NCBI GenBank assembly: GCA_963767925.1
Contig: CAVYGB010000008.1
Span: 1,248,001-1,312,000 of the forward strand
DNA: 64,000 nt
Origin: an uncultured delta proteobacterium
GTDB taxonomy: Bacteria > Myxococcota_A > Polyangia > Fen-1088
Direction of reading: 5' to 3'
Position numbers and translations under genes: made by a program
The notes under the pieces: generated by a model
Database searches by the model: none
What the model was told of the DNA's origin: nothing
What the model saw: only the letters and a program-made list of their open reading frames with translations
Shown here: piece after piece, positions 1-64,000 of the stretch
Layout: every line of letters begins with the position of its first letter
Position numbering within the stretch: position 1 is the stretch's first letter

Positions 1-1
1 C

Positions 2-559
2 AAGCTGCTGGTCGGCGACACCGACCTCACAACCCTCTCGGAGTTCGAGATCGCCCGCCTGGGCATCGGCCGCAAGTTCCAGCGCCCGACGGTGTTCCAG
101 GGGCACACCGTCTTCGAGAACCTCGAGCTGGCCAGCAAGGGCCTGCGGGGCGTGTGGCGCAACCTGTTCGGTCGCCTGGCCGCCGCCGACCGCTGCCGCA
201 TCGAGGAGATCCTGGCCCTGGTGGGCCTGCAGGAGCAGCGTCACCAGCGCGCCGGGGTGCTCGCGCACGGGCAGAAGCAATGGCTCGAGATCGGCATGTT
301 GCTGGTCCAGGACCCCCGCCTGCTGCTGCTCGACGAGCCGGTGGCGGGGATGACCCACCAGGAGACCGAGCGGACCGCCGAGCTGGTGACTACCCTGGCC
401 AGGGACCGGACCGTCGTCGTCGTCGAGCACGACATGGACTTCGTGCGCCACATCGCCCGCAAGGTGACGGTGCTCCACGAGGGGCGGACGCTGGCCGAAG
501 GATCCATGGAGGCGGTCCAGCGCGATCCGCGGGTCATCGAAGTTTATCTGGGGACTTGA
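2..559 (+). CDS. urtD: Urea ABC transporter ATP-binding protein UrtD (5' truncated by window)
   Basis: Open frame from window start; IARLGIGRKFQRPTVF, LAHGQKQWLEIGM, LLLLDEPVAGMT, RVIEVYLG are typical of UrtD; followed by urtE. Confidence 0.9.
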   Translation, partial: KLLVGDTDLTTLSEFEIARLGIGRKFQRPTVFQGHTVFENLELASKGLRGVWRNLFGRLAAADRCRIEEILALVGLQEQRHQRAGVLAHGQKQWLEIGMLLVQDPRLLLLDEPVAGMTHQETERTAELVTTLARDRTVVVVEHDMDFVRHIARKVTVLHEGRTLAEGSMEAVQRDPRVIEVYLGT

Positions 560-561
560 AC

Positions 562-1255
562 GTGCTGCAAGCTTCGGCCATCAACCAGTATTACGGGGAG
601 AGCCACATCCTCTGGGATGCCACCGTCGATCTCGACGCCGGGGGCCTGCACCTGCCTCATGGGCCGCAACGGCGTCGGCAAGACAACCTTCTTGAAGGTC
701 ATCATGGGCCTGCAGCGGGCGGCCGCCGGCTCGCTCCGGTTCGACGGGCACGACCTGCTGGCCGCCCCGGCCGAGAAGCGGGCCCGCCTCGGCATCGGCT
801 ACGTGCCGCAGGGGCGGGAGATCTTTCCTCAGCTCGACGTCGAGGAGAACCTGCGGATCGGCCTGGTGGCCCAGCGCAAGAAGGCCACCATCCCGGAGAA
901 GGTCTTTGCGCTGTTCCCGGTCCTCAAGAAGATGCTCCGGCGGCGGGGCGGCGATCTGTCGGGCGGGCAACAGCAGCAGCTCGCCATCGCCCGGGCCCTG
1001 GCGCCGGGCCCCAAGCTGCTCATCCTCGACGAGCCCACCGAGGGGATCCAGCCCAACATCGTCCACGAGATAGGCGACGTGTTGATGCGGCTCAACCGGG
1101 AGGACAAGATGACCATCCTGCTGGTGGAGCAGAAGTTGCCCTTCGCCCGCCGGGTCGCCGACCGCTTCATCATCATGGACCGCGGTCGCACCGTGGCCTC
1201 GGGGGCCATGGGCGAGCTCGGCGACGACCTGGTCCACCGCCACCTCGGCGTCTAG
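562..1255 (+). CDS. urtE: Urea ABC transporter ATP-binding protein UrtE (frameshift near 640)
   Basis: GTG 562 gives VLQASAINQYYGESHILW; after a G-run the frame shifts to CLMGRNGVGKTT...LSGGQQQQLAIARAL...DEPTEGIQP. Confidence 0.88.
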
Positions 1256-3096
1256 CCGGGTCGTCCCGTGGCGGCGGCGCCGGGTCGGCCCTCAGCGGGC
1301 TGGGCCCGGTACGCCTTCCAGCCCCCGAAGCGCGTGATGTCGGTGGTGCCCGCCACCGCGTAGGCCTCGCAGACGAAGCCCGGCGTCCGCTCGCCATCGG
1401 CCAGCTCGACGGTGCCGATGGCCAGGGGGGCGCTGACCCCCCGGAAGAAGGTCCCGAACGCCTCCAGCGGCAGCTCCCAAACCTCGACCGCGATGGCGCT
1501 GCCTTGACCATCGGGCACCCGCAGCAGACCTGGCTTGGCGGGCGTGGTGGCGAGGGCGTACAGGCGATAACAGGGCGCCGTCTCGGTGGCGCGCAGCAGG
1601 CGGGCGCCCAGCTCGGTGAGCTGGTGGTTGAGCGGCTCGCCCGAGAGGTGGGCGCCCACCACGGTGATGCGCAGGGTGGGCCGGGTGGGGGCGTCGCCCG
1701 CGGGTGACGGGGGCAGGGAGCCGAGGCTAGCCCCGGTCGCGCCCAGGGGGCCCCCCAGCGCCCGGTGCAGCCGGGACCCCAGGGCGGCCAGCCGGCCGTC
1801 GCTGCCCCAGGGGCCGATCAGGCTGACCCCGGCGGGCAGCCCATCGCCGCGGAACCCGGCCGGGACCGCCAGCCCGGCGAGATCGAGGAGGTTGACGAAG
1901 TTCGTGTAGAGCCCCAGCCGGGCGTTGAGGGCGCGCGGCTCGGCCGCGACCTCATCGATGGTGTAGATGGTCGGGGTGGTGGGCAGGACCAGGACCTCGA
2001 AGTCCTTCCAGGTCCCCGCCACCTGCCGCTGCAGCTCGCTCAGCCGGTGCAGGCCGGCGAAGGCCTCGACGCCGGTGACCCGCCGGCCCTCGCCGAGGAT
2101 CTCGCGGGTCACGGGCAAGAACGCCTCCGGCGCGCGCGCGAAGAACTCGGCCAGGCTGGCCAGCCGCTCGGCGATCCAGGGCCCGTCGTACAGCAGCCGG
2201 GCCGCTTCGAAATATGGCGTCAGGTCGACCTCGATCGGTTGCCCGCCCAGCGCTTGCAGCCGGGCCAGCGCTGCCTCGAACAGGCGTTCGGCCTCCCGGT
2301 CCCCGAAGAACTCCCGGTCGGACGCCCGGGGCGCTCCGAAGCGGAAGGGACCGGGCTGGCCGCCGGCAGCCATATTCCAGCGCGTCCCCGCGGCGCCGGC
2401 GGCGACCGCCGCCACCGCGGCGGCGTCCTCCACGGTCAGCGCGAACACCGACACGCAGTCGAGCGAGCGACAGGCCGGCACCACCCCCTCCGTGCTGAGG
2501 AGACCCCGGCTCGGTTTGATCCCGACGAGGTTGTTGAAGGCCGCTGGCACGCGGCCGGAGCCGGCGGTATCGGTGCCCAGGGCGAACCCGACCATCCCCC
2601 GCGCGACCGCCGCCGCCGAGCCCGAGCTGGATCCCCCGACGATGTAGCGGCTGTCGAAGGGGTTGGCGGGGATCCCGTAAGGCGATCGGGTCCCCACCAG
2701 CCCGGTTGCGAACTGATCGAGGTTCGTCTTGCCGATGAGCAGGGCCCCCGCCTGCTGCAGGCGCTGCACGACCGGAGCGCTGGCCTGCGCGGGATAGGCG
2801 AAGGCCGGGCAGGCGGCAGTGGTGGGCAGACCCTCGACGTCGATGTTGTCCTTCACCGCGAAGGGGATCCCATAGAGCGGCAGGACCTGCCCGGCGTCCC
2901 GTCGGCGTTGCAGGTCGCGGGCGTCGGCCAGCACCGCCTCACCTTGCCGGCGGTGGATCCAGATACCCGCCCCCTCGGGCGCGTCGGCGCGCTCGAGCGC
3001 GCGGCGCGCGACGTCGGTCACGCTCGACGTGCCCGCGGCCAGCGATCCGGACAACGCGTGCAGGGCGAAGCTCGACGGGATTTCCGCAGCGGGCAT
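1252..3096 (-). CDS. atzF: Allophanate hydrolase (amidase signature family)
   Basis: LYGIPFAVKDNIDV, GKTNLDQFATGLVGTRSPYG, GGSSSGSA, GTDTAGSGRVPA; C-terminal VVGAHLSGEPLN domain; ATG 3096 chosen as start. Confidence 0.93.
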   Translation of the reverse strand: MPAAEIPSSFALHALSGSLAAGTSSVTDVARRALERADAPEGAGIWIHRRQGEAVLADARDLQRRRDAGQVLPLYGIPFAVKDNIDVEGLPTTAACPAFAYPAQASAPVVQRLQQAGALLIGKTNLDQFATGLVGTRSPYGIPANPFDSRYIVGGSSSGSAAAVARGMVGFALGTDTAGSGRVPAAFNNLVGIKPSRGLLSTEGVVPACRSLDCVSVFALTVEDAAAVAAVAAGAAGTRWNMAAGGQPGPFRFGAPRASDREFFGDREAERLFEAALARLQALGGQPIEVDLTPYFEAARLLYDGPWIAERLASLAEFFARAPEAFLPVTREILGEGRRVTGVEAFAGLHRLSELQRQVAGTWKDFEVLVLPTTPTIYTIDEVAAEPRALNARLGLYTNFVNLLDLAGLAVPAGFRGDGLPAGVSLIGPWGSDGRLAALGSRLHRALGGPLGATGASLGSLPPSPAGDAPTRPTLRITVVGAHLSGEPLNHQLTELGARLLRATETAPCYRLYALATTPAKPGLLRVPDGQGSAIAVEVWELPLEAFGTFFRGVSAPLAIGTVELADGERTPGFVCEAYAVAGTTDITRFGGWKAYRAQPAEGRPGAAATGRPG

Positions 3097-3204
3097 GGCG
3101 GCTGACCTAACCGATCGCTCGCAGAAAAACAACTGGCGGTGGTTTTACCAACAGTTCACTGGCAGGAAAACGGAGCGAAACATGGGCTGGCCTATAAGAA
3201 CCGC

Positions 3205-4362
3205 ATGAATCACCGGACCGTGATCACCCGAGGACCCGTGCGTGTCCTGATTGCCGTCACCGCGCTGACCGGGCTCCTGACCTGCAAGAAGCAGGCGGCC
3301 GAGCCCGCCGCCGCCGGCGGGGCCGCTCCCGGCGCCGGCGCCCTGACGGTCGGGTTCATCTACGTCGGGCCCAAGGACGACTGGGGCTACAATCAGGCCC
3401 ACGCCGAAGGCGCCGCGGCGGTGGCCAAGCTCGAGGGGATCAAGGTCCGCGAGGAAGAGAACGTGCCCGAGACGGCGGCGGTTCAGAAGACCATGGAGAG
3501 CATGGTGAGCCTCGATGGCGCCCAGCTCCTGTTTCCCACCTCGTTCGGATATTTCGATCCCCATATCATCAAGACGGCGGAGAAGTTCAAGGAGACGCCC
3601 TTCTTGCATTGCGGGGGGCTTTACGTCGAGGGCAAACACCCCGGCAACGTCGGCAGCTATTTCGGCTACATCGACGAGGCTCAATACGTCGCTGGCGTCG
3701 TTGCCGGCATGACCACGAAGAAGAACAAGCTCGGCTTCATCGCCGCCAAGCCCATTCCTCAGGTGCTCCGCAACATCAACTCCTTCACGCTCGGCGCGCG
3801 CTCGGTCAACCCGAAGGTCACGACCTCGGTGGTCTTCACCGGGGACTGGTCGATGCCGGTCAAGGAGGCGGAGGCCGCCAACAGCCTGGCCGATCAGGGC
3901 GTCGACGTGTTGACCATGCACGTGGATTCGCCAAAGGTCGTCGTCGAGACCGCCGAGCGACGGGGCGATCTTCAGCTCGGGCTACCACGCCAACCAGTCG
4001 GCCCTGGCCCCCAAGGGGTACCTCACGGGCGCCGAGTGGAACTGGGGCAAGATCTACACCGACTACATCGCCATGGTGCGGGAGAAGAAGTCGTTCCCCC
4101 ACCTGCTGCGCGGAGGCTTCAAGGAAGGCTTCGTCAAGCTGTCGCCCTACGGCTCGGCGGTGAGCGAGGCCGCCCGGGCCAAGGCCGAGGAGGCCAGGGC
4201 CCAGCTCAGCGAAGGGCACCCTGGTCATCTACAAGGGCCCCATCAAGTCCAACAGCGGCAAGGTGGTCGTGCCCGCGGGCGCCGCAGCAGAACCAGACCG
4301 ACATCGTGCTCGAGAAGATGGACTACCTGGTCGAGGGCGTGATCGGGAAGATCCCGTCCTGA
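3205..4362 (+). CDS. BMP-family ABC transporter substrate-binding lipoprotein (frameshifts near 3965, 4215, 4285)
   Basis: Lipobox-like LLTC; VGFIYVGPKDDWGYNQAH, KLGFIAAKPIPQV, FTGDW; C-terminus MDYLVEGVIG reached through frame changes. Confidence 0.88.
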   Translation: MNHRTVITRGPVRVLIAVTALTGLLTCKKQAAEPAAAGGAAPGAGALTVGFIYVGPKDDWGYNQAHAEGAAAVAKLEGIKVREEENVPETAAVQKTMESMVSLDGAQLLFPTSFGYFDPHIIKTAEKFKETPFLHCGGLYVEGKHPGNVGSYFGYIDEAQYVAGVVAGMTTKKNKLGFIAAKPIPQVLRNINSFTLGARSVNPKVTTSVVFTGDWSMPVKEAEAANSLADQGVDVLTMHVDSPKVVVETAERRGDLQLGLPRQPVGPGPQGVPHGRRVELGQDLHRLHRHGAGEEVVPPPAARRLQGRLRQAVALRLGGERGRPGQGRGGQGPAQRRAPWSSTRAPSSPTAARWSCPRAPQQNQTDIVLEKMDYLVEGVIGKIPS

Positions 4363-4380
4363 CGGATCGGCCGCCCCGCC

Positions 4381-5442
4381 GTGATCCGTCTCTGCGCCAT
4401 CGTCGTCTCCCTGCTGCTGTTCGGCGGCTTCGTCGCCCTCGCGGGCGTCAACCCGGGAGAGGTCTACTACCAGATGTACCGGGGGGCCTTCGGCACCTGG
4501 TTCTCCTTTCAGAACACCTTGCAGCGGGCGGCGCCCCTGATGTTGACCGCCCTCTGCACGGCGCTGCCCGCGCGCTTCGGCCTGGTCGTGATCGGCGGAG
4601 AGGGGGCCCTCGTGCTGGGCGGGCTCGGGGCGGCGCTGGCCGCCGCGGGCCTGGGAGCCGCCCCTCCAGCGCTCGTCCTGGCCGCGATGGCCCTCGGTGG
4701 GCTCCTGGCGGGCGGCCTGTGGATCGCCCTCGTGGGAGCCCTGCGCAGCCTGCGGGGGGTCAACGAGACCCTGAGCAGCCTGCTGCTCAACTACATCGCC
4801 ATCGCCCTGTTCAACCATCTGGTCGAAGGGGCGCTGCGCGACCCGGCCAGCCTCAACAAGCCCTCCACCCGCCCCATCGGCGAGGCCAACACGCTGGGGA
4901 ACCTCCCCGGGATGGACGTCCACGGCGGGCTGCTGTTCGGCCTGGTGGCCTGCCTGGCCGCCTACGTCCTCATGAACCGGACGAGCTTCGGCTTCGCCGC
5001 CCGGGTGGTGGGAGGCAACGTCCGGGCGGCGCTGCTCTCCGGGCTGCGGGTTCCCCGGCTGGTCATCGCCGGCTGTTTCCTGGCAGGAGCCTGCGCGGGG
5101 CTGGCCGGCATGGCCGAGGTGGCGGCGGTGCACGGGACCGCCAACGCCTCGCTCATCGCGGGCTACGGCTACAGCGGCGTCCTCGTCGCCTTCGTGGCCC
5201 GCCACCACCCGCTGGCCATCATCCCCGTGTCGCTGCTGCTGGGCGGGATGGCCGCCAGCGGGGGGCTGCTGCAACGTACCGTGGGGTTGCCCGACGCCGC
5301 GGTCAACGTCCTGCAAGGGATCGTCTTCGTCGTGATCCTCGCCAGCGACACCCTGGAGCGCCGCTCGCCCCGCTGGCGCTGGCTGCGGCGGCCGCGCCCG
5401 GCGGCCGAGGTGGTGCCGGCCGAGGTGGTGACGGCGCGATGA
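4381..5442 (+). CDS. ABC transporter permease (nucleoside/BMP type)
   Basis: Multi-TM; NTLQRAAPLMLTAL, IGGEG, GVNETLSSLLLNYI, GYGYSGVLVA. Confidence 0.9.
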   Translation: MIRLCAIVVSLLLFGGFVALAGVNPGEVYYQMYRGAFGTWFSFQNTLQRAAPLMLTALCTALPARFGLVVIGGEGALVLGGLGAALAAAGLGAAPPALVLAAMALGGLLAGGLWIALVGALRSLRGVNETLSSLLLNYIAIALFNHLVEGALRDPASLNKPSTRPIGEANTLGNLPGMDVHGGLLFGLVACLAAYVLMNRTSFGFAARVVGGNVRAALLSGLRVPRLVIAGCFLAGACAGLAGMAEVAAVHGTANASLIAGYGYSGVLVAFVARHHPLAIIPVSLLLGGMAASGGLLQRTVGLPDAAVNVLQGIVFVVILASDTLERRSPRWRWLRRPRPAAEVVPAEVVTAR

Positions 5443-6365
5443 ACGACACCGAGCTGGGCCTGCTGGGGGTACCCCTCGCCGTGCTGGGCGGCGCCTTGCG
5501 GGTGAGCACCCCGTTTCTCTTCGTCAGCCTCGGCGAATGCCTCACCGAGAAGAGCGGTCGGGTCAACCTGGGCCTGGAGGGGACCCTGGTGATGGGGGCC
5601 ATGTCCGGCTACGGCGTCTCTTACGCCAGCGGCTCGCCCTGGCTGGGCGTGCTGGTGGCGGGCCTGGTGGGAGCGATCTTCGGGGCCCTGCACGCCTTCC
5701 TCTGCGCCCGGCCCCGGGTCAACGACATCGCGGTGGGCATCGCCCTCATGTTGCTGGGGATCGGGCTGGCGTTTTTCCTGGGCAAGCCGCTCATCAAGCC
5801 GACCGCCCCCCGGCTGCCCGACCTGCGCCTCGGGGAGTGGAGCGACCTGCCTCAGGTGCGGTCGGGCTTGCAGGTGAACCTCCTGTGGTTGCTCGGGGTG
5901 GGCCTCTCGGTGGCCCTGGTCTTCTTTCTCGCCCGCACCCGCTGGGGCCTGATCCTGCGCACCGTGGGGGAGAGCAGCGACGCCGCCCGGGCCATGGGCT
6001 ACCCCGTCAACCGGGTCCGCCTCTACGCCACGGTGGCGGGCGGGTTCCTGGCCGGGGTGGGCGGCTCGTTCCTGTCGCTGTCTTATCCGGGGAGCTGGAA
6101 CGAAGGGCTCTCGAGCGGGCAGGGGCTGATGGCGGTGGCCCTCGTGATCTTCGCCCGCTGGCACCCCCTGCGCTGCCTGGCCGCCTCCTTGCTGTTCGGA
6201 GCGGCGGGGGCCCTGGGGCCGGCCCTGCAGGCGGTGGGCATCACCTCCGGCTATTACCTGTTCTCCGCCGCCCCCTACATCCTCACGCTGGCCATCATGG
6301 TGGCGACGAGCTCCGCCCGGAGGAGCCTGGCCGGCCAGCCCGCCGAGCTGGTCATGGGCCGCTGA
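5439..6365 (+). CDS. ABC transporter permease (second subunit)
   Basis: ATGA overlap with previous stop; LGECLTEKSGRVNLGLEG, GQGLMAVALVIFARW, PYILTL. Confidence 0.9.
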   Translation: MNDTELGLLGVPLAVLGGALRVSTPFLFVSLGECLTEKSGRVNLGLEGTLVMGAMSGYGVSYASGSPWLGVLVAGLVGAIFGALHAFLCARPRVNDIAVGIALMLLGIGLAFFLGKPLIKPTAPRLPDLRLGEWSDLPQVRSGLQVNLLWLLGVGLSVALVFFLARTRWGLILRTVGESSDAARAMGYPVNRVRLYATVAGGFLAGVGGSFLSLSYPGSWNEGLSSGQGLMAVALVIFARWHPLRCLAASLLFGAAGALGPALQAVGITSGYYLFSAAPYILTLAIMVATSSARRSLAGQPAELVMGR

Positions 6366-6403
6366 GGACCGCACCGGTCACCGGTCAGCAAAAGGAGTCG
6401 ATC

Positions 6404-7090
6404 GTGTCCAAGTTCATCTCCGCCGATCCCTACGCCTGGCCGTACAACGGAGACCTCCGCCCCGAGAACACCGCCCTCATCGTCATCGACATGCAGGCCG
6501 ACTTCTGCGGCGAAGGCGGCTACATCCAGCTCCTCGGCTACGACATCTCCCTCACCCGCGCCTGCATCGGCCCCATCCGGCGCCTGCTCGAGGCCCTGCG
6601 CCCGCGCGGCTTCCCGATCCTGCACACCCGGGAGGGCCACCGCCCCGATCTGTCCGACCTGCCCGCCAACAAGCGCTGGCGCTCGCGCAAGATGAAAGGG
6701 GGCATCGGCATCGGCGACGCCGGCCCTCGGGGCCGGGTGCTGGTCCGGGGTGAGCCCGGCTGGGACATCATCCCCGAGCTCTATCCCGCGCCGGGCGAGG
6801 TGATCATCGACAAGCCGGGCAAGGGATCCTTCTGCGCCACCGACCTCGACCTCGTCCTGCGGACCCGGGGCATCGTCAACCTCATCCTCGCCGGCATCAC
6901 CACCGACGTCTGCGTGCACACCACAATGCGCGAGGCCAACGACCGGGGTTACGAGTGTCTCCTGCTGTCCGACTGCTGCGGCGCCACCGACCTCGGCAAC
7001 CACCAGGCGGCGATCGAGATGGTCAAGATGCAGAACGGCGTCTTCGGCGCCGTCTCCACCTCCGCGGCCCTGCTCGAGGCCGTGGGGTGA
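6404..7090 (+). CDS. biuH: Biuret hydrolase-like cysteine hydrolase (isochorismatase family)
   Basis: GTG after AAGGAG; ADPYAWPYNGDLRPENTALIVIDMQ, HTREGHRPDLSDLPANKRWRS, DKPGKGSF, GITTDVCV, KMQNGVFG closely match BiuH; atzF adjacent. Confidence 0.85.
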   Translation: MSKFISADPYAWPYNGDLRPENTALIVIDMQADFCGEGGYIQLLGYDISLTRACIGPIRRLLEALRPRGFPILHTREGHRPDLSDLPANKRWRSRKMKGGIGIGDAGPRGRVLVRGEPGWDIIPELYPAPGEVIIDKPGKGSFCATDLDLVLRTRGIVNLILAGITTDVCVHTTMREANDRGYECLLLSDCCGATDLGNHQAAIEMVKMQNGVFGAVSTSAALLEAVG

Positions 7091-8613
7091 CGGGACCAGT
7101 GTTACCGCCCGTCCTCGACGTCGTCGATCTGGGCAAACGCTTCGGGGACTTCGTGGCCCTGCAGGGCGTGTCGCTGCGGCTCTCCCCCGGCACGGTGCAC
7201 GCCCTGCTCGGCGAAAACGGAGCGGGCAAGAGCACCCTCGTCAAGTGCATCATGGGCTACCACCGCCCCGACGCCGGCGAGGTCCGGCTCGACGGGCGCC
7301 CGGTGACGCCGGCCAGCCCCCGGGCGGCCCAGGCGCTCGGCATCGGGATGGTGTACCAGCACTTCACCCTGGTCCCCAACATGACGGTGGCGGAGAACCT
7401 GGTGCTGGCCCGGGGGAAGTTGCCTCTCTTCATCGACTGGGCCCGGGAGCGGCAAGAGCTGGAGGCGTTCTTCCAGCGCATCCCCTTCCGCTTGCCCCTC
7501 ACGGCGCCGGTGCGCACGCTGTCGGCGGGGGAGAAGCAGAAGCTCGAGATCGCCAAGCAGCTCTTTCTCGAGAGCCGGATCGTGATCCTCGACGAGCCCA
7601 CCTCGGTCCTCACGCCCGCCGAGTCGGACGAGGTGCTCGGCCTGCTGGCCGACCTGGCCCGCAAGGAGAAACGTCTCAGCATCTTGCTCATCACCCACAA
7701 GTTCCGGGAGGTGAGCGACTTCGCCGACGAGGTCACCGTCCTCCGGCGGGGCCGGCGGGCCGGAGGTGGCCCGGTGGGCCAGCTCGGCCAGGCCGACCTC
7801 GCCGAGCTCATGGTGGGGAGCCGGATCGCGGTGGAGGTGGCCCCCACGACCTCGCGCGCGCCGGGTGAACCCCGCCTGCGGGCCCGGGCGCTCTCCGCCC
7901 GGGACGACCTCGGCGCCGCCGCCCTGCGCGAGGTGAGCTTCACCGTGCGGGCCGGGGAGATCGTCGCCGTCGCCGCGGTGGCCGGCAACGGCCAGGAAGA
8001 GCTGGTGGAGGTGCTGGCCGGTCAGCGGCCGCGATCGGGCGGCGAGGTCGACGTCGGCGGCAGCGCCTACCAGGGCAGCCGGGCCCAGATGCGCGCCCGC
8101 CGGCTGCGCTGCTTGCCCGAGGAGCCGCTGCGCAGCGCCTGTGTCCCGGCCATGTCGGTCGCCGAGAACATGGCCTTCTTCGACTTCGATTGCCCGCCCT
8201 ACGCGCGCTTCGGCTGGTGGCTGTCGCCGCGAGCCCTGCGCGAACGCAGCCAACGGCTCATCGAGCAATTCGGCGTACGCACGCGCTCGGCCGACACGCC
8301 CCTCGGCGACCTCTCGGGCGGCAACGTCCAGCGGGTGGTCCTGGCGCGAGAGCTGGCCAGCCAGCTCGACGTGCTGGTGGTGGCCAACCCCTGCATGGGG
8401 CTCGACTTCACGGCGGTGGCCGAGGTGCACACGCGCCTGCGTCAGGCGCGCGACTCGGGCACCGCCGTGTTGCTGATCAGCGCGGACCTCGACGAGATCT
8501 TCGCTCTCGCCGATCGGATCCTCGTCATGAGCGAGGGCCGGGTGGTCCATGAAACGCCGGCCGCCACCGCCGAGCTGAAGGTGCTGGGCGCGTACATGGC
8601 GGGGCACGCGTGA
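7087..8613 (+). CDS. ABC transporter ATP-binding protein (double NBD, CUT2 type)
   Basis: GTGA overlap; GENGAGKST, LDEPTSVL, LSGGNVQR. Confidence 0.92.
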   Translation: MTGPVLPPVLDVVDLGKRFGDFVALQGVSLRLSPGTVHALLGENGAGKSTLVKCIMGYHRPDAGEVRLDGRPVTPASPRAAQALGIGMVYQHFTLVPNMTVAENLVLARGKLPLFIDWARERQELEAFFQRIPFRLPLTAPVRTLSAGEKQKLEIAKQLFLESRIVILDEPTSVLTPAESDEVLGLLADLARKEKRLSILLITHKFREVSDFADEVTVLRRGRRAGGGPVGQLGQADLAELMVGSRIAVEVAPTTSRAPGEPRLRARALSARDDLGAAALREVSFTVRAGEIVAVAAVAGNGQEELVEVLAGQRPRSGGEVDVGGSAYQGSRAQMRARRLRCLPEEPLRSACVPAMSVAENMAFFDFDCPPYARFGWWLSPRALRERSQRLIEQFGVRTRSADTPLGDLSGGNVQRVVLARELASQLDVLVVANPCMGLDFTAVAEVHTRLRQARDSGTAVLLISADLDEIFALADRILVMSEGRVVHETPAATAELKVLGAYMAGHA

Positions 8614-8972
8614 TGTCCGAGCCGGAGAAACAACCAGATATCTTCCGCCTCGCCGAGCTGCTGGCGCTCGCGGGGCCGCCGCGCTGGTCGCCGTTCCATC
8701 CGGGCGTGGAGATCTGCCGGCTCTACGATCACGGTCCCGAGGGGCCCGCCGCCGCGATTCTGCGCTATGCGCCGGGCGCCGCGGTCCCTCCGCACGTTCA
8801 CGTCGGCTACGAACACGTCCTGGTTCTGGAAGGGGCGCAGCAGGACCACCGCGGGAGATACCCGGCTGGCACGTTCGTCGTCAATCCGCCCGGATCTCGG
8901 CACGAGGTTCGTAGTCCAGAGGGCTGTATCGTGATAGTCATCTGGGAACGCCCGGTGAGAATTCTCGGCTAG
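8610..8972 (+). CDS. ChrR-like cupin domain protein
   Basis: LRYAPGAAVPPHVHVGYEHVLVLEG...NPPGSRH cupin motifs; translationally coupled. Confidence 0.8.
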   Translation: MMSEPEKQPDIFRLAELLALAGPPRWSPFHPGVEICRLYDHGPEGPAAAILRYAPGAAVPPHVHVGYEHVLVLEGAQQDHRGRYPAGTFVVNPPGSRHEVRSPEGCIVIVIWERPVRILG

Positions 8973-9139
8973 TTCTCGCCCGAAGTTACCGAAGGTTTCA
9001 GTCGGGGAAATCCGTCGTTTACCTGTTGCGGTTAAGTTGTCGCCCGGCATTGCTGAGGCGTACAGCTGACTGCGGCGCCGGGCTCGTCGGGCCCGATAGG
9101 GGGGTTGGGGCCGCTGCGGCCCCACTACGAAAAGAGGAG

Positions 9140-10366
9140 ATGCAGATGAGTGCACTGAGAAAATCGCATATTGGGAGATCGGCCAACCTGCTTGCGGCGA
9201 CGCTGCTTGCTTCCCTGGTTCCCGCCCTGGCGTTCGCGCAGGAAGCTGCGGCACCCGCCGCGCCCGCCGCGCCCAAGCTGGCGGCCATCACGACCACCAC
9301 CGCGCAGGATCCGGCTCCGCCCGTGGTGACGCAGGCCGAGCCACCGCCGCCTGCCGAGGACGCCTCGTCCAAGCCGCTCAGCACCGCCGTCTGGGGGCGC
9401 ATCGGCAATTACATCCAGGGCGCCGATCCCACCAAGCTGAACGACGTCTCCCAGGACGCCGAGGTCGACGTCCTGCTGAGCGGCCAGATCCACAAGTACG
9501 TCGGCTGGCAAGCCGACTTCGTCGGCTACCTCAGCGGCGGCGGGGCCGACACCGCGAGCGTCCTCGACCTGATCGGCAAGCTCGAGCTGCACAACGCCTT
9601 CAACCTGTGGGTGGGCCGCATGCTGGTCCCCTCCGACCGCTCGAACTTCAGCGGTCCCTGGTTCATGGCGCCCTGGAACTACCCGGGCTTTTACCCCGGG
9701 CTGGGCGCGCCCGCCGGCCCGCGCCAGGGCGCGTTCGGCCGCAACGACGGCGCCACCGTCTGGGGTGACTTCGGCGGCGGCGTGCTCAAGTACTACCTGG
9801 GCGCCTTCGACCTGCGCCAGCGGAGCGAGAGCCCCCTCTACACCGCCCGCATCAACCTGAGCCTGCTCAACCCGGAGCCGGGCTACTACCACAGCAGCAC
9901 TTACTACGGCATGGACATCCTAGCCATCGGCGTGGGCGCCCAGTACAAGAAGAACGGCTCGGTCGCGCCCCCGCCGATGGAAGGGGCCATGGCGATCGCG
10001 CCCGCCAACTACAGCGGCTATAACGTCGACCTGCTGTTCGAGAAGAAGCTCGGCAGCGCCGGCGTGTTCGACGTCGAGGGCGCCTACTACGTGTTCGACG
10101 GCGCCAACGAGGTGCTCGACAGCCACTTTTACGCCCTGGCCAGCTACCTCATTCCGGCGAACCTGGGCTTCGGCCAGATCCAGCCGCTGGTCCGCTACCA
10201 GGGGGCTTCGCCCAAGGGCGGAGGCGACATGTGGCGCCTCGTCGATTTCCAGGTCGGCTACGTGATCAGCCAGTACGCCGCCCGGCTGGCCTTCGGGTAC
10301 CAGACCGGCAAGGTGGGTGAGCTCGAGACCAACTCCGTGTTCATGGGGTTGCAGCTCCAGAAGTAG
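9140..10366 (+). CDS. Outer-membrane porin (short-chain amide/OprO-P-like)
   Basis: AGAGGAG RBS, signal peptide (ALAFA-Q), Pro/Ala linker, WVGRMLVPSDRSNFSGP, amphipathic beta strands ending GLQLQK. Confidence 0.7.
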   Translation: MQMSALRKSHIGRSANLLAATLLASLVPALAFAQEAAAPAAPAAPKLAAITTTTAQDPAPPVVTQAEPPPPAEDASSKPLSTAVWGRIGNYIQGADPTKLNDVSQDAEVDVLLSGQIHKYVGWQADFVGYLSGGGADTASVLDLIGKLELHNAFNLWVGRMLVPSDRSNFSGPWFMAPWNYPGFYPGLGAPAGPRQGAFGRNDGATVWGDFGGGVLKYYLGAFDLRQRSESPLYTARINLSLLNPEPGYYHSSTYYGMDILAIGVGAQYKKNGSVAPPPMEGAMAIAPANYSGYNVDLLFEKKLGSAGVFDVEGAYYVFDGANEVLDSHFYALASYLIPANLGFGQIQPLVRYQGASPKGGGDMWRLVDFQVGYVISQYAARLAFGYQTGKVGELETNSVFMGLQLQK

Positions 10367-10400
10367 CTGCCGCGCAGACCGCAGTCCCGGTCGACCGGCC

Positions 10401-11400
10401 TCACCTGGCCGTTCTGCCGGGGCGGCGGTGCGCACCGGCGATGGTCCGGGCCAGGGTCCGCAGGGCCTCGGCCACCGCGCTGCGAGGCCGGAACACGAGC
10501 CCGATGGTGCGGCCGGGAACCGGCTCCTCGAAACGGCGGATCTGCAGGGCGGGATCGCGCGCCTCGACCGGGACCGCCATCGCGGGCAACAGGGTGACGC
10601 CGGCCCCCGAGGCCACCATCTGCACGAGGGTGGGCAAGCTGGTGGCGCGGAAGCCGCTCTCCCGAGCCTGGCCGGCGGCGCAGACCTCCAGCGCCTGCGC
10701 GCGCAGGCAGTGTCCCTCGTCGAGCAGGAGCACCGGTGCGCCCGACAGCGCCGCCATCGTGAGGGGCGCCCGCCCCTGGGCCAGAGGGTGCCCCCGGGGC
10801 GCGCAGAGGACGAAGGGGTCATCGCCGATGGCGACCCGATCCAACCCCTCGAGGGGCGCCTCGAGGGCGACGAGCGCGCCGTCGAGCCGGCCCTCGCGCA
10901 GGGCAGCCGTGAGCTCGAGGGTGCGCCCCTCCTCCCAGAGGATCATGAGCTCGCGGTGGCTGTGCCGCAGGGCGGGCGTGATCCGGGGCAGCAGATAGGG
11001 CGCGATGGTGGGGATGACCCCCAGCCGGAGCGTCCCCGCCAACGGATCGCCGAGGCGGGCGCTCGCCACCAGCAGGTCGTCCGCGGCGAGGATGAGGCCG
11101 CGGGCCCGGGCCAGCAGGGCCTCCGCCGCCGGCGTGAGCAGCACCTGCCTTCGATCCCGATCGAACAGCTTCACGCCGAGGGCCCCCTCGGCCTGAGCCA
11201 CCTGCGCGCTCAACGAAGGCTGCGAGACCCGGCACAGAGCGGCCGCCCGGCGAAAGCTACGGCTGTCGGCCACCGCGACGAGGTACTGGAGCTGGCGCAG
11301 CGTGACCGGGTGGGGCGCAAACGCCGGAGCGGGGCCGGGAGGGGAAGGCCCAGAGAGGGGCGGGGCGTCGGGTCGTCGGGTGATAGGAAAGACCTATCAC
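10401..11400 (-). CDS. oxyR: LysR-family regulator, OxyR-like (start uncertain; probable N-terminal frameshift)
   Basis: TLRQLQYLVAVAD...SFRRAA..CRVSQPSLSAQV, LGVIPTIAPYLLP, LLLDEGHCLRAQALEVC with both redox Cys, FRATSLPTL; no in-frame start upstream of the HTH, GTG 11400 is in another frame. Confidence 0.75.
11380..11400. promoter_or_regulatory. OxyR/LysR operator palindrome
   Basis: GTGATAGG-aaaga-CCTATCAC perfect 8-bp inverted repeat containing ATAG-N7-CTAT at the 5' end of the oxyR-like gene. Confidence 0.75.
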
Positions 11401-11454
11401 AACCGGCTGGCCGAACGCTTCGACCCCGGCCTGAGCGGCCCGGCGGGCAAGACC

Positions 11455-13671
11455 TCAGTTGCCGGCCGCCGCCTGCCGCGATTCCTCGAAGCCCAGCAGC
11501 TTCTTGCGCAGGTCCTCGAGCCGGACCTGGTGGGCGGGATCGCGCGCCAGGTCGGTCTGCTGGCCCGGGTCGGCCGCCAGGTCGTGCAGCTCCCAGCGGC
11601 GGTCGGTGATCTTGTGGGTGATCTTGAAGGTCCCCTCCACCATCATCGTCTCGTGTTTCGGCCAGGCAGTGGCCGGCAACAGCTCGCCGAAGATGGGCCT
11701 CGGCGACAGAGGCTTGCCGTCCAGCGCGGGCAGCAGGCTGCGCCCCCGGAAGGAGGCCGGCGGCTCCAGCCCCACCAGATCGACGAGGGTGGCGCCCACG
11801 TCGACGAGCGCCACCGGATCGTTCACCACCACCGGCTTTTTGCCCGGCACCGCCACGATCAAGGGCACCCGGAGCTGCTCCTCGGTCAAGTCCTGGCCGT
11901 GAAAGTAGAACTTGTGCTCGCCCCAGGCCTCGCCGTGGTCGGCGAACACGACGACCGCGGTGTTGCGGCGCAGCCCGCTCTCGTCGAGGGCGGCGAGGAT
12001 CTTTCCGAACCACCCGTCCACGAAGGCGATCTCGTAGTCGTATTTCTCTTCCAGACCCTCCACCCCCCGCAGCGAGGTGGGGAACTCGGGATGCGACAGG
12101 TAGCTCGAGTGGGGCTCGAACAGGTGGGTCCAGAGGGCAAAACGTTCGCCCCTGGCCGCCGCCTGCTTGAGCCGGGCGATGACCCGCGGGACGATGCGGG
12201 GCGAGGCGACGTCCTTGTTGGACTCGGCGATGGTCCCGGCGCCGTCGTTGCTCCACTCGGCGAAGCCCTGGTTGAGGCCCCGGTCCGCCGAGAAGTAAAA
12301 GTGGGAGAACAGCCCCAGCGGGCGCAGGCCGGCGCCGGCGAGCTGCTCGAAGAAGGTCTCGTTGGCCGGAGCGATGGGCGAATAGTTCAGCGACCGCTGC
12401 ACCCAGGCCACCTCGGAGGGCAGCCGCCCGGTCAGCAGCGAGGGGAAGGAGCGAGGCGTGTTGGGGGCCTGCGACCAGGCCCGCGGGAAGTAGGCCCCCT
12501 GCTGGGCCAGGGTGTCCAGGTTGGGGGTGAGGGACCGGTTTCCGCGGCGCCGGTAGCCGGCCACGCCCAGCCGATCGGCCCGCAGGGCGTCGATGCTGAC
12601 GATGAGGATGTTGCCGCCGAACGCCTCTCCAGCGCGGCGGCGGGGAGGCGTGGGGGTGCCGGTGGCGCCGGTGGCGCTCGCGGAAGCCGGCGTGACCGCC
12701 AAAGCGGTAGCGTCGCCCCCCTCGCAGTTCTGGTCGATGCCGTCGCGGGGCACATCGCTGGCCCCCGGGTAGGTGTCGGGTCTCCGGTCGTCGCAGTCCC
12801 CACCGCCGAAGCTGGCCGAATAGCCGTCACCGTCGCCGTCGGTGAGCGTGCGGGCCGTGCCGAGCCCCAGGCGCATGCCCAGGCTGCCATCTTCGAGGGC
12901 CCGGAAGGCGGCCGAACCCTCCGGGACGCGGGCCGCAGCCACCACGAACCCGACGACGAGCCCCACCACCGCCACCCGGATGGCCATGCGGGTCCGTCCG
13001 GCTGGATGGGCAGGGGGCCGGGCCTGCCCGTACCAGAACACGAAGTGGGCGACCCCCAGGGCGAGCGCGAGGCCGGTGGCCTTGACCGGCCCCAGATCGA
13101 GCACCCGCCAGTCGGCCTGGGAGAGCGCCAGCACGACGGCCACCACGCCCAGGAGGACCAGCAGGAGGGCCAGCAGGCTCAGGCGGCTGAGCCGGGCCGG
13201 CCGGGGCAGGCGGCCCACCAGGGCCATCGCGGGACGGCGCAGGGCCAGCGCCACCAGGGCCGCCGGCGCGACCGCCAGCAGGGTGACCCCGAAGGTCGCG
13301 ATGGCGGCGAGCGTCCGGCTGTGCATCTTCGCCACGAACAGCACATGCGCAGCGGCGCAGAGGGCCCCCAGCACCCCGGCCCCGATCGCCCCCAGCAGCA
13401 AGGCCGCCGCCAGCCTCGTGTCGAGCTCGGCCTGCTCCGCCCCCGCTCTGGCCTCCCGCAGCGCGCCCGCGACGACCGCGGCGGTCCAGCCGAGGAGGGC
13501 GGCCAGCACCAGCCCCGCGGCCCCGTACAGCCCGATGGTGAGGAAGGTCGCGTCGGCGACCGGGACGCCCTGACCGCGGGCCAGCACCAGGACCAGATCG
13601 ACAAGGCCTGCCCCCAGCAGCCCGGCCAGGGTCGAGGCAGCCACCGAGAGCGTCAGCCAGCGCGCGAGCAT
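11455..13671 (-). CDS. Membrane-anchored sulfatase-like/alkaline phosphatase superfamily protein with MopE-like motif
   Basis: N-terminal multi-TM region; DGDGDGY..GDCDD...PGA....DGIDQNC; IDALRAD, APNTPRS, EPH, ADHGE, HG. Confidence 0.82.
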   Translation of the reverse strand: MLARWLTLSVAASTLAGLLGAGLVDLVLVLARGQGVPVADATFLTIGLYGAAGLVLAALLGWTAAVVAGALREARAGAEQAELDTRLAAALLLGAIGAGVLGALCAAAHVLFVAKMHSRTLAAIATFGVTLLAVAPAALVALALRRPAMALVGRLPRPARLSRLSLLALLLVLLGVVAVVLALSQADWRVLDLGPVKATGLALALGVAHFVFWYGQARPPAHPAGRTRMAIRVAVVGLVVGFVVAAARVPEGSAAFRALEDGSLGMRLGLGTARTLTDGDGDGYSASFGGGDCDDRRPDTYPGASDVPRDGIDQNCEGGDATALAVTPASASATGATGTPTPPRRRAGEAFGGNILIVSIDALRADRLGVAGYRRRGNRSLTPNLDTLAQQGAYFPRAWSQAPNTPRSFPSLLTGRLPSEVAWVQRSLNYSPIAPANETFFEQLAGAGLRPLGLFSHFYFSADRGLNQGFAEWSNDGAGTIAESNKDVASPRIVPRVIARLKQAAARGERFALWTHLFEPHSSYLSHPEFPTSLRGVEGLEEKYDYEIAFVDGWFGKILAALDESGLRRNTAVVVFADHGEAWGEHKFYFHGQDLTEEQLRVPLIVAVPGKKPVVVNDPVALVDVGATLVDLVGLEPPASFRGRSLLPALDGKPLSPRPIFGELLPATAWPKHETMMVEGTFKITHKITDRRWELHDLAADPGQQTDLARDPAHQVRLEDLRKKLLGFEESRQAAAGN

Positions 13672-13782
13672 CCCAGGCCATTAGCATGGCCCATCCGACC
13701 GGAAAAGGTGAAGGGGCCAGTCGGCCACCGGCTGACGAGGCACCCTTGACGTTGCCGATTACGCGCGATATCTCCCGGCTCC

Positions 13783-16098
13783 TTGCCGCGCATGCCTAGC
13801 CCCATCCAGTCTGCCGGTCGTCGGTTCGCCGTCCTGCTCGCCATGGGGGGGGCTGCCGCCTCGCTGGCATGTTCGGAGGGGCTGCTGCAAGGGGCCGAGA
13901 CCGCCCGTGAGAACGGGGCCCCGGGGGCCAGGCAACCCACCGCCGTGTCCCTCGAGGGGCACCGGAGCGCCTTCGACTTCGCGGTCAACCGCGCCCACGG
14001 CCTCGAGTACCACGGGGGCCGACTGGTCATCGATGCCGGCGGCCTGAGCTTCCCCAAGTTCGTCGACGGCGGCTGGAAGACCTCTTTCATCCTCGGTGGA
14101 CGCGACGAGGGGCGGCCCGCCGCCCTCGTGTCGGGGCTCTCGGGGGTGTTTTTCCTGCCCATCGACGGCGACGGCGACGGGCCGGGGCCCGCCGGCGCCG
14201 ACCTGGCGCTGACCTTGACCCTGCGGTCCCGGGCGCCCAACCAGCGCTTGACGGTATTCGTCAACGAGAAGCAGGCCGGCACGGTGGAGGTCGGGAACAC
14301 CTGGGCGGATCACGCCGTCGCGCTGCCGGCGGGGGCGTTGCAGGCCGGCGAGAACCGCGTCCGCCTGACCTTCCGATCGTCGGCCTCCCTGCCCGGCGGC
14401 CGGCGCAGCCCCGCCGCCCTGGCCCGGATCGTCCTCGGGCCCGCCCAGCAAGAGGCGCCCCCTCCCGAAAAGCCGGCGCTCGACCCGGCGGAGCAGACCC
14501 TGGGGGGCGCGACGAAGCGGGCCTTCGTCCTCCCGGGCCCCGGGCGGCTGTCGTTCTTCGTGCAGGTCCCCGCCGCGGGCAAGCTCGCGCTGGCCTTCGG
14601 CGCCCCCGCCGCCGGCGCGACGGTGGCGGTGCGGATCGCCCGGGACGGCGCCGCCACCCGCACGCTGTTCGATGGACCGGTGGCCGAGGGGCGCTTCACC
14701 GAGGCGGCCTGGGACCTCTCCGCCGAAGCGGGCAAGGCGGTCCGGGTCGACCTGGTGGGCCGGACGGGCGCGACGGTCTGGGGCACGCCCCGGCTGATGG
14801 TCCCGGCGCCCGCCGCGGCGCCCCTGCCCGAAAAGCGCTTCACCCGGATCTTCGTCTGGATGGTGGACACGCTCCGGGCCGACAAGGTCCGGGTGTACAA
14901 CCCAAAGACCCGCGTCGAGACGCCGAACTACGACGCCTTCGCCGCCGAAGCCACCCGCTTCGCCTGGGCGCACGTCCCGGGCACCTGGTCGCTCCCCTCG
15001 CACGCCTCGATCCTGACCGGCGTCTACCCCACCATCCACAAGGCGGTGGCGCACGAGGCCCGGCTGTCGCGAGAGGTTCCTTTCCTCGCCGAGCTCCTGA
15101 AGAAGGGCGGCTACCGGACCGCGCTCTTCTCCTCGAACGGCTACGTCTCGGGCAAGTGGGGCTTCGATCGGGGTTGGGACGAGATCCGCAACTTCATTCG
15201 CGAGAGCTTGCCCAACGGTGCCGACTATCTATGGAAGACGGCCGCCACCTGGATGGATGCCCCGGCCAACCGGGAAAAGCCCCAGTTCCTGTACCTGGCC
15301 ACCATCGAGCCGCACGTCATCTACAACCCCAAGAAGGAGTTCCTGGCCAGGTACTGGCAGAAACCCTACCGGGGCCCGATCCGTCCGAACATCAGCGGCG
15401 TCCAGCTCGGCCAGATCAAGTCGGGCAAGCTCAAGATCGACGACAACGACAAGGCTTACCTCGAGGCGCTCCACGACGCCGAGATCACCCAAAGCGACAC
15501 CCTGTTCGGGGCCTTCATCGCCGATCTCAAGAAGCGGGAGATCTACGACAGCTCGGTGGTTGTCGTGGTCTCGGATCACGGCGACGAGTTCTGGGAGCAC
15601 GGCGACGTCGGGCACGCTCAGGGCGTGTACCAGGAGCTGGTGCACATCCCGCTCATCGTCCGGGCCCCCGGCGTGCTCCCGACGGGCAAGGTGGTCGAGG
15701 CCGACGTCGAGGCCATGGACCTGTTTCCCACGCTGCTCGATCTGTCGGGCCAGGCGGTGCCCCGGGGGACCCAGGGCAGCTCGCTGCTGCCGCTGGTCCA
15801 GGACGAGGTGGCCCACAGCCCCCGGGCTGCCCTCAGCCAGAACCTCGGCCAGACCCGGGGGATGAAGGTCGCGCGCTACCGGTTCATCCACGGCGGCCTC
15901 GATCGGGTCGAGCTCTACGACGAGCTGGACGATCCGCTCGAGCAGAAGAACCTCGCCGCCACCCACCCCATCGCCCTGCGGACGCTGCGCAACGTCTTCG
16001 GGTTGCTCTACCGCTTCGAGGACCGCTGGCGCAAGGCAGCCTGGGGGACGGCGGCCAATCTCAACGACGTGTTTTATGGCGAAGTGGCGAGCCCGTGA
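13783..16098 (+). CDS. Exported sulfatase-like lipoprotein
   Basis: Lipobox SLAC; VDTLRAD, WSLPSHASILTG, EPH, SDHGDEF.EHG..GH. Confidence 0.82.
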   Translation: MPRMPSPIQSAGRRFAVLLAMGGAAASLACSEGLLQGAETARENGAPGARQPTAVSLEGHRSAFDFAVNRAHGLEYHGGRLVIDAGGLSFPKFVDGGWKTSFILGGRDEGRPAALVSGLSGVFFLPIDGDGDGPGPAGADLALTLTLRSRAPNQRLTVFVNEKQAGTVEVGNTWADHAVALPAGALQAGENRVRLTFRSSASLPGGRRSPAALARIVLGPAQQEAPPPEKPALDPAEQTLGGATKRAFVLPGPGRLSFFVQVPAAGKLALAFGAPAAGATVAVRIARDGAATRTLFDGPVAEGRFTEAAWDLSAEAGKAVRVDLVGRTGATVWGTPRLMVPAPAAAPLPEKRFTRIFVWMVDTLRADKVRVYNPKTRVETPNYDAFAAEATRFAWAHVPGTWSLPSHASILTGVYPTIHKAVAHEARLSREVPFLAELLKKGGYRTALFSSNGYVSGKWGFDRGWDEIRNFIRESLPNGADYLWKTAATWMDAPANREKPQFLYLATIEPHVIYNPKKEFLARYWQKPYRGPIRPNISGVQLGQIKSGKLKIDDNDKAYLEALHDAEITQSDTLFGAFIADLKKREIYDSSVVVVVSDHGDEFWEHGDVGHAQGVYQELVHIPLIVRAPGVLPTGKVVEADVEAMDLFPTLLDLSGQAVPRGTQGSSLLPLVQDEVAHSPRAALSQNLGQTRGMKVARYRFIHGGLDRVELYDELDDPLEQKNLAATHPIALRTLRNVFGLLYRFEDRWRKAAWGTAANLNDVFYGEVASP

Positions 16099-16132
16099 TG
16101 GTGTCAGGTACGCAAGCACAAGGAGGATCGAC

Positions 16133-17542
16133 GTGCGCAAGACACGAAGCACTTTTGTGATCGCGCTGGCGATGGCCCTCGGTTCCGGGAGCATGCAGCC
16201 GCTGTCGGCCCAGGAGAAGAAGATCCGGATCGTGACCCTCGATCCGGGGCATTTTCACGCCGCGCTCCCCCACCGCGAGAGTTACCCCGATGTCGACCCC
16301 CGCGTGAACGTGTACGCGCCGCTGGGCTCCGATCTCATCGAGCACCTGAAGCGGATGACCCGCTTCAACCTCCGCCCGGAGAACCCGACCGCCTGGCGGC
16401 TCGAGGTGCACACCGGCCCCGACTTCCTCGAGCGCTTCCGCAAGGAGCGGGCGGGGAACGTCGTTGTCATCTCGGGCAAGAACCGGAGCAAGATCGATTA
16501 CATCCAGAACGCCGTCACCTCGGGCTTCCACGCCCTCGTCGACAAGCCCTGGATCCTGCGCTCGGAGGACCTGCCGAAGCTGAAGGCAGCGCTCGATCTC
16601 GCCCAGAAGAAGGGGCGGATCGCCTTCGACATGATGACCGAGCGGTTCGAGATCACGACCTTGCTCCAGAAGGAGCTGGTCAACGATCCCGAGGTCTTCG
16701 GCAAGGTGGAGCCGGGCAGCCCCCAGCAGCCGAGCGTCTACATGGAGAGCGTCCACCACCTCATGAAGACGGTGGCGGGCGCCCCCAACCTGCGGCCCAC
16801 CTGGTTCTTCGATCGCGAGGAGCAGGGCGAGGGGGTCAACGACATCGGCACCCACCTCGTGGACCTGGTGCCCTGGACGCTCTGGCCCGGGCAGGGGATC
16901 GAGCCCGAAAAGGAGGTCCAGGTCCTGTCGGCCCAGCGCTGGCCCACGCTCATCAACCGGGCGAGCTTTCAGCGGGTGACGGGGGAGAAGGACTTCCCGG
17001 CCGACCTCAAGAAGGACGTCAAGGACGACACCCTCGAGTACTTCTGCAACACGCTGGTCACCTATTCGGTCCGGGGCGTGCACACGAAGCTCAACATCAT
17101 CTGGGACTGGGAAGCCCCCGCCGGCGGCGATACCCACTTCGCCTATTACCGCGGCAGCAAGGCCCGCATCGAGGTCCGCCAGGGCAAGACGGAGCGCTAC
17201 CGCCCCGAGACCTACGTGGTGCCCAACGATGCCAAGGACCGGGCCACGATCCTGGCGGCGGTGAACAAGCGCCTGGCGACCCTGCAGGCCAAATATCCAG
17301 GTGTGATCGCCGAGGAGCGCGGCGCCGACATTCTCCTCCGCATCCCCGACAAGCTCCGCACCACCCACGAGGAGCACTTCGCCGAGGTGGCCCGCGCCTT
17401 CTTCGGATACATCAAGAATCCGAAGAGCGTGCCCGCCTGGGAAAAGCAGCACATGCTCGCCAAATATTACGTCACCACGAAGGCCGCCGACCTCAGCCGC
17501 GAAGGCCCGGTGAAGGTGGCCGAGCGCATCGCCCCCAAATAG
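16133..17542 (+). CDS. Exported Gfo/Idh/MocA-like putative oxidoreductase
   Basis: AGGAGG RBS + GTG, signal peptide; TLDPGHFHAAL, VDKPW, DMMTERFE, QGEG..DIGTHLVDL. Confidence 0.75.
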   Translation: MRKTRSTFVIALAMALGSGSMQPLSAQEKKIRIVTLDPGHFHAALPHRESYPDVDPRVNVYAPLGSDLIEHLKRMTRFNLRPENPTAWRLEVHTGPDFLERFRKERAGNVVVISGKNRSKIDYIQNAVTSGFHALVDKPWILRSEDLPKLKAALDLAQKKGRIAFDMMTERFEITTLLQKELVNDPEVFGKVEPGSPQQPSVYMESVHHLMKTVAGAPNLRPTWFFDREEQGEGVNDIGTHLVDLVPWTLWPGQGIEPEKEVQVLSAQRWPTLINRASFQRVTGEKDFPADLKKDVKDDTLEYFCNTLVTYSVRGVHTKLNIIWDWEAPAGGDTHFAYYRGSKARIEVRQGKTERYRPETYVVPNDAKDRATILAAVNKRLATLQAKYPGVIAEERGADILLRIPDKLRTTHEEHFAEVARAFFGYIKNPKSVPAWEKQHMLAKYYVTTKAADLSREGPVKVAERIAPK

Positions 17543-17633
17543 CCGGGCGAGCAGTCGCGCTCGCAGGCGAACACCCGGCGGACCGGTTCCCGGGGGGAGG
17601 TGGTCGGCCGGGCCTTCTCGCGTTCCGTTGCCT

Positions 17634-19160
17634 TCAGTCGTAGTAGCCGTCGAGGAACCAGCCCCCGCTGTTGCGTTCCTGGTGCAGGCGGTAGACCGCG
17701 CCGTCCGAGGCGTGGACGTCCCAGTAGTCCCGGGAGAAGACCTCCTCGCTCCACCATTCGCCGCTCGATCGATAGGGCCCCGCGGCAACCAGCACCCGGG
17801 CGACGAGGTGCTCACCTCGGAGCGCCGCCGGGCCATCTCGATCCACGAGCACCTCGAGCGGCCGGGGCGGGCGGAAGCGCCGGAAGCCGAGCATCCCCTC
17901 GCGGGGCTCGGCCATCGGATTGTCCCGGGAGGGTCCGGGCTCGTACCGCTGCAGGGACACCGCCTCCTCGCGGAACGTGTCCACCAGGGCGGGGGCCCCC
18001 ACGTTCTCCGGGCCCACCAGCGCGCCGAGACGGGCCAGGGTGGCCGCCATCTGCTCGGGTGCCGGACCGGGCGGCCGCCACAGATCGAGCTGGCTCGCGC
18101 GCACGCGCGCCGGCAACACGAGGCCGAGCAGGCCCACCACGGGGGCCGGGGGCGGCCGTCGCGCGAGATCCAGGCGCACGAGTTGCAACAGCGTCGCCGA
18201 ATCGCGGGTGGGGGCGGCGAGGGGGATCTCGCGAACGTCGAACCCGCGGGGGTCGAGCTTGAGCCGCAACCCCAGCCCGGCGCAGGCCAGGCCGCGGCAG
18301 GAGAGTCGAGCCAGCGCCCGATCGAGCAGGCCGCGCAGCACGAACGCCAGCGGCTCGATCTCGAAGATCGGGTAGTCGAGGTCGGTCCCCTCTTCGAGCG
18401 CGTCGGGCGGGAGCTGGGGGCTGAACAGCTCCTCGGCCCGGCCACAGGCCAGGGCGTGCAGCCAGGCCCCCGCCCGTCCCAGCCGCACCGTCACCTCGTC
18501 TCCGGGCAAGGCCGCCACCGCCGCCAGGGTCTTGATCCCCCAGCGCTGCAGGCGGGCGACGATCTCGCTCGTCTCCTCGGCCAGCTCGGCCGGTACCCCC
18601 GCCTGCAGCGCGGTCTCGACCGGCAAGGGGGCGAGAAAAGCCCGCGCCGGCTCGCGACCCGAGGGCACCAGCGCGATGTCCGCCGACTGGGCCGCCACCC
18701 GCGCCACCGCCGCCGAAGCGGCGATCCCCACCTGGACCAGCAGGCCCACCCGCCCGGCCTGGGCGGCGATGGCCTGGGCGATGGCCCTCTCCCCCTGGGG
18801 GTAGAGCTGCTCCAGCTCACCGACCGCGAGGAACAGGCGGCTGCTCTCGCTCTGCACGCGCGGGGCGAAGGCGTACCCCACATCGGCCAGCGCCGCCGCC
18901 GCCGCCGCCGTGTCGCTCGTCGACTGCGGGACCACGAGCAGCTTCCTGGTCCCGAGCAAGCCGCTCGACACCGCGCGGGCCTGGCTCACCGTCTGCCCCA
19001 CCCGTACCCCGGCCCGACGGGCCGGGTCGCTGGCAGCCAGGATGCGCGCCCGCTCTCCCGGTCCTTCGGCCAGCGCGACAGGCTCGTTCCGCCGCTCCGG
19101 ATCGCGGCGCAAGATCGCCTGCAACGCGAGCTGGGGCACATAGACGCAAGCAATCCGCAT
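17634..19160 (-). CDS. imuB: ImuB-like Y-family DNA polymerase homologue
   Basis: MRIACVYVP start, A...GVRVGQTVSQAR, GIKTL, QLDLW clamp-type motif, GPYR.SGEWW...RDYWDV...W..DGYYD C-terminus. Confidence 0.88.
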   Translation of the reverse strand: MRIACVYVPQLALQAILRRDPERRNEPVALAEGPGERARILAASDPARRAGVRVGQTVSQARAVSSGLLGTRKLLVVPQSTSDTAAAAAALADVGYAFAPRVQSESSRLFLAVGELEQLYPQGERAIAQAIAAQAGRVGLLVQVGIAASAAVARVAAQSADIALVPSGREPARAFLAPLPVETALQAGVPAELAEETSEIVARLQRWGIKTLAAVAALPGDEVTVRLGRAGAWLHALACGRAEELFSPQLPPDALEEGTDLDYPIFEIEPLAFVLRGLLDRALARLSCRGLACAGLGLRLKLDPRGFDVREIPLAAPTRDSATLLQLVRLDLARRPPPAPVVGLLGLVLPARVRASQLDLWRPPGPAPEQMAATLARLGALVGPENVGAPALVDTFREEAVSLQRYEPGPSRDNPMAEPREGMLGFRRFRPPRPLEVLVDRDGPAALRGEHLVARVLVAAGPYRSSGEWWSEEVFSRDYWDVHASDGAVYRLHQERNSGGWFLDGYYD

Positions 19161-19169
19161 GACCCAGGC

Positions 19170-19895
19170 TCACAGCGCGTGCCGGAGATGCAGCGGGGCG
19201 CTCCGGTCGGCGGCGTCGGTCCGGTGTCTCTCGCCACCGAGGTTGCGCCCCACCACCGGCTGGACCTGCAGCCCCTCGAGCGAGGCGGGCGCCAGCGGGT
19301 CGGGTCGATGAAACCGCGGCCGCGCCTCGGTGAGCGCCACCGAGGCCGTCCCGAGTAGCCCGGGCAGGGGCCGGAGCGCCGCCGCCAGCACCACCGTCCC
19401 CGGCGCCCCCGCGACCCGGCGCAGCCGCAACCAGGCCGCGCCGGGGATGACGGGGGTGCGCTCGCCAAAATCGAGCACCAGCAGCCCGAACCCACCCGCC
19501 GCCACGATCGCCTCCGCCGCCGCCAGCAGCCGCAGCGGTCCGGCGTTGTGTCGGACCAGCCCGGTCCGGGGGGCGCCGCGCACCCAGAGCAGCCGCTCGA
19601 GCGGGACACCGAGGCGGTGGGCGGCGCGGGGATCGAAGGCGCCCTCGAAGTCGACCAGCGCCGCCGCTTCCCCCCTGGTGAGCGCGGCTGCCAGGGACGC
19701 CAGCAGCACCGCGGTGCGCCCGTGTCCCCGGGGACCACACAGCTCCGACACGGCCCCCCGGGGCCAGCCCCCCCCCAGCCGCGCGTCCAGCGCTGCAACG
19801 CCCGTGGTCAGGCGCTGGCGCCGCTCGCGGGCTTCGAGCTCGCGGGCCGGCACCAGGTGCCCGGCCAGACCCGCTATCGACACCCCCGAGGACAT
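19170..19895 (-). CDS. imuA: ImuA / RecA-like protein
   Basis: TGVAALDARLGGGWPRGAVSELCG, degenerate Walker A GHGRT, AFDP...LERLLWV, GFGLLVLD; directly upstream of imuB. Confidence 0.85.
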   Translation of the reverse strand: MSSGVSIAGLAGHLVPARELEARERRQRLTTGVAALDARLGGGWPRGAVSELCGPRGHGRTAVLLASLAAALTRGEAAALVDFEGAFDPRAAHRLGVPLERLLWVRGAPRTGLVRHNAGPLRLLAAAEAIVAAGGFGLLVLDFGERTPVIPGAAWLRLRRVAGAPGTVVLAAALRPLPGLLGTASVALTEARPRFHRPDPLAPASLEGLQVQPVVGRNLGGERHRTDAADRSAPLHLRHAL

Positions 19896-19909
19896 CTCGA
19901 AGATCGATA

Positions 19910-19927
19910 CCTGAACTTTCGTTCAGG
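19910..19927. promoter_or_regulatory. LexA (SOS) box, myxobacterial type
   Basis: CCTGAAC-tttc-GTTCAGG palindrome 14 bp upstream of imuA; one mismatch to the Myxococcus consensus CTRHAMRYBYGTTCAGS. Confidence 0.8.
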
Positions 19928-19979
19928 TTCAAGGCGAGGGCGAACGCTGCCGAGCCAGGCGCTCGATATCCTTGGATTC

Positions 19980-20408
19980 TTAGGGCAAACCCGCCGCGAA
20001 GGTGTCGATCTCTGGCGGCAAGACATCGCGCATGACCCGGACCTCCAGGGCGAGGTCGGCGTCGGGATCGAGGTCCGTCTCGGTCTCGCCGTAGCCCAGG
20101 GAGGCGCCCTGGGAATCACGCGGCGCCACCCCGATCTTCAACGTGCCGGGATCATCCGCGGAGAAGCTCACCGAGAAGTCGATCGAGTCGGTGGCGGAGA
20201 TCCGATACGGCCCGCCCGGAGATCGCGGGTAGTAGAGCGTGTCCTTGCGCTCGGGCCCACCGGCCGGAGTCTCGGTGATCTGGACCTGGAACTGCGCCAC
20301 GTAGGCGAGATCACCGCCCGCCGATCGGACCGTCACCACGGCGAACGTCTCACCGCTCGAGCAACCCGCCGCGAGCAGGAGGCAGGCGAGGACCGCCGGG
20401 ACCCTCAC
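19980..20408 (-). CDS. Hypothetical lipoprotein
   Basis: GTGA overlap with upstream stop; lipobox LAAGC; beta-rich body. Confidence 0.65.
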   Translation of the reverse strand: MRVPAVLACLLLAAGCSSGETFAVVTVRSAGGDLAYVAQFQVQITETPAGGPERKDTLYYPRSPGGPYRISATDSIDFSVSFSADDPGTLKIGVAPRDSQGASLGYGETETDLDPDADLALEVRVMRDVLPPEIDTFAAGLP

Positions 20409-20791
20409 CGGAAGGCCTCCATGTTGCCCAGGCGGGTGCGGGGCGCCTCCGCGCCACGGGTCGCCGCCACAACCAGCACGGTGGCGCTCACCGCCAGCGC
20501 GCCCACCGCCGCCCAGAACCACCACTTCTGGGTGATGGACGCGCGCTCACCGGCGGAGAGCGTCTCGCGGGAGACAGCGTGTACGGGCTCCACGGGCTGA
20601 CCCTGGGTCACGGCGGCCAGGAGGCGCGGCTTCGGGTCGAGGAGCGTGGCCGGCGGACCGGACGCCGGCCGGCAGCCGCGCCAGGGATCGATGCGGGCTG
20701 ACGGCCCGGCCGGCCGTTCCGGTTGCGCGGAGACAGCGCGCGGGGCCAGCGCGCAGACGAGGAGTCCGATCAGGAGGGGGCGGAAGATCAC
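20405..20791 (-). CDS. Hypothetical exported protein with C-terminal membrane anchor
   Basis: Signal peptide; ITQKWWFWAAVG TM motif common in myxobacterial proteins; GTGA overlaps on both sides. Confidence 0.6.
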   Translation of the reverse strand: MIFRPLLIGLLVCALAPRAVSAQPERPAGPSARIDPWRGCRPASGPPATLLDPKPRLLAAVTQGQPVEPVHAVSRETLSAGERASITQKWWFWAAVGALAVSATVLVVAATRGAEAPRTRLGNMEAFR

Positions 20792-21261
20792 TTGCCCGAA
20801 CACCGAGCCTTCTCGGCAGCCGCCATCTGAGCGGCCTCCGACTGACGCTCCCAGGTCGCCGACTCGAGGTTCCAGTTCATGCCTTCCCCGTCGAAGAACA
20901 CCGTTACTTCCTTGTCGGCGATGCTGCCGTCAGGGCTGATCGCCTTGTAGACACCTTCGAACTGATTTTCGCCCTTTTTCTGCAGGCTGAAAACCCGGGT
21001 TCCCATATCAATCCCTGCCACGCTGCGCAACCGGTTCCCCGGAGAGGCAAGACAGCCAATGACGGTGTCGCCCCGCTGGAGGAACTCCACCACCCGACCA
21101 TCGAGCGCTCCGCCGGCCGCGAGCATCTTGTACCGAGCGCCCTCGAGCGCGATGGGACCGGCCGGCACGCTGGCGGCGCCGCTCGTCGAGGCGCACCCGG
21201 CCAGGCTCGCTCCTGCTACCGCCATGGAGATCGAAACGATGTGGACGGAGAGTGTTTTCAT
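20788..21261 (-). CDS. Hypothetical lipoprotein
   Basis: G-rich RBS, MKT..., lipobox LAGC. Confidence 0.7.
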   Translation of the reverse strand: MKTLSVHIVSISMAVAGASLAGCASTSGAASVPAGPIALEGARYKMLAAGGALDGRVVEFLQRGDTVIGCLASPGNRLRSVAGIDMGTRVFSLQKKGENQFEGVYKAISPDGSIADKEVTVFFDGEGMNWNLESATWERQSEAAQMAAAEKARCSGK

Positions 21262-21344
21262 GTCGTCCCCCCTACACCGCTGCCGCACCTAGGTCAACCT
21301 TGGAACAGTCACCCATGGTGCACTGTGCATGGTATCTTGGCTGC

Positions 21345-22148
21345 ATGAGGTGTGGAAGTAGTCGGGGTGGGTGGGCGCTGTTGTTGCTGGGGCTCGTGAC
21401 GTTCGGAGCCTGTGCGCGATGGAGGGGAGGAGGCGGCGGCTCCGGCCAGAAAGCGAGTACCCCGGCAGCGGACGTACCACTCATCGGCTTGCAGCGAGGT
21501 GGCCACTGGTCGGTGCTGACCATCCGGCCGCCCCACCTGAGCGGCCCTCAGTTTCATCTGCTGCTGAAGAACAGCGTCCTCACGGGCGCGGTCTCGGGCG
21601 GCACCGCGCCGGCGGGGACCTTGCGGGTCAACATCACCGCCGACGGCGCCGAAGGCTTCGGCCCCCTCGGCCCCGTCTCCCTCGATTTCTTCAGCGACGA
21701 GAGCAAGACCACCGCCGAGGGCACCTGGAACGGCGGCCGGGTTCACCTGGTCTTCTCCCGCGATTCGCTCCGCGGGACGGTGGCCTCCAACTCGTTCTTC
21801 TTCAGCAAGACCCACGGCGGCGGCACGAGTGGATCGGAGGCCTTCCGCAACCCGCGCATGCGGGCCTTCGGGCGCTCGGCCGACCACATCGACCCGTTGC
21901 CCTCGGACGTCTCCTGCGAATATTACCTCGACCAGCTCAGCCCCGACGGGGCGCTCAACGGCGGGTCCACCTGCGCTGGTATGCCCCAGCAGACCCGCCT
22001 CGAGGTGCCGCGCATCGCCCAGGCCTGGATGACCCGGGCCGAGCTGGTCACGGTGCTGGTGGCCGTCCTCTCCTCGCCCCCCCTCGTCGTCGCCGAGGAC
22101 TATGGTCCTCGCTTCGAGCCCCCCTCGACGGCCACCTTCCGCCGCTGA
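21345..22148 (+). CDS. Hypothetical lipoprotein (paralog of 49734-50348)
   Basis: Lipobox FGAC; strong GC3 bias; shared motifs with the 49.7 kb ORF. Confidence 0.7.
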   Translation: MRCGSSRGGWALLLLGLVTFGACARWRGGGGGSGQKASTPAADVPLIGLQRGGHWSVLTIRPPHLSGPQFHLLLKNSVLTGAVSGGTAPAGTLRVNITADGAEGFGPLGPVSLDFFSDESKTTAEGTWNGGRVHLVFSRDSLRGTVASNSFFFSKTHGGGTSGSEAFRNPRMRAFGRSADHIDPLPSDVSCEYYLDQLSPDGALNGGSTCAGMPQQTRLEVPRIAQAWMTRAELVTVLVAVLSSPPLVVAEDYGPRFEPPSTATFRR

Positions 22149-22160
22149 CCGGCCCGCCTC

Positions 22161-23488
<1,328 letters not shown>

Positions 23489-23837
23489 GGTGCTCCTTGG
23501 GGTCTACGAAGGTACGACCTCTATACCTCTCTCCGGGCCGCCGCCGGCAGGCCGTGAATGAGGTATGGAGGTCGGTCCCGATGAATGATTGGACCGCCCA
23601 GTGCAAGCGGTGGGCCGACCACGGGTACGGGCCTTCGACAGGCCCTCATGGGGCAACCCCGGGCCAGGCACGCTGGACTGGACCCTGCGACGAATACCTC
23701 CGACGGGTAGAACGTGCGATGGTGGGCCCCACAGGGCAAATGAGGATAGAGATGAGGACAGGGACGAGGCTACGACCGGGCCCGCCTGCCAGCTGGGCCG
23801 CCGCGGCGACCCAACTTTGAGCCGACCGAATCGGTGA

Positions 23838-23968
23838 AATGTGGTAAAAAGCTGACCCTCTTTTAAACACCACACGTCGGAAGAGGAAGGTGCGCGTGCC
23901 GAGGCTCGATCGAGCTCGGTGAAACCTTCCGCAGACGCCGGCGGCGGAAACCAACGCGAAAGGACAAG
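23838..23968 (+). promoter_or_regulatory. rpsB extended -10 promoter and structured 5' leader
   Basis: TGTGGTAAAAA at 23840-23850 resembles the conserved rpsB extended -10; followed by ACACCACAC and hairpins. Confidence 0.55.
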
Positions 23969-24894
23969 ATGGAAACGAGACGCAACCGACCCGGCCGCCC
24001 CAAGCCCGAGACCTTCGCAACCCTCGCTCGACAGCCCGCTCACGATGCGGGAGATGATGGAAGCCGGTGTCCACTACGGACACCAGACCAAGCGCTGGAA
24101 CCCGAAGATGAAGCAGTTCATCTACGGGGCCCGCAACGGCGTTCACATCATCGATCTGCAGTTCTCGGTGCGCGCCTTTCGCCGCGCCTTCAACTTCCTG
24201 GTCAACACCGTCGCCTCCGGCAAGCCGGTCCTCTTCGTGGGCACCAAGAAGCAGGCCCAGGACGTCATCCGCGAGGAGGCGGCCCGCTGCAACCAGTTCT
24301 ACGTGACCAACCGCTGGCTCGGCGGCACTCTCACCAACTTCCACACCGTCAAGGGCTCGATCGAGCGCCTGCACAACATCGAGAAGATGTCGACCGACGG
24401 CACCTTCGAGCGCTTGACCAAGAAAGAGGTCATCGGCCTCACGCGCGAGCGGGAGAAGCTGGAGAAGGCGCTCGGCGGCATCAAGGAGATGGGTGAGCTG
24501 CCCGGGGCGGTGTTCATCGTCGACGTCGTCAAGGAGCACATCGCGGTCAGCGAGGCTCGCAAGCTGGAGATCCCGATCGTCGCCGTGGTCGACACCAACT
24601 GCGACCCCGACGTGATCGACTACGCCGATCCCCGGCAACGACGACGCCATCCGTTCGATCAAGCTGTTCACCAGCAAGGTGGCCGAGGCCTGCATCGTGG
24701 GCCAGACGGCTGTCGCGAGAACGGGCCACCCAGGCCCGCACCGCAGGGCAACGACGGCGAACCGGGCGAGGCCCCCACCATCCGCGTCTCTTCGGGCGGC
24801 GAAGGCCCCCGCGTGGAGGTCGTCTCCCGGCGTCGCAGCGAGCTGCCCACCCCCGAGGCGGCGGCCACCCCCGAGGACGGGGAAGGCCAAGTAG
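23969..24894 (+). CDS. rpsB: 30S ribosomal protein S2 (frameshift near 24630; start uncertain)
   Basis: [63 protein letters not shown] after the shift. Confidence 0.95.
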
Positions 24895-24934
24895 CGTCGT
24901 CCCCCCGGACGCCAGCTTCGTCGAGGAACGACCA

Positions 24935-25591
24935 ATGGATATCAGCGCACAGATGATCAAGGACCTGCGCGACCGCACCGGCGCAGGGATGAGCGACTGC
25001 AAGAAGGCGCTCGTCGAGTGTCAGGCCGACATGGAAAAGGCGATCGAGTACCTGCGCAAGAAGGGCATCGCCTCGGCGGCCAAGAAAGCGGCCCGGGTCG
25101 CCTCTCAGGGGGTGGTCACCAGCTACCTGCACGGGGCACGCATCGGCGTCCTCGTGGAGGTCAACTGCGAGACCGACTTCGTTGCCCGCAACGAGGCCTT
25201 CCAGGAGTTCGCCCGCGACGTGGCCATGCAGGTGGCCGCCATGAGCCCGCAGTACGTGGCCGAGGAGGACATCCCTCCCTCGGAGGTCGAGAAGGAGAAG
25301 TCGATCCGACTCGAGCTGGCCAGCAAGAGCGGCAAGCCGGAGGCGGTGTGGCCCAAGATCGTCGAGGGCCAGCTCGCCAAGTGGCGCAAGGAGATCTGTC
25401 TGCTCGATCAGATCTGGGTCAAGGACCCCGATGGCAAGAAGGACATCCGCTCCCTGCTCACCGACCTGGTGGCCAAGACCGGCGAGAACTGCAAGGTTCG
25501 TCGTTTCGTCCGCTACGAAGTGGGCGAAGGTCTGGAGAAGAAGACCGACGACTTCGTGGCCGAGGTGAAGAAGCAGGCGGAAGGTACCTGA
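24935..25591 (+). CDS. tsf: Elongation factor Ts
   Basis: [37 protein letters not shown]. Confidence 0.97.
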
Positions 25592-25636
25592 GCACCGCTG
25601 CGCGGGCGGCCTTGCGCTAGAAGGGAAAGAGGGGCC

Positions 25637-26482
25637 ATGGAGAGGGGCAAGGTTCCGACCAACGGCGAGCCGGAGGAGGGGTCCGAGACCGAAGAGGTCG
25701 AGGAGACCCCTCGTCCGCTCGCGCCCGGGGTGCGCTACCGGCGCATCCTGCTCAAGCTGTCGGGCGAGGCCCTCATGGGCCAGCAGTGCTACGGCATCGA
25801 CGCGGCCACCTTGTCCCAGATCGCCGACGAGGTGATCGACGTCCTCAGCCTGGGGGTGGAGATCGCCCTCGTCATCGGCGGGGGTAACATCTTTCGCGGG
25901 GTGGCCGGCGCCTCCTCGGGCATGGATCGGGCCCACGCCGACTACATGGGGATGCTCGCCACCCTCATCAACGCCCTCGCCATGCAGGACGCGCTCGAGT
26001 CGCGCGGTTCGCGCACCCGGGTCATGTCGGCCATCGAGGTGCAGCGGGTGGCCGAGCCCTACATCCGCCGGCGGGCCATTCGCCACCTGGAGAAGGGGAG
26101 GCTGGTCATCTTCGCGGCCGGCACCGGCAACCCGTTCTTCACCACCGACACGGCCGCCTCCCTGCGGGCCATGGAGATCGGGGCCGAGATCGTCATGAAG
26201 GCGACCCGGGTCGATGGTGTTTACGACAAGGACCCCCACAAGCACAAAGACGCCCGCATGTTCCGGCGCCTGTCCTACATGGACGTGCTCAACCGGAACC
26301 TCGAGGTCATGGACAGCACGGCCATCTCGCTCTGTCGGGACAACCGACTGCCCATCCTGGTATTCAACATGACCAAGCCCGGTAACATCCGGCGGGTTGT
26401 GCTCGGCGAGCCTCTCGGTACCATGGTGGTCGAGGAGCGCCGGCTGTCCCGGGATGTCGAGCCGGACGAAACCCCTCTTTAG
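25637..26482 (+). CDS. pyrH: UMP kinase
   Basis: [38 protein letters not shown]. Confidence 0.97.
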
Positions 26483-26494
26483 GAGGATGTTCCG

Positions 26495-27052
26495 ATGGTA
26501 AGCGACGTGCTCAAGGACCTGCAGGGCTCGATCGACAAGGGAATCGAAGGCTTCAAGCGGGAGCTCGCCAAGGTGCGGACCGGTCGCGCCAACCTGGGCG
26601 TCCTCGATGGCATCAAGGTCGACTATTACGGCACGCCCACGCCCCTCAACCAGATCGCCTCGCTCAACGTCCCCGACGCCCGCCTCATAACGATCAAGCC
26701 CTGGGAAAAGACCCTCATCTCGGAGATCGAGAAGGCCATCCGGGCTGCTCAGCTCGGGCTCAACCCCAGCTCGGACGGAGAGATCGTGCGGGTGCCCATG
26801 CCCGCCTTGACCGAGGAGCGGCGCAAGGACCTGGTCAAGGTCGTCAAGAAGATGGCCGAAGAGGCCAAGGTCGCCCTGCGGGGCCACCGCCGGGACGCCA
26901 ACGAGATGCTCAAGGACTTCCTCAAGGAAAAGACCATCACCGAGGACGAGGAGAAGGCCGGCCTCAAGAGGGTCCAGGACGCGACCGACGGGGCCGTCAC
27001 CCGGGTGGACGAGATCCTCGCCAAGAAAGAGGCGGAGATCCTCGAGGTCTAG
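26495..27052 (+). CDS. frr: Ribosome recycling factor
   Basis: AGGAGG RBS; RTGRAN, DYYGTPTPLNQ, LGLNP, LTEERRKDL. Confidence 0.97.
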   Translation: MVSDVLKDLQGSIDKGIEGFKRELAKVRTGRANLGVLDGIKVDYYGTPTPLNQIASLNVPDARLITIKPWEKTLISEIEKAIRAAQLGLNPSSDGEIVRVPMPALTEERRKDLVKVVKKMAEEAKVALRGHRRDANEMLKDFLKEKTITEDEEKAGLKRVQDATDGAVTRVDEILAKKEAEILEV

Positions 27053-27061
27053 CCGGTAGCG

Positions 27062-27081
27062 GGCGGCGGTTGTCCGCCGCC
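27062..27081. terminator. Hairpin between convergent genes (possible bidirectional terminator)
   Basis: GGCGGCGG-ttgt-CCGCCGCC; no U-tract. Confidence 0.5.
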
Positions 27082-27086
27082 GCGAG

Positions 27087-27491
27087 CTATTCCTTGGCCA
27101 CGGGGGCCACGCCGCTGGCGCTCTCCTTGTCGAACGTCACCCTGGCGACGTCGACCTGGTTGAGCACCAGCCGCAACATGGTGCCGGTCCCCTTGAGCAG
27201 CAGCTCCCGCTGCATCAGGGGGTAAACCCGCAGCCCATCTCGTTCGGGCGGGTCACCCTGGGACTTCCGGCCCGGAATGCCACTCACGATGATGATCTTC
27301 TCGCCCGGCTGGAGCATGAAGCCCGGGTCGATGTGACCCATGACCGACCCCCGCTTGCCCGGTCGAGACACGACCACCGCCAGCCCCCGGGTGCTGACGG
27401 GGGAGGCGCTCTGATTGGCGAGCAGGAACCACTCCTCGTTGACCTTCTTGGGGTCGGACGCGGCGTGTATTTCCTCGAAGACCAGCGGCAT
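27087..27491 (-). CDS. Hypothetical protein, lamin-tail-domain-like
   Basis: EEIH...NEEWFLLAN.S..PV...G.....F.LQPGEKIII pattern. Confidence 0.55.
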   Translation of the reverse strand: MPLVFEEIHAASDPKKVNEEWFLLANQSASPVSTRGLAVVVSRPGKRGSVMGHIDPGFMLQPGEKIIIVSGIPGRKSQGDPPERDGLRVYPLMQRELLLKGTGTMLRLVLNQVDVARVTFDKESASGVAPVAKE

Positions 27492-27585
27492 GGCGAGTCT
27501 ATAGACCCCGCTTGGCGCAATGGTCAAGATCGATGCTCGCCCGGTTGGGCTGACCGGCCGGGTCTGTGCTACAAAATCGAAGCCG

Positions 27586-27864
27586 ATGCCCAAGTTCGAA
27601 GTCGACATCCCCCACTCGCTGCAGCCGGATGACGTCCGCGAGCGACTGGGCCGCGCCACGGCCAAGCTCGAGCGGGACTACGGCGCCACCTGCCGCTGGG
27701 ATGGGGACGGCAGCCTGATCGTTTCGCGCAAGGGCCTGGAGGCCCGGGTGGCCGTGGAGCCCACCCGGCTGCACGTCAATGTCGATATCGGGTTCCTGCT
27801 CACCCCGATGGCGGGCAGCATCCGGAACGGCATCACGAAGCAGCTGACCGACCTCTTGCAGTAG
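27586..27864 (+). CDS. Polyhydroxyalkanoic acid system family protein
   Basis: IPHSL...RL...LE..YG..C.W.GD...SRKG...IGFLL.P..G.I pattern. Confidence 0.75.
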   Translation: MPKFEVDIPHSLQPDDVRERLGRATAKLERDYGATCRWDGDGSLIVSRKGLEARVAVEPTRLHVNVDIGFLLTPMAGSIRNGITKQLTDLLQ

Positions 27865-28789
27865 CCGCAGCGGCGCTGGCCGTGGCGGTCGCGCTGGCCA
27901 GATCCTCGAGGCGACGGCGGGCCCGCTGCACCTCCCGGATGGTGCTCTCGGCGCCCCCGGTGACGATGTAGGATACCGCCGCCGGCCAGTCGCCGGTGGG
28001 GCGCAGCTCGAGCTCTCCCAGCCCGAGCAGCAGCTCGGAGTCCAGCCCGACCTGGTCACTGGCCAGGATGAGGCGGGCGGAGCGAGCCAGCTCGCTCCAG
28101 CGCTCGGCGGCCCGGGGCAGGCGGAGCGTCTCGAGCACCGCCCAGCGGGCCGGCGACAGCGCCACCCCCAGCCGGGCCCCGGAGAACTCGGCGATCAGGC
28201 TCCGGGCTTCGCGGGGGCTGGGGATCTGCCAGGGGGTGGCGGCCACCGGCAGGGCCAGCTCGACCCCCCCGCGTTCGGCGAGCGCCAGCAGCGGCTCGAG
28301 CGCCGACCGGCAGGCATCCAGGATGCGGGGGCCTCGGGCCCGCCGCTCCTCGAGCGCCGCCTGCAGGAGGTCCCAGCCGGGCTCGCCCTCGTCCATCTGC
28401 CTCCGGGCGAAGGCCAGCCGCAGATCGGACTCCCGGGGCGCCAGGGCGGCCGGCCCCAGATCGAGGGTGAAGGCCGGGATCCCCAGGCTGCTGCCCGCCT
28501 CGATCGTCCGGGTGGCGAGCTGGACCGCGGTCAACCGCTCCTCCGGGTCGTGGGCCGACAGGTGGGGAAGCCGCTTGCCCCGGCCCAGGCGGGCGTCGGC
28601 CAGCGGGCAGAGGGAGGCGCCGATCGGCAGGCCCGCGCGCAGCGAACCGCTCGCCAGCACGGGCAGCAAGGATTGGGTGACACTGGCGTCCAGGGCTATT
28701 GCCTGGAAGCCGGCCTCGCTGGCCAGCCGGACGATCCGGTCGGGGCCGAGCTCTTCGGGCGGACGGAGCCGGCAGGCGAGGGCGATCAT
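27833..28789 (-). CDS. Sugar phosphate isomerase/epimerase-like TIM barrel (degenerate)
   Basis: GFQAIAL, LSAHDPEERL.AV....TIE, LEPLL.LAE.GGV.L; metal ligands look degenerate. Confidence 0.5.
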   Translation of the reverse strand: MIALACRLRPPEELGPDRIVRLASEAGFQAIALDASVTQSLLPVLASGSLRAGLPIGASLCPLADARLGRGKRLPHLSAHDPEERLTAVQLATRTIEAGSSLGIPAFTLDLGPAALAPRESDLRLAFARRQMDEGEPGWDLLQAALEERRARGPRILDACRSALEPLLALAERGGVELALPVAATPWQIPSPREARSLIAEFSGARLGVALSPARWAVLETLRLPRAAERWSELARSARLILASDQVGLDSELLLGLGELELRPTGDWPAAVSYIVTGGAESTIREVQRARRRLEDLASATATASAAAATARGRSAAS

Positions 28790-28863
28790 GGTCCGCAGGA
28801 TAGCGCCCTCGGGGTCGAGGCGCCCCGGATGGCACCGACGATCGAGCGGAAATCCTTCCGGTT

Positions 28864-28891
28864 TTGACAGGCATTTGCGCGCCGGTATAAA
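28864..28891 (+). promoter_or_regulatory. Sigma70-type promoter of the OmpA/TSP3 gene
   Basis: TTGACA-N16-TATAAA. Confidence 0.6.
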
Positions 28892-28969
28892 ACCGGCGCT
28901 CCCTCGAGTTTCGTAGCTCGGGGCCTTTTGGCGCCTTCGCCCCCGGCACCCACGACTCTGGAGAGGTTA

Positions 28970-30987
<2,018 letters not shown>

Positions 30988-31170
30988 CGGCCGCACCGGG
31001 GTCGGCCGGCGCGCGGGCGTAGTCGCTCGGAGCGCCGCCGACCAGCCAGGAAAACCGGCCCTGGGAACGTTTCGACGGCGGTCACGTCCCGGTCGAGGTA
31101 GGTAGGCTAACTACCTGAGATCGGGGCGTAATCGAGGTGTGGGCATTTGCATCCTGGGGCGTCGTTTCAC

Positions 31171-31198
31171 TTGACTGGCGGCGGAGCTGAGCTATTAA
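31171..31198 (+). promoter_or_regulatory. Candidate sigma70 promoter of dnaG
   Basis: TTGACT-N16-TATTAA. Confidence 0.45.
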
Positions 31199-31231
31199 AG
31201 GTCGGCCCGTAAAAACGGCGTGGGTTGCGTT

Positions 31232-33063
31232 TTGCCCCTATTACCTCGCGAAAAAATTGACGAAATCCGTGAACGCAACAACATCGTGGAGATCGTCAAG
31301 CGGCACGTCGAGCTGAGGCGAGCCGGAGCGGAGGTGGATGGGTCTTTGTCCGTTCCACGCCGAGAAGACGCCGTCCTTTCACGTGCACGAGTCCCGGCAG
31401 TTCTTTCACTGTTTCGGCTGTGGGGAGAAAGGTGATGTGTTCGCGTTCCTGACCAAGATCGAGCAGCGCTCGTTCGCCGAGGTCATGCGAGATCTCGCGC
31501 GCGACGCGGGGGTCGATCTTCCGGAGAAGAAGCTCTCCGCCAGCGAGCGACAGGCCCAGGCCGAAGCCGAGTCCGAGCGCGAGCGGCTGTCTCCGGGCGG
31601 CGGAGGCCGCCACCGCCTTCTATCAGGAGCAGCTCCGGGCGCCCGCCGGGACCGCGGCCCGGGCCTACCTCGACAGCCGAGGCATCTCGGCCGCCATCGT
31701 CGAGCAGTTCCGGATCGGCTACGCCCCCGGAGGCGGTGAGCTCGGCCGTCACCTGGCCGCCCTGGGGATCGCGCCCGCGACCGCCGAGCGCCTCGGCCTG
31801 GTGGGCGTGAGCGAGCGCGGACGCTACGACTTCTTTCGCGAGCGGGTGATGCTCCCGGTGCTGGATCGGCAGAAGCGGCCGACCGGCTTCTCCTCGCGCC
31901 TGCTCGATCCCGAGGCCAAGGAGCGCAAGTACATCAACTCCTCCGACTCGCCCCTGTTTCACAAGAAGGACCTGCTCTACGGCCTGCACGCCGCGCTCGA
32001 CACCATCCGCCGGGGCGGCGTGGCCGTCGTCGTCGAGGGGAACTTCGACGTGCTGAGCCTGCACGAGGCCGACGTGCGCGAGGCGGTGGCGCCCATGGGC
32101 ACGGCGCTGTCGCCCGAGCACATCGCCCAGCTCGGTCGAATGGCCGATCGCGTCGTGGTGATCTTCGACGGCGACGAAGCCGGCCAGCGGGCGGCGCGCA
32201 AAGCGGTCCCCCTGTTCGTTGAAGCAAACGTGGATGGCCGCATCGCCCGCCTACCGGGAGGCGTCGATCCCGACGACTTCGTGCGTCGGGAAGGGACCGC
32301 CGCCTTCCGAAAACTCGTGGATGGCGCACGGCCCGTCGTCGAACAGCTCATCGATGACCTGGCCCGTGCCACGGAGGCCACTATTCCGGACCGAATGAAG
32401 GCGTTGGAAGAGGTCGCCCCCGTGGTGGCGCAGGTTCGGGACCAGACCGCGCGGGAACTTTACGTGGGTCGTCTCGCAAGCACGTTCGCCGTCAGCCCGC
32501 AGCAGGTGTGGCGCGTCGTTCGCGGCGCGGGATCCGCTGCCGACGGGCGGCGCACGACGGCTCGACCGGGCGACGCGGTTGCTCCAGAGGCGCCCCCTCC
32601 GACCCCCCGGCGGGATCTCCCCCGCGACGAGCTGGAGGCGCTGGTGCTGCTGGCCTCCAAGCCCGAGCTGGCGCGACTGCCGGCCGCGCGGCGGGTTGAA
32701 GAGCTCCTGATCGACCCCGGTCTGAAGCGGATGGCCCGGACTGCCCTCGAGCAAATGGCCGAGGGAGGGCGGCTCGAGATCGCCACCTGGCTCGACAGTG
32801 GTCCCGATGACGTGCGCGATGCCGTGTCCTCGGCCATGATGGATGGCCGCTTCGAAGGCCTCCGGGACGACGAACGGACTCTGCGCTCCCTGATTCTGCG
32901 CCTCGAGCGGGCTCGACTCGAAGCGGAGATAGCTGCCACGAAGACCGCCCTGGACAAGGCCCAGCAAAGTGGGGATGAGGCCGCGGTGCGGGCGATGTCG
33001 TTGAAAGAGATCGAGTTGATTCGAACCAAGCTGGGACTGTCCCAGGCGCTGGCGAGGCCGTAA
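31232..33063 (+). CDS. dnaG: DNA primase (frameshifts near 31330 and 31590)
   Basis: GLCPFHAEKTPSF...FHCFGCG, KYINS, VEGNFDV, FDGDEAG, DPDDF. Confidence 0.95.
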
Positions 33064-33067
33064 GACG

Positions 33068-34952
<1,885 letters not shown>

Positions 34953-35014
34953 AAGACAGGCGGCGGGCGGAGCGGGGCGGCCCGGGACAGCAGCAGCGAG
35001 AGCAACGACGGGCG

Positions 35015-35521
35015 ATGGCGCGTTATTCCGTCACCGTGGGGGGTGAGAAGCGGACCGTCGAGCTCGAAGAGCGCGACGGCCAGCTCACCGTCACAGTGGC
35101 GGGCGAGCGGAAGACCATCGAGGTCCGCTCGGCCGGCCCGGGGCGCTATGCCTGGATCGACGGGACCCGGGTGGTGAACAGCGAGGTGGAGAAGGCCGGC
35201 GACAAGCTGGCCGTCACCCTGCGCGGCGAGACGGTCACCGTCGAGGTAGCCGACGCCCGCGTTGAAACGCTGCCCCTGCTGGCCCCTGCCGTCGCCCGGA
35301 GCGCTGGCCCCACCACCCTGCGCGCGCCCATGGCGGGACGGGTGGTCAAGCTGCTGGCCCGACCCGGCGATCTGGTCCGCAGCGGCCAGGGCGTCGTCGT
35401 CATCGAGGCCATGAAGATGGAGAACGAGGTGCGGGCGCCCAGGGAGGGGAAGGTGCGCGAGCTCCGGGTGGCCGAGGGGGCCGCGGTCGACGGCGGCGAG
35501 GAGCTCGCCGTCATCGAGTGA
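35015..35521 (+). CDS. Biotin carboxyl carrier protein
   Basis: APMAGRV...IEAMKMENE biotinylation motif. Confidence 0.9.
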   Translation: MARYSVTVGGEKRTVELEERDGQLTVTVAGERKTIEVRSAGPGRYAWIDGTRVVNSEVEKAGDKLAVTLRGETVTVEVADARVETLPLLAPAVARSAGPTTLRAPMAGRVVKLLARPGDLVRSGQGVVVIEAMKMENEVRAPREGKVRELRVAEGAAVDGGEELAVIE

Positions 35522-36512
35522 CGGTCGGTCCCGCCGATGGCCCCAGGCCAGCGGCCAGGAGCTCGCCCAGCTCGAAGATCTCGGGGGGGCCGAGGTCGGT
35601 GGTCGGGAGGCGGGGCAGCTCGATGGTGGGCAGGCCAGGATCGGCCTGCAGCCGGGCCAGGACGGTCTCGGCGTCGAGGCGCCACTCCCGCAGCAGGCGG
35701 GCGCCGCTCAGCGTGCTGGCCAGGGGCCGGTCCGCGATGGTGGCCGAGGCGGGCAACGCGTCCAGCAAACCGGCCAGGGCCGGGTCCGCGAACAGGGGGG
35801 AGGGGACGGCGTTGATCACCAGCGGCCCGAGCGGCATGCCGAGCAGCTCGCGCACCTGCCGGGCCAGCACCGAGGTCTCGCGGGCGGGCAGGTCCTCGGC
35901 CAGCGTGACGATCAGGAAGGCCGCCCGGGCCGGATCGGTGAACATCGCCCGCATGGCCGCGGCGTCCCGGGCCAGCGGTCCCTTGGGCACGGCGTCCAGG
36001 ATGGCCTGGGGGATGCTGAGCATCCGCACGGCGTGGCCCGAGGCCGGCCCGTCGATGATCACCAGGTCGTAGCGGGCCTGGCTGGCCTCGGTGGTGTGCC
36101 ACCAGGCCTTGCCCAGCATGGCGTAGGCGTCCAGCCCGGGGATGGCGCCGAGGAATCCCCGCGTGGCCCGGTTCTCGAACAGCGCCCGGTACAGCGCCTC
36201 GTAGCGCAGCACCATGATCGCGTATTCGTGCAGGGCACTCTTGGGGGTCATGTTGACCGCGTCGAGCCCCTCTCCGACCGAGACGATGGCCGGGCCTACC
36301 GGCACCTTCGACCCCAGCATGCGGGTCAGCCGCTCGGGGGAGTCCATCTGGGCCAGCAGAACGCGCCGTCCCCGCCGGGTGGCCGCTCGCGCCAGGGCCG
36401 CCGAGACGGTGGTGCGGCCGACGCCACCTTTGCCTGCCACCACGATGAAGGAGCGATCGAGCAGGCTGGGCGCTCGGCTGTGGCCGTCGCCGGCCAGGTT
36501 GGGGTTTGACAC
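35511..36512 (-). CDS. ArsA/GET3-like ATPase
   Basis: AGKGGVGRTT, IPGL...MLGK.W, YDLVIIDGPASGH, VTLAEDLP..E; GTG 36512 chosen as start. Confidence 0.82.
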   Translation of the reverse strand: MSNPNLAGDGHSRAPSLLDRSFIVVAGKGGVGRTTVSAALARAATRRGRRVLLAQMDSPERLTRMLGSKVPVGPAIVSVGEGLDAVNMTPKSALHEYAIMVLRYEALYRALFENRATRGFLGAIPGLDAYAMLGKAWWHTTEASQARYDLVIIDGPASGHAVRMLSIPQAILDAVPKGPLARDAAAMRAMFTDPARAAFLIVTLAEDLPARETSVLARQVRELLGMPLGPLVINAVPSPLFADPALAGLLDALPASATIADRPLASTLSGARLLREWRLDAETVLARLQADPGLPTIELPRLPTTDLGPPEIFELGELLAAGLGPSAGPTVTR

Positions 36513-36593
36513 GTCTTCGTTCAGGAGGCGGGGGTGTTCGAGCCGAGCAACCCGTACGGCAGGCCGAGGACCATTGCCCCTATACTGCCTCGG

Positions 36594-37814
36594 ATGACTG
36601 CCAAGATCGACCCGCCGCCGCCGCCGGCCGCCGCCGGAGACAGCCGCGCGCAGGTGGTGCTGCGCCGCGGGCGAGCTCGCCCCCTCTGGTTCGGTCACCC
36701 CTGGGTGTACGGCAACGCCGTCGATCGGCTCGACGGCTCCGCCGAACCGGGGGACATCGTGGGCGTCACCGACCACGATCGCCGGTTCATCGGGCGTGGC
36801 ATCTGGAATCCACGGTCGCAGATCCCCGTCCGCTTGCTCACCAGGACCGACGAGCCCGTGGATCGCGCCTTCTTCCAGACCCGCTTCGAGCAGGCCCGCG
36901 CCCGGCGGACCCGGGTGGGTCTGCCCGCCGAGGCGACCACCGCCTACCGGCTGATCAACAGCGAAGGTGACGACCTGCCCGGGCTGGTCGTCGACGTGTT
37001 CGGCGAGACCGCCGTCGTGCAGGTGACCACCCTGGGCCTGGCGATGCGCCGCGAGCTCCTGTTCGAGGTGCTGGGGGAGGTCCTGGCCCCCGAGACAATC
37101 TTCGAGGTGGCGGCCGCCAGCTACGCGGAGGTGGAGGGCTTTCAGGCGCAGTCCCGGGTGGTCCGGGGTCGGGGAGCCAGCAACGTCCCCTGCCGCGAGG
37201 ACGGCCTGACCCTCGAGGCCGAGCCGCTCGTCGGACAGAAGACCGGTATGTTCCTCGACCAGCGTCCCAACCGCATCCGGGTGGGCCAGCTCGCCCGGGG
37301 GGCCCGGGTGCTGGACGCCTACTCCTACGCCGGTGGCTTCGCCCTGCAGGCCGCCCGGGGTGGCGCGGACGAGGTCATCGCCGTCGACAGCTCGGCCCGG
37401 GCGGTGGCTCGCATCGAGGCCCACGCTGCCGCCAACCGCCTGTCGGTGCGGGCGGTGGAGGCCGACGTGTTCCGCTTCCTCGAGACAGCCACCCCCCGCT
37501 CCTTCGACCTGGTGGTGCTCGATCCGCCCAAGTTCGCCCGCGCCCGCAAGGACCTCGACGCCGCCCGCAAGGGCTACGAACGCCTCAACGCCCTGGCCCT
37601 CAACGCCTGCGCGCCGGGGGCCGTCCTCGTAACCTGCTCTTGCTCGCAGAACGTGAGCGCCACCGACTTCGAGCGCATCGTGGCCGCCGGGGCCAAGCAG
37701 GCCGGGCGCGCCGTGCGCATCCTGGAGCGGGCCGGACCGGGCGCCGACCACCCCTTGCCCCCTGGCTTCGAGGAGGGGCAATACCTCAAGGTGCTCTTCA
37801 CCCACGTCGAGTGA
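36594..37814 (+). CDS. rlmI: RlmI-like class I SAM-dependent rRNA methyltransferase
   Basis: GHPWVY PUA domain, SEGDDLPGL.VD, GQKTG.FLDQR, FDLVVLDPP.F, TCSCS, DHP, YLK. Confidence 0.85.
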   Translation: MTAKIDPPPPPAAAGDSRAQVVLRRGRARPLWFGHPWVYGNAVDRLDGSAEPGDIVGVTDHDRRFIGRGIWNPRSQIPVRLLTRTDEPVDRAFFQTRFEQARARRTRVGLPAEATTAYRLINSEGDDLPGLVVDVFGETAVVQVTTLGLAMRRELLFEVLGEVLAPETIFEVAAASYAEVEGFQAQSRVVRGRGASNVPCREDGLTLEAEPLVGQKTGMFLDQRPNRIRVGQLARGARVLDAYSYAGGFALQAARGGADEVIAVDSSARAVARIEAHAAANRLSVRAVEADVFRFLETATPRSFDLVVLDPPKFARARKDLDAARKGYERLNALALNACAPGAVLVTCSCSQNVSATDFERIVAAGAKQAGRAVRILERAGPGADHPLPPGFEEGQYLKVLFTHVE

Positions 37815-37833
37815 GGGGGCGCTGGGCGGGCTA

Positions 37834-38205
37834 CTAGGGACCGGGCGTGACGTCGGTGGGGGCGGCGTGCTGGGTCACGACGTAATAGACGAGCATCGCC
37901 AGGATCATCAGCAGCGAGGCCCACTCGAAGGGCAGGCGCCCGAACAGCAGGCGCCGGCGGCCGAAGAAGCGTCCCCGCGAACGGTCGCGGATCTGCGCTT
38001 CGATCCCGGCCAGGAAGCGGTGGGGGGCCTTCTCCCGCAGGCCCCCGAGCCGGCCCAGGGTGCTGCGGAAGACGGCGAGCTGCTTCCGGCAGGGCCCGCA
38101 GGTGGCCAGGTGCTCCTCGAGCGTCCGCCGGACGGGCTCGGGCAGGTCTCCCTCGATGTAAGACGAGAACTGCTCCTCGAAGGCGGCGTGGCCGGGGGCG
38201 CTCAC
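37834..38205 (-). CDS. Zinc-finger anti-sigma factor
   Basis: HLATCGPC (HxxxCxxC) plus TM helix; GTGA-coupled to the ECF sigma. Confidence 0.85.
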   Translation of the reverse strand: MSAPGHAAFEEQFSSYIEGDLPEPVRRTLEEHLATCGPCRKQLAVFRSTLGRLGGLREKAPHRFLAGIEAQIRDRSRGRFFGRRRLLFGRLPFEWASLLMILAMLVYYVVTQHAAPTDVTPGP

Positions 38206-38780
38206 GGCTCGGCTCCCAGCCATTGCTTGAGCAGCAGGCGCGCCCGGTGCAACCGGGACTTCACCGTTCCTTCGGGCAGACCGGTCACCTCGCAGATCTC
38301 CTCGTACGACAGCTCCTCCACGTCGCGCAGGATGACGACCAGTCGCTGGTCCTCCTCCAGCGCGGCGATGGCCCGCTCGAGCGCGCTGCCGCGCTCGGCC
38401 GCCTCCAGGGCGGCGTCGGGGGTGCGCACATGTCCGTGGACCGAGTTCTTGCCGAGGTCGGCCATGGCCGCCTCGGGCGCCGCCTCCAGCCCGCCGCTGT
38501 CGCCGGCGCGGCGAGCCAGGTACTTGATCCGGTTCTTGGCATGGTTGGCGGCGATCCGGAGCAGCCAGGTGGACAGCTTGGCCTCCCCCCGGAAGGTCTC
38601 GATGCTCTTGAACACCGTGACGAACACCTCCTGGGCGATGTCCTCGGCTTCCGCACGATCGCCCACCAGGCGCAGGACCAGGCTGAACACCCGGTCGCCG
38701 AACTGGATGACCAGCTCCTCGAAGGCCCGCTCCTCGCGCGCGCGCAGGCGCGCCACGAAGAGCCGCTCGGCCAGGCTCAT
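38202..38780 (-). CDS. ECF sigma factor (RpoE-like)
   Basis: AEDIAQEVF, FRGEAKLSTWL.RIA.N, LSYEEI....GTVKSRLHRAR. Confidence 0.92.
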   Translation of the reverse strand: MSLAERLFVARLRAREERAFEELVIQFGDRVFSLVLRLVGDRAEAEDIAQEVFVTVFKSIETFRGEAKLSTWLLRIAANHAKNRIKYLARRAGDSGGLEAAPEAAMADLGKNSVHGHVRTPDAALEAAERGSALERAIAALEEDQRLVVILRDVEELSYEEICEVTGLPEGTVKSRLHRARLLLKQWLGAEP

Positions 38781-38902
38781 CGGGTCAACGACGCGGGCGC
38801 CCGGGGCGGCTCGAGCCAGGGCGTGGGCGCGGCGCGCGAGCGAGGCCAACACATCCGTTCAGACAACTTCGCGGGGCTGCAGGTTCCCGGGACCGTCCTG
38901 GC

Positions 38903-39802
38903 TCACGGCGACGGCACGAAGAGACGACCAGCCACCCCCACGATGACCTCCCGGCTCGGCCCCTGAAGGTCGCTGCGGGCGCCGATGTCCAGGGCCCCCA
39001 CCTCGGAGAGCGCCGAGATTCCGGCCGACAGGAAGGAGCGCTCGCGGACGCCTCCCCGGCCGCCACCCGCGCGCACGGCGAAGTTGGTCCCGATCGTGTA
39101 TTCCACGCCTCCGAACACGCTCAGGGTGCGGCCGCCGGCCGGCTCCGACGTGTGAAAATCGACGAGGCCGTCGACCGCCAGCACGAGCGCCTCGACCGGG
39201 GTGACGGCGATGCCCCCGCCCAGGGAACGGGGCGCCTGTCCGTCTTCGAGATCGCGAAGGCCGTAGCCGACGAGGCCGATGGTGACGGGCCGGGCTGGCC
39301 GTATGGTTATCCCGGCGTCGAAGGTGAACCCGTTGGTGCGGTCGGCGGGAAGGGGAGGGACGGCGCTGGCGTCCCGCCGGGCCCGCAGGTAGCGCACGGT
39401 TCCGCCCAGGCTGACCCGATCCCCGAAGGGGACGGAGAGGGCCACCCCGGCCTCGTGCCGGCCGCTGCCCGGGCCGGCCGCGGGCGAGGCGGTCGAATAG
39501 GTGTAGTAGAGACCTCCGCCGATGTTGAACCCCGAGGTGGAATCCACGATGGAGATGTGGCCGAGGTGGCCTTGCTCCCGGTCGAGGTACTGGTACGAGC
39601 TCTCCACCACGTAGCTGCGCGAGAGCGACATTCCCGAGGGGTTCAACATGATGGCGCCGCCGCCGGCCGCCGCTCCCCGCAGCGAGCCGCCCATGCCGAG
39701 TGAGCGGGGAGGCGTCACCTGCAGGTCGCCAGCCCGGGCCACCCCCGGCAGGATCACCCAGCAAACCGCGATCTGGAGGACGACTCGAGCACATCTGATC
39801 AT
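38903..39802 (-). CDS. Hypothetical outer-membrane beta-barrel protein
   Basis: Signal peptide; RSLGMGG...NPSGM (PorV/FadL-like N-terminus); alternating beta strands. Confidence 0.65.
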   Translation of the reverse strand: MIRCARVVLQIAVCWVILPGVARAGDLQVTPPRSLGMGGSLRGAAAGGGAIMLNPSGMSLSRSYVVESSYQYLDREQGHLGHISIVDSTSGFNIGGGLYYTYSTASPAAGPGSGRHEAGVALSVPFGDRVSLGGTVRYLRARRDASAVPPLPADRTNGFTFDAGITIRPARPVTIGLVGYGLRDLEDGQAPRSLGGGIAVTPVEALVLAVDGLVDFHTSEPAGGRTLSVFGGVEYTIGTNFAVRAGGGRGGVRERSFLSAGISALSEVGALDIGARSDLQGPSREVIVGVAGRLFVPSP

Positions 39803-39837
39803 GACCCAGCGAGTTTAGCGGCAGCTAGCCCGGGGCA

Positions 39838-40515
39838 CTACATCCAACCTCGTTCGGCGAGGCTGACGAATCCCTCGGCGGCGACCACGACGTGATCGAG
39901 GATGGCGATCCCGCAGAGCTCGCCGACCTCCTTGAGGCGGAGGGTGAGCTCGAGATCCTGCCGCGACGGCGAGGGGTCGCCCGAAGGGTGGTTGTGGCAC
40001 AGCAGCGCAGCGGCGGCGGCCGCGCGGATGAGCGGGCGGAACACCTCGCGCGGATGAACCTCGACCCCGGTGAGGGAGCCGCGGGCGATGCAGGCCTCGA
40101 ACAGCAGCCGGTGCCGCACGTCGAGCCCGATGACCCAGAACTCCTCGGAGGGGGCGTGGGCCAGACGGGCCTGGTAGTGGGCCCACACGTCGTGGGCGGT
40201 TCCTAGCCGCTGTCCACGTTCCGGACGGCTGCCGGCCGCCCGGCGGCCCAGCTCGATCGCGGCGCGGATCACCGAGGCCCGGGCCGTCCCGATGCCGGGC
40301 TGCCGCCGCAGCTCGGCCACCGAGGCCTGGGCGAGACCGGCCAGGCCACCGACGGTGGCGATGAGCGCTCCGGCCATGTCCACGGCGTTGAGGCCCGGTC
40401 GCCCGCTGCCGAGCAAGAGCCCAACCAGCTCGGCGTCGGAGAGGCTCTGCGGCCCCTGTGCGCTCAGCCGCTCACGCGGGCGGTCGTCCGGGATCCAGGA
40501 CAGAAGGACGCTCAT
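39838..40515 (-). CDS. radC: RadC/JAB-domain protein
   Basis: DRPRERL...LSDAEL, VHPREVF, HNHPSGDPSPS.QD, ILDHVV. Confidence 0.93.
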   Translation of the reverse strand: MSVLLSWIPDDRPRERLSAQGPQSLSDAELVGLLLGSGRPGLNAVDMAGALIATVGGLAGLAQASVAELRRQPGIGTARASVIRAAIELGRRAAGSRPERGQRLGTAHDVWAHYQARLAHAPSEEFWVIGLDVRHRLLFEACIARGSLTGVEVHPREVFRPLIRAAAAAALLCHNHPSGDPSPSRQDLELTLRLKEVGELCGIAILDHVVVAAEGFVSLAERGWM

Positions 40516-40998
40516 GCGCCTCACTCAGGCATGACGCGTGCCACGGCCAAGGGACAGACAAGGGCAAACGGCAAACGGCACGCCGAACGCCGCAAGCGAG
40601 TAGGGTGTATCGAGTGCAAGCGCACGTACTAGCCAGACGCGTCGGTTGTTTTCGCGCTGAATAGTCTTTGCACCGGCGAAGGTTGTGCTAACTTCGTGGG
40701 AAGCGCTCCCCTCTTTGCGGGTACCTGAATCCCTGCGGAGTGTTTCCTCGGTCGGAATGGTTCGCGACCGAGCCGGATTTCGAGGGTTGGACGGCGCCGC
40801 TAGAGCCGTCGTCTACCCCGACCACGCAAATTTTCCAGGAGTATTTTACTGAGTACCGACACACGCTGGAAAGCGGCGTCGGTCGCCCCTTCCCACGACT
40901 CCGAGCCTGAAGCTGCATCCGACGAGCCCACGCTCGTCATCCACAGGTCGGAGGACACGGAGGTCGCGTCGACGCCAGAGCCGCCCCGCAGGACGGGG

Positions 40999-43185
40999 AT
41001 GGTTGTGCCCGTGATCCGACCGACAGCCGTCGTCGAAGAAGAGGCGCCCCCGTCACCTGCTCTCGCGGCCGCGCTGGTGAAGCTGCGTGAGGTTTTTGGT
41101 TTCCGCCAGCTACGCCCCGGTCAAGCACCCATCATGGAGGCGGTGCTGGCGGGCCAGGACACGCTGGCGGTCCAGCCGACCGGCAGTGGTAAGTCCATGA
41201 CCTACCAGCTGCCGTCGATGGTGCTGCCAGGACCGACGCTGGTCGTCTCACCGCTGCTGGCCCTCATCGAGGACCAGGTCACCAAGCTGCAGAAGCTGGG
41301 TCTTCCCGTCGCACGCATCGACTCGACGCGCACCGCCAAGGAGCGGGCCGCCGATCTGGAAGACGTGCGTGCGGGCAAGATCCGCCTGGTGTTCATCACG
41401 CCGGAGTCGGTGTGCTCACCGACGGTGCAGGAGACCCTCGAGGGGGTGAAGTTCTCCCTCTTCGCGGTCGACGAAGCCCACTGCGTGTCGCAGTGGGGGC
41501 ACGACTTTCGCCCATCGTACCTCGGTCTGCGCCGCGCGGCCGAGGTGCTGGGACGCCCACCCATCCTGGCCCTGACCGCCACCGCCACGCCGGCCGTGGG
41601 CGACGACGTCGTCGCTCAGCTCGGCATGAAGAACCAGAAGGTGGTGCGGGTCTCGTTCCACCGGCAGAACCTCGCCTTCGACGTCCGCAAGGTGGCGGGC
41701 GAGGCGGACAAGCTGCGCGTCCTGGGCAAGCTGATCCAGCGCCTGCGCCGGCCCGGCATCGTCTACTGCGCCACCGTGCGCGCGGTCGACGACCTCTACG
41801 TGGCCCTCCGCCACGGCAAGATTCCGGTCGAGCGGTACAACGGCAAGATGACCACCGACGAGCGCGAGAAGGCCCAGGCGGCCTTCATGGCCTCCGGCCG
41901 CAAGGTGGTCATGATCGCCACCAACGCTTTCGGGCTGGGGATCGACAAGCCGGACATCCGCTACATCATCCACTACCAGATGCCGGGCTCCCCCGAGTCC
42001 TACGTGCAAGAGGCGGGACGGGCCGGGCGGGACGGCAAGCCGGCCCGCTGCGTGCTGCTGTTCCAGCCCGACGACATCGCCATCCAGGAGCACTTCCTCA
42101 AGGAAGCGCACCCCACCAAGACCCAGGCCCGGGCCGTCGCCGAGGGCCTCTATGCCTGGACCGACGAGGGCAAGGAGGTCTCGGTGCGAGACCTCGCGGT
42201 CTCGCTGGCCCTGCCGGAGCGGCGCGTGCGTGTCGTGCTCTCCGTGCTCGAAGGGATGGGCGTCGCCGAAGAGGTGCGGGCCGCGCGCTGGAAAGGCGTC
42301 GAGCCCCGGCCCACCCGAGAGCGGATCGACAAGGCGGCCCAGGTGTTCGAGGTCCGACGGATCACCGATCGGAGACGCCTCGCCGATCTGCTCAAGTACA
42401 TGAACACCCAGCGCTGCCGGGTGGAGATGCTGCGTGAGTATTTCGGCGAGCCCACCGGCGAGAGCTGCGGCCACTGTGACTCCTGTGCCGGCCTTGACAG
42501 CGAGCTGTTCGATCCGGGAGACGACGACCAACGTCACGACCTGCACGCCGCCACCGACTTTCACGCCCGCAAGCGGCGGCGCAAGCGGGGCGAGAAGGTC
42601 GCCATCGTCGACAAGCGGCCGGTCGCGCCGACCCCCGCCCGGCGGGTCCCCGTCCCGATCCCCACCACGCCCATTCCCGAGTTGCCGCCTCCCCTGGCGG
42701 CGATGGTGGTGCTCCCCCCGCCGGAGAGCGAAGCCACCTTCGATCCCCAGGTCTTCCTGGAGAGCCCGGATGCCGGGCAGCCCATGTCGGGGGAGGTCGT
42801 GCTCGACGCCGAGGAGGTCGCCGGTTGGCGGAATCTCCTCGAGCTGGAGCGGCCGCTGTCCGCCGAGGCCCTGACCACGGCGGACGAGGAGTTCCAGACG
42901 GCCTGGGCCGCGGTTCGCGACGCGAACATCCGACCGTACGCCGAGTGGCTGCCGACCAAGCCGGTGGCCTTGCCCGCGCTCGCCAGCCGGGCTCCGATCC
43001 CCAGCCGACCCCGGGGCGGCGGCGGGCCTCCCGCGCCCTCCCCCCCGAAGCGGCAGAACGGGGCCATCGATGCCGCGGATAGCCGGCGCAAGCGCCGGCG
43101 CCGGGGCCGGCGCCGACACGGCGAACCGAACAACGAGCCACGTGGTCCACGGCTGCCGGGCGTCTACAATCCCGGCGGCGACTAA
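40999..43185 (+). CDS. recQ: RecQ-family helicase with long low-complexity C-terminal tail
   Basis: PTGSGKS..YQLP, VDEAHCVSQWGHDFRP, ALTATA, QEAGRAGRDG, CR...YFGE...CGHCDSC. Confidence 0.88.
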   Translation: MVVPVIRPTAVVEEEAPPSPALAAALVKLREVFGFRQLRPGQAPIMEAVLAGQDTLAVQPTGSGKSMTYQLPSMVLPGPTLVVSPLLALIEDQVTKLQKLGLPVARIDSTRTAKERAADLEDVRAGKIRLVFITPESVCSPTVQETLEGVKFSLFAVDEAHCVSQWGHDFRPSYLGLRRAAEVLGRPPILALTATATPAVGDDVVAQLGMKNQKVVRVSFHRQNLAFDVRKVAGEADKLRVLGKLIQRLRRPGIVYCATVRAVDDLYVALRHGKIPVERYNGKMTTDEREKAQAAFMASGRKVVMIATNAFGLGIDKPDIRYIIHYQMPGSPESYVQEAGRAGRDGKPARCVLLFQPDDIAIQEHFLKEAHPTKTQARAVAEGLYAWTDEGKEVSVRDLAVSLALPERRVRVVLSVLEGMGVAEEVRAARWKGVEPRPTRERIDKAAQVFEVRRITDRRRLADLLKYMNTQRCRVEMLREYFGEPTGESCGHCDSCAGLDSELFDPGDDDQRHDLHAATDFHARKRRRKRGEKVAIVDKRPVAPTPARRVPVPIPTTPIPELPPPLAAMVVLPPPESEATFDPQVFLESPDAGQPMSGEVVLDAEEVAGWRNLLELERPLSAEALTTADEEFQTAWAAVRDANIRPYAEWLPTKPVALPALASRAPIPSRPRGGGGPPAPSPPKRQNGAIDAADSRRKRRRRGRRRHGEPNNEPRGPRLPGVYNPGGD

Positions 43186-43191
43186 CCTCGG

Positions 43192-43252
43192 GATTGGCCG
43201 CAAGACTGGCAGCAAGACTGGCCGCAAGACTGGCAGCAAAGACGGGCAACGA
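43192..43252. repeat. Intergenic 12-bp tandem repeat
   Basis: GATTGGCCGCAA GACTGGCAGCAA GACTGGCCGCAA GACTGGCAGCAA plus one degenerate copy. Confidence 0.85.
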
Positions 43253-43290
43253 GACAGGCCCGTCCTGCCAGGGGTAGATTCGCTCCGACC

Positions 43291-44796
43291 GTGCGCCACG
43301 GATCGGCACTCCTCGTCCTCTCTGGCCTCCTGGTCGCGGCGGCCGCGCCGGCCCGAGCCCAGCCCGCGCCTGACGGTCTGTCGCGGGTCCGGGCCGCTGG
43401 TGTCCTCCGCTGGGGCGGCGACGTGCAGGGAGGCGAGCCCTACGTCTTCGAAGATCCCCGACGCCCCGGTGAGCTGGTCGGGTTCGAGGTGGAGATCGCC
43501 CGCGCGCTCGCCGCGGCGATCGGGGTGCGGGCCGAGTTCGTCCAGAACGACTGGTCTCTCCTGGTGCCCACCCTCGAGCGGGGCACCGTCGACATCATCC
43601 TCAACGGCCTCGAGATCACCGACGAGCGCCGGCGGCTGATCCGGTTCTCCCGGACGTATTACACGTTCGCCGAACGCCTCACGGTGCGCGCCGGCGACCC
43701 CCGGATGCGAGACCTGGCGAGCCTGGCCGGTCGCCGGGTGGGCGCCCTCGCCAGCTCGCTGGCCTGGGATCTGCTGGGCTCGGCCGCCGCGATCCGGGTC
43801 CCCTACGAGGGGGTGGAAGAGCCCTACCGCGATCTGGCGACCGGGCGGATCGACGCCGTCCTGATGGACGACATCATCGCCGAGCGCTACGGGAACCGGG
43901 CCGGGCTGACAACCGCCGCCGACGTCGCCACCGGGCAATACGCGGTCGGGCTGCGCAAGGCCGACACCAGCCTGGCGGAGGCGATCGACGCCGCCCTGGG
44001 CGAGATGGAGCGACGGGGCACGCTGGCCGCCATCTTGACCCGCTGGAAGCTCGAGCCGGCGGGGCCTCCACCTCCCGACCGCGCGCCGGGAGCCTCGGCC
44101 CCGGGTGTTCCGGCCAGCGAGGGGACCCTGCCGGCGCGCTCGGGGCGGCTGACCGCGCGGCACCTCGTCCTGTTCCTGCAGGGGGCGGCGATCACACTCC
44201 TCATCTCGTGTGGGGCCATGCTGATCGCCATCTCCCTCGGCCTGGGTCTGGCGCTGGCCCGGCTCTCCCCGCGGGGCGCCGGGCGGCGGATCCTGGCCGG
44301 CGCCGCCACCGGCTACGTCGAGCTGTTCCGGGGGACGCCCGCGCTGCTGCAGCTCTACGTCCTCTATTTCGGCCTGGCGCCTGTCTATCCGCTGCACCCG
44401 CTGGCGGCGGCCATCCTGGGCCTGGGCCTCAACTACGCCGCTTACGAGGCGGAGATCTACCGCGCCGGACTGCAGGCGGTCCCCCGCGGTCAGATCGAGG
44501 CGGCGGAGGCCCTGGGGATGCCGGGGCGCCTCGTGGTGAGGCGGGTGCTGCTGCCGCAGGGGTTTCGCTTCTCCTTGCCGGGAATGGCCAACGACTTCAT
44601 TGCCCTGCTCAAGGACAGCGCCCTCGTGTCGGTGATCACCGTCGTCGAGCTGACAAAACGCATGACCATCGTCGCCGTCGACAGCGGCGGCTGGCTGGCA
44701 CCCGGCCTCCTGTGCGCAGGCCTCTACCTGTTCATGAGCTACCCGCTGTCGCGGCTGGCGCGCCGGCTGGAGCGGGCCCTGGGACCCCGGCCATGA
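43291..44796 (+). CDS. Polar amino-acid ABC transporter, fused substrate-binding/permease
   Basis: Signal peptide; GFEVEIA; YVELFRGTP; AYEAEIYRAG...GQ.EAA.ALG; LLKDSAL. Confidence 0.9.
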   Translation: MRHGSALLVLSGLLVAAAAPARAQPAPDGLSRVRAAGVLRWGGDVQGGEPYVFEDPRRPGELVGFEVEIARALAAAIGVRAEFVQNDWSLLVPTLERGTVDIILNGLEITDERRRLIRFSRTYYTFAERLTVRAGDPRMRDLASLAGRRVGALASSLAWDLLGSAAAIRVPYEGVEEPYRDLATGRIDAVLMDDIIAERYGNRAGLTTAADVATGQYAVGLRKADTSLAEAIDAALGEMERRGTLAAILTRWKLEPAGPPPPDRAPGASAPGVPASEGTLPARSGRLTARHLVLFLQGAAITLLISCGAMLIAISLGLGLALARLSPRGAGRRILAGAATGYVELFRGTPALLQLYVLYFGLAPVYPLHPLAAAILGLGLNYAAYEAEIYRAGLQAVPRGQIEAAEALGMPGRLVVRRVLLPQGFRFSLPGMANDFIALLKDSALVSVITVVELTKRMTIVAVDSGGWLAPGLLCAGLYLFMSYPLSRLARRLERALGPRP

Positions 44797-44866
44797 CGGC
44801 GACCGGAACGACCGAGCGAGCGACCAAAAATGCGGCGAGGAGAGCGACAGGGAAGGAGGCCCGCCC

Positions 44867-45538
44867 GTGTTGCAGGTGACCGGCCTGAGCAAGCTCTACG
44901 GAGATCGGGACCTGTTTCGCGACCTCTCGTTCACCGTGGCCCCGGGTGAGGCGGTGGCGGTGATGGGGGCCTCCGGAAGCGGCAAGACCACCCTGCTGCG
45001 CTGTCTGGACGGCTTCGAGCAGGCCGACGCAGGCACCGTGCGGGTGGGAGACGCCGCGGTCGATCACCGCGACCCGCCCGAGCGGTTCCACGCGGCGGTG
45101 CTCGCCTTGCGCCGACGGGTGGGCTTCGTGTTCCAGGGCTGGCATCTGTTTTCCCACCGGACCGTCCTGGAGAACGTCATGGAGGGTCCCCGGGTGGTCC
45201 GGGGCGTGCCCCTGGCGGAGGCACGGGCCCACGGGCAGGTTTTGCTGGAGCAGGTGGGGATCGCCCACCGCTCCCGGGCCTTTCCCCACCAGCTCTCGGG
45301 CGGAGAACAGCAGCGGGCGGCCATCGCCCGCGCGCTGGCCATGAGCCCCGAGGTCCTGCTCCTGGACGAGCCGACCAGCGCCCTCGACGACGCCCGGATC
45401 GAACGGCTGGTCGAGCTCCTGCGGAACCTCGTGCGAGGTGGGCTGGCCCTCGTCGCCGTCACCCACGACGGCGACTTCGCCCGGCGGCTCGGCGGACGCA
45501 TCGAGCGCCTCGAGGACGGGCGGCTGGTCAGCGCTTGA
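44867..45538 (+). CDS. Amino-acid ABC transporter ATP-binding protein
   Basis: GASGSGKTT, LSGGEQQR, LLDEPTSALD. Confidence 0.9.
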   Translation: MLQVTGLSKLYGDRDLFRDLSFTVAPGEAVAVMGASGSGKTTLLRCLDGFEQADAGTVRVGDAAVDHRDPPERFHAAVLALRRRVGFVFQGWHLFSHRTVLENVMEGPRVVRGVPLAEARAHGQVLLEQVGIAHRSRAFPHQLSGGEQQRAAIARALAMSPEVLLLDEPTSALDDARIERLVELLRNLVRGGLALVAVTHDGDFARRLGGRIERLEDGRLVSA

Positions 45539-47585
45539 AGCGTCCGAGCAACTTCTGGAAGAAGCCCTTCTTCTTTCCGGGAGGGGCCTTCTTGAGGGCC
45601 ACCGCGACCCGCTGGCCCTTGCGGCTCCGGACGGTGAAGCGCTTGCGGGTGGTCTCGTAGCCCTGCTTGACGAAGGTCAGATCGTAAGTGACGCCGGGGT
45701 TGAAGCGCAGGCTCATGGGCGCACGACCGAGGACCCGGTTTCCGAGCTTGATCACCGCTCCGTCGGGCTTGCTCTCGATGCGCACCGAGGCCGGCTCCCT
45801 GGCCGCCACCCGCCGGGCGGGCGCGGGCTGGCTCGCTCCCCGGCGCGGCGGGGCCGAGGGGGAGGTCCTGCCCGGCGAACGCGCGCTCGCCCCCCGGGCA
45901 GGGTTCCCGGCGGGGGCGGCGGTCGGTGGGCTGCCCGCCGCGGGATCGTCCTGGTTCTCCGGCGTCTCCTGACCGATCACCTTGTCCGCGATGTCGGGTT
46001 CCTGGCGCTTGAGCAGGGTCTCCTCGTCCTCCTCCTCGGCCGCCGCTTCCCCCTCCGGCTCTTCGGCCGCAGTGGGGGCCGGGGGCTCGGCGGGCCCGGG
46101 CTCGGGGACAGGCTCGGCGCTGGCCGGCGGAGCTTCGGCGACCGCCTCGGTGGCCGGCGGCGGGGCGGCGACCTCTGCACGTTTGTCCTCCGCGATGAGC
46201 GGGGCGGGGCCTGTCCCGGACGCGGGGGGACCGGTGGCCGGGAGCGGGGCGGGGACGCCGGTCCCGCGGTCGCGGCCCAGCCAGCCATCGACGAGGGGAC
46301 CGAGCTCGTCGGGGCGCAGCCGCAGCGCCGCCAGCGCGCCCGCGGTGAGGGCCGCTCCCGTGATCAGGCCACCGATCAGCCAGCGCCGGCGGCTGGGCAA
46401 GGTGGGAAACGACATCGGGGAAGGAACCCGATAGGGGCTGTCGGACTGCGGAAACACCGGCGGACGGGCCTCCGGCTCGGTCATCCCCGGCGACGTGTTG
46501 GGGAAGATCCGGAAGGCCTCCGCCGCCCGGATCACCGAGGGCGAGGTGGCGCCACGAGGCCCGCCGATGGCCGCCACGGTGGAGACCTCCTCGAACACGA
46601 TGTCCTCGTCGAGATCGATCTCCTCCACCTCGACGTCGGGCGGCGGCGTGGCGGCGCGGCTGGTGGGTGCCACCTGATCCTTCTCGGCCAGCGCGATCAG
46701 CCAGCGCTTGAGCTCGGTCTGCCCGGCCGGCCGGTACACGCTCCGTTGTGCCGCTTCGAGGTCGAGCAACATCTCCTCGGCGGTCTGGTAGCGGGCCTTC
46801 GGATCGCGCTGCATGGCCCGCTCGACGATCTCGGCGATGGCGGACGGCAGATCGGGCTTGGCCTCCCGGGGGCTGGGAAACTGGGCCTGCTGCACCCGCA
46901 AGATGGTCTCGAGGTCGGTCGGGGACTCGAACGGCCGCCGGCCCACAACCAGCAGGTAGAGCATGGTGCCCACCGAGAACAGATCGGAGCGGGAATCGAG
47001 GTCCGAGCCCGAGGCCTGCTCGGGCGACATGAAGGCGAGCTTCCCCTTGATGATCCCCTCGCCGGTGCGCTCGCGCCGGCCCATGGCCGCCTTGGCGATC
47101 CCGAAGTCGGTGAGCTTGACCTCCCCTTGCTCGCTGATCAGGACGTTGTGGGGGCTGACGTCCCGGTGGACGATGCGCAGCGGTTCACCCCCCCGGGTCT
47201 GGCCGTGGGCGTAGCTCAGCGCCCGGCACACCTCGGCCACGATGTAGAGCGCCAGCTCCGGCGCCAGGGCGTGCATGGTGCCGCGGATGCGGCCCAGGAT
47301 GCGGTTGAGATCCCAGCCATCGACGAGCTCGAGCACCAGGAAGTAGCGGCCCTTGCTCTGGCCCAGATCGAGCACCTGGACGATGTTGCTGTGGTTGAGG
47401 CTCATCGCCACCAGGGCCTCGTCCACCAGGAGGTTCCGGAACTTCGGATCCGCGAGCAGCGCCGCCAGGATCTGCTTTAGCACCACGCGGCGCTCGAACC
47501 CCTCGGCCCCATGCTGGATGGCGAGGAAGATCTCGGCCATCCCGCCGTCCGCGATCTTGCTGACCTTTCTGTAGCGGGCGGGCAT
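45528..47585 (-). CDS. Membrane Ser/Thr protein kinase with C-terminal PEGA-like domain
   Basis: GGMAEIFLA, VLK, HRDVSPHN, DFGIAK, MSPEQ; TM helix; S.PDGA......LGRAP....K.GY. Confidence 0.92.
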   Translation of the reverse strand: MPARYRKVSKIADGGMAEIFLAIQHGAEGFERRVVLKQILAALLADPKFRNLLVDEALVAMSLNHSNIVQVLDLGQSKGRYFLVLELVDGWDLNRILGRIRGTMHALAPELALYIVAEVCRALSYAHGQTRGGEPLRIVHRDVSPHNVLISEQGEVKLTDFGIAKAAMGRRERTGEGIIKGKLAFMSPEQASGSDLDSRSDLFSVGTMLYLLVVGRRPFESPTDLETILRVQQAQFPSPREAKPDLPSAIAEIVERAMQRDPKARYQTAEEMLLDLEAAQRSVYRPAGQTELKRWLIALAEKDQVAPTSRAATPPPDVEVEEIDLDEDIVFEEVSTVAAIGGPRGATSPSVIRAAEAFRIFPNTSPGMTEPEARPPVFPQSDSPYRVPSPMSFPTLPSRRRWLIGGLITGAALTAGALAALRLRPDELGPLVDGWLGRDRGTGVPAPLPATGPPASGTGPAPLIAEDKRAEVAAPPPATEAVAEAPPASAEPVPEPGPAEPPAPTAAEEPEGEAAAEEEDEETLLKRQEPDIADKVIGQETPENQDDPAAGSPPTAAPAGNPARGASARSPGRTSPSAPPRRGASQPAPARRVAAREPASVRIESKPDGAVIKLGNRVLGRAPMSLRFNPGVTYDLTFVKQGYETTRKRFTVRSRKGQRVAVALKKAPPGKKKGFFQKLLGRFKR

Positions 47586-47647
47586 GCCGGAACGAAAACG
47601 ATCATGAAGGCTTGGTCGGCGGGGTCAAGCTATAGTCCCTGTACCTC

Positions 47648-48901
47648 ATGGGCTTACCGTTCCATGCGTGCTCGGTGAATGTCGCACCTGCCGCCCGCGC
47701 CCTCTCGCTGGTCGGGGTGCTCGCCGCGCTGGCTGGCTGTGGAGAGGAGATCCCCAGCTACGGCGAAGATCCCTGGCTGCGCGATCCGCCGGCGCTGGGA
47801 TCGCTGTCGGGAAAGATCGTCACCACCAACTTCGGCGACGACACCCTGTCGGTTGTTGATCCGCAGGCGCCCTCGGCCGCACGGCGCCTGCCGGTCGGCT
47901 TCAATCCGGTGGAGCTCGAAGGGCCCCATCACGTCTCGGTCGATCCCCGGGGGCGTTTCCTGCTGGTCAACCTGAGCTTCGCGGTGGCCGGATCGGGCAG
48001 CGGTCCACACGGCGTGCACGGGCTGGGCGATCAGCCCGGCTACGTGGTCAAGATCGATGCCGCGACGGGGCAGGAGGCGGGGCGGGTGCGGGTCGATGCC
48101 AACCCGGGCGACAACACCTTGTCGCTCGACGGGAAGACCCTCTTCGTCACGCACTACGACGAGATCCGGTGGCGGCGCCAGCAGGCCGACTCGAACCTGG
48201 TGCTGATCGACGTCGAGCAGATGGTGGTGATCAAGAAGCGGCCCCTCTGCCCGGCAGCCCACGGGGTGCGCCTGACCGCCGACGGCGCGACGCTTTACGC
48301 GACCTGTGGTCCGGACGAGATCGCGGCGGTGGCGGTGAACGATCCCGAGCTGCCGGTCCGGCGCTTCAAGGTGCCGGGTGGCATCGGCGGAGCCGCCTGC
48401 CAGCGCTGTCCCTATGCCCTGGCGGTGGCGCCAGATGCGACGGTGTGGGTCTCGAGCCTGGGCCCCAACAGCGGCTCGAACGGACGTGGCAGCGTCGACG
48501 TGTTCGATCCGGAGCTGGACGGCGGAGCCTTCGATCCCATGCGCCGGGTAACCCTGCAGGGGCGCCCGGTGTTCGCCGCCTTCGTGGATGGCGCCGAAGG
48601 CTACCAGGTGCTGATCCCCGAGCAAGCCGGCCCGGGCGACGCGATCCAGGTCTACTCCGCCGGCGGACGCGGCGAGGCGCCGCAGCGGATCTCGACCCTC
48701 CCTCTCGAGCGGAGCCAGTGCCTGAACGCCCACATGTTGCTCGTCGAGCCCGACGGCCAGCGGGCCCAGCTCGTCTGCGAGGGCGACCACCGCGGGGCGG
48801 GGAGCTTCCTCTGGCTGGATCTGATGGGCCAGTCGGTGCGCGGCTCGGTGCCCATCGGAGTGTTTCCGGACGGCCTGGCGCGGGTCCCGGCGCCGCTGTG
48901 A
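47648..48901 (+). CDS. YncE/YVTN-type beta-propeller lipoprotein
   Basis: Lipobox LAGC; TNFGDDTLSVVD, EGPHH, S.DGKTLFV, AHGV.LT.DG, IGVFPDG. Confidence 0.8.
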   Translation: MGLPFHACSVNVAPAARALSLVGVLAALAGCGEEIPSYGEDPWLRDPPALGSLSGKIVTTNFGDDTLSVVDPQAPSAARRLPVGFNPVELEGPHHVSVDPRGRFLLVNLSFAVAGSGSGPHGVHGLGDQPGYVVKIDAATGQEAGRVRVDANPGDNTLSLDGKTLFVTHYDEIRWRRQQADSNLVLIDVEQMVVIKKRPLCPAAHGVRLTADGATLYATCGPDEIAAVAVNDPELPVRRFKVPGGIGGAACQRCPYALAVAPDATVWVSSLGPNSGSNGRGSVDVFDPELDGGAFDPMRRVTLQGRPVFAAFVDGAEGYQVLIPEQAGPGDAIQVYSAGGRGEAPQRISTLPLERSQCLNAHMLLVEPDGQRAQLVCEGDHRGAGSFLWLDLMGQSVRGSVPIGVFPDGLARVPAPL

Positions 48902-49638
48902 CAACCCCTGCGCCCCCTCACCGCTTGCGCCGGACGCTGATCTTCGTCGGGCTCACGCTGGCCGCCGCCGGACTGGGCTGCGGCGACCAGGAGGTCCCCG
49001 CGGCCGAGCTGGGCGAGCGGCTCTTCTCCGACAGCGGGGTCTCGACGAGCCGGCGCAACCGATATAGCTGCGCCACCTGCCACACGGTCGAGCCCCAGGC
49101 CCCGCTGGTGGTGCCCGGGCGCTACGACTCCGGCTACAACCTGGCCAACACCTTCTCCCGTCCGAGCTGGTGGGGTGGGTACGCCGGCAAGGTGCTCGAT
49201 GCGGTGAATGTCTGTGTGACCGAGTTCATGGGCGGCCGCCGGCTGGCGCCGGAGGATGCCGAGGCCCGCCAGCTCGGCGCCTACCTGGCGGGGGCCAGCT
49301 CGCCCGAGCCACAGCCGGCGGCGCCGCTGACCATCGTCCGGGCGGTCACGCCCCTCGACGGCCTGACGGGGAATCCGGCGGTCGGCGCCGTCGTCTACTC
49401 CGCCGGCTGCCAGCGTTGCCACGGGTCGCCCCGCAGCGGGGCCGGGCGCCTCGACGAGACCTTCTCCATCGTGCCCGACGACACGGTCAAGGTGTTCGGG
49501 GACCAGGCCCGCCACGCGGTGGTCGAGAAGCTCCGGCACGGCCGCTTCTTCAACGTCGGCGGCGTCATGCCCCTTTACACCGCCGAGGCCCTCTCGGACG
49601 CCCAGGTCGCCGATCTGCTGGCCTTCCTGGGACTCTAG
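48898..49638 (+). CDS. Di-haem cytochrome c lipoprotein
   Basis: GTGA overlap; lipobox GLGC; CATCH and CQRCH; GGVMP distal Met. Confidence 0.85.
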   Translation: MTTPAPPHRLRRTLIFVGLTLAAAGLGCGDQEVPAAELGERLFSDSGVSTSRRNRYSCATCHTVEPQAPLVVPGRYDSGYNLANTFSRPSWWGGYAGKVLDAVNVCVTEFMGGRRLAPEDAEARQLGAYLAGASSPEPQPAAPLTIVRAVTPLDGLTGNPAVGAVVYSAGCQRCHGSPRSGAGRLDETFSIVPDDTVKVFGDQARHAVVEKLRHGRFFNVGGVMPLYTAEALSDAQVADLLAFLGL

Positions 49639-49733
49639 CCCAGCCGGGGGCTCCGAGGACTCTGGCGGCGCGCGCCAGAGTGGCGGTTGCTTCTGCGGCG
49701 CCGCATGGCCATGATTGGCCCAGGAGGTCCGTC

Positions 49734-50348
49734 ATGATGAGCCGCACCATCGTGCTTCTGCCGGCACGTTCGCTGGTCCTCGCGACGATCCTGGCTCTCG
49801 GCGGCTGTGCCGCGAACCAGGGCCCCCCCACGCGCGAGGTCAAGATCGGCGTCGACGTGGGCCTCCGGCGGGGCGCCTCCTGGACGACGTTCAACGTCCG
49901 GCCCTCCCGGGTGGTGGGCCCCACCGCCACGCTGGAGTTCAAGAAGGGAAAGATCTCCGGGTTCCTGGACAACCAGACGGTGCACCTGGATGTCAAGCCG
50001 GAGGAGCTGACCGGCGTGGCCGGCGGTCGGGTGGCGCTCGACATCGATCAGCAGCCAGGCAGCATGGCCATCTCGGGGATGTGGAACGACGCCCGGGTGC
50101 ACTTCGAGATCACGCCCGACTCGTTGCGCGGCACGATCACCGGCGGATCGCTGGGGCACTGCCAGTACGTCCTCGACCAGACCGACGGGGACGGGGCGCG
50201 CTCCGGGACCTCGATCTGCAGCTTCATGCCCGAGGAGACCCGCCTGGAGTTTCCCGGGACGGTCGAGAAGTGGCTGGGGCGCGGCGAGACCGTGGCCGTC
50301 CTGCTGGCGCTCCTCTCCTCCGCACCCGCCACCACCGCCGACTACTAG
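49734..50348 (+). CDS. Hypothetical lipoprotein (paralog of 21345-22148)
   Basis: AGGAGG RBS; lipobox LGGC. Confidence 0.72.
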   Translation: MMSRTIVLLPARSLVLATILALGGCAANQGPPTREVKIGVDVGLRRGASWTTFNVRPSRVVGPTATLEFKKGKISGFLDNQTVHLDVKPEELTGVAGGRVALDIDQQPGSMAISGMWNDARVHFEITPDSLRGTITGGSLGHCQYVLDQTDGDGARSGTSICSFMPEETRLEFPGTVEKWLGRGETVAVLLALLSSAPATTADY

Positions 50349-50445
50349 AAGACGGCCGACCGCGTGCGGAGCCGCCGAGCTTGCTCGGCGCGGAGCTTCG
50401 CGGGGGGGGCCGGGACCCTCTCAGGGTCCCGGGAAGAATCTCCGG

Positions 50446-51021
50446 TCAGTGGATGCGGGCGGTGTGGGGCTGGGCAGCCAGGATCTCGGCCTCCTCGACC
50501 GCGAGGGCTTCCAGGCGCTGGTCGGCCTCCCCCTCGGGCAGGCCCCGGGCGGCGAGGGTGCGGAAGATCTCCGCGTGCCGGTCCTCGGCGTTGGCCAGCG
50601 TGCGGTAAAATCCGGCCAGCTCCGCCTCGCCGCGCCAGCCGAAGCCCTCGGCCAGGAGCGCCAGCCGCTCGTGTGAGCGGGCCTCGATCAGGGCGGCCAC
50701 CAGCAGGGCGTCCATCTTGCGGTGGGGCTCCTGCGACCGCACCCGGTCGAACAGGGCCCGCGCGTACTGGTTGGGCCGGTCGGCGCGCGGCCGGTGGCCC
50801 AGCCGGGCCAGCAGCTCGCCCACCTGGACCACGTGGCTGGTCTCCTCGTGCGCCAGGCGGCCCATGAGGATAACGACCTCCCCGTCGTGCGGATACCGCC
50901 GAACCAGGGAGAGGGCGTTTTCGGCCGCCTTCCGCTCGCAGTGCAGGTGATCGGAGAGGAGGCCGCCGAGGTCGGCGGTGGCCACCGCGAACCAGCCCGC
51001 GGGCGTCGTGCTCTTGAGCAT
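50446..51021 (-). CDS. miaE: tRNA ms2io6A hydroxylase MiaE
   Basis: L.DHLHCERKAA, LAHEE..H, ALIEARSHER, FY..L..AEDRH, RIH. Confidence 0.9.
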   Translation of the reverse strand: MLKSTTPAGWFAVATADLGGLLSDHLHCERKAAENALSLVRRYPHDGEVVILMGRLAHEETSHVVQVGELLARLGHRPRADRPNQYARALFDRVRSQEPHRKMDALLVAALIEARSHERLALLAEGFGWRGEAELAGFYRTLANAEDRHAEIFRTLAARGLPEGEADQRLEALAVEEAEILAAQPHTARIH

Positions 51022-51026
51022 CGGCC

Positions 51027-53759
<2,733 letters not shown>

Positions 53760-53800
53760 GGCCGGGTTGTACCACAGGCGCACGCACCGGTCGGCTGTGC

Positions 53801-54472
53801 TCAGGGCCAGCGTGGGCGACGGACCTTGATCGGTCCGATCGTGTCGGCCACGGCCGCGCCCTCGAGGCGGAACTTCCAGAGCTTGGACAGGGCGGAGACG
53901 GCGCCCGCCGCCCCGAAGAGCGCGGCGGCGGTCCCCAGCGCCCACGGCAACAGGGCGGGCCGGATCGAGATACCGGTCGGCAACCTCACGGTCGCATCGC
54001 AGAGCTCGGCGGAGGCCTGGGTGGCCCGGAAGGGGCCCGCCCCCCCGCTGGCCGGGTCGAACAGCACCCCGCTGGCCTCGACGGTCTCCCCCTGCCGGAT
54101 CAGCACCTCCTCCACCCGCACCCGGCCCTGGAGGCCGAAGTGCGCCGCCACCGCGAGCGCGCCTGCTGAGCCCTCCCGGTGCAGGACCGGCTGCGCTTCG
54201 ATGCGCAGGCGTTCGGCGTCGACCCGTACCGGCTGGGGGGCCACCGTGGGATCGGCCGACCAGCGCAGCTCGAAGGGCTCGGGGGCCAGCGCCTCGTGGA
54301 CCAGCTCCATGGTGGGCGCGATCCGCTCGAAGATGCGCAGCCGCCAGTGCACGCAGGGTGCTCCCGACGCTGGCGAGGCGAGCAGGTCGCCCGACGCCCC
54401 GACCTGCCCGCGCAGGGTGGTGATGACCGGCGCGATGGGATCCCGTGTTTGCAGCGACTGCGGTGGCTTCAT
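53801..54472 (-). CDS. Hypothetical membrane protein (weakly GIDE-like)
   Basis: L.SP.SG.PCV.W, PF.L, EEVLI..G..V...G, C-terminal TM. Confidence 0.5.
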
Positions 54473-54497
54473 GGCACGACGCCTCCCAACGTCATGG

Positions 54498-55988
54498 CTA
54501 AGATGATCCTTCCCGGTCGTCTCCGTCCCGCTCCCGTACCTCGCCCTCGACCGATCGGGATGGGTCTCCGTGGGCCGAGGCGTATTCTTCGAGCTTGCGA
54601 TAGAGGGTCTTGCGATCGAGGCCGAGCCGCTGCGCCGCCCGTGTCTTGTTGCCCCCCTCGGCCTCGAGCACCCGCTGGATGTACTCCCGCTCGAGCTCGT
54701 CGAGCGTCAACCCCTGGGCCAGGGCCGTGGTCAGCCGATCCTGATTCTTCCGGTCCCGCATCGCGGGGGGCATGTCCTCGGCGCTGACGATCTCGCCCTC
54801 GGCGAGCGCGACCGCCCGCTCGACGACGTTCTCGAGCTCGCGGACGTTGCCCGGCCAGCCGTACCCCAGGAGGATCTTCTTGGCGCTCTCCCGGAAGCCA
54901 TGGATCGACTTGCTCGCCCGGCGGGCCGACCGGGCCAGGAAGTGTTCGGCCAGCGGCAACACGTCCTCGATCCGGTCGCGCAGGGGCGGAAGGTCGATGT
55001 GGATGACGTTGAGCCGGTAAAACAGGTCCTCCCGGAAGCGGCCCTCCTTGAGCCGCTTCTCGAGCTGACGGTTGGTGGCGGTCAGGACCCGCACGTCGAC
55101 CCGCTCGGACTTGGTCGCCCCCAGGGGCCGCACCTCCCGTTCCTGCAGGACGCGCAGCAGCTTGGGCTGCAGGGGGAGGGGCAGCTCGCCGATCTCGTCG
55201 AGGAACAGGGTGCCTCCCGAGGCCTCGACGAACAGGCCCGGCTTGTCGGCCCGGGCGTCGGTGAAGGCGCCCCGTTTGTAGCCGAACAGGTCGCTCTCCA
55301 GCAGGGTCTCAGGGATGGCGGCGCAGTTGATCGCCACGAACGGGCGGGCCGCCCGGGGGCTGTGGGCGTGGATGGCCCGCGCCACCAGCTCCTTGCCCGT
55401 CCCCGACTCGCCGGTGATGAGGACGCTGGCCTGGGAGGCCGCCACCCGCCGGATGAGGGCGAAGATGTCCTGCATGGCCCGGGACTGGCCGATGATGTTC
55501 TCGAAGCGAACGCTGCGGGCGACCTCTTCGCGCAGCCGGGCGACCTCCGACCGGAGGGCCACCTCGCTGAGCGCCTTCTCGATGACCAGCACGAGCTGCT
55601 CGATCTCGAACGGCTTGGTGATGTAGTCGAAAGCTCCCAGCTTGACCGCCCGGATCGCGGTGTCGATGGAGCCGAAGGCGGTGATGGTGATGACGTGGGG
55701 GGCGGGATGGACCTCCCGCACCTCGCGCAGCAGATCGAGCCCGTCGAGGTCCGGCATCTTGACGTCCGAGACCACCAGGTCGACCCCCCCCTGCTTGACC
55801 CGCTCGATGCCCGCCCGGGCGCTGCCCGCGGTCTCGACCCGGAAGCGCTCGTGTTCGAGCTCCTCCCGGAGGTAGTCACGCATGGCGGCGTCGTCGTCGA
55901 CGACCAGGATCACCGCGCGGGCCTGCGCCGCCCCCCGGGCGGGACCGCTGATGGCGTGTGAGGGCGTGGCGGTGGCGCCTATCGTCAT
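54498..55988 (-). CDS. Sigma54-dependent response regulator (NtrC family)
   Basis: Receiver [38 protein letters not shown], Fis-type HTH. Confidence 0.95.
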
Positions 55989-56016
55989 GAACCGATTCGC
56001 ATCGTGGGCTTCCTGG

Positions 56017-57543
56017 TCAATGCTTGCTCAGTCGGGCTGGTTCGGCAAGCCCGCTCGCGGTCACTTCACCTGCCGGACCCTCGGTCGAAACCGGCAAGAA
56101 CACTCGGAATAACGCCCCCCCCTCGGGACGATCATCGACCTCGATCCACCCGTCGTGGTCCTTGACGATGCCCTTGGCCACCGCCAGGCCCAGCCCGGTT
56201 CCCTCGCCGGTGTCCTTGGTCGTGAAAAATGCCTCGAAGATCTTGTCGCGATCGGCGCTGGGGACCCCGATGCCGGAGTCCCCGACCTCCATCAGGAGGT
56301 AGGCCCCAGGGGCGCTCAGCGCCAGCCCTTCCTTGCGCCGCATGACGTGCTCCAGCTTGACGCTGAGCCTGCCGCCCGAAGGCATCGCATGGACGGCGTT
56401 CATGACCAGGTTCAGGCAGACCTGCTGGATCTCGCCGGGGTCCCCCGGGATGCTGGGGAGGTCCCGGGGCGCCTTGACCGTCGGATCGATCCGCTGCCTC
56501 TGCAGCAGCTCGGCCACGAACTCGAGCGACTCGGCCACCACCCGGTGCAGGTCGACGTGGGTGAGGGTGGGGCGGCTCTTGCGGGAAAAGTCGAGGACCT
56601 GGCGAATGATCCGGGTGATGCGATCCACCTGGGTGGTGATGATGTCGGCGTTCTTCTGGACGTCGGCGGCGTCCTGGCTGCGGCGGGCGAGCGAGCGGGC
56701 CCGCCCGCCGATCACGTTGAGGGGGGTGCCCAGCTCGTGGGCGATCTCGGCCGCCATCTGACCCATTGTCGCGAGCTTCTCCGAATGACGCAGGCGGGTC
56801 TCGAGCGACAGGCGGGCGGCGTTGGCCCGCCCCTCCTTGTCCCGGGCCTCGCGCAGGTAGTTGGTCATGGCGTTGAACCGTCCGGCCAGGCTGCCGATCT
56901 CGTCCTCCTTCTCGGGCAGGAGGGCGCGCGAGAGGTCGCCCTTGGAGACGGCGTCGATGGCATCGATGAGCCGCCGGAGGGGCGTCACAACCCCCGAGAT
57001 GAGCAGGAGGTACATCACCGCCCCGAACACCAGGACCCCGGTGAGCAGCAGGGGCAAGATCCGCCAGGCGGTGTGCACCACCTCGTCGCCGATGTAGCTC
57101 ATGTCGCGCTTGAGCCCCAGATAGGCCACCGCCTGCCGGGCCGGATCGGCCGGCAGGGCATTGTGGAGGGGGATCGCCATGGCGTAGACCGGGCGTTGCA
57201 CGAAGAACCGGGCCGCGGGGGCGTCGACCGCGCGGGCCTCCTCGATGAGGGCCGTCCAGGCAGGATCGTCGGTCCGCCGCAGGCCGGCCAGCAAGATCTC
57301 GAGCTTGAACGAGCCCCCTTGCTGCTCGGCCCAGACCACCCGGCGCTGCAGGACCTCCTGGGCCTCACCGGGATCGAGGGGCTCGATGCCGGCGGCGAGG
57401 GCCTCGGCCACCGCCAGGGCCTGCCGGTGCAGGTCGCGTTCGAGGTCGAGCCCGCGGATGTGCAGGACCGCCGTCGCCGTAACCCCGAAGACCCCCGCGG
57501 TCAGCAGGGTGGTCACGACGGCGATGCGGGGACCCAGCTTCAT
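56017..57543 (-). CDS. HAMP sensor histidine kinase
   Basis: Two TMs, HAMP DEIG.L...[26 protein letters not shown]. Confidence 0.93.
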
Positions 57544-57611
57544 CTTTCGGTCATTGTACCAACGGCCGCCGGCGTGCGTCCGGCGGCCGCGCGGGGTAAG
57601 AAGAGGAGCAT

Positions 57612-57878
57612 ATGCCGATCACACCCGAGACGATCCGCGCGCGCGTCGAGGAAGCCCTCCCCGACGCCTCGGTCACGGTGCGCGACACCACCGGCCAGGG
57701 TGACCACTACGCGGTGGCCGTGGTGAGCCCCAGCTTCGAGGGGCAGGGGCTCATCGATCGACACCGGCGGATCTACGCGGCGCTCGGCCAGGCCATGCAC
57801 CGTGAGATCCACGCGCTCGCGCTCGACACCCTGACGCCGGCCGAACATGCTGCCCGGGGCGCCGCCAAGAATCGCTGA
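57612..57878 (+). CDS. bolA: BolA family protein
   Basis: GAGGAG RBS; GDHY...VVS..F.G..LIDRHRRIY, IHALAL. Confidence 0.9.
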   Translation: MPITPETIRARVEEALPDASVTVRDTTGQGDHYAVAVVSPSFEGQGLIDRHRRIYAALGQAMHREIHALALDTLTPAEHAARGAAKNR

Positions 57879-57897
57879 CGACCAAGGAGACGACGAT

Positions 57898-58224
57898 ATG
57901 AACGAGGAGCTTCGCGCCCGCATCGAGCAGACCATCGCCCAGCAACGCATCATGCTGTTCATGAAGGGCAGCCCGTCGATGCCGCAATGCGGATTCTCGG
58001 CCACGGTGGTCCAGATCCTCAAGCAGCTCGCGGTCCCCTTCGGATCGCAGAACATCCTCGCAGATGCCGAGCTGCGCGAGGGCCTCAAGCAGTTCTCGAA
58101 CTGGCCCACCTTTCCCCAGCTCTACGTGGACGGAAAGCTGGTCGGCGGCTGCGATATCATTCGCGAGCTGCACGCGCGCGGCGAGCTCGCACCCCTCCTG
58201 GGGACCGCGAACGCCGCGTCGTGA
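57898..58224 (+). CDS. grxD: Monothiol glutaredoxin Grx4
   Basis: LFMKG...PQCGFS, WPTFPQLY..GKLVGGCDI. Confidence 0.95.
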   Translation: MNEELRARIEQTIAQQRIMLFMKGSPSMPQCGFSATVVQILKQLAVPFGSQNILADAELREGLKQFSNWPTFPQLYVDGKLVGGCDIIRELHARGELAPLLGTANAAS

Positions 58225-58285
58225 AGTTTGACACAGGGGGAGAAGCGGGGGTACGGTGCCTGCCTCCAAAGGAGGAGGTACACCG

Positions 58286-58789
58286 ATGCGACATTTCCGT
58301 GCTCTTTCCCTCGTCGCCGCGACGCTCGTTGCTCTGGGCCTGAGTGGCCATGCTCTCGCCCAGGACACCGCGGCGGCCGGATCGGGGCGGGGACCTCTCG
58401 GCCTGGGCTTCGCGCAGACCTTGCGCAACGTCAGCGGCGTCAACGTGGTCTACGACCCCGGGCCGTGGCATGCCGACGCGATCCTCGGACTGGCGGGGAA
58501 CGGCGCGACCGTCATCAACATCGCCGGGCGGGGCTGGTACCACCTCCACGCGACCGGGGCCTCGGACTTCTCGCTCGGCGGCGGCCTGGCGCTCCAGAAC
58601 ACCAATCCGGACGTGGGTGAGAGCGCGAACCTCCTGTTCGTCGAGCTGGGCGCCATGATCCGGCTGTTCGCCGCCTCCAACGTGTCGATCAGCCTGTTCG
58701 CCGGGCTGTCGGTCGGCGCCGCCGACGCCGACGGGTTCGTCATCAGCGCGCAAGAAGTCGGGGATCTGTCCCTGACCTACTTCTTCTAG
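58286..58789 (+). CDS. Small outer-membrane beta-barrel protein
   Basis: AGGAGG RBS, signal peptide ALA-Q, alternating strands, C-terminal TYFF. Confidence 0.7.
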
Positions 58790-58842
58790 CAACCGCTTGT
58801 CCCCCGCCGCGGGGCGCGCCTGCTAGACTTGCGCGCCCCGCC

Positions 58843-61808
<2,966 letters not shown>

Positions 61809-61839
61809 GCGGCCGCCCTCCCGTCACCCCGAAAAAAAT

Positions 61840-62260
61840 GCGTCTCGCTGGAGCGCGGCTGTAAGCCGGGTTCTGTGCCTGTGCTCGTTGCCGCGCACAG
61901 GTGATGGTCATTCCTCTGGGCCGTCCGTTGCCGGACGGCTCCTGCGACCGACTCGGAGCCGGATCGGCGCGGGTCACGCCGGCGGGTTTCCCCGCGGCCC
62001 CTGCTTGGTCTTGCACCGGGTGGGGTTTGCCATGCCCCTCCCGTCACCGGGAGGGCGGTGCGCTTTTACCGCACCATTTCACCCTTACCAGCCGACCGCG
62101 CTCGCGCGCGGCCGTCCGGCGGTATTTTTTCTGTGGCACTTTCCTTCGAGTCACCCCGACTGGCCGTTAACCAGCACCTTGCCCTATGGAGCCCGGACTT
62201 TCCTCGACGGCGCGCCTTGCGGCGCTCCATCGCGACCACCCACCGTCTCCAGCGAGACGC
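61840..62260 (-). ncRNA. rnpB: RNase P RNA (type A)
   Basis: Minus strand GAGGAAAGTCCGGGCTCC, AAAGTGCCACAGAAA, GGTGAAATGGTGCGGTAAAAGCGCACC, GCAAACCCCACCCGGTGCAAG, ACAGAACCCGGCTTA. Confidence 0.96.
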
Positions 62261-62297
62261 GCGGGGAGTATAGCCGAGGCTCCGGGTACGTCGGGGC

Positions 62298-63065
62298 TCA
62301 GGCCTGAGCTTTTTTCGGCTCGGCGGGGGGCGGGGCGGGGGGCGCGGCCGGATCCTTCATGAGCTCTTCCCAGAAGATGATCCGGTGGCAGTAAGGGCAG
62401 GTCTCGATCGAGGTGCCGCGCTGAAGGACGTTGAAGAGCTGCGGGGGAATGTTCATGTTGCAGCCGCGACAGGTGCCGTTGGAGACCGGCGCCATCGCCA
62501 GGCCCTTGCCGGATGCGGATGGCCCCGTACCGCTTCAGCACGTCGGACCGCACGGTCGCCGCGATCTTGTCCCGATCGGTCCGCAGGGCGGCGATCTTGC
62601 CATTCTATCTCGGCCATCCGAGCCTTGGCCTGCTCGTCGTCCTTCTCTGCCGTTGAGCGCAGGGTACGGACGTCGCCGTCCCGCTCCGCGAGGAGCTTTT
62701 CCTTGGACTGGATCGCCTCGACCAGCTTGGTGATCTCGGTCTGCCGGACCGCCAGGCTCTCGCGGGTCATGTCCAGCTCGCGCTGGGCCGCCGCGTATTC
62801 CTTGGTGTTCTTGGCAGCGGACTGCTTGCTCTTGGCGTTGGCCAGGTGCTCCTCGTCGGCCTGAACGAGGGACTTCTGCTCGTTGTGGTAGCGCTGGGTC
62901 TCCGCGATCTGTGCCCGGTCGTTGGCGAGCAGGCCTTCTACGCGCGACGAGGTCGTTCCGAGTGGCCTCGAGCTTCGCGGGGATGGCCGCGAGGGCGTTG
63001 GTAAGCTCTTGAATCTGGGCATCGTACTTCTGAAGCTCTTCGAGCTTCTTAAGCTGATCGCGCAA
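62298..63065 (-). CDS. Coiled-coil + C4 zinc-ribbon protein (DUF164-like; frameshifts)
   Basis: GGAGG RBS + TTG; L..LQKYD.QI, KEY.A...E, CRGCNMNIPPQ...CPYCHRI. Confidence 0.88.
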
Positions 63066-63158
63066 ATGTACCTCCGATTATCAACATGAACTTCGATCGA
63101 CCGGCAAAAGCAAGCGCGCCCGGCAGGGAGCTCGGTTCGGCGGGGGGCTCTCCGGAAG

Positions 63159-63231
63159 TGGGCCCACCTGGATTCGAACCAGGGACCAGGCGGTTATGAG
63201 CCGCCAGCTCTGACCGCTGAGCTATGGGCCC
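63159..63231 (-). tRNA. tRNA-Ile2 (anticodon CAU); CCA not encoded
   Basis: GGGCCCATAGCTCAGCGGTCAGAGCTGGCGGCTCATAACCGCCTGGTCCCTGGTTCGAATCCAGGTGGGCCCA cloverleaf; acceptor stem is ileX-like rather than Met-like. Confidence 0.9.
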
Positions 63232-63365
63232 CCAGGCTTTCCTTTTACCCGTTGCAAACAAGGCCAAAAATCTTACCGAGGCGCACGTCGACTGTCCAGG
63301 TAGGGCATCACGAAATTCGCGGCCAACCCAGATATATTGTCGAGGCTGGGAGGCCGGCGCGACCA

Positions 63366-64000
63366 CTACCGCGTCAGCCATCCGGCCGCGACGCCGACGA
63401 GGAGCAGCAGGCCGAGCGCCACCCGGTAGACGACGAACGGGGTGGTGGCGTGCGTGCGCAGGAAGCGCAGCAGCCAGGCGATGCTGAAATAACCCGAGAC
63501 GGCCGCGGCGGTCAGGCCCAGCGCCAGCGGGCCCACGCCGATGCCCTGGGCGCCGATGACCTTGGGGAGCTCGAAGACGCCGGCCGCGCCGATGGCCGGC
63601 ACCGACAACAAGAAAGAGAAACGGGCGGCTGCGTCGCGACGGAGGCCCAGCGCCATGCCGGCCACCAGCGTGATCCCGGAACGTGACACGCCCGGCACCA
63701 GCGCCAGCGCCTGCGCCAGGCCGATGAGCAAGGCGTCGCGCAGGACCACCTGGTCCAGATCGCGCTGGCCGGAGGCGAGGCGGTCGGCGACCGCCATGAG
63801 GATCGCAACAACGATCAGGGCGACGGCGATGACCTGCAGCGACCGCAGCGGGCCCTCGACCGCGTGCCGGAAGCTGAGGCCGGCGATGCCGATGGGGATG
63901 GTCCCCACCAGGAGGTAGAGGAGCTGCCGGGCCTCGGGCCCTCGCCGGCGGGCCGGATCGAGCAGCGCCGAGAGCATGCCCGCGAGCTCGCGCAGAAAAA
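63366..64000 (-). CDS. uppP: Undecaprenyl-diphosphatase (5' truncated by window)
   Basis: IGLAQALALVPGVSRSGIT, AARFSFLLSVP, F..YR. Confidence 0.93.
   Translation of the reverse strand, partial: FLRELAGMLSALLDPARRRGPEARQLLYLLVGTIPIGIAGLSFRHAVEGPLRSLQVIAVALIVVAILMAVADRLASGQRDLDQVVLRDALLIGLAQALALVPGVSRSGITLVAGMALGLRRDAAARFSFLLSVPAIGAAGVFELPKVIGAQGIGVGPLALGLTAAAVSGYFSIAWLLRFLRTHATTPFVVYRVALGLLLLVGVAAGWLTR

Follow-up and report, generated by a model that had tools for sequence, protein, structure and literature searches.

Organization of the region between radC and recQ

The window, i.e., the whole stretch of 64,000 nt of DNA analysed here (70% G+C), comes from the genome designated G000 and contains an apparent gap of ~480 nt between a radC-like gene, which runs leftward from ~40515, and a recQ gene, which runs rightward. 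The product of the radC-like gene matches the Pfam families RadC and UPF0758_N. A program-made list of open reading frames starts this gene at GTG 40524; ATG 40515-40513 is its likely start, judged from a conserved sigma-54-like promoter. A promoter of this type is present on the strand opposite to recQ in 66 of 73 loci, ~130-190 nt away from the predicted recQ transcript start. A preliminary description of the gap, made from the sequence of G000, had proposed that it encodes an RNA of ~205 nt with four hairpins, closed by a perfect 10-bp stem and devoid of a credible open reading frame, which could be either a new non-coding RNA or a leader acting together with the downstream RecQ. All the letters and pairings that it listed are indeed present at their positions, and the G+C content of this stretch is lower than that of its flanks (0.599 versus 0.70-0.73). 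The features that we recognize in the region are the following.

39838..40515, minus strand: radC-like gene, divergent from recQ
40667..40694, plus strand: putative recQ promoter, with a -35-like TTTGCA at 40667-72 and an extended -10 element TGcTAACTT at 40686-94
40694..40703, plus strand: 5' arm of the formerly proposed closing stem; last base of the -10 element plus the spacer to the predicted transcript start
40701-40848, plus strand: predicted untranslated leader of ~148 nt with three conserved helices, P1/P1a, P2 and P3
40702..40744, plus strand: P1/P1a stem-loop at the 5' end of the leader, equal to the former hairpin 1 with its outer register revised
40702-09 with 40737-44, plus strand: P1, AGCGCTCC with GGAGTGTT, 8 pairs in the consensus fold of four close relatives
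40717-21 with 40732-36, plus strand: P1a, GCGGG with CCTGC, in the single-sequence folds of all four relatives
40747..40772, plus strand: P2 hairpin, equal to hairpin 2, kept in all four close relatives
40784..40819, plus strand: P3 hairpin, equal to hairpin 3, 12 pairs in the four-relative consensus fold
40831..40841, plus strand: U-rich tract and Shine-Dalgarno sequence AGGAG (40837-41)
40849..40851, plus strand: CTG, proposed recQ start codon
40849..40998, plus strand: proposed N-terminal extension of RecQ, 50 codons, with the motif E-P-T-L-V-I at 40924-40941
40849..43185, plus strand: recQ coding sequence as re-read here, 778 aa; the program-made list starts it at ATG 40999
40889..40898, plus strand: 3' arm of the formerly proposed closing stem; recQ codons 14-17, frame ..C CCT TCC CAC GA.

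The intergenic DNA matches that of G001, a genome of the same genus, at 87-88% identity and that of G012, from another genus, at 70%; shorter matches are found in G017, G062 and G068.

A protein query translated from 40849-41598 matched, at E<=1e-40, 85 of the 89 genomes of the family, an uncultured one of Myxococcota. The comparison set of 78 loci consists of G000, 76 orthologues at E<=1.4e-89 and G062 (2.6e-54), with the exclusion of G010, whose match starts at base 1 of its contig, and of paralogues at E>=1e-58; ~900 nt 5' of each recQ place were taken for comparison. A miniature inverted-repeat, other repeat or mobile element was rejected, as the 40694-40898 stretch occurs once in the 9.3-Mb assembly, where its next best matches are 19-28 nt long at E>=0.06.

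The putative recQ promoter

The promoter-like element of the preliminary description, TTTGCA...TGcTAACTT, is present at 40667-40694. In G000 the extended -10 element reads TGCTAACTT, with the hexamer TAACTT at 40689-94. Alignment of the 73 upstream regions with MAFFT and extraction of the motif put TGnTAnnnT at one and the same alignment position in 72 loci, the sole miss containing an N. The -10 box lies 153-245 nt 5' of the start codon and is preceded at ~17 nt by a TTG-type -35 box; the length of the spacer varies among G000, G001 and G012 and both boxes are kept. A consensus promoter scan misses this promoter, the hexamers being too weak, and it is its conservation that supports the assignment as a putative sigma-70-type promoter with an extended -10 element. 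Such a promoter would place the start of the recQ transcript near 40701.

A putative CTG start codon and an N-terminal extension of RecQ

In G000, G001, G012, G017, G062 and G068 the recQ frame is open 5' of ATG 40999, and the six loci share the peptide LST(D/E)xRW ... EPT(L/I)VI(R/H)xS(E/D). The preliminary description, which saw no credible open reading frame in this region, was thus mistaken from 40849 on, where the recQ frame is open and conserved. The frame appears to begin at a CTG codon, which is present in 75 of the 78 loci. In 74 of them GGAG precedes CTGAG(T/C) by 5-9 nt, typically 6-7, with the consensus aGGAGT..AGaCTGAGT.CC; G103 reads GGAGTGCATC-CTG-ACT (CTGACT, 1/78), two loci, those of the two genomes of genus g13, have TTG in the arrangement AAGGAG-N6-TTG, and in G055 (1/78) the start region is cut by the end of the contig. 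The TTG of genus g13 does not by itself prove initiation, because CTG and TTG both encode Leu. The third positions of CTG and of the next codon, AGT, are invariant, unlike those of the codons downstream, and an A directly follows the start codon in all 77 readable loci; the conserved element therefore appears to be a start signal and not a Leu-Ser dipeptide.

In-frame stops are found 1-5 codons 5' of the CTG in 25 of 74 loci. There is no ATG, GTG or TTG between the CTG and the downstream motif in 31 of 73 loci, and none from the upstream stop onward in 19 of 73. In 54 of 73 loci some canonical start does occur in the interval from the upstream stop to the motif, though its place is not conserved, and no positionally conserved ATG, GTG or TTG was found among the anchored loci. 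In genus g2 a TTG lies two codons before the CTG, merely 1-2 nt after GGAG.

The sequence that follows the CTG behaves as protein-coding. The motif P-(T/S)-(L/I/V/M)-(V/I)-(I/V/L) is reached in the CTG frame without a stop in 73 of 74 anchored loci, the exception being G042. The distance from the CTG to the motif takes 29 distinct values, from 18 to 114 codons; as the distances vary and the frame is constant, every insertion or deletion in this fast-evolving tail must have kept the frame. Mean entropy at codon positions 1, 2 and 3 is 0.65, 0.70 and 1.54, respectively (13 codons, 73 loci). Within the motif, the P and T codons do not vary at positions 1 and 2, nor do the next three codons at position 2, and the entropy of third positions is 1.2-1.6 bits. 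In G000 the segment 40849-40998 has a G+C content of 0.693 and a GC3 of 0.82, compared with 0.588 and 0.53 for the leader. The resulting 50-residue tail is acidic, rich in Ser and Ala, and carries the EPT(L/I)VI motif; in the 778-aa RecQ it is followed by the Pfam domains DEAD (90-248), Helicase_C (288-396) and RecQ_Zn_bind (502-546).

Taken from comparison of the loci, translation of recQ would start at CTG 40849, 7 nt after the Shine-Dalgarno sequence. Both features that we looked for in a non-canonical CUG start, a Shine-Dalgarno sequence at 5-9 nt and conserved in-frame coding sequence ahead of any canonical start, are found at this putative site. Two other readings of the CTGAGT element were tried and rejected. 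An upstream open reading frame ending at the TGA that overlaps it (C-TGA-GT) is not conserved: the upstream frame is a single codon in 17 of 74 loci and start-less in 44 of 74. A programmed frameshift at CTGAGT lacks a conserved slippery codon before it in the alignment as read by eye. Masking of the Shine-Dalgarno sequence by leader structure is not apparent either, its mean unpaired probability being 0.40 versus 0.34 for the leader, with the Shine-Dalgarno sequence the less accessible in 40 of 72 leaders.

Among the titles and abstract openings covered by our literature search, neither a recQ leader nor a CUG start of recQ was found. According to a reporter study, CUG initiates in E. coli at 1-2% of the level of AUG with sfGFP, the near-cognate group reaches 0.02-3% of AUG with NanoLuc, and CTG is rarely annotated as a start codon (10.1101/063800).

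It is the annotation by ATG, GTG and TTG that hides the N-terminal part of RecQ: the open reading frame listing drops a conserved tail of 20 to >110 residues, which our gene model restores, and the same loss is to be expected from other start rules restricted to these three codons. The alternative that recQ does start at ATG 40999 and that the upstream conservation is non-coding appears to us very improbable. This ATG is the first canonical start in G000, and CTG initiates at only ~0.02-3% of AUG in the E. coli reporters (10.1101/063800); yet the upstream EPT(L/I)VI block varies at third positions with the frame strictly kept, Met is missing from the corresponding position in many relatives, and the GC3 of 0.82 is that of sequence upstream of the ATG.

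Conserved helices of the leader RNA

Three of the four hairpins of the preliminary description, those numbered 1-3, stand as the conserved helices P1/P1a, P2 and P3; the 3' arm of the fourth consists of recQ codons 6-8. Among the pairings, that of CTCGGTCG (40747-54) with CGACCGAG (40765-72), which forms P2, and that of GGGTTGGACGGC with GCCGTCGTCTACCC are present as described. Four close relatives, G000, G001, G012 and the metagenome locus L135, were folded together. Their consensus fold contains P1, P2 and P3 with 29 pairs, three of which change on both sides, and in addition joins CAG to CUG over 3 bp at the start codon. Folded one by one, all four form these three domains, P1a lying inside P1. 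At two places in P1 where G000 has G-U, G001 and L135 have G-C, one pair of P2 reads G-C, G-U or A-U among the four, and G012 retains a hairpin at the place of P3 with largely different letters.

Across the family the leader occurs in three sequence variants (common, g8/g16 and G000-type), and in every one of them P1 starts 1-2 nt from the predicted 5' end. A covariance model, R1, was built from the 5' domain of the common variant (39 genomes). It also matches the g8/g16 variant at the expected place, and a rebuilt model, R2, matches 21 of 24 such loci. Neither model, both being built from relatives, detects the leaders of G000, G001, G012 or L135; on G000, R1 recognises the P2 core GGTCG...CGACC only, at 2.5 bits. 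Because R1 and R2 miss the G000-type leader, its equivalence to the others rests on position, promoter, the Shine-Dalgarno-CTG arrangement and the P2 core.

Covariation was counted in alignment A5, which comprises 49 model matches, i.e., 48 leaders and one stray match. In P1, P1a and P2, 97.1% of the cells are paired versus 88.5% in shuffles, and 35-47% in slid controls; 10 of 17 pairs change on both sides, in 71 cells versus 22.8 expected, and these pairing and covariation values were reached by none of 500 shuffles, although such counts lean towards structure because the alignment was fitted to the structure of the model and the sequences are kin. For P2, five of the six pairs have changes on both sides in the 48 relatives. 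Among 825 cells, 60 are G-U and 6 are A-C, and this excess therefore fits an RNA of the plus strand and not a DNA palindrome. The plus strand folds better than the minus strand in 70 of 72 leaders. Overall stability is close to that of shuffled sequences (mean z -0.21 over 72 leaders, with two of the 72 below -2). A MAFFT alignment of all 73 leaders was too gappy in its 3' half to score. These observations are what would be expected of a cis-acting mRNA 5' leader with conserved, covarying secondary structure.

The closing stem

In G000, TCGTGGGAAG (40694-40703) is perfectly complementary to CTTCCCACGA (40889-40898), as had been reported. The minimum-energy fold of 40694-40898 contains this stem and the inner hairpins and reaches -88 kcal/mol (z -2.94, none of 200 dinucleotide shuffles being as good); the minus strand of the same 205 nt folds about equally well (z -3.30). 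A perfect 10-bp stem is unremarkable here, because 228 pairs of inverted repeats, each with an exact seed of 10 bp or more and at most 250 nt apart, occur in the window. In alignments read by eye, G001 keeps 8 of the 10 pairs with two uncompensated internal mismatches, and G012 and L135 keep 3 of 10 each. The 5' arm is probably mostly untranscribed, since the usual distance from the promoter would put the transcript start near 40701. The closing stem is noise, and serves as a caution for stem-hunting in DNA of 70% G+C. The ~205-nt RNA that it was thought to close does not hold as a unit either: the stem is unconserved and at chance level, and the 50 nt at the 3' end of the element already encode the beginning of RecQ.

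In hairpin 4, TTTCCAG (40832-38) does pair with CTGGAAA (40866-72). The 3' arm, which consists of codons 6-8 (CGC TGG AAA), shows no variation among the four close relatives, and the 5' arm coincides with the U-rich tract found before the Shine-Dalgarno sequence throughout the family. No terminator-like sites were found in 40400-41100, and the 3' end proposed for the RNA falls inside conserved coding sequence. An independent small-RNA gene is not supported, no terminator of its own or defined 3' end being found before the recQ ribosome-binding site; it would have its own promoter (72 of 73 loci), but a leader needs one too.

Distribution, linkage to recQ and expression

Of the 89 family genomes, 47 have exactly one R1 match each, and the 5' domain of the leader is detected in 9 of 19 genera. 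In 38 of the 47 cases the match lies at most 700 nt 5' of the recQ match on the same strand. Six further matches, checked by eye, are followed by the Shine-Dalgarno-CTG arrangement and the N-terminus of RecQ (G094 has an AGGGGG variant of the Shine-Dalgarno sequence, and the assemblies of G094 and G096 carry frame breaks), and the remaining three are at contig ends. The linkage to recQ that the preliminary description had asked about is therefore kept in 44 of 47, wherever the context is readable. The leader would act in cis, as it lies between the promoter and the proposed recQ start on the same strand and this linkage is kept. The suggestion of a leader acting with the downstream RecQ is thus supported: a promoter, a leader of ~150-210 nt and a ribosome-binding site directly 5' of recQ are found in 72 of the 73 loci for which the upstream sequence is long enough.

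In 15 genomes from 13 other families of the class there are four RecQ matches (E 1e-56 to 1e-71), none of which aligns to the N-terminal extension, and no Shine-Dalgarno-CTG pattern was found in the region searched at these four loci. A scan of a genome collection for the GAGGAGT-type Shine-Dalgarno-CTG signature gave 29 matches, 17 with RecQ context and 12 unrelated chance matches, an undercount since the pattern required R before AGGAGT and could not match the CAGGAGT variant; the records of the 17 are all titled as Myxococcales, delta-proteobacterial or 'Proteobacteria' MAGs. A metagenome scan gave three matches, of which only L135 is a relative. In none of the sequencing runs does the share of sampled words exceed 0.15, and segments that are left uncovered carry no information. 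In the RNA-library run X8, one contig of 227 nt aligns to 40755-40978 at ~90% identity, with 20 differences and 3 gaps; it bridges the leader, the CTG and position 40898 and runs 80 nt past the latter. This contig is a hint only, as it comes from a relative, shows no ends and may reflect DNA carry-over.

Comparison with known RNA families and systems

No Rfam family was found to match the element. At the gathering score Rfam 15 has no match in it, the only two in the window being RNase P and a tRNA elsewhere, and there is no match at E<=10 in 40450-41100. On the loci of 20 relatives only two sub-threshold matches appear, at 21-24 bits versus thresholds of 81-82. The radC RNA motif of Rfam is a structured RNA tied to radC and DNA-repair neighbourhoods. 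The recQ leader shares that kind of neighbourhood, but it has no match to this model at E<=10 and serves recQ, on the other strand.

Like the leaders of ribosomal-protein genes, riboswitches and attenuators, the recQ 5' UTR is conserved, covarying, single copy and directly 5' of one gene; unlike them, it has no Rfam match, no consistent terminator and no helix that masks the Shine-Dalgarno sequence. The 5' UTR of ompA carries a 5'-terminal stem-loop that stabilises a bacterial mRNA. P1, 1-2 nt from the predicted 5' end, may be analogous, although the recQ leader is much longer and has two more conserved helices. An RNA G-quadruplex, with autoregulation by RecQ through it, was considered and rejected: the G4Hunter maximum in G000 is 0.72. 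Values of at least 1.2 occur in 39 of 72 leaders and of at least 1.5 in 7 of 72, and a canonical G3x4 pattern is present in 16 of 72.

Start codons outside the AUG/GUG/UUG set are known from E. coli infC, whose AUU start is sensed by IF3, and from plasmid repA, the CUG start of which is cited for genetic code table 11. The recQ genes resemble these in keeping a weak start together with a good Shine-Dalgarno sequence at 6-7 nt. They differ in that the proposed CUG start belongs to a helicase gene on the chromosome and persists in 75 of 78 loci of a family, initiation being deduced here from comparison only.

Alternative explanations

It is possible, if unlikely, that the leader is a true switch, i.e., a riboswitch-like or protein-controlled attenuator or translational gate in which alternative folds decide recQ expression. 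GGGUGC of the common variant has two possible partners, GCACC in P1 and the GCGCCC strand of P3; the blocks CCGCACCGGCG and ACAGGGTGCA, which complement each other, are kept in many relatives, RNAalifold pairs GGGUG with CGCCC of P3, and the lack of an Rfam family would fit a new switch as well. P3 and a T-run together resemble a terminator in 10 of 72 leaders if the criteria are strict, and in 24 of 72 if they are loose. G000 is not among these: it has 15 nt between P3 and the T-run and no terminator site in the scan, and an intrinsic terminator or attenuator was rejected for it. The blocks GCACC and GGGTGCA are both missing from G000, G001, G012 and L135, so that a switch finds no support in G000, the element occurs once per genome without a regulon, no compensatory change is seen in the alternative pairs (alignment A2, read by eye with no formal count), and the fold energies equal those of shuffles.

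The inverted repeats might instead act as DNA, being either activator sites for the divergent sigma-54 promoter of radC or recQ operators, which we regard as improbable. Activator sites of sigma-54 promoters usually lie 80-150 bp upstream, and given the position of the sigma-54-type promoter this distance would fall in the leader region. However, the stems covary rather than keep their letters, with G-U outnumbering A-C 60 to 6, and the helices reach ~120 nt into the transcribed region. Least probable of all is a free-standing small RNA of ~205 nt (40694-40898) closed by the 10-bp stem, for which the favourable fold of G000 and the presence of a promoter can be cited, but the stem is broken in three of three relatives and has 228 counterparts in the window, a terminator is missing, the 3' quarter is conserved as protein, the RNA-library contig extends 80 nt beyond its end, and recQ would be left without room for a promoter of its own because its Shine-Dalgarno sequence comes only 8-30 nt after the last leader hairpin.

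A model of recQ expression and its implications

What was noted in the gap is a genuine and conserved object, though not the one proposed: an mRNA leader and a mis-called gene start. We consider it probable that the region as a whole controls recQ and forms the 5' end of its mRNA, and is not a separate RNA gene. According to this model, the sigma-70-type extended -10 promoter at 40686-94 would start transcription near 40701, and the first ~148 nt of the transcript would form an untranslated leader consisting of P1/P1a, P2 and P3 followed by the U-rich tract and the AGGAG Shine-Dalgarno sequence. Translation from CTG 40849 would then add the 50-residue tail to the helicase, as comparison of the relatives suggests.

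The function of the leader is something that we infer from its features. The near-cognate start may keep the output of RecQ low and dependent on start-codon proofreading, and the paired 5' end of the leader may set the stability of the mRNA. The conserved helices and sequence blocks may in addition be a platform for binding or refolding by a recQ-specific regulator. Because the element is present in a single copy per genome, control is possibly gene-specific, perhaps autogenous, rather than that of a metabolite regulon. A more speculative extension, which we put forward tentatively and think rather doubtful, is that the leader represents a new class of family-wide regulatory RNA that gates the weak CUG start, with a small molecule or a protein, perhaps RecQ itself, as its sensor. 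If this were true, RecQ could act on the leader through its acidic N-terminal tail or through helicase action on the G-rich leader, and the dosage of RecQ would be set post-transcriptionally and would depend on the condition of the translation-initiation machinery.

With its CUG kept in 75 of 78 loci, the recQ gene of this family would stand among the clearest cases, by comparison, in which a non-canonical start is under selection in a bacterial chromosome. The covarying leader, specific to recQ and absent from Rfam, joins the candidate regulatory RNAs of Myxococcota, and the gene may offer a natural system for asking why a helicase stays on a weak start.

Constraint on the second recQ codon and variation of the leader

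The beginning of the recQ reading frame was compared with the equivalent places in the loci of relatives:

40852-40857, + strand: codons 2-3 of recQ

Of the 74 family recQ loci anchored on the SD-CTG, 73 have AGT as the codon after the start, with zero variation in its third position against a background of ~70% G+C. In the common variant of the leader, a GGAGUUC sequence is able to pair with GAGUUCC, which is formed by recQ codons 2-3. This pairing breaks down in the leader variant of genera g8 and g16.

In the leaders of three genomes (loci L079, L090 and L095; genomes G081, G088 and G085), the unit GTGGGAA(T/C)G is repeated 3-5 times in tandem-like fashion between helices P2 and P3, which stretches the leader to ~215 nt.

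The RecQ protein

Pfam places Helicase_C at residues 288-396 and RecQ_Zn_bind at residues 502-546 of the RecQ encoded at 40849-43185, with ~105 residues separating the two. The last ~230 residues, past residue 546, had no Pfam match at E<=0.001, and neither RQC nor HRDC was detected there. In some genera (loci L026, L028 and L030 of g3, and L050 and L058 of g13), the tail from the start codon to the conserved EPT(L/I)VI motif has grown to ~110 residues and consists of Asp and Glu almost throughout. Soon after the N-terminal tail, the recQ frame is disrupted in L136, L137 and L054 (genomes G094, G096 and G042), all from assemblies of few contigs; these breaks could be assembly indels or pseudogenes.

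Other RNAs in the window

Two ordinary RNA genes were found:

61845-62251, - strand: bacterial class A RNase P RNA (258 bits)
63159-63231, - strand: tRNA

The divergent radC promoter

A promoter motif faces the divergent radC-like gene:

40528-40543, - strand: sigma-54-type -24/-12 promoter, reading TGGCACGCGTCATGCC

The motif is named sigma-54-type by its likeness to the consensus TGGCAC-N5-TTGC, and such a promoter is directed toward radC in 66 of the 73 family loci with enough upstream sequence. The 16-nt motif is separated from the radC ATG (sometimes GTG) by a short and near-constant spacing, mostly of 10-14 nt, from which the radC mRNA would be leaderless or almost so. The same spacing implies that radC begins at ATG 40515 rather than at GTG 40524 of the ORF listing.
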